Source: Octopus vulgaris
Taxonomy: Eukaryota
DNA: 64,000 nucleotides
Assembly: GCA_951406725.2 (NCBI GenBank)
Contig: OX597831.1
Coordinates: forward strand, 39,804,001 to 39,868,000
Direction of reading: 5' to 3'
Shown here: one piece after another, positions 1 through 64,000 of the stretch
Layout of the letters: the number at the start of each line of letters is the position of its first letter
How positions within the stretch are numbered: position 1 is the first letter of the stretch
Notes under the pieces: model-generated
What the model was told of the DNA's origin: nothing
Seen by the model: the letters and a program-made list of their open reading frames with translations, nothing else
Databases searched by the model: none
Made by a program: the position numbers and the translations under genes

Positions 1-302
1 AGCCTTGTGAGTGGGTTTGGTAGACGGAAACTGAAAGAAGCTTGGCGTATATATATGTATATATATATATATATGTGTGTGCATGTTTGTGTTTCTGTGT
101 TTGTCCCCCTAGCATTGCTTGACAACCGATGCTGGAGTGTTTACGTCGCCGTCACTTAGTGGTTCGGCAAAAGAGACCGATAGAATAAGTACTGGGCTTC
201 CAAAGAATAAGTCCCGGGGTCGATTTGCTCAACTAAAGGTGCTGTTCCAGCATGGCCGCAGTCAAATGACTGAAACAAGTAAAAGAGTAAAAGTGTAAAG
301 AG

Positions 303-304
<2 letters not shown>
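1..304 (+). mobile_element. tRNA/CORE-type SINE (family A here), 3' part; internal TA/TG microsatellite; CR1-like tail
   Basis: Matches the many other copies in the window; ends ...CCAGCATGGCCGCAGTCAAATGACTGAAACAAGTAAAAGAGTA, followed by (TA)n. Confidence 0.85.
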
Positions 305-345
<41 letters not shown>

Positions 346-429
346 ATTTATACATATATATATATGTGTGTGTGTGTGTATTTATACATATATATATATA
401 TGTATTATATATATATATATATATATATG

Positions 430-470
<41 letters not shown>

Positions 471-1195
471 ATACATACACATATACCCATACATATGTAC
501 AAACTTGTATCCGTACTTAACGCACTTACTCACGCACACATTTCTTGTTGTGTATTTGCCTTACATTTGTATCTAATGCTTCCCGGTATCTCCATCCTCT
601 CTACATTCATCTGCATGTTGTAAATTCCGATTTGGTTTTTATTGATGTCCTATTGTCTACTAGAAAATGGGCTGTTTACATTTTTAAAGAAATATCCAAA
701 TCAATTGTCCTCCTCCCATCTGTTCTATAAATCAATGTGGTAGCTATTGATCAGTGCCGGAGTAGGAGATAAAAGGTTTATATACACATATATATTATGT
801 AAAAGGTTTATACACGCACACACCCACACACTCAAACATATACATGCACACACTTGCATTTACTATATATAAAAAATTAAGTAGAGATTTATACACAATG
901 TCAGTATATATTTATTTATTTGTGTGTGTGTGTAGATACACTTGTGTATATATATATACACAAGTAAATCTATGTGTCTAGATATCTGCCCTCGTATATA
1001 TACAAGTGAATGTGTGTATATGCATGTCTGTATATATAATCTTTTTGTGTGTTCATATACAATTTTTTGTGTGTATATTTTATACATATGTGCTTGTGTG
1101 TATAAATAACTTTTTAATGTATACATGTGTGTGCGTGTATATATATTTTGTATATATGTATGTGTTTATATTGGTGCTGCATATGTGTATATATA

Positions 1196-1242
<47 letters not shown>

Positions 1243-1677
1243 GATATAATCATATATTCATTTATGTGTGTGCGTGCATGCTTGTGTATGTATAAATGCA
1301 TATATGCAGTCTACAAAAGACACATAAAGAGCAAAATATTTTCTTGTTCCTTGAAGCATTTTTATTCATTTTCATTCTTTTAAAAAGAATAAAGAACGAA
1401 AGTGACATATACAGAGAGAGAGAGAGAGAGGGGCAAGGAGTAGAATGAGTAAGACTATATGACAGTGAAGGATGTTTTTTAAATCTCCCATCCTCACCAT
1501 CATCCCTTTTAGTTGTATATTTTAGTATTCAAAAGCGCCGCCGTCCTATCTTATCCAATGTTCTTAAGCACACTGTTGTTATTTTGTAATATCTATTATG
1601 TTTTAAAAAACTGGATATTGAATTCTTCAGTTATTCTTATTTGATGTGTATGTGTAATATCTCTCTCTCTCTCTTTC

Positions 1678-1712
<35 letters not shown>

Positions 1713-1981
1713 TTGCATGTGTGTATGTATACACATACATTTGTGTGTGTATATGTATATATATATGTATATATATATAGACAGAGAGAAAGACCCACAT
1801 ATACTTTAGATATACATAGGAATATATATGTACTATATATCACACATACACACCCACTCACACATATATATACACAAATATATATATAGTGTGCGTGTAT
1901 TCATGTGTGTGTATATATATATATATATACACACGTGTTAGTATATATACATGATTACCTACTTTTATGTATGTATTTGTG

Positions 1982-2017
<36 letters not shown>

Positions 2018-2100
2018 AACACGTGTGTGTTAATATATGTACATGAGTATCTACTTGTACTTACTTGTGTGTGTATGTGTATACACACACACACATATTT
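305..2100. repeat. Degenerate (TA)n/(TG)n/(CA)n microsatellite field
   Basis: Direct reading; ORFs here are YI/CV/HT repeats. Confidence 0.9.
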
Positions 2101-2780
2101 ATAAAGTGTTTATTTTGTTTCCACTTGTCATTAAACTTCTTTTATATTTAGTCAAAGAGTTTCAGTTACAATGGTTCTACTATTAGTGTGTATAAGTGGT
2201 TATATAGTGTCTTGTATCCAAATTGGGTATTTATTTATTTATTTACCTGTGATTCAGTACTTTACTTTAAAAGCAGTAATTAGAAGGAGAAAATGGTAAT
2301 TACATTGGTGAAAGGAAAAAAATCCAAAAAAAATGTTCCCCCATTTCACCCCCCTCTCCCACCCCACCACCATCAGTGCCATCACCACCACCACCACAAC
2401 CTCCATCACTTTATCAATAAAAGAAGAGACAAAAGAAGAGCAATAAGTACTTGTCAAGTGATTGAGAGGAATATGGCCACCATAAAAATTTGGTTTTGGT
2501 GAGGAGGGGGGAGGCGCCCTACCCCTCCATTCAAAAATATAAAGGAATAATAAAACTCTCCTCCCCCCACCTGTCTCCATGAAAAGCCAATACACATTCT
2601 TTGCTTTTATTTTATGTTTTATTATTTTTTTTTGTTTTGTTTGGTTTTGCACTTCAAGCCACTTCTCATCTACCTCATCAATGTTTCAGTACTATGCCCA
2701 TCCTTTTATTGTTTTTTTCTTCAGGCATAGTGTATTTGGGACTATATTATCTAATGTGTTTATCATATTTTTACATTTAA

Positions 2781-3200
2781 TCTCTTTTACATGTTTCAGT
2801 CATTTGACTGCGGCCATGCTGGAGCACGGCCTTTAGTCGAGCAAATCGACCCCAGGTCTTATTCTTTGGAAGCCTAGTACTTATTCTATCAGTCTCTTTT
2901 GCTATCAGTTTCTTTTGCTGAACCGCTAGGTTACGGGGATGTAAACACACCACCATCGGTTGTCAAACGATGTTGGGGGAACAAACACAGACACACAAAC
3001 ATATACACACACATACATGTATATATTCATATATACGACGGACTTCCTTTCAGTTTCCGTCTACCAAATCCACTCACAAAGCTTTGGTTGGTCCGAGGCT
3101 ATAGTAGAAGACACTTGCCCAAGGTGCCATGCAATGGGAATGAACCAGGAACCATGTGGTTGGTAAGCAAGCTACTTACCACACAGCCACTCCTGTGCCT
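2781..3200 (-). mobile_element. SINE family A, full length
   Basis: Minus strand reads GGCACAGGAGTGGCTGTGTGGTAAG (A box), GGTTCATTCC (B-box-like), CACCTTGGGCAAGTGTCTT (CORE-like), internal microsatellite, CR1-like tail. Confidence 0.9.
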
Positions 3201-3703
3201 AAATAGTTAGTGGGTTGTTTTTTCTTTTTTTTTTCTTATTTTGGGGCTGTGTTTCTTTTAATATTTTTGTTCCTCCATTCCACCAAGGTCAACTTTGCTT
3301 TCATCCTTTCTGGGTCAATAAATTAAGTGCTTGTAGTGTACTGGTGTCAATCTAATCGACTGCCCCCACCTCCCCGAAAATTTCGGGCCTTGTACCTAGA
3401 GTAGAAAAGAATATTTTTGTTCCCCCCACTGCACAAGCAGCTCAAACATCCAATTTAAACAATACAGAATACTGCAACACTGGCAAGGAATCCTCCTAGA
3501 AATGATCAAACGACGTACTAGAATGTAATAATAGCTGCTAGGTCTCCCTCACATTATACAATCTGTGTGTGATTTTGTTCCCTTTTTCAGTCTACGAGGC
3601 TTTTACATAATATTTTGTGATCTATTATTTATAGCTACGATTGCATTTGCACATCTCTTGTAGTATTGTGTTTTCAAATTTCTCAAGGTTTCAAAACAAA
3701 ATC

Positions 3704-3759
3704 TGCCCCAGCATGGCCACAGCTCATGAGCTGAATCTAGAATCAATCAATCAATCAAT
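3704..3759 (+). mobile_element. Very short 3' end of a CR1-type LINE/SINE with an (AATC)n tail
   Basis: TGCCCCAGCATGGCCAC + hairpin CAGCT-CATG-AGCTG + (AATC)n; same motif as the LINE 3' end. Confidence 0.65.
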
Positions 3760-4574
3760 ACATAAACATCCTTCCTTGTCAGTAAAATTAGCACTTCCAA
3801 CTTAGCAAATGAAAACCAGTAAGGCTTTCTGGTGTAGTGGTATCATGTCCTTCCACAAAGTTGTGGTTCTATTCCCGTTGGTGACTGTTCGGGTTTTTAT
3901 TTTTCTGTTTAATGGTCTTTATCCTGATCATTATTACCATCATCGTTGTTTTAGCATCCACTGTTCCATGTTTCCATGGGTTGAACAGAATTCTTTGGAA
4001 CATTTTTTTTTTCTCTGGCTTGATACCCTTCCTGTTGTCAATCCTCACCTGTTTCCAAGTCAGATAATATCTCCCCCTGTGGCTTGATATATTTTCATGG
4101 AAAATTTGTATGATGGGAGCACTTGTCTACTACTATCACACAATGTTGTGATAAGGAAGCACACAAACCTTAATGTATGTACAATAACAACATGAACAAG
4201 AATAGGCAATATTACATCTTTATTTGATTATTACACCATACAGGACTGATGGTCATGTCTATTGTGTCAGTATATTTAGATACAGAAAAAAGGTACAATC
4301 TATCCAAAATTTATACCAACGCAATGTTAACAGGGTTATGTATGTAGATATATATATGTGAAGGGGTCACAGCCCCAGAAATATGGCATATACACTCATT
4401 ACCCACTTTTGTCTTCGATCTCATTGCTTAGGAATTTTTGTAGCAAAAATCGGTGCTGGCAATAAGTTCTATAGAATATCTGTGGAAATAACCATAGCAA
4501 AATGGCATAGCCTATGTTGTAACATCTGTGGATCACAGACACTCTGGTTAAGGACCCAACCCGGCCTAGATGCA

Positions 4575-4709
4575 TGAGTGGCTGTGTGGTATGAAGCTTG
4601 CTTCCCAACCACATGGTTCCGGGTTCAGTCCCTCTGTGTGGCGGCTTGGGCGGGTGTCTTCTTGTGAGTAGATTTAGTAGACGGAAACTGAAAGAAGACC
4701 GCTGTTTGA

Positions 4710-4750
<41 letters not shown>

Positions 4751-4985
4751 AGTGATGAAAATATTTTGACAAATTAAATTTAAATGTCGAAGTAAATCTA
4801 ACAGTTTTTGTGTGTTTTAAATAGCTTATAAACACCTGCCACAATGTGATTGTTATATATCTATCTATAGATATATATGTGTGTGTGTGTGTGTGTATGT
4901 ATTTGAGTGTCAGTGTTTGTCCCCCCCACCATCACTTACCAAACTGCTAAGTTATGGTGACGTAGACACACACTGACGCCAGTTG
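4575..4985 (+). mobile_element. SINE family A, degenerate and interrupted
   Basis: Head GAGTGGCTGTGTGG...GGGTTCAGTCC; body GACGGAAACTGAAAGAAG. Confidence 0.7.
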
Positions 4986-5022
<37 letters not shown>

Positions 5023-5220
5023 TTCAAATTTGCTGAAATTGAAAGATGGAGACAGATGAAGGAACAACAAGCAGGTGTATTAGTTTAAACTTCAGGAAGA
5101 ATGGAAATACATTTGATGTTTTGAGCCTACGGTCTTTGACAGAAAGGATTAAGAGGGGAAAAAAAATGGAGGGTGGAAAAAAATGTCTATGGATTTACAG
5201 TTCAACATGATGAAATGGCT

Positions 5221-5257
<37 letters not shown>

Positions 5258-5284
5258 GCATACACACACACATACATACACATA

Positions 5285-5493
5285 CAATAATCCCTTGACT
5301 GGTGCGAGTGTTAGAATTCAAAATCCCACATGATAGGTGAAAATCCGCAAACTAGAAACAGTACTGTACTGTATATTTTTTTAAATTACTTATATAATTT
5401 GCATATATTTATTTTATTATAAATGCAAGACTGCACCACAAAGGAATCAACATAAGCTTAAATAATGAACTGTGATATGGCGAGGGATTACTG
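5285..5493. mobile_element. Tc1/pogo(Tigger)-like MITE
   Basis: Imperfect TIRs CAATAATCCCTTG ... CGAGGGATTACTG, with TA on the left side. Confidence 0.55.
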
Positions 5494-5781
5494 TGTGTGT
5501 GTGTGTGTAAACCATAAAAGTCAGGAGGTATGAGAGACGAATATAATTATTTAATCACTTGACATCTTTAGGTTTACAGCTGTTTTGCAGCATTTTTCAT
5601 GCAGTTATAATTTCAGTGTAGAATAAAAGTGTTTACACACTTGCATTAATATGCATGCTATGGAATATACAATGCAATTGTATATTCACAAATCAATGCA
5701 AAGTGAAGAACACTGCAAAAGGGCCATGGCTTTGTTTTCTTGGATTGCAATGTTGCTCTGAATTCAAATCCTATACCACAA

Positions 5782-5819
<38 letters not shown>

Positions 5820-5905
5820 ATAAATATTAGGGAATAAATCCAAATTTACAGCGAAAAAATCAGATTTAGGATTAAATCCAATTTTATAGTAAAATATTAT
5901 ATAAT

Positions 5906-6053
5906 ATTAGAGACAAAACCACTGTTTTGCAAAACAAACAAGGAAAGACTTAATCAATACATAAAATTTTTAATTTTTACTTTTTATTAAAATTTTATGT
6001 ATTGATTAAGTCTTTCCTTGTTTGTTTTGCAAAATAGTGGTTTTGTCTCTAAT
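5906..6053. repeat. Near-perfect inverted repeat, arms about 68 bp
   Basis: ATTAGAGACAAAACCAC...ACATAAAATTTT vs AAAATTTTATGT...GTGGTTTTGTCTCTAAT. Confidence 0.9.
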
Positions 6054-6088
6054 TAATATTATATATATATATATATTTGGTTATATAT

Positions 6089-6293
6089 ACTCTTTTACTT
6101 GTTTCAGTCATTTGACTGTGGCCATGCTGGAGCACCGCCTTTAGTTGATCACATCGACCCCAGGACTTATTCTTTGTAAGTCTAGTACTTATTCTATCGG
6201 TCTCTTTTGCCGAACCGCTATGTTACGGGGACGTAACCACACCACCATCGGTTGTCAAGCGATGTTGGGGGGACAAACACAAACACAAAAACC

Positions 6294-6341
<48 letters not shown>

Positions 6342-6511
6342 TATATACGATGGGCTTATTTCAGTTTCCATCTACCAAATCCACTCACAAGGCTTTGGTC
6401 AGCCCGAGGCTATAGTAGGAGACACTTGCCCAAGGTGCCACGCAGTGGGAATGCACCCGGAACCATGAGGTTGGCAAGCAAGCTACTTACCACATAGCCT
6501 CTCCTACGCCT
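6089..6511 (-). mobile_element. SINE family A, full length
   Basis: Collinear with 2781-3200. Confidence 0.9.
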
Positions 6512-6590
6512 GTAATGTTTGTGGATGGTATTTTTTTTTTTGTCAAATAACCACATGCTCTATATACTACTTCTTCACTTCAGCTTTATT

Positions 6591-6950
6591 ATTACCTCCA
6601 CCTTAGCGAAGACAGAGGTATTGTTTTCAGTCATGTTTATTTGTTTGTCCATGGACAACATATCTCGAACTGCTGGATGGATTCAGATGAAACTTTTAGG
6701 CATATTTGGCCTCGTGACTATCATGAACTGATTAAATTTTGGGATCGATCCGATACCAGACAAGGATTCTGGATTATTTTCCCATCTTTTTACTCAATTT
6801 TTGAGAGCGGCCAGGTTCATTTTTAGTATTCTCGTTTGTGAGGGCAGTCAAGTTTGTTTCAGATATTCTCATTTTAAAACTCATCTCCGGCTAATCATTT
6901 TGAGGACGTTGGTGTTGCTCTGGCAGAGGGTTGTACTCTCTGAGTGCTCA
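6591..6950 (+). mobile_element. Helentron-associated (DINE-1/HINE-like) non-autonomous element
   Basis: 5' hairpin ACCTCCACC...GACAGAGGT, GTTT repeat, 3' subterminal GGCAGAGG and short terminal palindrome; second copy at 12615-12981. Confidence 0.6.
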
Positions 6951-7084
6951 TATTCTTATTTTTGTGCCTTTTGTTTGAAATCTTTCATCACACTTCCTGT
7001 GACCTCTTCAGCATATCTCTACACCTCTCCTCCTACTCAATTTAGTCCATCATAGGAATCTTGCAAAGCAAATGCATAAACATT

Positions 7085-7445
7085 GTCATCGTTGTTTAAC
7101 GTCCATTTTCCATGCTAGCATGGGTTTGACTGGTGTCTGGGAAGCCAGGAGGCTGCACCAGTCTCCAGTCTGATCTGGCAGTGTTTCTACAGCCCTTCCT
7201 AACGCCAACCACTGCATGAGTGTAGTGGGTGCTTTTTATGTGTCACTGGCACAGGGGCCAGAGGAGGCTGGCAACATCCATGATCGGTTGGTGCTTTTTA
7301 TGTGCCACTGGCACGGATGCCAATCAAGGCAGAGCTAGCATCGGTCACATTCGGATGGTGTTTTTTACGTGCCACCGGTACGGATATCACTCCTACAATT
7401 TCCATTTGACTTTTGTTTTGACTCAATACGTCACCTCAAGCACAG
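7085..7445 (-). mobile_element. RTE-LINE 3' end with internal tandem units
   Basis: CCATGCTAGCATGG palindrome, CCCTTCCTAACGCCAACCAC, (GAT)n tail on the minus strand. Confidence 0.75.
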
Positions 7446-8882
7446 AAGGTCCCCCAACAATCCAAGGCGAGCACAGCAGGCCGTCCTGCGAGCCATGAAC
7501 TCATTTCAAAATATTCGTCATCGTCATTTGAAGTCTGTTTTCCATGCTCACATGCGTCAAACAGTTGAACAGGAACTGGCAAATCAGGAGATCTGTTTTG
7601 GTCTGGTTTATTCTCTTGGGTGCCCTTCCTTGTGTGAACCACTTTACAGGCTGTAGTGAGTGCTTTTTACATGGCCCCAGCAGCTGTGAGGTCACCTAAT
7701 AACTTGCAGGACAGGAACTCTTCAAGGGTGGGTTGGGGCATGGTTTTGAGGGACAGAAAAAGGTGTTGTGCAGAACAAGAGAATCATGAGCTCACCCTCT
7801 CCAAATCCCAGTCAACTTCACTATATGCAGTAACCTGTAAGATGTAACCCCATCCTCATCACATCTTCACTATCTTTCCTTCTCTCTCTCTCTCTCTCCC
7901 CCTCTCGTCTCTCCCTGTTCCCTCTCATCTCTCCCTCCTCCCTCTCGTTTCTCCTGCTCATCTCGGCTCTCCTATATCTCCCTCTCTCTCCTGTGTCTAT
8001 CTCCTCTCCCTTCTCTCCTTCCCTCTCTCTCTGTCCTCTTCTCTCCCTCCTCTCTCCTCTCACCCTTCTCTCCCTCTTCTTTACTCTTCTCTCCTCTCTT
8101 CTCTGTTTTCCTCTTCTCTCCCTCCTCCCCATTCCCTCTTCTCATACCCTCCCTCTCCTTCCCTCCCCTATCACCTCACCTCTGCCCTCTTGCTCCCTCT
8201 ACCTGGTGATGGTGTTGATGAAGTCGACAGTGATAACGATGTCACGTCATCATCGCTAAGGATGGCTTCGATGACATTGAGAATGATGGCGTCGAGGACG
8301 TCGTCTACAACACAACTATGACAACGTGGGAAAGAGCACTGCAAATAATGACGTCAACGACAACAACAACGACAACAACCAGTCTATGAAGTTTCTGCAA
8401 CAATGTTGCCAAACAACACACGCCTGCCCCGCCCCCCTCGTGCACCTGCTCACACATTCCCTCCCCTCTTACCTGCCCCTTTGCTGAGGCAATCTAATCG
8501 ATAATTAACAGTAAATATTTGATATAAGAACAGAGTATTTCTTGAGAGGTTCTATCAAATGTCTTTATATGCCTTAATTCACACAATCTAATTTTCTTTG
8601 TGTCACTTTGTATGTTAGTTGTTTTTCTTGTTGTCTTCTTTTCTCATTCCATCTCATTTTCTTTTTTGTTGCATAACTTTCGGGTTTTTTTTTAATGTTT
8701 AGTGCTTTTCATGTACTTTTATGAATGGTTTTCTGGGTTTTTTTTTTGTTTTCATTGTCAGTTATTTACTAATTTTTTTCCCCCCTATTTTGCTTTGGCT
8801 TCTTGTGTTTTCAGCTGTTTTCTATTTATTATTATTATTTTATGCAAATTCTTTGCTTCCATTTTTATGATGTATATGTAGC

Positions 8883-8926
<44 letters not shown>

Positions 8927-9064
8927 TTGTGTGTATAATTGTATGTGTTTGCATATATATAAGTGTGTGTGTATATGTAATGTGTATATACTATTTATAT
9001 ATATATTTATATGTGCGTGTATATACAATACATATATATAATACATATTTATGTATATACACAC

Positions 9065-9099
<35 letters not shown>

Positions 9100-10964
9100 T
9101 ACTATTCATCTTTCATCTTTTTAATTGTCTTCCCTCACACTACTCCCCATTGTTTGTTTGCTTTCTCTTTCCTATTAAATCTTTTTCGTTTAGTACTTTT
9201 CTCCCTTTCATCTGTTTCTTCACCTCCCTTAAATAATTCGATCATCTCTTTCTTCTTCTCCACCCCCCACCCCCTTCCTTTCCTTCTGTCTTTTCTTGTC
9301 TCTTCCCTGCTCTTTATTTTCTTTCTTTTTCCTCTTCCCCTTCTTTCTTCTTTTCCTTTGCCCCCTTTCTCTCCTTCACTCCTGCCCCCCCCTCTCTCTC
9401 TCTCCACCTTTCTGCCTTTAATCTCTCTCTGTTCCTCCTTTTACTGCATTTTCTGGTGGCCTGCAAGTCGAAATGCTTTGCACCAGAATTTACAACCAAA
9501 AAAAGATAGGTCGATTTATACACCAAGATGACTTTGGAGGACCAAAAATTCCATGTGAAATGCAGCAGGAATAGGAAAGATAATAATGGTTGAATGTCTA
9601 CTCTATATACTTCATTGACTTTTATGGCGAAAAATAGACTTCTCTTGTTCCTCAATCTGAACATATACCAAAAACATTCCTGCAGTTCAACTTTTGCTCT
9701 TCCCTCCCCAAACACTACTGGTGTATTACAGCATAGAACTAACTGTCTAGGCATTGAGTAGTGATTGTTCATATGGCTGAGTATTCCTACAGTCATTTAT
9801 ACTGGCATTGTTGTATGGTTCAGAAATTTACTTCACAGCCTTGTGTTTGTTTGTTCATTTTGTTTTTGATGTCCAGTCTCAGTGCATACTGTCTTGGGAC
9901 CAACGTCGTCTTCTGCATCCTTGGGCCAACTAATGCTTCGAGAGTAAATGTGATAAATGGAAACTGTGTGGAAGCTTATGTTTATATCATCATCATCACA
10001 TTTAATGTCAGTTTCCCATGCCGACATGGGTCAGATAGTTTGACAGGAGCTGGCAAGTCAGAACACTGCGTTGAGTTCTACTGTCCGCACTGGCAACGTT
10101 TATATGACTGGATGCCCTTCCTAACACCAATCGCTTTACAGAGTGTACTGGATGCTTTTTATGTAGCACCACCAACAGTGAGGTCACCAAGTAACTTAAA
10201 GATAAGCACCCTCAACTGAGTGGGGAGCGTAGTGAAGGAGGTGGCTTTGTGTCAGGGGATGAGAGGTTGGGGTATGAATAGAAGGACAGAAATAGGCACC
10301 ATGCAGAAGACACAGTTCCCTCCACCCCCCCCCCTCTCTTCCTCCATCCATCCATCCCTACATCTATAGTGTGTGTGTGTGTGTGTGCATGTGTGAAAGA
10401 GACCACTTGATAGCCAGTATTTTGTTTCCCTTTCTGTAACTTAATCATTTGGCAGAAAGGGACTGACAGAATATTTAGCAGATTTAATGAATAGTAAGGA
10501 CCCGCATTAATCTGAGCAAATAGAAACCCTTTAAGCTTGTGCCCAAGGATGGCCACAATCTAATGTCTAAAACAAGTAAAAGAATGTAAGGTAATCTTGA
10601 GGTAGATTCCCCAGGATATGGTACTCTGACTAGGCTGGTCCTTTGAATTAAAAAGTACAGTCCATCTGGCAGGCTTCCGTACAGTTTCTGTCTACTCAAG
10701 GGTTCAGGTATATAAGTTAATGATGTTTCTGTGGAAGGTGGTATACAGTGGGATTGAACTTAAGGACCTCATGATTGCAAAGCCTCTTCTTAACCCCTTT
10801 GCCATGTATCCCTCTCCCCACCCCTCACATGCACACCCTCTTATACTTCCCTTATCTCCTTTGTGCTGTTGCCCTTTTTATACGTAGCTTCTTCTGACAC
10901 TACTTTCACTTCAAACGCCATTATGGATCAAGTGCAGTGGGAACGTCTGTCACTAATCTCTTAT

Positions 10965-11290
10965 GTTCCACTTGTTTCAGTCTCTGAACTGTGGCCATGC
11001 TGGGGCACTACTTTGAAGGCTTTAGTCGAAAAATATCGGCCCCAGTACCTTTTTATTTTTTTAAACATGGTACTTAGTTCTACCAGAGTCTTGTCAAACC
11101 GCAAAGTTATGGGGCATAAACAAACCAACACCAGTTATCAAGCAGTTTTGAGGGACAAACAGAACACACACACACATGTATATAACAGATTCCTTTCAGT
11201 TTCCACCTGACAAATCCACTCTTAAAGCTTTGCAACTGAGCCAGAAGTCATACGGTTAGGATGCAAACACCTCTCCACACAGTAACACCT
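10965..11290 (-). mobile_element. SINE family A, degenerate
   Basis: Tail and body motifs recognisable. Confidence 0.65.
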
Positions 11291-11389
11291 GTGTCTGTTT
11301 TAACCATTATTTAAGCATAATAGTACACCCATTATTCAAAGAGAAATTAAGACAGTCTTATTCACAACAATAAATGCGAATGTTGCATA

Positions 11390-11580
11390 ATGCTTCCTGG
11401 CATTCTTTTGTTTTATTGCTTGGCGTTAATTAAGTATAGCTCTGCTGAAACAAAACGTGAACAAATTGCAGCATTGAAAAATGTCTGGTGTAAAGAATTG
11501 AGAGGTGATGAAACAGTTGGAAAAAACATTAAGAGGGCTATGGCAAAAGCAAAGGGTGGCCATTTTGAAATTGTAAATGT
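11390..11580 (+). pseudogene. Possible Tc1/mariner-superfamily transposase C-terminal relic
   Basis: Translates ...KEL...AMAKAKGGHFE, resembling the AKGGHFE terminus of Tc1-like transposases. Confidence 0.4.
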
Positions 11581-11590
11581 ATACTTTTTT

Positions 11591-11805
11591 ACTCTTTTAC
11601 TCGTTTCAGTCATTTGACTGCGGCCATGCTGCAACACTGCCTTTAGTCGAACAAATCAACCCCAGGACTTATTCTTTGTAAGCCTAGTACTTATTCTATT
11701 GGTCTCTCTTTTGCCGAACCACTAAGTTACGGGGACGTAAACACACCAGCATCGGTTGCCAAGCGATGTTGGGAGGAGACAAACATAGTGTATATGGTTA
11801 TATAC

Positions 11806-11875
<70 letters not shown>

Positions 11876-12040
11876 GTATATGATGGGCTTCTTTCAGTTT
11901 CCGTCTACCAAATCCACTCACAAGGCTTTGGTCGGCCCTAAGCTCTAGTAGAAGACACTTGCCCAAGGTGCCACGCTGTGGGAATGAACCCGGAACCATG
12001 TGGTTGGTAAGCAAGCTACTTACCACACAGCCACTCCCGT
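11591..12040 (-). mobile_element. SINE family A, full length
   Basis: Collinear with the other copies. Confidence 0.9.
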
Positions 12041-12246
12041 AAAATATTTGTCCACAAATATATAAGTATTGACCTGGAAACTTCCATAAACTAAAACTAA
12101 ATTTTTATTTTTTTATAAAACAAATAATGACTAAATATACGTGCAACACCTAGTGTGTGTGTGTGTGTATGGAAAGAAGAATTGTATTCCTGCACAGAAT
12201 AAAATACAGAATTTGTCTTCAAACACCAAAACAAATTCTATATATA

Positions 12247-12600
12247 TCATCATCATTTAACATCTGTTAACCATGCTGGCATAGTTTCTTCAGTTGTATG
12301 CCCTTCCTAACGCCAACCACTCCGAGAGTCTAATGGGTGCTTTTACATGTCACCAGTATGGGTGACAGTTGCGTGCCACCAGTATCTGCCATGACTACAA
12401 TTTCACTTGGCTTGATGGGTCATCTCAAGCACAGCATATTGCTAAAGGGCGCAGCTATTTGTTAATACCTCTATGAGGCCCAACACTTGAATGGTGCTTT
12501 TTACATGTCATCGGCATGGGTGCCAGTTACGTACCTCCGTGAGGACCAATGGTTGAAAGGTGTTTTTTACGTGCCAGTTATGTGACACCAACAATGGCCA
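12247..12600 (-). mobile_element. RTE-LINE 3' end including decayed ORF terminus
   Basis: Minus strand GLIEVLTNSCAL*QYAVLEMTHQAK* runs directly into the AGGAAGGGCAT...(GAT)n 3' region. Confidence 0.65.
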
Positions 12601-12614
12601 TTATTATTATTATT

Positions 12615-12981
12615 ACTACCTCTGCTTTAGCGAAAGCGGAGATATTGTTTTCAGTCGTGTTTGTTTGTTTGTTTGTATCGACAAGATATCTCAAGAACCG
12701 CTGGATGGATCCAGATGAACCTCTCAGGGTTGTTTGGCCTCATGACTGGCACGAACTGATCAGATTTTGATATCGATCCAGTACTGAACAAGGATTCCGG
12801 ATTATTTTTCCTGTTTTTTTTTACTTAATTTTTGAGAGCAGTCAGGTTCATTTTTAGTATTCTTCTTTGTGAGAGCAGTCGAGTTTATTTCAGATATTCT
12901 CATTTAAAAAATCGTCTCCAGCTAATCATTGAGAGGATGTTGGTGTTGCCCTGGTGGAGGTTTGCGCTGAGTACTCTTGTT
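12615..12981 (+). mobile_element. Helentron-associated (DINE-1/HINE-like) element, copy 2
   Basis: Collinear with 6591-6950. Confidence 0.6.
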
Positions 12982-13867
12982 ATTATTTCAAATGGCTTAA
13001 TTAGGCTCCATGCCACTTAGAGTTTCACAGGCTCCTAATGGAAACCTGGCTCGTTGAAGCTCAGATTACGCACACACACACACACACACATACACACATT
13101 CACACACACACATTCACACACAACCACCCTGATACTTTGTAACCATTTTCTTTCCTGTTGCAATTTGGATAACAATGTTTTTCCTTTGCAGTAGGACATC
13201 AGGAAATTTATAGCAGAAGACACTTGCCCAAGGTGCCACAGAGTGAGACTGAACCCAGAACCCTGTGGTTGGGAAGTAAACTTCTTACCACGCAGCCATG
13301 CCTGCGCCTATATAAAAAAATTTCTTTTTTCTTCCTTTTGTTTTGTGTAATTATATTAGAAATGTGATTTTGAACTTGTTGACAGGAGTTGTTATTTCGA
13401 CATGAAAGGGTTATTTTATTACTGAGAAATTACACAGTATGGTAGAGGAATCATAGTATAATATATAGAATGAGAAGGAGAGAAGGTGAGAGATGAGATA
13501 GAAACAGTAACAGGGGGAAAAAAGACATTGTGAAGCAGAGAATTAGAAAGATAAAGCTGTGACATTGATAGCTAGAACACTGCAGAAATAGACAAACAAA
13601 TAGATTAAAAGTTGTATACATATGTATATATATATAGTGTTATGTGTCTGCGTGTATGTATAATAGTATATATAAATATATAATGCAAACATATATCATA
13701 TAATTTTATCTTTAATGTATAATTTGAATTGCTGCTTTTTTTTTTCTTTGATTGTTGATGTAAATAATTTTAGTTTATTTCATTCAAAAATGTTACTTTG
13801 TGTGTGTGTGTGTGTGTATGTGTGTGTGAACTGTCATGTACTGTTTTCTGTATGATTAACCTATCTG

Positions 13868-31372: not shown

Positions 31373-31949
31373 CTACATCTTTTTTTTTTCTTTTTTTCTT
31401 TTTGTATTATTTATGGAAAACTTGTAATATGAGGGTCAGAGAAATATAAAAGAATTTTCTCTGAACAAGAAAAAATTGTCTGAGAGGGCTACTTACTATA
31501 CAGTGGTAACATTAACCATTTGACCCTTTTCCTCTCCCCACCCCCATGTACTCCCCTCATCACTTATCTATCAATTTAACCTTTTCCTAAGGGCACAAAG
31601 AGAACTACTGAACCTTTCTTGGAATGCCTCTTTAATTACCTTCTGCTTTTCATAGAGGAAATTTTTATGAAAATATGAGTGGTTGTGGGGTTTGGATGAG
31701 TGTTTTGACCTTTCTGTGTTGTTTTGTTTTGTGTGTGTCTGTTTACATTGTATATTTTTGTTTCTGCAAAGAAGGTGAAGGCGTGGGTGGATGTTTGCAG
31801 AGTACTCTGACCTTTAGTCTTTTTTTAAGGGCCAGGCTCATTCATGAGTGATATCCTAATTAGCATATGTATATTGCATTTGGTGTATATGTTGGTATAT
31901 GTCACTGTGTATGTGTTTTTAAATGCATGTATATATATATGAGTTGTGG

Positions 31950-31997
<48 letters not shown>

Positions 31998-32035
31998 ATG
32001 TTCATTATATATATATATATATATATTTGTGTGTA

Positions 32036-32085
<50 letters not shown>

Positions 32086-32149
32086 TATATATACACATAT
32101 ATATATATACACACACACATTTATATATATATATATACACACACATATA

Positions 32150-32347
32150 TAGCAGAGTAAGCACATAAATGCAAAACAGGGTGGAAGAAATAGTATTCGA
32201 ATACCAGAAGTAGAGTAATATGCTTTATTAAAATGCAGCAAAATATCACAAAAACTGTTACTCAGAGTTTCACGTTCCTGTTCGTCAAACAGTTTTGTTT
32301 TAAACTCAGAGTAATAACTTTTGTGATATTTTTGCTGCTTTTTAATA
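32150..32347 (-). mobile_element. Penelope-like terminal-repeat relic with a minimal hammerhead motif and an inverted copy
   Basis: Inverted repeat 32226-32270 / 32302-32347; hammerhead fold at 32251-32296 on the minus strand. Confidence 0.6.
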
Positions 32348-32646
32348 CAATGTGTGTGTGTGTGTGTGTATATATCATCATCGTCATCATCAACGTTTAA
32401 CGTCCGCTTTCCATGCTAGCATGGGTTGGACAGTTCAACTGGGGTCTGGGGAGCCCGAAGGCTGCACCAGGCCAGTCAGATCTGGCAGTGTTTCTACAGC
32501 TGGATGCCCTTCCTAACGCCAACCACTCCATATTTGTGTGCATATATATATATATATATGTGTGTGTGTATATATATATATGTGTGTGTGTTTATATATA
32601 CAAGTATTTTGTGTGTGTATATATATATATATATATATACGATATA

Positions 32647-32678
<32 letters not shown>

Positions 32679-32880
32679 ACCCATGCAAGCATGGAAAACG
32701 GACGTTAAACGATGATGATGATCATGATATATATATATGTATAAAAATTATATATAAAAATACAAAATGGGACAAGAACGCAAAATACACAAAGAGACGA
32801 CACAAAAAACGGACAGGTCATTCGAAGCCTCTAATCTTCAGTCAGGAACCGGATCATCCTAGCAAATTTTGGCTGATTAA

Positions 32881-33171
32881 CATGAAGCTACTGTCCCCAA
32901 TGCCATGTTCTCACGGGCCCATACCTCCCACACCCTCGGGGTTCGCACTCTCAACATTGGCACACTGAAAGGTAGGTCTAGTGATATTGTTGAAATGCTT
33001 GAACGGAGATGTGTCGATATGTGCTGCATCCAAGAAGTAAGGTGGAGAGGAGGTTCTGCTATGTTCCTCACAGGCAAAGAACACAGGTACGAGATTTTCT
33101 GGGTTGGGGGAATGGGTAGATAAGGTAATTGTGGTAGTCAGAGTATGCGCCAGAATACTTAAGATTAGATT
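32881..33171 (+). pseudogene. RTE-clade LINE APE endonuclease N-terminal fragment
   Basis: TLNIGTLKGRSSDIVEMLERRCVDMCCIQEVRWRGGSA...YEIFWVG, then after a deletion WVDKVIVVVRVCARILKIRL. Confidence 0.8.
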
Positions 33172-33922
33172 GCTTGTTTATTTTATTTACATTGTTTTGA
33201 ATTAATCATGTATTTTCTCAAAGCCGTGAGACTTTGATAATCATCGTTGTCATCATTGTTTAAGGGCTATCTTCCATGCAAGCATGGGTTGAACGGTCAG
33301 ACAGAGAGAAGACTGTCCCAGGCTACTTTATCTGTTTTGGCAGAGTTTTCTTTTTTTTTTTTTTTATGATTGGATGACCACCCATAAAGACCTTGCCAAA
33401 ACAAATGTGACTGTTTATTTTCTGAAGGACATTGTAGGGTTGGTACAAGAGGTCCGGTCTGTCCCGTTTTTCCCTTGACGGCAGCACTGCTCCAGTTTGG
33501 CCGGCCAGCCAACCATTGACTGAAACCATTAATTTGATTTTTAACCAGTTGGGAATCAGAGAATTCATAGCTTTTATGAATTATATTCTCTCCTGCAAGA
33601 ATCAACAAATCTGTTTCCCAGTCAAATATTGGAAGCAGTCTCGGTGGCATTGAAGGTTCCGTCTCTGAACCCTCAGCGTGGGATTTGAAACGAGGAGTTC
33701 TAAAACATTTGCAGGTTTTTTTGTTTTTTTTTATGAGGGGAAACTTCCAGTGGATAAAACATCATGAAAACGTGGATAAATTAAACTTGCTCACTTCCTG
33801 TTTTGTGATATTTACCAAACATCAGATACTATAGTGAGAGAGAAGAGAGATTGATAGAGGGAGGGATGGAGAGATAGAGAGAAGTACATATAAACTGGTT
33901 GTGCTTGAGAGAAAGCATATAT

Positions 33923-33961
<39 letters not shown>

Positions 33962-34075
33962 TACACATATATATATGTATATGTATATATATATGTATGT
34001 ATATTTATGTGTATGTATATATATGTGTATATGTATATATGTATGTATATGTATGTATATGTGTATATATATATG

Positions 34076-34113
<38 letters not shown>

Positions 34114-35076
34114 TATGTATATGTATACCAATACATACATACATAGACTGTTAGTGTTTGAGTGAGAGAGAGAGAGATATACACAAGCCAATTGCATTTG
34201 AGAGAAAGAGAGTGCTTGTGTTTAAGACACACATTTTTATTGGTGAAGACACGCTATATTCGAAACACACACGTGGATGCACTCGCTTTTGTTGTCCAAA
34301 ACACATACATCCAATGCGTTTCAAAGACACACGAGCTTGTTCAAGGTGCACATGTGTGCATTCTATTGTTGCTTAACTCTTTTATGCTGTAACGTGTTTC
34401 AATTGTGAGTCTGTGATCATACTGTTACACTTCCTCAAAGGAATCTAATCAATTATATGAAACCACAGTGCCTGATCTGCAACTACTTCCTTATTTTTAT
34501 CTCCGTCAGAAAGATAAAAGGCTATGATATCCGATGTGGAATTTGAACTCAGAGCCTAAAGTAGTGTTGCCGTAAACCACAAAGTACTTTGCGTGACATT
34601 CCACCCACAATCCTGCCACCCCCAATCTTGCCATCCACCCAGTATCTTAGTTAATGCAACAGTTTCCGGACTAGTGTGCAAGATGTATCTCAGTTAATGC
34701 AACAGTTCCCGGACTTGTTCTGTATTATTTTAGAATGATATTATGAGGTAGATGTGAAGGGCCAAATTTGGTTAGTTTGAATAAAAGACGAATGGAATGT
34801 TTGGGCTAGATATGGCCAGTTTAAATGCTAAAGAGTTAATAGCATTTTTGCCTCTTCTCTTTCAGAAAGCAATGCACTAGGGCCTGGAGTATTTGAGTGA
34901 CAGCAAGCCACAGCTTACATAGATTAATATCTGGTCCCTAGACCTATGGCAGAATCCGGGCAACTTGTCAAGTGTGCTCATGGATTCAGATTGTACTGCT
35001 TCCATCAAACTTGGCCTTCTTGGTATTTGAAGATAGCATGCAGAGTGGTGGAAGAAATGCCATACAATAATAAGAT

Positions 35077-35497
35077 AAGGTGGCGAGCTGGCAGGAATGT
35101 TAGCATGCCGGACGAAATGCTTAGCGGTATTTCGTCTGCGTTACGTTGTGAGTTCAAATTCCGCCGAGGTCGACTTTGCCTTTCATCCTTTCGGGGTCGA
35201 TAAATTAAGTACCAGTTACGCACTGGGGTCGATGTAATCGACTTAATACCTATGTCTGTCCTTGTTTGTCCCCTCTGTGTTTAGCCCCTTGTGGGTAATA
35301 AAGAAATAGGTATTTCGTCTGCCGCTACGTTCGGAGTTCAAATTCCGCCGAGGTCGACTTTGCTTTTCATCCTTTCGGGGTCGATTAAATAAGTATCAGT
35401 TACACACTGAGGTGATATAATCGACTTAATCCCTTTTTCTGTCCTCGTTTGTCCCCTCTATGTTTAACCCCCTTGTGGGCAATAAAGAAGTAATAAG
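35077..35497 (+). mobile_element. SINE family C (Meta-domain-like), internally duplicated copy with little divergence
   Basis: AGGTGGCGAGCTGGCAG head, B box GAGTTCAAATTCC; body repeated from about 35309. Confidence 0.85.
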
Positions 35498-36230
35498 ATA
35501 GTTTCTGCCAAGTCATTGTCTATATTATAGGCATGAAAATTGGTTCGCTGCTCTCAGAATTCTCTGAGAATGGGAAGGACCGGTTTGTCCCGTACTTGCT
35601 AAAATATTTGAGAAAATACTTTGCGATTGCTAGTTAAGGTATTTTCACTTTCTGATTTCAAGAACTGCCTAGGTGGAATTTTGGCTTTCATCCTACCGGC
35701 GTTATATCAAATATAAAGTATCTGCTAAGCACCGGGTCGATTTATTTAATCGACTCTTACTCACCCTTAAAATTTGTGGTCTTGGCCTCCAGTGTGTTTG
35801 TGTGTGGTGTTAGAAATCAGTGGCTGTTTGCGTAATGGCAGAGATAACCCAGATAAGGGGCCCGTTTAACCAGCCATAACAGAGAGAGAGAAAGAAAAGC
35901 AGGGAGAGAAACTGAGATTGAGATCATAGAAAAAGCATCTTAATGCATTATGACCTGTAATAAATGCTGTGGCTTTTCCCAACTGTAATAAAAGCTATCT
36001 TAATATGGCTTTTATTACAGTTGGGAAGGCATGAGTGTCACAGTAGATCAGTAGAAGATACGCCGTTGCGGTTGTTTATCGATAGGCTGTCATTTGTATT
36101 TGCTATGTGTATTGTAATGTGTGTGTGGTGTGTGTGTGTGTATATATTATATAATATATATGTATAAGTAGATGGATACATAGATATGTACATGTGTGTG
36201 TATATATATGTATATACGTATAAAAAGATG

Positions 36231-36272
<42 letters not shown>

Positions 36273-36336
36273 TGAATAGATGGCTATATAGATATGTATA
36301 TTTGTATGTATAAATAGATATGGATTTAGACGCATG

Positions 36337-36380
<44 letters not shown>

Positions 36381-36383
36381 TAA

Positions 36384-36425
<42 letters not shown>

Positions 36426-37057
36426 TTTTTATGTGCGAGGCAGTTTAAATAAGCAGAAGTGTGTTTGTACTTGTATTTTAAGGTGTTTTTTTTTTCATCA
36501 GAAAAACTGCGTTTATCTGTGTGTGTGTGTGTGTGCAAGTGTAAGCATTGCATGATCCACATTGCAACCGGTATATATACCATTGATGGATGTATGGAAG
36601 TTGCAATGTTCCAACAGATCTTAATCAGATAGCTCGATTTACTTTAATGGCTTTCTTCTTTTTTCTTCTTTCTTCGTTTTTTTTTTATTGGTTTTTCTTT
36701 GTTCTTCTGTGGAGAGATATCGGTCAACGAAAACACTTTTGTGCTATGGAGCATTTAGTTAATATAAACAGGAAAGAGACAGATTCGGACTCTCTCTCTC
36801 TCTCTCTCCCTCTCTCTCTCTCTCTTCGTGTGTGTGTGTTTATACATTGATACACATATACACATATATAACACTATTGACAACAAGTATGGCCCAGTAT
36901 CTTTGTGTGTATATGTATATGTGTGTGCATGTATGTATATATATATGTGTGTGTGTGTATGTTTGTATGTGTACATATGTATATATGTATGTATATCTAT
37001 CTATATATATGTATGTATATATGTGTATGTATGTATGTATATGTGCATGCATGTATG

Positions 37058-37094
<37 letters not shown>

Positions 37095-37109
37095 CTTCAT
37101 ATATATCTT

Positions 37110-37400
37110 CCGAACGTGGCCGATGCCAGCGCCACCTTGACTGGCTTCTGTGCCGGTGGCAGGTAAAAAGCACTAACCAATTGTGGCCGCTGCCAGCCTC
37201 CCCTGGCACCTGTGCCGGTGGCATGTAAAAAGCACCCACTACACTCACGGAGTGGTTGGCGTTAGGAAGGGCATCCAGCTGTAGAAACACTGCCAGATCA
37301 GACTGGAGCCTGGTGCAGCCTCCTGGCTTCCCGGATCCCTGTCAAACTGTCCAACCCGTGCTAGCACGGAAAACGGACGTTAAACGATGATGATGATGAT
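37110..37400 (+). mobile_element. RTE-LINE 3' end
   Basis: Two GTGCCGGTGGCA..TAAAAAGCAC units, GGCGTTAGGAAGGGCATCC, (GAT)n tail. Confidence 0.8.
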
Positions 37401-37419
37401 AAATATATGAATATATATA

Positions 37420-37844
37420 CTCTCTTTACTTGTTTCAGTCATTTGACTGTGGCCATGCTGGAGTACCGCCTTTAGTCGAGCAAATCGATCACAGAACTTA
37501 TTCTTTGTAAGCCTAGTACTTATTCTATCGGTCTCTTTTGCTGAACTGCTAAGTTACGGGGGCGTAAACACACCAGCATCGGTTGTCAAGCGATGTTGGG
37601 GGGACAAACACAGACACACACACACACACACACATGTATATATATATATATATATACACACACATGTATATACATATATATGATGGGCTTCTTTCAGTTT
37701 CCGTCAACCAAACCCATTCACAAGGCTTTGGTTGGCCTGAGGCTGTAGTAGAAGACACTTACCCTAGGTGCCACGCAGTGAGACTGATCCCCGAACAATG
37801 TGGTTGGTAAGCAAGCTACTTACCACACAACCACTCCTGCGCCT
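37420..37844 (-). mobile_element. SINE family A, full length
   Basis: Collinear with the other copies; TA repeats at both ends. Confidence 0.9.
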
Positions 37845-37853
37845 ATATATATG

Positions 37854-37910
<57 letters not shown>

Positions 37911-38445
37911 GCTGATCAAAAGTTCCAAGTTGCTGTTGATACCATTCTTGTTGAGGAATAATAAATTTGTAGTTTACCAAAAGTTTTCTAAAATTGTTTT
38001 CATCATTAGTACTGATGCTATGGAGAAAGGTATCTAGTACACTCTGTAAAGTGGTTGGCATTATTAAGCGCATCTAGCTATTGAATCCATTTCAAAGTAG
38101 ACATGGGAGTGTGATTTGTAGGATCCTGTGAAATCATCTAATCTATGCCAGTATAGATGGACATTTAAAAGATGATGTTTTGATAATATGCCTCTGTGTG
38201 TGTGTGTGTGTTTTCATTCCCTTGTCTTGATATTGTGTGATGGTGGCACATGAGTGTTGTTCATTTTCAGTTCTTTGTGAAGAACTTGTTTGGCCATGTG
38301 GAAATATTATTTGGCTTCGAAACTGGTGAGGGTGAGTGACAGTAAGAGCATCTGGCTGTAAAAAAAAGAAACAGTTGGCTTTAATAAATTCAGTCTGATC
38401 CGTGCTATCATGGGAAAGTTGAAGTGAAGGTGATGATGGTAGACT

Positions 38446-38485
<40 letters not shown>

Positions 38486-39823
38486 TACATACACACAGGT
38501 TATGTAGGTATGCAAATTCAGACATTTTCCATTTTTTTTTTAAACTGTCTTCTATTATTAACTTAATGGCTGTTTATTAACTTAGCAGTTAAGCTGCTTC
38601 AGTCAGTTTTAAATACAACACCGCCTGTACTTATACCACGTTAAACCACACTATATACTCGCATGTGGCGGCTCACCTACCACTCTACGTGTGCACGCAT
38701 CTCTGCATTTAATTTAAATCTGACAGCAGTTCTCTCAGGAGCATGGAAAGCTAATCCCGATCAAGCTCCATTTTTCTTCTTTGTTTTCGCTTCTTTTTTT
38801 TTTTTTTTTTTTTTGTGTTTTCTTTACTGTTGCAGTCGACAACAGAACAGTTTTCTTATGGCTGCATTTCATCAATGATTGAAATCTTCTGTTCTCATTG
38901 TTCAGTGTGTGTGAGGCTGCTTAAGAAATTTTATTTCTGGGAAAGATTCCTGAGAACATGTGTGCGTGATCTTTCAGAGAAACTTAAACCGATTGGATGA
39001 AGCAATCGGCTTGTTTTTTTGTATGTGTATGTATGTGTTTGTGCGTGCGTGCGTGTGTTTGTGTGTATTTGCTGCGTTATGCTGGATAGCTGCTTGCTTG
39101 TCTGCTGGTTTTTACTTGAGTTATTCAAATATAGATAAATACAATCCGGAAGATTTTATTTTTTTTTAAAAAATCAGTAAAAATACTGGTAAAAATACAA
39201 TAGCAAAAAATGGTTTATAACAACAATTTGTGTGAAAAAACTGAAAATAGCACCCCTTATACTTCAAAAACAACGAAAACAACTAAAGTATGAGAGAGTG
39301 AAAAAAATTCCAAATATTAGGTTTGCATTTACTTTTATATTTAATGCTTACCATTCTTGTTCTCCACTTTGTTATTATTACTTTCATTTTTGACACATTT
39401 TCTTCCATTTGAGATAATACTGGATATTTTTATAGACATCTAGCTGAAATAGGTAATGCGTGTTTACACATACAGCTAGGCATGTACGTATGCGTACACA
39501 CGTACATACGCTCTCATGCACACATACCATTCACATACAAAGATTTGCATAAACAGATGCGAGCACTAACGAATGTGCACGCCTTGTATACATCATACAC
39601 CTACACAGACACCTGTGTGCACAGATGCAAGAACACACTTAAAAAGCCATATATACAGATGCAAACACTCAACCATAACGTGCACACACACACACACACA
39701 CATTTGCAGATGCATATAAATATATATATATTTACACATGCATATATGTATATATACTTGTATATGTATATATATATTTGTCTGTTCATACATATACAGT
39801 CTTATTCACATCCAAATATCCCT

Positions 39824-39879
<56 letters not shown>

Positions 39880-39939
39880 CATACACATTTAGTATGTGTG
39901 CATCAGAGTGTGTATGTGTTCACACACAGACAAGCATAT

Positions 39940-39970
<31 letters not shown>

Positions 39971-40059
39971 TTATCAATAAATGAATAACAACAATAAGGC
40001 ACATATAGAATTATAAATGTGTGTGTATAGAAATGTACATCTATGTGTATGCACATGTG

Positions 40060-40212
40060 TGGGTGTGGGAGTGTGGTAAGAAGCTTGCTTTCCACCTATA
40101 TAATTTCAGGTTCCGTCCCACTGAGTGGCACCTTGGGTAAGTCTCTACTACTTAGCTTCAGGCTAACCTTGTGGATGGATATGGTTGATGGAAACTGAAA
40201 GAAGCCCTTTGT

Positions 40213-40246
<34 letters not shown>

Positions 40247-40465
40247 GTGGGTGGGTGGGGGTTGCATTCATCCCCCTCCATCAGTTGATAACCAGTGTTG
40301 GTGTGTTTACGACCCCTGTGACTTAACAGTGCAGCAAAAGAGACCGATAGAATAAGTGCCAGGCTTTAAAAAAACAGAATAGTAATGGGGTCCATTCATT
40401 TGACTAAATATTCTTCAGGGGCAGTGTCCCAGCATAATCTCAGTCTAATCCTTGAAACCAAGTAG
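40060..40465 (+). mobile_element. SINE family A, diverged
   Basis: Head, internal microsatellite and tail are recognisable. Confidence 0.75.
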
Positions 40466-40495
40466 ATGGTAAATGTGTGTGTATGTATATATGTT

Positions 40496-40544
<49 letters not shown>

Positions 40545-40549
<5 letters not shown>

Positions 40550-40929
40550 AAATCGATCAATGGAAATTGCAGATGTGTTACCAGTGCCGGTGGCATGTAA
40601 GAGAACTTTCCGTTTCGCGACCGTTGCCAGCACCGCCCCGTTTCGTGTCCGTTGCCAGCCTCGCCTGGCCCTCGTGCCGGTGGCACATAAAAAGCACCAT
40701 CCGTTCGTGGCCGTTTGCCAGCTCTGTCTGGCACCAGTGCGGGTGGCACGTAAAAAGCACCCACTACACTCACGGAGTGGTTGGCGTTAGGAAGGGCATC
40801 CAGCCGTAGAAACACTGCCAGATTTGACTGGGCCTGATGAAGCCTTCTGGCTTCACAGACCCCGGTAGAACCGTCCAACCCATGCTAGCATGGAAAACGG
40901 ATGCTAAATGATGATGATGATGATGATGA
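40545..40929 (+). mobile_element. RTE-LINE 3' end with three tandem units
   Basis: Same motifs as 37110-37400. Confidence 0.8.
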
Positions 40930-42355
40930 CACACACACATTTTACTGAGAGAAGTGAAAGATGTAAGATACAAGAACCTTTATTGATCATTACAGTTATT
41001 TCGACCCATCTAGCATTGATCTCTCGTGGGTGGGATTTTGAACATTTTCCATTTCTTTCATTGATCAATTACCCAACAAACACTGAGCCAGTGAACATAC
41101 CAAGTGTATCGCATACAGTTTATTTACTAATATATAATAATAATGATAATAGTAATAGTAAAGGAGAATAGTCGGAAATCAAAACCAATTTTTGCTCCAA
41201 AATTTGGGGTTTGAAAACTGGAGAAATTGATCCAGTTTATGTTAGATTATATTGCCATCATTCATTAGGTTTTTATATATATGCCAAATCCACTCGCAAG
41301 GCTTTGGTGAGCTCAAGGCTATAGTAGAATTCACTTGCCCAAGGTGCCATGCAGTAGGACTGAACCCGGAACCATGTACAATCGTTTCATGCTGCTTCAT
41401 TTTATTAAACACTGAAATGAAGTAGCATGAAACAATTGTACTACACTACCTTGGATATCCTTGTTGCTTATTTTGATTATAATCACCCCATTTGATTTAT
41501 ATGGATAATACCATAGAAAATTCTGGTGTCTTTAACTTAAGTACCATATTCATCAGAATCTAAATTTTGCTGAACTCATATATATATACATATTTCTTGA
41601 TGGAATTTTTTTCTGTAGAGAGAAAAAGAACTTCATCCTATATTAGTAGTAGACTTATGTATATATATCTAATATAGCGGCATTTTCAAACTTCATTTTT
41701 TACAAATATATACCCACTCGTAGACGAGCTACCCTTATTATAAATATATATATATATATATATCGTCATTTAACATCTGCCTTCCAGGCTGACGTGGGTG
41801 TGTTCGGTTTGACAGGTGCTGGCCAGGCAAAAGCCTGCACTTGACTTTTGTATCTGTTTTGGCAGAGTTTTTACAACTGGATGCCCTTCCTAACACCAAC
41901 CATCCAGCAGAGGTGAGGTCAGTTTTGTCATCGATAGAGAGATGTATGTATAAGTATATACAATTACATCATTGAAATCTTAAATCTAAAAGTTAAGGCA
42001 TTAATTCAAAACAGTGTGAATGTATAAGCGTCACATATGAGTGTTAAATAGTTAAATCCTGAACTGAGCCTTGTGCACCAGGACTAGTGAGGTGACTTAG
42101 AAGCTTGAATGTCAAAACACCTCAACTGAGTTATGGGGGCCAGTGAAAACAGGATAGAGGGACAGGAACTTGTTAAAGAAAAATACATAATAGATAATAG
42201 AAAATATCACTCCTACTTAAATATAATTCTAATTTTAAGGGCTTTGAGGTTTTTCATTTCTCTGCCTATTTCTCTTCATTCCATTTCTCCACTGTTAAGA
42301 AAATTGATTGTATGTAATTCCTAAAGGTTTTAAGTGAACATTGACCAACTTGATG

Positions 42356-42419
42356 CCAAGTTATGTTGTACTGAGGAGTTCATAAAAAGGGTGAAATAGT
42401 GCTAGCTACCACTACTTGG
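42356..42419 (+). ncRNA. Degenerate extended type I hammerhead ribozyme motif
   Basis: CCAAGT..GTA CTGAGGA GTTC-ATAAAAA-GGGT GAAA TAG-TG-CTA GC TAC..ACTTGG. Confidence 0.45.
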
Positions 42420-44998
42420 ACGCTTATAAAGGTAAAAAAAACAAAACAAATTTCACCTTCACCTTGACTTATGACTAAGCTCCTTTCCGACTGACGTGTC
42501 ATAAGTCAATCTGGTCGTATGTCGAATTCATATTTTTCAACACTATTTTCATTCAAACAGGTTATAAAAATACAGTTTAAATCAATAGCTTCCCTTGACT
42601 TCTTACCTGGTGCACCTGTAGATGAAAGCTTCTTTCTTTTACCTGTCAATTTAGGGGTATTTCAGATGCAGTTGTTACAAATCCACTTGGAACTGATGCT
42701 TGAAAGTGACTGAGTGGGAGACAATGGCAGGTCGTGGGATGCCTGTGTTACCAGATGCCGCCATAGTTATTGTACATGCAACTGCCCAATGTCTGAAAAT
42801 TGATTATTTATATATTTTTTTGTGGTTGTAAGTTGAGGGGAAGGTGTGTATGGAAATATTATCTCATATCTCACTCATGTGAGAAAGACCTCTTGTAATA
42901 GTGATGATAATAATAATAATAATAATAATAATATAGAAAAAGGAAAAGCTATAGATCTTGAAGTGGGTCTCTACCCTCAAAGGGGATCTTCACCCTCTCT
43001 TCTATTTCTTAGTAAACTCTCTCTCTCTGTCTCTGTCTCTCTATGTATCTCTCTCTCAAAACAATTGTAGATGGCAGCACTAACAGTTTCCACTGTAAAA
43101 ATTTCTCCAAAGCTTTCTGAGTTGGAAAGAGAAAGATGTTGTGTTATAGAGAATTAATGATGCTATTGAGGACCAAATGGAATTTAAGTGCTCAATTATG
43201 TTTTTCCAATAAAGCTAATGTTGTCCAATGAAATCTCAAAGTTGTATTCCAACTCTACACCCCCACCCACTTCTTATCAGGTCGATGATAAAACACTAAC
43301 AAAGTAGACAGTGTTTTTTTTTGTTTTTTTTTTTTTGTTCCAGTATTCTTTTAGAATGTGGTTTGTGCTTACATAAGTGTAATTAAACAAGATGACTAAA
43401 TCTCGAGTTATCTGAATAGGACAATTGGTAAACTCTTCTAAATGCTTTTTATTTCCCTGTGAACCAGTTCGATCAGATAAGAAGATATTTTATGCAAAGC
43501 AATGATAAATGTAATCAGCTAATGTAATGAGCTCTTCTGATATTCTTTGTGTTTTTTTCTTTTTTGGAGAATTTTTTGCCTTTTTTTCTGTTTGTTTATT
43601 CTTTTACCTGTCCTGCAAGTTATTTAGCAGCTCCACTGGTGTTGGTGCCACATAAAAAGCACCAATGCTGTTGTTGTATTAAAAGCGCCCAGTACACTCT
43701 GTAAAGTAGTTGGCATTAGGAAGGGCATCTGGCCACAGAAACCCAGTCAACATGGGAGGCAGATGTTAAATGATGATGGTGATGATGATCACCATCATCA
43801 TTGACTGTGGCCGTGCTTTCAGTTTCTGTCTACCAAATCTACTCATGGGGCTTTGATCAGCCAGAGGCTATAGTAGAAGACGCTTGCCCAAGGTGCCACA
43901 CAGTGGGACTGAACCTGGAACTATGTGGTTGGGAAGCAAGCTTCTTACTGCACAACCACATCTGCACCTATCTGGAAAATATCAGAGATAACAAGGGACA
44001 GAAACTTCTGATGATTTGCCATGTTTGAGAAGACACATTAAGCTGAGTACAACCATGGCCATCCATCCATACATACAGGCTTGTCCTTTACAGGCCATGC
44101 ACTCCATCACATATAAACAATCTGTCCTCTATGACACCCCACCCCAACCCATCTTCCCACAACCCTCCCAACACCCTCTCATGATTACCACCCACTGTAG
44201 GCTTCTCCACATAATCCCCATGCTCTCATGTTTATACCATACACTCCTTGTCTCAGTCACTCAAATGGTCTATTACAGTCACCCTTCCCCATTTCACATA
44301 GTCAATTACAGTCACCTTATCCCCATCTCAAGACAACCCCTCCTCACATTCTTAGGGAATATCCCCACCTCTATCCCTCTCTGTACCACTTATACTCTCC
44401 CCACCCCATTGTTCCCTGAGGTTAGCCCCTCCCCTAACATTTCCAATGCAATCTATTTGTCTGTCTGTCTCCCTCACAATTTCTGCCTTTTCCTACTGAA
44501 GTAGCCGAGTATCTCTGCTATAGTAAGACACCTTTCTCTAATCCTCTATCATACTCTAAACCTCTCATCTGGCACACAGTCACTTCCCACAGTTCCACTC
44601 TTTCTCTCAGCTGAGGGGTCCTTGTCCTGCAAGTTATTTAGCAGCTCCACTGGTGTTGGTGCCATGTAAAAAGCACCAATGCTGTTGTTGCATTAAAAGC
44701 GCCCAGTACACTCTGTAAAATAGTTGGCATTAGGAAGGGCATCTGGCCACAGAAACCCAGTCAACATGGGAGGCAGATGTTAAATGATGATGGTGATGAT
44801 GATCACCATCATCATTGTCATCACCATGTTTATTGTCCATTTTGCCATGCTTATATAAGTCAGTCAAAATTTATTGAGGCAGATTTTATATTGTCAGATG
44901 CTCCTCTTGTCACAAACCCTTACCTCTTTCCAAGCAAGGTAATACTTTCCCATGGGCAGACATGTTTTTTTGCAGAATATTGGGAATGAATGACATTT

Positions 44999-45376
44999 AC
45001 ATTACTTACATTCGACGGATATTTGTCCTCATCTTGTTTGTTGTTAACAAAACGTTTCGGCTGATATACCCTCCAGGCTTCTTTAGGTGTCTTGGGGAAA
45101 TTTCGAACCTGGGTTCTCATTCCTAAGGTATTTGTCGAAGTTTTTGTTGTTGTTATTATTATTATTATCATTATTATTATTGTTCTGGTCACTGCTTGGA
45201 ATTGAACTTGGAATCTTGGGGTTAATAGCCTGCGCTCTTAACCACTACGCCATATGCCTGTGGGCTGGGGGTGTATATCAGCTGAAACGTTGTGTTAACA
45301 ACATAGAAGATGAGGACAAATATCCGTCGAATGTAAATAATGTACATAATTCCTCATCTCTTAAATATAGAACTGT
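44999..45376 (-). mobile_element. tRNA-headed short element with a hammerhead motif and inverted terminal copy; 13-bp TSD
   Basis: TSD ATGAATGACATTT at 44986-44998 and 45377-45389; inverted repeat 44999-45079 / 45263-45343; A box TGGCGTAGTGG and B box AGTTCAATTCC on the minus strand. Confidence 0.8.
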
Positions 45377-45489
45377 ATGAATGACATTTGTTTACATAGG
45401 GACTAGGGAAGTTTGGCAATTTGCTGTACTCAATAAGATGCCTGAGACTAAGTAAAATCATTGTATTGCATGCATACAGGCTTGCATCT

Positions 45490-46372
45490 TTCAGGTGCTG
45501 GTGCCACTTAAAAAGCACCTGTGCTGGTGCTCCATTAACACACCTATGCCAGTACTGTGCAAGTGCACCCATGCTGGTGGTATGCAAGAAGCACCTGACA
45601 CATTCTGTAAAGTGGTTGGTATTAGGAAGGGCATCCAGCTGTAGAAACCTTCCCAAAATAAAGAGTCTGGACAACTCCCTGCTAGCCTGCTCCATGTCGA
45701 ACTGGCCAACCCATGCCAGCATAGAAAGCGGACATTAAGTGATGACGATTCACATAATGCCAATACAAGGCAACACAAACATACTCTCGCTCACATACAT
45801 ACACACATACATATACATACACGCTTACAGCCATACTGTGCTGGTGGCACATAAAAAGCACCCATTACACTCTTGAAGTGGTAGGCATTAGGAAGGGCAT
45901 CCAGCGATAGAAGCCCTGCCAAATCAGACTGGAATCCGATGCAGCTCTTGGGCTTATGAGTTCCATTCTAACTATCCAATCCATGCCAGCATGGAAAGCG
46001 GACGTTAAATGATGATCATGATGATTTACATACATACATCATCATTGTTTAACGTCCGCTTTCCATGCTAGCATGGGTTGGACGACTTGACTATGGTCTG
46101 GCGAACCAGATGGCTGCACCAGGCTCCAATCTGATCTAGCAGAGTTTCGACAGCTGGATGCTTTTACATACCACCGGCATGAGGGGCAGTCAGACAGTAC
46201 TGGCAATGGCCACGCTCAAATGGTGCTTTTTATGTGCCACCTGCACAGGAGCTAGTCCAGCGGCACTGGCAATGACCTCACTCGAATGTTTTTTCACGTG
46301 CCACCAGCACAAGTGCCAGTGAGGTGATACAGGTAACGATCACGCTCGAATGGTGCTTTTTACATGCCAGCA
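45490..46372. mobile_element. Three RTE-LINE 3' ends (+,+,-), the last two tail-to-tail
   Basis: Repeated AGGAAGGGCATCC / CCATGCYAGCATGG motifs. Confidence 0.75.
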
Positions 46373-48393
46373 CTCACACGTTTGTATATAGACACAGCTA
46401 TATATGATAGCTCTCTGTTACTTTCCATGTTAAATCCACTCAGAAGGCTTTGGTGGGCCTCTGGGTACACTGAAAAGGTGCTACACAGTTGATATTGAAC
46501 CTGAAACCGTGTGGCTAGGAAACAAACTTCTTAACCATACGGCCACATCAACTCATACCAACATAGAACATTGCTGTTAAATGATGATGTTGATGTGATG
46601 ATTAAGTCTTGGATTGACCCAGGGGTATTAGGAAACATATTTTGCTTTAGATGTCACACGGTTTGGGATTGAACCCGGTAATATAGGATTACAAAATGAG
46701 CATCGTAATTGTATGGCAATACGTCTTTGCTCATCTTTTCAGACTTCCCTTTCATTTCCTTTTTGTTTCTCTCGTCTCTTATTCCTCTCAACCATCTCGA
46801 TTTCTTTTATTCATCTGCACATTTCCTCTTCATTTGTCTTTCTCGGCACTTTCTCTCTCTTTTCTTCCGCTCGTAGTTTCAGGCTGTAGGAGAACTTAAT
46901 GAGCCGCTATTTGCATTCAAAGAGACACATCGGAACGTTGTGAAGAATCTCATCAAGCGTCACTTGCTTGTTTACTCGTTCGCTAACTCGCTCGCTCACT
47001 TAATTCTTCTACTTCTTACCTCCAAACGAGTTGTCATTCATTGCAGATCATTAACGCAGAGCGAGAGCCATTCCGTACAAGCAATCAACAGCATAAGCTT
47101 TCATGATTAATTCACAGCACACATCCAAAGCAAATGTCCTACAGGGCTGCTATCTTTATAATCGATGTTTATCCCCCCGAAATTTCTGATTATCTACAGG
47201 AAAGGTTTTTCTTGGAGATGGGTGGGGGAAAAGAGAGAAAGAGAAAGCATTCCATATTCTTGGTTTCGTTTCCTCTTTGTTTATCTCTTTATTTGTGCTT
47301 TGTTTATTATTTTCGTAATAAATCCGTGATAGATTAAAACGATCAGTTGGTCCAGCTCATAGCGTGTTTTTCTTGGACATCAAATACATCATAATGCTAA
47401 TGATAGTTATTATAATAACAGTGACAAACGTAGACAGCAGTGGTGACATGCAGATGGTGGTGGTGGTGGCAGCAGTGATAGCAGCGGTGATGGTGGTGGT
47501 AGTGAGGTGAGGTGGTGGCTTTAAAAATTTCTAAGTTGTGGTTTGTAAAATGTAAAACTAATACAAATCAATCGCGTCTTGTTTAAACTCTGCTAATCAA
47601 TAAAAATTGATACCTTGTTGTTAATTTTCATTCTCTTTGCCTGCTCACACTCACACACTCTCCTTCTCTCTTTCTCTGTCCGTCTGTCACTTTCTCTCTC
47701 TTTCTGTCCGCTCCCCCCATCTTCTTCCCTCTCTCTCTTCATCGCTCTATTATTCTCCATTCTTTCAACATAATCATGACCGAAGGATGAGCAATTATTG
47801 AACACTTTATAATTTGGAAACTTACCAAAGATATGCTGGTCTTTCATGCTTGCATCCTTCTATCTATTGGTCTGTCAGTTTGTCTTTCTCTCCCCATCCT
47901 TGTCCACCTCCTCCCTTCATCGTACTATCGTCATCATCACCATCGTATTTTATCTATTTTCTTTATTATTATTATTATTATTATTATTGTTTCTTCTGTT
48001 CATCTGTCCCCCCCCCCGCTTACTCTCTTGTTTATGTCTTCTGAGAAATTAGAAATTCTCTTTCTCTTCGTTTCCATTCACGTTGCTTTTCCTCTTTGTT
48101 CATATTCTTCAGGGTTCCACTTCCTTTGCATTCAATTCTTTGTTTTCTTACGTATCTCTAATGTCGTCATCGCCCTTCATGTCTGTGGCGGTGGTCGCGG
48201 CAGTAATTCCACTAATTGCGGAAAGTTTGATCTTTCAGAAGAGAAGAATTTTTCTTTCACTTTCAGCGTGAAGTTCCATTATGAAAGCATCATTTGTCTC
48301 CATATTTGTTTCATACACGCACAAATACATATAGACATAAATACATACCATATATGTATATGATATGCCTATACACACATATGTATATATGTA

Positions 48394-48435
<42 letters not shown>

Positions 48436-48684
48436 TACAAAGATACACAAAAACATGTACAGATGTACTCCTACATTCATACATGAATATATATATGCAC
48501 CCATGTGTATATATATGGTTATATATTGTACACTATATAGCCTCTAGTTAAGGAGCATGCTAATAAAAAAATACATGCTCTTGATTTGCAGAAATGGCCT
48601 ATTTATGTTATTTATTTACAAATATGCGTTATATACATGTGTGTGTGTGTGTATATATGTATGTGTGTGTGTATATATATATAT

Positions 48685-48848
48685 AGGCACAGGAGTGGCT
48701 GCAAAGTAAGTAGCTTGCTTTGCAACCACATGGTTCTGGGTTCAGTACCACTGTGTGGTACCTTGGGCAAGTGTCTTCTACTATAGCCTGGGGCCAACCA
48801 AAGGCTTGTGAGTGGATTTGGTAGACAGTAACTCAAAGAAGCCCATTA

Positions 48849-48915
<67 letters not shown>

Positions 48916-49100
48916 CTGTGTTTGTCTCCCACCATTGCTTGACACCCGATGTTGGTGTGTTTACATCCCCTATAACTTAGCTGTTCAGCAAAAGAGACCA
49001 ATAGAATAAGTAGTACGTTTACAGAGAATAAGTCCTGGAATTGATTTCTTCAACTAAAGGCAGTGTTACAGCATGGCCGCAGTCATATGACAAACAAATG
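48685..49100 (+). mobile_element. SINE family A, full length
   Basis: Collinear with the other copies; preceded by (TA)n. Confidence 0.85.
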
Positions 49101-49164
49101 AAAGATACACCAAGATACCACTGCATGGTATCTTGGTGTATCTTTTAGTAAATGGATATTGTAC

Positions 49165-49295
49165 ATGGTCAATGACAGTGTCGTGTAACTGGCACCTGTG
49201 CTGGTGGTGTGTAAAAAGGAACCTTCGAACTTTGGGCCTCACAGAGGCAGTGACAACTGACAGAGACCCGTGGCAATATACTGTGCTTGTCAAGG
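49165..49295 (+). pseudogene. RTE-LINE ORF C-terminal fragment
   Basis: VKRNLRTLGLTEAVTTDRDPWQYTVLVK, with the DRxxW terminal motif. Confidence 0.6.
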
Positions 49296-49389
49296 TGGCA
49301 TTAGCGTGCCAGGCGAAATGCTCAATGGTATTTTGTCTCTCTTTACATTCTGAGTTCAAATTGCACCAAGGTCAACTTTGCCTTTCAGA

Positions 49390-49942
49390 ATATTCACCGA
49401 AAAAAAGCTAGTGGTGTTTGTTTGGTGGTCCAGCACTGGTGTCCTTCATTTCATGAGACCCAGTAAGTCAATTACAATGAATGTATACATCAATTGGATA
49501 AAATGATGTGCGAACTTGCAATTAAACAATCGAGATTGGTCAATAGAGACAGGCCAATTCTCTTGCAAGACAATGCTTGACCACATGTTGTACAAAGAAT
49601 GCTGCTCATGTTACAGGAACTGAACTTGGAAGTACTCTTTCATCCTCCATATTCACTTGAGCTTGCACCAACTGACTATCAGGTTTTCTGGGCATTAGAC
49701 AACTTTTTGCAAGGGAAAAATTTCAAACCTGAAGAAGATGCAAAACAGCCTTCTGTGATTTCATCACCTTTTACTCTCCAGAATTCTTCGCTGCTGACAT
49801 AAATAAGCTACTGATAAAATGGCAAAATTGTGTTGATAATTTAGATGCATTACTTTGATTAACTGCATTGCTTTTTGTTGAAATAAAATAAAATAAACCT
49901 TCAGTTCAAAAATCATGCATTTCATTGTTAATGACTTGATAT
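49390..49942 (+). mobile_element. Decayed mariner transposase, C-terminal half
   Basis: VWW, RLVNRDRPILLQDNA*PH, HPPYSLELAPTDY.VF.ALDNFLQGK (mariner HDNARPH / YSPDLAPxD motifs), with stops and frameshifts. Confidence 0.85.
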
Positions 49943-50164
49943 ATTTACATCAATCCTTTAAAAAAAAAAAAAGTTTTATTTATGTAAGTTTCTGTTTTGT
50001 AACATTGGCAATCTAACAATTAGACACTAATAAAAATAAATTAGGTATCATTAACCGAACTTCCTAGAAAACCTTCAAAGCTGAATTGGTAATCGTTCAT
50101 CATACTCAAGTTTTCTCCTACTCTGTTTCTTGTTTACTCTTGGTATATTAGTTTTTGTCTCAAG

Positions 50165-50584
50165 CATGGTTGTGTGCTAAGTGGGTTTCTTCTATATGTA
50201 TGGTTTCAGGTTTAGCTCCACTGTGTGGCACCTTGGCCAAATGTCTTCTACTTAGCCCTGGGCTGACCAGAACCTCTGAGTGAATTTGATGGACAGAAAC
50301 TGACAGAAGCCCATTGTGTGTCTGTGTGTCTGTGTGTCTGTGTGTTTGTGCCTTCTTGCTTTGGCATCATGTGGCTGTTATAAATGAATGTCATTCATTT
50401 CCAATATCCTGCCAAAACAAGTCTGACTAGAGGGAAATATTACCTTCCGTTGACAGAGATAAGGTTTGGCAAGAAAGAAAAGAGGAAAAAAAAAAAAACC
50501 CAACCACAGAAACTAAAATCTTTCTTGATAGTATTCATCTGACCCATGCAGGCAAGGAAAAGTGGACATTAAAATGACGATGAT
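50165..50584 (+). mobile_element. SINE with a family A head but a different body and an RTE-type tail
   Basis: Head GGCACCTTGGCCAAATGTCTTC..GAAACTGACAGAAGCCC; tail GACCCATGCAGGCAAGGAAAAGTGGACATTAAAATGACGATGAT. Confidence 0.6.
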
Positions 50585-52689
50585 TTATTCTCCATTTTCT
50601 TCTGACAATAGAAGCTGTGCTTGTTGAGATGTTTGCTTAATGAATGAGCTGAAGGTTAATTTACTTGCGTTAGCTGTTAACTTTTTAACTGGGTTATTTT
50701 TTTTTTCTCCCGCCATTGTACATACACAATCTCATTATTAATTAAGGGAAGAAAGAAGGATGGCTTGATTGGATTGAATTAACTGCAAATTTGCATAGGA
50801 TTGTTTAAATAATTAATGTGTAATATATGCGCAAATTAAACTATGTTTCAGGTGATCATGTCAGTGTAAGCAAACTGTAATAAAAAAAAAAATATCATTA
50901 TCATACTGGTATTGTGGAATTTCATCCACCTTGGCAGTAATTCGGTTAGTGAATGAGTCTGTAAGGGTCTCGCAATATGGTTGGCCAACTTGCTAGAAAT
51001 AGCAACCAAATAGTCTTTATTAGATGTGTGTGTGTAACTACACAGACACACATACATACATATATATAATTGTATATACACACATAATTGTATACATGCA
51101 CATGATCATCATCATTGTTTAACCTTTTACCATTTAAAGAGGCCATAGCAGGCCTAAATCCTCTATTTTATCTTCTTGTTTTATGCTCAAACTGGCTAGA
51201 TCCAGCATCTCATGGGTATATAGTATTGAAAGAGATGAAAATATAAGGGGACAGGAACAGGTGTCTTGCTGTGGAAAATACATAAATTCTCAAACTTGGA
51301 AAGAGGAAGAGATAGATAGTGAGGGCATTCTCTAAAGGTACAAGGTGAACATGAGAAAGCGAGAATAGGGATAGAAGATTAGCAAGGTGTGGTGGGTTGG
51401 TAAGTTCTTGAAAGTGTGACAGAAGTGTGACTGATGATTAGAGATGGGGGATCGGTGCAGCCATCTGTGATGTCCGGCTGTCACACCCTGGACGTGTCCC
51501 TGCATCAAGGATGAAGGAGATAAGAAAATGTCTAGATGTGTGTGTGTGTGACCATTTAAGCACCTGAAACAATTAGTAAAAGTGTTACGCAACCATACTT
51601 GCTCACAAACGATGGTTGGTTGTACTTTGTAAATATCGATCATCTAAAGAGATCAATGACTGAACCAAATGAAAGAATACAGGCTAGACATAAAGCACAA
51701 AAGACAAAGAATAAATGTTCAAAAGTATTCGTTATTGTAACATTTTTCCATCACCCTAATTATAAAATGTCTAGTCTAGATTTTCAGATTTGGTGGGTTT
51801 TACGACTGTGATTCCAGACACAGATGCGTCGTGCTTTTTCAAAGTTGTATCCAATCTAAACGTTATGTTTGTTTGCTTTCTCATGATAAAGCCAAACGCA
51901 AATCGTACAGAAGTGACCTCTTGCCAATCTGCTTGCTATTCTTTAGAAATACATATGTTGTAAGTTTTCCAATTCATTAAGCAAACAAACAATAAATTAA
52001 TTGATTTGATCTGGTTTGATTTGATTTGATTGATTATTAAACTATGCTTAATTCAAAAGAGAGGACATTTCTATACTATTTATTGAATGTAAACAAATAC
52101 GATGCCGAAAGGAGACCTCGAACAGATAGGATACAGTCGGAATGAACAAAAGCTACGAAAAGAGCACCGTTTAAATTAAATTTCCTTTGTCATGGGCCAG
52201 ACTAACTGTTGTCTGGTTTCTTTTTCCTGTTTTATGTCTTTTTGAAATTTGCAATTGTGTTAGTAGTCATCGCTTTTCAACCTTCATACCACGACTGGAC
52301 TTCCAAAAACCACACCACACCTCATTCAGCAGAGTGACCCACTCTCCTCTTCTGCTTTGTGTCTCTTGTTCCAGATTCTATTTTATTGGTTTTTTCCATT
52401 TCTTGGACAGACACACATACACCGCTTGCGCTCAATGCTGCAGAACTGAATTTAGCTTACATTTGATCTCAGTTGTGATGTGTGAAAGTTCATCTCCGCT
52501 CGATTGTTTACCTCAGTAACCCTACACAAGAAATGAAAGCAAAAGAGTGTGTACAAGAGGGAAGGAGAGAGAGAGAGAGTGAGAGAGAGAGATGTAGGCA
52601 GATATCTTCTATGACTCCCTCCTCTTCCTTTATGTTTCCTCTTTAGCATCTTCTTCAGTTGCTGCTATTTTTTTGTCAAGTAATATTTG

Positions 52690-53019
52690 TTACAATGTCA
52701 GCTCTATATGTTCTGGGTTCATATCTTGCTGTGGCCAATTTTGTCTCTCATCCTTTTGAGGTCAACAAAGTAGCGTACCGAGGTCAATGGTTTTAACTAA
52801 CGCCGTCTCCTTAAACTTGTTGGCCTTGTGCCTAAATTAGAAACCATGATTATTATTATTATTGTTATTATTCAAATTTCTCCAAGGTTGACTTTGCCTT
52901 TCATCTTCTGAAGGTTTATAAAATAAGTACCAGCTGAGTACTGAGGTCGATGTAATCAAATTTTCCCCTCCTCCGAAATTAGTGGCCTTGTGCTAAAATT
53001 TGAAACCCTTATCATTATC

Positions 53020-53057
<38 letters not shown>

Positions 53058-53610
53058 TATTAAGGTGGCAAAGTGGCAGGACTGTTAGCATGCCAGACTA
53101 AATGCTTTGTTGCACTTCGTCTGCCTTTACATCCTGAGTTTAGATTCTGCCAAGATTTTCTTTGCCTTTTATCATTTCAGGGTTGATCAAATTTGTACTT
53201 CTTGAGCACTGGGGTCAATGTACTTGAACAGACGCCCCCCACCTCTACCACCACCACAAAAAAAAAAAAAAAGGCTTTTTTCCTGTAGTAGAACTCATTA
53301 AGATGGCAAGCTAGCAGAATCATTAGCATGCTTAGACAGAAAGCTTAGCAGTGTTTCTTCCAGTTCTTTACATTGAGTTACATGGAGTTCAAACTACCAA
53401 GGTTGATTTTGCCTTTCACTCTTCCAGGGTGAATATAATGATTGCCAGTCGAGCACTGGAGTTGACGCAATTGACTATCTTCCACTGAAATTTCAGGCCA
53501 TGTTCCTTCAGTAGAAAGGATTATCAATCCAGCTCTTTACATGTTGAATTAAACTCTCTCTGAGGTCATCTTTGCCTGCCCTTTTTTTAGAGGTGATGAA
53601 AAAAGTAACT
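52690..53610 (+). mobile_element. Head-to-tail array of diverged SINE family C copies separated by (ATT)n
   Basis: Repeated AAGGTYGACTTTGCCTTTCATC..., GGCCTTGTGC..., ATT runs. Confidence 0.75.
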
Positions 53611-54984
53611 GAGGCACCCTGGAGGGGCTGATAATAAATACCTTATTTTATAAAACAGAGTTGGTGTAGTATTCAACAAAGTATCGTGAGGTGATTATTT
53701 ATGTCTCAGAGCTTGATTTTGCTTTTTGTCCTTTAGGGTGCGATAAGATAAACTATACATGAAGCTTTGGTCAGTATAAGGCTTTAGTAAAAGAAGCTTG
53801 CTCAGGGTGCTATGCAGTGTGACTGAACTCAAAACCATGTGGGTGGGGAGCGAACTTCTTATCCCATTGCTACGCATGTACCTATGCCATACAGCCATGT
53901 CTGTAAGCTTTGCTGAAGAGATTTAATGAGGCTGAAAGGTCCACTTTCATCTCACACGATTGGTATTCTTGGAATTATTCCCATTTTCTTGCATTTATTG
54001 CTCTTTTTGAGCATATATTGTCCCAGAGGGCCGTTTTATCTACTAAATGCAAGGATACTGTTAGTTATTCAGTTTTCAACTTTTCTTTTTTTTTGTTTAA
54101 CCTCGTACATGCATGTGCAATCAAAATTATAAAGTGCAGTGAGTACATTTATTGAAGTAGAGCACGGAAAAAGAAAATACCAGTCTTCTGCTGCACAGAG
54201 TTTCCTCTCTCATGATCTTCAGGCAAATTGCATGTGAAAGTTATAGATTTGGATTTAAAAAAAAACAAGAAAACTAAAAAACTAAAAATAATAATAATAA
54301 TAATGATAATAATAATAATAATAATAATAATAGTAGTAGTAACAAAAATGATGATGATGATTATGGTTGAAGTCGTATGACTATAAAATGAAGAACATGA
54401 TAGAGGAAATGTGGAACAGCAATGGATTTTATACGCATTTACTTATAAACATGATTGTTCACATATACACTTGAATATATACACAGAGACACAGAAGCAT
54501 ATACACACATGCTCTCATTGCTGTGCTGTACACATGTGTGTATTCACATGCTTTTGCTCACATATACCCATGTATTTACAAAAGCACACACACACATGCA
54601 TGTGGTCTCATTATTGTTCATACATACATTTGCTTAGGCCTGTGCATATATTTGCATAATCATATGGTTGCATGCATGCATATTTGGATAGAGACATGCA
54701 TGCAGATGTACATTCACACATAGTGTATGGTTATACACATGCACACTTTGACGCGTTTATACTCATGTACACACATGCACGTACAAACGCATAACCGTCT
54801 TATGCGTATATTCACAACATAACCACGTCTGCATTCACAAAGATACACACACACACCCATCCATCCATCCATACTCACACACACACACCTACCTATGTTC
54901 ATGTAATCACTTGTGCATCTAATGTTAACAACAAAGTGCATCTATATTCTCATTGCCAAATATGGATATCCATATCCTTCATAC

Positions 54985-55555
54985 CTGATTTGTTTCAGTC
55001 ATTAGACTGTGGTCATGCTGGAGCACCGTCAGTTAAACGAATAAGCCTGATACTTATTCTGTCGGGTTCTTTTGCCGAACAGCTAAGTTACAGGAGTGTA
55101 AACAAAGCAACACTACTTGTCAAGTGGTGGTGGGAGATGAACACAACCACACACACACTCGACGGGCTTCTTTCAATTACCATCTATCCAATCCACTCAC
55201 AAGCCTGGGGCTAGACTAGAAGGCACCTGCCTAAAGTGCCATGCTTTGGGACTGAGCCCATAACCATGTGGTTCAGAAACAAACTTCTTGCTACACAGCT
55301 GAATGAACACATGCACACTCACATGTACACTCCCACCCACATACATTTATATTCTTTGATTCTTTTAAGCCATTTGACTGTGGCCATGCTGGTGCATCGC
55401 CTTTAGTTGAACAGATCGATCCTAGGAGATATTCTTTGTAAGCCTAGTACTTATACTGTCGGATGCTTTTGCTGAACCACTAGGTTATGGGAACATAAAC
55501 ACACCAACATCGGTTGTGAAGCGATGGTGGGGGGACAAACGCAGACACACACACT
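54985..55555 (-). mobile_element. Two SINE family A copies
   Basis: Tail motifs at about 54990 and 55370. Confidence 0.7.
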
Positions 55556-56162
55556 CTCGTATATATTTTTAGCAGGTTTTTAGCCCACTAATTTAATATA
55601 AAGTTCAGTCATCCTCCGATTGCTGTTAAAATCAGTCCAGTGAGAAACAACAACAACTCGAGTGAGATTTGTGAAGACTTCATGTACATGAGGGATTTAT
55701 TCCGATTCGGGATGAGAGCAGTTACACAGCTTGAACACTTACATTCAATAGAACGGAATGGAATTTGAACGAGGAAATGTTTACGTCTTGCTGCATTCCA
55801 TGAATGGTGAAAGAGGATTTAAGAAAATTTCAATCAATGAGAAGTTGTCTTGTAGCAGGAACAGAGAGGGAGAAACCGTGGCTAATTGCAGGTAGTGTGT
55901 GAGAGAAAGAGGATGTTACCTGTGTGTGTGTGTGCATGTCTTTTATAGCTATGTAACAAGCGCCACCTAGTTGCTAACGATGTGACAGGGAAGATAACTA
56001 GATGACTCACATTAAAACATGACGGCACTGGATTCAGATAATGTTGCCTACATATTCCTTCACAAATGTGTGTGGGTGTGCACATCTCTGTACTCTTTGT
56101 GTGTGTATATTGCTTTATGTACACACACACACACGGCATGATGTCACATTTTCAATTTTGAT

Positions 56163-57042
56163 AGGCACAGGCATGTTTATGTGGTCAAAAAGCATGCTTT
56201 CCAATCATGTGACCTTTTGTTCAGTTCCTCTGTACAGTACCATAGGTAATTGTTTTCTATTATAGCCACAGGTTGACCAAAGCCTTGTGAGTGGATATAG
56301 TAGATGGAAACTAAAAGAAACCTATCATGTGTCCATATGTGTGTTTTTGTGTCCCCCAAAATTAAAATCAAATTCGATGACTGGCGTCCGTGCTAACGGG
56401 GTGCAAAGAGCACCATACGAGTGTGATCATTGACAGAGCGGCCACTTAAAGGCACCATCAAGTGTGATCGTTACCAGCATTGCCTTACTGGCACTTGAGC
56501 CCCATGCCAGTAGGGTATTAAGAGCACCATCCAAGCGTGATCGTTGCCAGAGCGGCTATCTGGCCTCTGTGCTGGTGGCACATAAAAGACACCATTTGAG
56601 CGTGATCGTTACCAGCATCGCCTTACTGTCACCTGTGCCGGTGGCATGTGTAAAAGATTCGAGCGAGGTCGTTGCCAGTACCACCTGACTGGCACCCACT
56701 ACACTCTCGGAATGGTTGGCGTTGGGAAGGGCATCCAGCTGTAGAAACATGCCAGATCAAGATTGAAGCCTGGTGCAGCCATCTGGTTCGCCAGCCCTCA
56801 GTCATTCATCCAACCCATGCTAGCATGGAAAGCGGACATTAAACGATGATGGTGATGATGATGATGATGATGATGATGTGGGGTGTTTTTTTGTGCATCC
56901 CAATAACTCAGCAGTTCTGCAAAAGTGACTGAGAGCACAAGTACCTAACTTAAAAGTAAATACAGGGGTTGATTTGTTTGACAAAAGCCTTCAGAGTCAT
57001 TAGCCAGCATGACCACCATCTAAAACAAGTAAATATAAAAGA
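56163..57042 (+). mobile_element. Old SINE family A copy interrupted by an RTE 3'-end insertion (about 56372-56878)
   Basis: SINE head 56163-56360; SINE 3' half resumes after (GAT)n at 56879. Confidence 0.7.
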
Positions 57043-57885
57043 TATATATACACACCTCAACACATGATCACATACACACACACACACTTATATGCATACA
57101 TATATACATGGGAAAAGAGACGTGCAACCAGTTTATCAAGCATAGAAGCTCTAAAACTCTGCGCTCTTTTATTTCCTTATTTTCCTCTTGCTATCATCTA
57201 TAGCTTGGGGGAAGAATCCTGTTTGAAATTTTGGGCTTACCACTCGCCACAGCTATTTCACCTTACTCTTTCTGTCACCTTTCCCAAATACAAGTTTCAT
57301 CAGCACACTGCACCACTATTCTTTGGGTTTCTTGTTTTATTTTATAAATGTTTGTGTGTGTGTGTGTGTGTGTATGCATTTTTGTTCATGCGTGCACACC
57401 CAACGAACCCCACGCAAATATATAGAGAGGGTGGAAGACATAAAAAAAAAATGAGTGTGAGATAGAGAGGAAGAGAGCACGAGAGAGATAGACAGGTGTG
57501 AGGTAGACTGATAGACAGATAGATAGATAAATTGGTGGATTAACAAGAGAGAAGAGAGTGAATATATGAAACAGAAAGAGGGTGAGTCGAAGCTTGTGTG
57601 TGAAAAGAGTATATAGACAGAAAGAATTGAAATAGTGAGAAAAATAAATTGCAACTTAGATGATGTGAAAATTGCAATGGTGGCAGTAGTTGTGTCGTTG
57701 GTGGTGATGGTGGGGGTGAAGATGTAGGTGCTTGAGACAGATCAATAGAATTATTGGTGAAGAATTTTTCTACCAAATTTTTTTTCAATACTTTTTTTAT
57801 TTTCTTTGCCATCAATGAATGTCCTTAGCTTGTGAAAATTGCAACATTTTTCAGTGTTGACAATATTTCATTTTCTTTTAATTAT

Positions 57886-57918
<33 letters not shown>

Positions 57919-58269
57919 ATATATTTTCATTCATTTTTAAAGAAGTTGAATTATATAGACATTTAACTGCCAAATTTAACAAGGTGGGTTTTTCAGCTCT
58001 GCGCCACCAGTGACTCCATTGCTGCACCCGGCACCAATGCTGCTCTTTTTTTTTTTTTTTTATTGAAATTTCCCCCCCTTAAGCACCCCTCCACCACACC
58101 CAAATACACAACAACCATGTCCGTAACATCGATAATTGATTCTTCGAAATGCACTACGGCTATTACCGATATATCAAATAATCTAATTGACGCATTCTAC
58201 AACTGCTCGTTAAGAGGAAATGAACTTGATAAAAACCCCACCAATTTTTATAGATTGGAGTGAGAAAGC

Positions 58270-58687
58270 TTGTGTGTGTGTGTGTGCATGTGTGCGTGCT
58301 TGTTGGGTTGTGTGTGATTGTGTGGTTGCATTGAGTATGGTTAGTGTATGTGTGTGTGGTTTATGCTTGTGTTTGGATGTGTGTATGTGTATGTGGTGGT
58401 GTGTGAATGTATTGTTGGGTTGTGTGTGAGATTCTGTAAAGTGTGTGTGTGATTGTATGCATGTGTGTAGTTGTGTTTGTGTGCATGTAGCTGTGTGTGT
58501 GAGTGTGCATGTAGTTTGTGTGTGTGTGCATGTAGTTTGTGTGTGTGTGCATGTAGTTTGTGTGTGTGTGTGCATGTAGTTGTGTGTGTGTGTGTGTGAG
58601 CATGTAGTTGTGTGTATGTGAGCATGTAGTTGTGTGTGTCTGCATGTAATTGTGTATGTGTGTATAGTTGTATGTGTGTGCATGTCG

Positions 58688-58719
<32 letters not shown>

Positions 58720-58790
58720 CATGTATATATATGTGTGTAGTTGTGTGTTTATGTATATCGTGTGTCTGATGTCATGTGCGTGATTGTGTG
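58270..58790. repeat. Minisatellite with unit GCATGTAGTT(TG)n
   Basis: Direct reading of repeated units, clearest at 58460-58690. Confidence 0.8.
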
Positions 58791-59280
58791 TGCGTCGAGT
58801 TTTGTTTATTTTTTTACATTATTTTTTTAAAATTTTGCTTTATTATCATTCATTATAATTTTTTTTTACTGCCTGTTACTGCTTTTTTTCCTTTCTTTAT
58901 AATTTTCTGATATTTTCTAAATTTTATTTATTTTTCTTTCACATTTTGATATTGGCATTTGAAAAATTAGTGCCAGCATACTCACATTTGTATTTTTTTT
59001 GCTGGTTCATACTTTACGACCATATATTTATACATTTATATTATATATGTATATATATACATATACATACATACCCATAATGTATGTATATACATTGTGT
59101 ATGTATGTAAACTTACATAGTAGATCATACAAACATGGAAAATTTAACTATTTCTCCGTAAATTGGGAAAATGATGAACAGTTTTAATCGATTTTCAAAC
59201 CATATTGGGTCTGTGTCAGAGATGTGTGTATGTGTGTGTCTATGGTATCATATATATATATATATATATATGTATATGTA

Positions 59281-60440
59281 CAAGGTGGTATCAAAAGGTT
59301 CTCAGACTAGTTCTGTAGCGTGCCAACAGATGGCAGCACACAGTTGCGTGCACTGTGAAAGCTAGCAGAGACCTTCAGGAGGCAGTGTGCTGAGTGACAT
59401 CACTGCGTTTAATTTGGAAGTTGGTGAAATTTGTGTTATCTTGATCACGTGTATGCTGTAGTCTGTGATTTTGTTATGGGCAGGAATAAAGAGCAAATGT
59501 GAAATTTTGCCTTAAACTTGGGAAGTCTGCTATGGAGGCATTGATTATGCCTCAGCAAGCTTATGGCGGTGAGGCAATGGATTGTATACAATGCATCATG
59601 TGGCATGCACACTTCAAAAGCGGAAGACCGTCCCTGGAAGACGTTGAGGGATCTGGAAGACCTGCCATGAGTTGTCCCACCTGGAAATGTGGTATTGTGA
59701 TCACGTGACCGACCAGGCTATCAGATGTTGTAACACATCGCTGGTCAGAATGCGCTTTGCATTGTTTTAGCCTTCAAACGACGCCACCACGCTGGCTAAG
59801 CGAGCAGGCCTACAGAAGAAAGAGTGAGAGAAAGTTGTGGCGAAAGAGTACAGCAAGGATCGCCACCACCCCCTGCCGGAGCCTCGTAGAGTTTTAGGTG
59901 TTTTTGCTCAATAAACACTCACAACGCCCAGTCTGGGAATCAAAACCATGATCCTACGACCGCGAGTCCACTGCCCTAACCACTGGACCATTGCGCCTCC
60001 ACATGGTATTGTGCAATAGGAATTTATTCCCCACGGCGAGACTGTCAACTGGTTCTTTGGAGTGTGAAGAATTGGATTCTTCACCAAGCTTTCCTCACTT
60101 ATGAGTGTCTTGCCGAAAACAACATGGTATCGCTTCTGCACCCATCCTATTCACCAGATTTAGCACCTGTGGGCTTCCATCTCTTCTCAGAGATAAAAAA
60201 AAGTTCAAAGGTTGCCGTTCTAACACCATTGTTGAGATCCAGAGCAAATCGCAGAACGTCCTCCACTCGCTTACCGAAAGCAAATTCCAGGCCAGATTCC
60301 AAAAGTGGCAGGAACACTGCCACCAGTGTGTTGCTGCACTAGGTAACTATTTCGAAGGAGATGTTGTTAAAGCTTAGGAAATTTTTTTTTTTGTTTCATT
60401 AAACATAACTAGTCTAGTAACCCTTTGAAAAACCACCTTG
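59281..60440 (+). mobile_element. Internally deleted mariner element with TIRs and TA TSD
   Basis: TA-CAAGGTGGTATCAAAAGGTTCTCAGACTAGTT ... AACTAGTCTAGTAACCCTTTGAAAAACCACCTTG-TA; KFCLKLGKSA..W..FKSGR.SLED..SGRP and HPSYSPDLAP...GNYFEGD. Confidence 0.9.
59700..60003 (-). mobile_element. tRNA-derived SINE (family D) nested in the mariner; 10-bp TSD
   Basis: Minus strand GGAGGCGCAATGGTCCAGTGGTTAGG...GGTTTTGATTCC; TSD TGGTATTGTG at 59690-59699 and 60004-60013. Confidence 0.85.
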
Positions 60441-60674
60441 TATATATTCCATTCATCAGTTTTTCAACATACATGCCAGGACCAGCTTACCCTTATCTGT
60501 GCTAATTTTCAGCCAGCTTTTTTACCCTGACCACTTAAAAAAAATGGAACTAGGTTCCCCAGTCAGCAGGATGTTTACCTCAGACAGTTAGTCTCTTTAG
60601 ATGCAGTCCTTTTATATTTCTCATGTTTCATGTTTTTCTGTTTGCATGGGTTAGAGGAATATAGAACCATTGAA

Positions 60675-60895
60675 AAGGCATTGAGCTGGCAGAAATGTTG
60701 CATGCTGGGCTTAATGGTATTAGTGGTATTTCATCTGTCTTTACGTTCTGAGTTCAAATTCCACCAAGGTCGACTTTGTCTTTCGTCCTTTCGAGGTTGA
60801 TGAATTAAGTACTAGTTGCATCCTGAAGTCGATCTAATCGAATGGCCCCCTCCCCCAAAATTTCAGGCCTTGTGCCTAGAGTAGGAAAGATTACT
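60675..60895 (+). mobile_element. SINE family C
   Basis: GAGCTGGCAGAA..., GAGTTCAAATTCC, tail GGCCTTGTGCCTAGAGTAGGAAAGATTA. Confidence 0.8.
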
Positions 60896-61124
60896 ATAGA
60901 ACCTTTGATTTACATCTGGTTGGGCTTCTTTCACTGACCTTTCTTGCTTTGCATTTAAGGGATAAATTAAGTACTAGTTGTATCCTGAAGTCGATCTAAT
61001 CGAATGGCCCCCTCCCCCAAAATTTCAGGCCTTGTGCCTAGAGTAGGAAAGATTACTATAGAACCTTTGATTTACATCTGGTTGGCCTTCTTTCACTGAC
61101 CCTTCTTGTTTTGCATTTAAGGGA
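60803..61124. repeat. Tandem duplication, period 162 bp
   Basis: 60803-60962 is repeated at 60965-61124, covering a SINE tail plus unique flank. Confidence 0.9.
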
Positions 61125-61438
61125 GTTTCCACTTCCATTCCACTTGTTTTTGACAGCAAGCAAATGATTTGTTACCCAGGAAATATCAGGAAACAGCAAC
61201 ATTGTAGCTCAGTGCAGAATCTAAGCATTGAGAAACATGTAGATTCACTTGCAACACATTGGACAGTGCTCTAGGATAATAGAAGACACCTTGTCCAAGG
61301 AACTGTGCTGTGAAGCTCAATCTGAAACCACATGATATTGTGCCACATAAAAAAGCATTAACCCTTTCGTTACTATATTTCTGACCAAAACACACCCCTC
61401 ATGAGTTTCAATTAAATTCCAAATAATAATAATGCTAG

Positions 61439-61507
61439 CAGGCCTTGCTACCCTAGACTGATGCCGAGCAAGACTCAGAAACATGCATGTCTCTAGGTGC
61501 TGGCCTG
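61439..61507 (+). ncRNA. Extended type I hammerhead ribozyme motif (variant core)
   Basis: Stem I CCTAGA/TCTAGG plus distal CAGGCC/GGCCTG; core CTGATGC; stem II GAG/CTC; GAAA; palindromic stem III ACATGCATGT; GTC cleavage triplet. Confidence 0.7.
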
Positions 61508-62900
61508 GCCGTTGGGAGTGCTTGTCTCCCCTTTGTAAATATAAGGACACAAAAAATGTGTCAAAGCCGACAGAAAGCGTCGACGCTTCCTAGGGCTAAA
61601 TCGCGGTGGTGTGATTCCCTTTACGGGACTGTCACGTTAAGTTGACAGTATAAAACCACTCTATCGTTCCACCACGGCTCATATCTCTCTGTGATATTTA
61701 GAAATTTAATATTTCTAATAATGCTTGCATTGTTGAATTTTTCCCATTGTGCCATTCGAAAACAAGAAGCGGTTTAAAGTCTTTATACGTTCATTCAAAA
61801 ATTGGGCTTTCACTACTGCGTCCAGACAGACATGCATATACACTCGTGCACACATGCACATCCACACACGCTAATGTGCATGTGGTGTGTATGCAATTGC
61901 AATGTCGTTAACATTTTTGTTCAAGCAAATATTCCTTGACGAGAAGGCTGGTAATTAAAATATACCCAAGGTGGATGCACCTCAGATATAATTAACTGAG
62001 ACTTTTAAGATGGGAAATCGCTACATTAACACGTAATCTATGCATGCATATGCATAAAACACACATTGCGTTGAAACTTCTCCTCCTCCTCCAGTACAAG
62101 ACATTAGCAAATTTTGTAATTATTCTAGTAAATGTGTATATTTAATTAAAGAACTCAGGCACTATGATTAGTGCGTGTGTGGTTGGGTTAAGGGGCGGGG
62201 GCAGTTAATTAAAACTTTTATTCCTAATGAATTTCTTCAGGTACAATTTATAAACACGCACATGCACGTCAAAAAAATGTGCACGTTTGCACACGTATGA
62301 AAAAAAGCACGCATTCAGAAACACATACATAGAAGTGGATGTATTACATACAACTGCAGACACACACACACACAACACAAAAGGATGTGTACATTAAGAC
62401 ATACAAACGAATGCGTATGCATTGACACATACACAACACGCACAAAAAAACGCACATATAATTGCATATGCACATATGCATACAAATGTGCTTAGATGAA
62501 TACGCACACAAATGAATGCATGTGCGTATAAACAAAAGGTTGCGGTACACAAATATATAGATACAAATGATCGCCTATGCACACAAGCGTGCATACATAA
62601 ACACATGTACTAATGGATGCATACATACGCACACAAACATGCACACATACATACACAACTATGTATGGACATGTAACTGCTTATATAGAAATGAATGTAT
62701 ATGTATACACACACAAGCGAAACAAAAGTTAAGTTTACATAAACACATACATGCAGAAGATTACATGCACACATACGCGTGCACGCGCATGCACAATAAG
62801 ATGCACGACAGCGAAAGAAATAGAAAAGTGCAAATTGTGACTCTTACTAAATCATGCATGTGTTTGTGCGCATGTGTGTCCCTTTGTGTGAAAGGTTCTA

Positions 62901-62931
<31 letters not shown>

Positions 62932-63499
62932 ACGCATGCGCAAGTGTATTTACCTGTAATGTATTTGTGTGTCTACCTGTCTTTGGACTTGTAGATGATT
63001 ATGATGGTAGTAAAAGCAAAGCCAAAAAAAAAAAGGTCCATTGTCAAATTGCATTTAAGTACTGAAAAAAATAACCAAAAAAAAAATTCTGTTCCCCCTC
63101 CTCCCCAGAATTCCACAAAAAAACTTGTTTTTCCTCATATTCTAGTTATTTCATTTTATGTATATATTTTTTCATCCCTGCCATTTTTTTCTCTTTTTTT
63201 TTTTTCCCCCCCAATTTCTTCACCTCACCCCTAATTCATTCATTCTCTCTTCTGCATCACCTGTAAGCTTAGTCTTCCATTTTTTGTCATTTCATTCTCT
63301 ATTTTGTTATATTTTAATTTCATTTTATATATATTTTTTTTTTATTTATTACCATTTTTGCATCAACCAGCAGCAGTGAAATCCCTATCCTTGTGATAGA
63401 CATTTCCTATATAGCTTTTACAACAGCCTTCATAACCCCTTGACCCCCTTCTGTCTCATCTTGTAATGATCCCCCTCTCCACCTTCCTTCCTTCTTTCC

Positions 63500-63828
63500 T
63501 TCTGTCCTTCCTCAGCATGTGGTGTGTATGTAACTGAAACATTTCACTTGCAGAACCTTTTGCTCTCTCCTCCTCATCCTTCCATAACCCATCTTTTCAT
63601 TCTTCCCCTCATCCCCCTCAGCTTTCTGTGCCTCTCACTCTTTCTCCCCCTTACTGTCTCTGTTTCTCCCTTTGTCTCTGTATACCTGTTTGTATCTATC
63701 TCCTTTTGTGTCTGTCCCTCTCCCTTTCGCTCCCACACTCACTCTCTCTCTCTCTCTCACTGCCCCCTCTCTCTCCTCTGTTCTGTTTTTCTGTCCTGTA
63801 TATCTTTCTTTCTAATCTCATGTCTCTG

Positions 63829-63861
<33 letters not shown>

Positions 63862-64000
63862 TCTGTTTCTCCCCCTCTGATCAGTTTCCCTATCTGTCCT
63901 CTCTCTCTCCATCCTCTCCCTGTTTCTCTGTCTCTCTCTGCCAGCTCTCAGTCCCCCCTCTCTCTGTCCCCTTTCTCTCTGTCCCCTTTCTCTCTGTCCC
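63500..64000. repeat. CT-rich low-complexity tract ending in a 15-bp tandem repeat (TCTCTGTCCCCTTTC)
   Basis: Direct reading. Confidence 0.8.

Follow-up and report, generated by a model that had tools for sequence, protein, structure and literature searches.

Introduction

The units of metazoan non-LTR retrozymes are 150–450 bp long (350–390 bp in mussel) and their GC content is under 45% (Cervera and de la Pena 2020, PMC7229834). Penelope-like elements (PLEs) have been regarded as a strong candidate for the mobilisation of retrozymes (PMC7229834; PMC7761336). The retrozymes of Xenopus were described as non-autonomous PLE derivatives on the basis of co-occurrence and of homology to pLTRs, and the accessible text of that report states that a relationship to PLEs was not looked into in further organisms (10.64898/2026.07.22.740005). 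An insertion of a PLE is recognised by an inverted 5′-truncated copy, a tail at one end and a microsatellite target (10.1101/2021.04.23.441226; PMC3846280). In the anole, the PLE protein attacks AT-rich DNA with a nick in each strand and begins cDNA synthesis at two internal sites, which bound the tail (PMC11167929).

Here, a hammerhead-bearing locus was analysed in a window of Octopus vulgaris DNA, the window being the whole stretch of 64,000 nucleotides. The locus is a 5′-truncated solo copy of a dispersed non-coding repeat with a unit of 355 bp, named F1. F1 is a novel family among the non-LTR retrozymes and has a variant hammerhead; its clan counts at least four families, and F1 is likely a PLE-mobilised variant of this type of element.

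Results

The copy in the window

The features of the window copy are listed in Table 1. Each motif of a preliminary description of the locus was read again and found in its place, including the outer extension of stem I and the palindromic stem III with its GTC. The natural monomer L017:1502-1856 (355 bp) served as the reference of the F1 unit. Unit positions 287–355 (about 69 bp) are absent from the window copy, and with them a hairpin, a (TA)n stretch of TATA-like sequence and the long stem's 5′ arm. The unit is longer than the structured unit of about 275 bp described at first. The fold of 61435–61725 gave z = –3.58, and none of 200 shuffles was as stable. A relaxed hammerhead descriptor, with any base at position 9, found one site in the window, namely the hammerhead at 61439–61507, and no site on either strand of 100 locally shuffled 64-kb windows. 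Seven base states are private to the window copy in an alignment of 67 copies. The palindrome at 61575–61588 is present as noted earlier, but its perfection is owed to a base private to this copy. The flanking repeat at 61427–61440 and 61716–61729, which was suspected to be a TSD, is a real one; it is exact only over 10 bp and overlaps both ends of the element. The overlap of the last two or three bases of the left TSD with the 5′ end of the element probably reflects microhomology. The copy extends beyond the first fixed end of the family (end A) and stops at the second (end B). No frame of 100 amino acids or more overlaps it. A coding role of its 52-codon frame was rejected, as the frame is broken by a stop or a frameshift in other copies and has no Pfam match. 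Taken alone, the window copy is unremarkable and, judging from its sequence, probably inert.

Table 1. Features of the F1 copy and its flanks (positions of the 64,000-nucleotide window)
Feature	Position	Strand	Remarks
F1 copy, solo	61435..61719	+	285 bp; unit positions 1–286; 89.5% identity to natural monomer L017:1502-1856
Left TSD copy, TAATAATGCT	61427..61436	+	10 bp, exact
Right TSD copy, TAATAATGCT	61716..61725	+	first 4 bases shared with the 3′ end of the element
Type I hammerhead domain	61439..61507	+	outer stem 61439–44/61502–07, internal loop, stem Ia 61452–57/61492–97
Core CUGAUG-C (CTGATGC in DNA)	61458..61464	+	C at position 9 (61464); A in the family
Stem II	61465..61477	+	C61465 opposite A61477; GAG/CTC 61466–68/61474–76; loop CAAGA
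GAAA, stem III and GUC	61478..61491	+	GAAA 61478–81; palindromic stem III ACA/UGU around UGCA 61481–90; predicted cut 61491/61492
Hairpin run of the monomer multibranch domain	61546..61649	+	compensatory changes in sister families
Fixed 3′ end A of F1	61657..61665	+	after ..ACAACCAC-type sequence; unit about 224–232
Tail between ends A and B	61660..61719	+	about 55 bp; terminal hairpin TTAGAAAT..ATTTCTAA

A variant hammerhead at the family level

The type I hammerhead topology proposed for the locus was confirmed, with covariation in stems I and II at the level of the family. Covariation was measured in 49 aligned F1 copies over a 19-pair hammerhead structure (930 cells), from which two outer-stem pairs were omitted where the alignment was shifted. 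The cells were paired in 96.0% of cases, compared with 92.9% in shuffled alignments and 22–43% in slid controls. Changes on both sides were found at six pairs in stems I and II and in 52 cells, a kind of count that relatedness among copies inflates, against 20.9 cells in the shuffles, and none of 500 shuffles reached the observed value. In stem Ia, four of the six pairs changed on both sides. The middle pair of stem II is A-U in 25 and G-C in 20 of the 49 rows, and GGG/CCC replaces GAG/CTC in other F1 subfamilies. The covarying cells are subfamily differences; therefore, they represent few independent events.

Core statistics were taken from 30 F1 rows, none of them chosen by a core pattern. 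All of the 12 core bases are kept in 18 of the 30 copies. Two departures from the canonical core had been flagged as either damage to this copy or a variant of the family, and they turned out to differ in kind. The C at position 9 is read as damage of the window copy, because 28 of the 30 copies have A there. The window copy thus has no intact invariant core, and by comparison with the conserved core given in the accessible text of PMC3088659, this C likely inactivates its hammerhead. The mismatch at the base of stem II is family-wide, because 19 copies have C and 11 have T at position 10.1 (Y·A), opposite A at 11.1 in 28 of 30. The canonical paired 10.1-11.1, usually G-C, is not a general feature of F1, where most copies have C·A; among the sister families described below, it occurs in F3 (G-C) and F2 (A-U) and is absent from F4. 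Mispairing at this place is a rejection criterion in PMC3088659, as far as its accessible text goes. A check with Rfam Hammerhead_1 had been suggested, and the Rfam scan returned no hammerhead match for the window copy, for an intact-core F1 copy (L010) or for an F2 copy. In minimum-energy folds of the F1 hammerhead, the core or part of it enters a competing pairing, which may mark an off state or else indicate weak activity. Loop II is A-rich and begins with CAA or AAA in all four families. With three stems, CUGANGA/GAAA/NUH and covariation, F1 as a family can be assigned to the type I hammerheads on sequence grounds.

Abundance, unit and predicted fold of F1

A DNA search of the 2.8-Gb assembly yielded at least 63 F1 matches from the best 40 of 2647 candidates. 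Among the F1 matches listed, 40 are nearly full-length with 87–92% identity, and they lie on many contigs, so that the expected multicopy, dispersed state was observed. The exact pattern of the intact-core hammerhead had 140 matches and an exact 31-mer pattern of the end-A hairpin further downstream had 705, while reversed-pattern controls had none in both cases. The true copy number of F1 is probably in the thousands. The unit has a GC content of 42.0% and is non-coding, with neither RT nor LTRs. Two whole hammerheads one period apart were found in 4 of 77 non-redundant loci. The arrays seen are short, with about four units at most, and they are scattered across many contigs. It had been asked whether copies are tandem or continue into an RT ORF. 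The former holds for these four loci; an ORF-bearing flank shared among the 77 F1 loci, or an ORF with RT and GIY-YIG between repeats, was not found. Being multicopy, tandem in some loci and equipped with a covarying hammerhead, F1 agrees with the initial suggestion of a non-coding ribozyme retroelement of the retrozyme type.

The 35 copies with the upstream part reveal an extension of stem I, in which unit positions of about 320–355 pair with about 70–108. Changes on both sides were seen in 9 of the 42 pairs of the extended stem I. The natural monomer from cut to cut is predicted to fold into a long stem that closes a multibranch of hairpins and brings both ends together. The window copy is without the upstream arm of this stem. 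The bases of a GGGAG/CTCCC hairpin noted earlier (61514–61530) are present; in the full-unit fold they pair with the upstream arm, so that the main structure of the whole unit probably does not include this hairpin. The consensus fold of three families does predict this local hairpin, which may be an alternative conformation. Part of the F1 unit is contained in 20 of 24 listed sequencing-run rows with four species labels, none of them on record as RNA. In contigs of four runs guessed to be RNA, coverage of the unit was uneven, and none of the joints or ends bore on cleavage or circularity.

Sister families

Three sister families are homologous to F1, with units of 350–362 bp, and the similarity of all family pairs reaches z values of 8.7–14.7 over shuffles. 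F2 was discovered when the F1 covariance model matched a different repeat in L079. It has a period of 362 bp, 2964 candidates and 58% identity to F1 over 329 columns. Its core is UUGAUAA, that is, a U3-A8 swap, and stem II has A-U at its base. U3-A8 is described as a functional covariation of the hammerhead core (PMC3088659; PMC4209133, accessible text). F3 was discovered by a descriptor scan. It has a unit of 353 bp, 2199 candidates, a canonical core and G-C at the base of stem II, and by the 98–99% identity of its copies it is a very young family. Its score against Rfam Hammerhead_1 (RF00163) was 32.2 bits (E 1e-6), the gathering score being 34. F4 was discovered with the clan profile and has a unit of 350 bp, 2227 candidates and mostly A·G (also A·A) at the base of stem II. 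In seven monomers of F1–F3, both sides changed in 27 of 60 consensus pairs. The four families have kept the monomer fold in common. The three sisters were met by chance within about 0.8 Mb of examined DNA. Therefore, more families probably exist, and the count of four is a lower bound.

Ends, inverted pairs and targets of insertion

The 5′ ends of F1 copies are scattered and the 3′ ends are fixed. Of 106 F1 arms, 93 end at one of two sites about 55 bp apart, with 44 at end A (unit 219–238) and 49 at end B (unit 282–290). When the loci were chosen solely by the hammerhead pattern (n = 42), 22 ended at A, 14 at B and 6 elsewhere. The arms stop 170–230 nt past the cut site, and within about 4 nt of this site only 1 of 155 F1 pieces starts and none ends. 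The hammerhead was first thought to head the unit; it is internal to the mobile unit, whose fixed ends are the 3′ ones. Ends A and B are probably the first and the second internal start of reverse transcription.

Many insertions occur as head-to-head pairs, whose inverted arms differ from each other in their fixed outer ends and meet at centres that vary. Sixty pairs from the four families comprise 38 A+B, one B+B, no A+A and 21 with an unclassified end. Thus 38 of the 39 classifiable pairs have one end of each kind; in F2–F4 and the first F1 set, one member of every pair of arms was given by the query, and the second was free. The F1 pairs are A+B in 14 of 22 cases, with no A+A or B+B and eight unclassified, several of these being interrupted or at the edge of a locus. 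A+B pairs make up 6 of 9 in F2, which also has the one B+B, and 8 of 8 in F3. For F4, 10 of 21 pairs were A+B under the preset narrow end windows; re-read with A at 215–237 and B at 274–285, 17 were A+B and 4 were B with another end. This pattern suggests one start site per strand. In the in vitro reactions of the anole PLE, the start site was alike on both strands (PMC11167929); therefore, that system, as far as its accessible description goes, does not account for the strict one-of-each pattern of the clan.

The tails measure about 55 (F1), 59 (F2), 46 (F3) and 51 bp (F4), and they are longer than the 30–40 bp published for PLEs (10.1101/2021.04.23.441226; PMC3846280; PMC11167929) and than the 40 bp of the PLE with a 781-aa frame described below. 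Non-simple TSDs of at least 9 bp (9–15 bp, varied in sequence) were present at 7 of 20 inverted insertions and at 6 of 57 with a single orientation, compared with 22 of 1000 controls with swapped flanks; the other 51 of the 57 solo copies have no clean TSD. The 25 nt beyond ends A and B are 81% AT and contain (TA)4 in 34 of 95 cases. F3 insertions lie almost always in (TA)n. The downstream flanks are unrelated AT-rich DNA. On this sequence evidence, the clan carries the marks of PLE-type insertion, namely fixed 3′ ends, 5′ truncation, head-to-head copies with a one-sided tail, a variable TSD and an AT-rich or (TA)n target.

Search for a helper element

A GIY-YIG search of the genome gave 6136 candidates, of which the best 150 were scored. 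A partner of the clan was searched for in 58 stretches around GIY-YIG matches (30 loci, 8 and 20 longer ones) using blastn, the covariance model, the descriptor and the clan profile. In none of these 58 stretches was a PLE terminal repeat with homology to the clan found, and the search returned only independent insertions of sister families. An F4 copy upstream of a PLE ORF in L164 was considered as its 5′ pLTR and rejected, as it is a head-to-head insertion in its own right of a tandem family. A young PLE family was found with a 781-aa frame containing RVT_1 and GIY-YIG, where the RVT_1 match of 28.9 bits is just below the Pfam cut-off of 29.6. The frame is flanked by direct repeats of 456 bp, and the element has two 3′ ends 40 bp apart in (TA)n. 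It carries a conserved minimal hammerhead-like motif with a U3-A8 core and a palindromic stem III like F2, and a weak stem I. A second PLE family has a minimal hammerhead of its own and a tail of about 36 bp. The ends of both families show no homology to the clan (z –1.4 to 2.5). Intact autonomous hammerhead-bearing PLEs thus co-occur with the clan in this genome, and a PLE as the class of helper is well supported.

Discussion

Comparison with known systems

As far as the accessible text of PMC7229834 describes them, the metazoan non-LTR retrozymes resemble the clan in these respects: one type I hammerhead per unit, a unit of 350–362 bp, a GC content of 39–43%, tandem and solo copies, no ORF, a highly self-paired monomer and co-occurring PLEs with minimal hammerheads. 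Unlike in them, self-cleavage and circular RNA are predictions in the clan. The pair 10.1-11.1 is relaxed in the clan (C·A/U-A in F1, A-U with U3-A8 in F2, G-C in F3, A·G/A·A in F4), and its 3′ ends are documented as fixed and internal, together with head-to-head arms and TSDs. With the PLE insertions described in the accessible parts of 10.1101/2021.04.23.441226, PMC3846280 and PMC11167929, the clan shares 5′ truncation, head-to-head inversion, a tail at one end, a variable TSD, AT-rich or (TA)n targets, a hammerhead upstream of two 3′ ends and an AC-rich first end. In contrast to these PLEs, the clan has no ORF with RT and GIY-YIG, its tail is about 46–59 rather than 30–40 bp, and its hammerhead is extended with a long stem I instead of the minimal PLE kind; no homologous autonomous pLTR was found in the 58 stretches examined. 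For vertebrate retrozymes, PLE dependence was likewise concluded and solo ‘monomer’ copies across chromosomes were reported (10.64898/2026.07.22.740005, accessible text), but there the evidence was co-occurrence and pLTR homology, in a text that offers no analysis of insertion ends, whereas here it is the insertion signature, with no pLTR homology found in the stretches examined. The MRC1 of Chlamys (10.1101/2021.04.23.441226) is similar in that non-autonomous passengers of PLEs with pLTRs form head-to-tail multi-copy insertions. In the accessible account, elements of this type differ from the clan in generally resembling an autonomous family at their 3′ ends, and their clade is mostly without hammerheads. 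In a search of largely open papers, with Repbase and Dfam outside its scope, no account of the clan or of the tail signature in retrozymes was found.

Proposed mechanism

We consider it quite probable that F1 encodes an RNA with a predicted self-cleaving type I hammerhead, and that its copies are inserted by the reverse transcriptase and endonuclease of a PLE. A tandem donor locus would be transcribed, and hammerheads one unit apart would cut out a monomer of about 353 nt with both ends within one long stem. A host ligase could close this monomer into a circle. The PLE protein would bind the hairpin region and nick both strands of AT-rich DNA about 10–15 bp apart. The cDNA would be primed at the two internal sites A and B, one per strand. 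Completion of both arms would give the head-to-head form, and completion of a single arm a solo copy like that of the window. Because the cDNAs read through the cut site, either a circle or an uncut multimer would serve as template. For the window copy, synthesis would have begun at B, passed over the cut site and halted 57 nt beyond it, and the end would have been joined by microhomology; the change from A9 to C would have followed. In F1, the differences are 7.5% between tandem units, 6.6% between opposite arms and 11.2% between loci. The corresponding values are 2.4, 2.4 and 3.1% in F2 and 0.64, 0.40 and 0.59% in F3. As judged from sequence, the likeness of tandem units and of opposite arms fits both a circular and a multimeric template. 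When haplotypes were inspected without a statistic, mosaics were seen and no clear break at the cut site was apparent. Of the frog retrozyme dimers, eight of nine were without cleavage (10.64898/2026.07.22.740005, accessible text).

A more far-reaching version of this mechanism is possible, and we put it forward tentatively. The clan would be old and consist of at least four ORF-less, viroid-sized hammerhead RNAs that are independent parasites of PLE enzymes. They would be recognised by RNA shape, because no detectable sequence is shared with the examined PLE ends. A conserved hairpin array would set the two starts 46–59 nt apart on a circular template, and the pairs C·A/U-A, A-U with U3-A8, G-C and A·G would form a series of active core variants that are missed by descriptors and Rfam.

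Alternative explanations

It is rather unlikely that the F1 hammerhead is dead in a PLE-mobilised repeat and that the only remaining role of its fold is to bind protein or to act as a template structure. The C·A at 10.1-11.1 in 19 of 30 copies, the complete core in only 18 of 30, the competing folds and the lack of any pile-up of copy ends at the cut site would all agree with this, and hammerhead cleavage was dispensable for insertion by the anole PLE in vitro (PMC11167929, accessible text). Against it, the core is the commonest state in all F1 subfamilies while the surrounding stems swap pairs. With an identity of about 58%, the sisters still have CUGANGA, or the compensated UUGANAA, along with GAAA and NUH, a state that would be lost under drift. 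The scattered core changes fit decay after insertion.

Less probable still is the explanation that the copies are truncated pLTRs of an undiscovered autonomous PLE, with the tandem units as by-products rather than an independent non-coding element. The insertion marks are indeed those of PLEs, and the GIY-YIG search covered only 150 scored of 6136 candidates and 58 stretches. The majority of F1 loci hold a solo or partial copy, with whole-hammerhead tandems in the 4 of 77 loci, and the accessible text of 10.64898/2026.07.22.740005 describes frog retrozymes as homologous to PLE pLTRs. Against it, all copies that extend upstream of the hammerhead or past end B continue within the 355-bp unit, and the 77 loci share no ORF-bearing flank. 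Moreover, covariation around the unit links the 5′ arm of the long stem with its 3′ arm, and this requires continuity from one unit to the next. All four families keep the period of 350–362 bp.

An ordinary satellite DNA or a hairpin DNA transposon (MITE) with an incidental hammerhead is very improbable. Tandem arrays and inverted-repeat copies in TA-rich sites do exist, but the arrays are short and spread over many contigs, the outer ends are unequal and fixed around variable centres, unlike terminal inverted repeats, and the TSDs vary in length (9–15 bp) and sequence; the A+B asymmetry largely contradicts such an origin. The ribozyme-capped 5′ end of a TAA-associated LINE, which the preliminary description also considered and to which a short TAA run 5′ of the window copy might point, is hardly credible, as a LINE 5′ end should show the opposite of the fixed 3′ and ragged 5′ ends observed, F1 arms stop at two fixed points followed by unrelated AT-rich or (TA)n flanks with no ORF, and the copy itself offers only the 52-codon frame without a Pfam match.

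Significance

The enzyme that moves animal retrozymes is an open question, and the case for PLEs in the cited papers, as far as their accessible text goes, is made from co-occurrence and homology. For the retrozyme clan described here, the genomic scars point directly to PLEs, because the copies show a two-start, one-per-strand pattern of the kind reconstituted in vitro for a PLE. In four families, including the very young F3, the positions of A and B are known to a precision of a few bases, so that a trans-mobilisation assay and a test of circle versus multimer can be designed. The relaxed base of stem II further suggests that hammerhead censuses which demand this pair undercount such repeats.

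Results and discussion

The F1 unit (the dispersed 355-bp non-coding repeat with a predicted type I hammerhead) carries a TATA-like (TA)n stretch at unit positions ~316–330, which precedes the hammerhead domain by about 35 nt and is absent from the window copy. It can be likened to the similar putative promoter reported in a passage of PMC3846280 for the terminal repeats (pLTRs) of Penelope-like elements (PLEs). At one F1 locus, L052:1552-1731 (unit positions ~75–250), contigs from four sequencing runs, presumed to be RNA, cover the 3′ hairpins much more deeply than the hammerhead. The uneven depth may come from host transcripts carrying 5′-truncated copies or from additional related families. 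Mosaic arrays of F1 were also observed. Neighbouring units of a single array differ at many subfamily-diagnostic sites (L023:1455-2075), and some units are missing the beginning of the hammerhead domain (L028:667-2085). These arrays suggest template switching among different RNAs.

Hammerhead or hammerhead-like motifs were also found in two PLE families. The young family, of many near-identical copies, has a 781-aa frame with RT and GIY-YIG, preceded by a 359-aa frame. Its 456-bp pLTRs contain a minimal hammerhead-like motif of the U3-A8 type (a core swap), its 3′ region contains internal repeats of ~90 bp, and its tail, the stretch between two fixed 3′ ends, is 40 bp long. In the second family, the 3′ end contains a minimal hammerhead and the tail is ~36 bp. 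One GIY-YIG match, at L078, does not look like part of a PLE; it resembles an exon of a host nuclease, presumably of the SLX1 type.

Several other features were recorded in the window. The 162-bp and 184-bp tandem repeats look like one abundant short interspersed repeat, which is present in many fetched loci. The YSPDLAP motif of the open stretch is, we presume, typical of mariner-type transposases.

Coordinates of the sister families, PLE families and other window features (L, loci fetched from the genome; G000:C, contig positions of the same assembly)
Feature	Location	Strand
F2	L079:3-292; L131-L150, e.g. G000:C2:172255019-172256355	
F3	L157:3307-3868; L171-L190	
F4	L164:11-262; L192-L216	
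Young PLE family	L091:1430-6672 = G000:C16:20834929-20840171	
Second PLE family	L064, L155, L156, L163	
Two-copy tandem repeat, 162 bp	window 60799-61124	
Two-copy tandem repeat, 184 bp	window 35126-35489	
Two-copy tandem repeat, 266 bp	window 30103-30644	
(TA)n and (TG)n arrays, kilobase-scale, strong GC skew	window 18144-22318 and 25635-27012	
Open stretch, 120 codons, YSPDLAP motif	window 59980-60342	+

Three sister families are homologous to F1. F2 has a period of 362 bp, a hammerhead core of the U3-A8 type, copies mostly 95–98% identical and ends at unit positions 235 and 294; its comparison with Rfam gave no match. Open frames near one F2 copy (L129:915-4088) have the look of a putative LTR retrotransposon gag-pol. 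In the 350-bp unit of F4, stem II has A·G or A·A as its basal pair (10.1-11.1), the predicted cleavage triplet is AUA and stem III is palindromic. F3, with a 353-bp unit, forms short tandem arrays in (TA)n. Its hammerhead is canonical (Rfam E 1e-6, under the gathering score) and its copies are 98–99% identical. F3 is the youngest of the four families, F1–F4, and the best substrate among them for tests.
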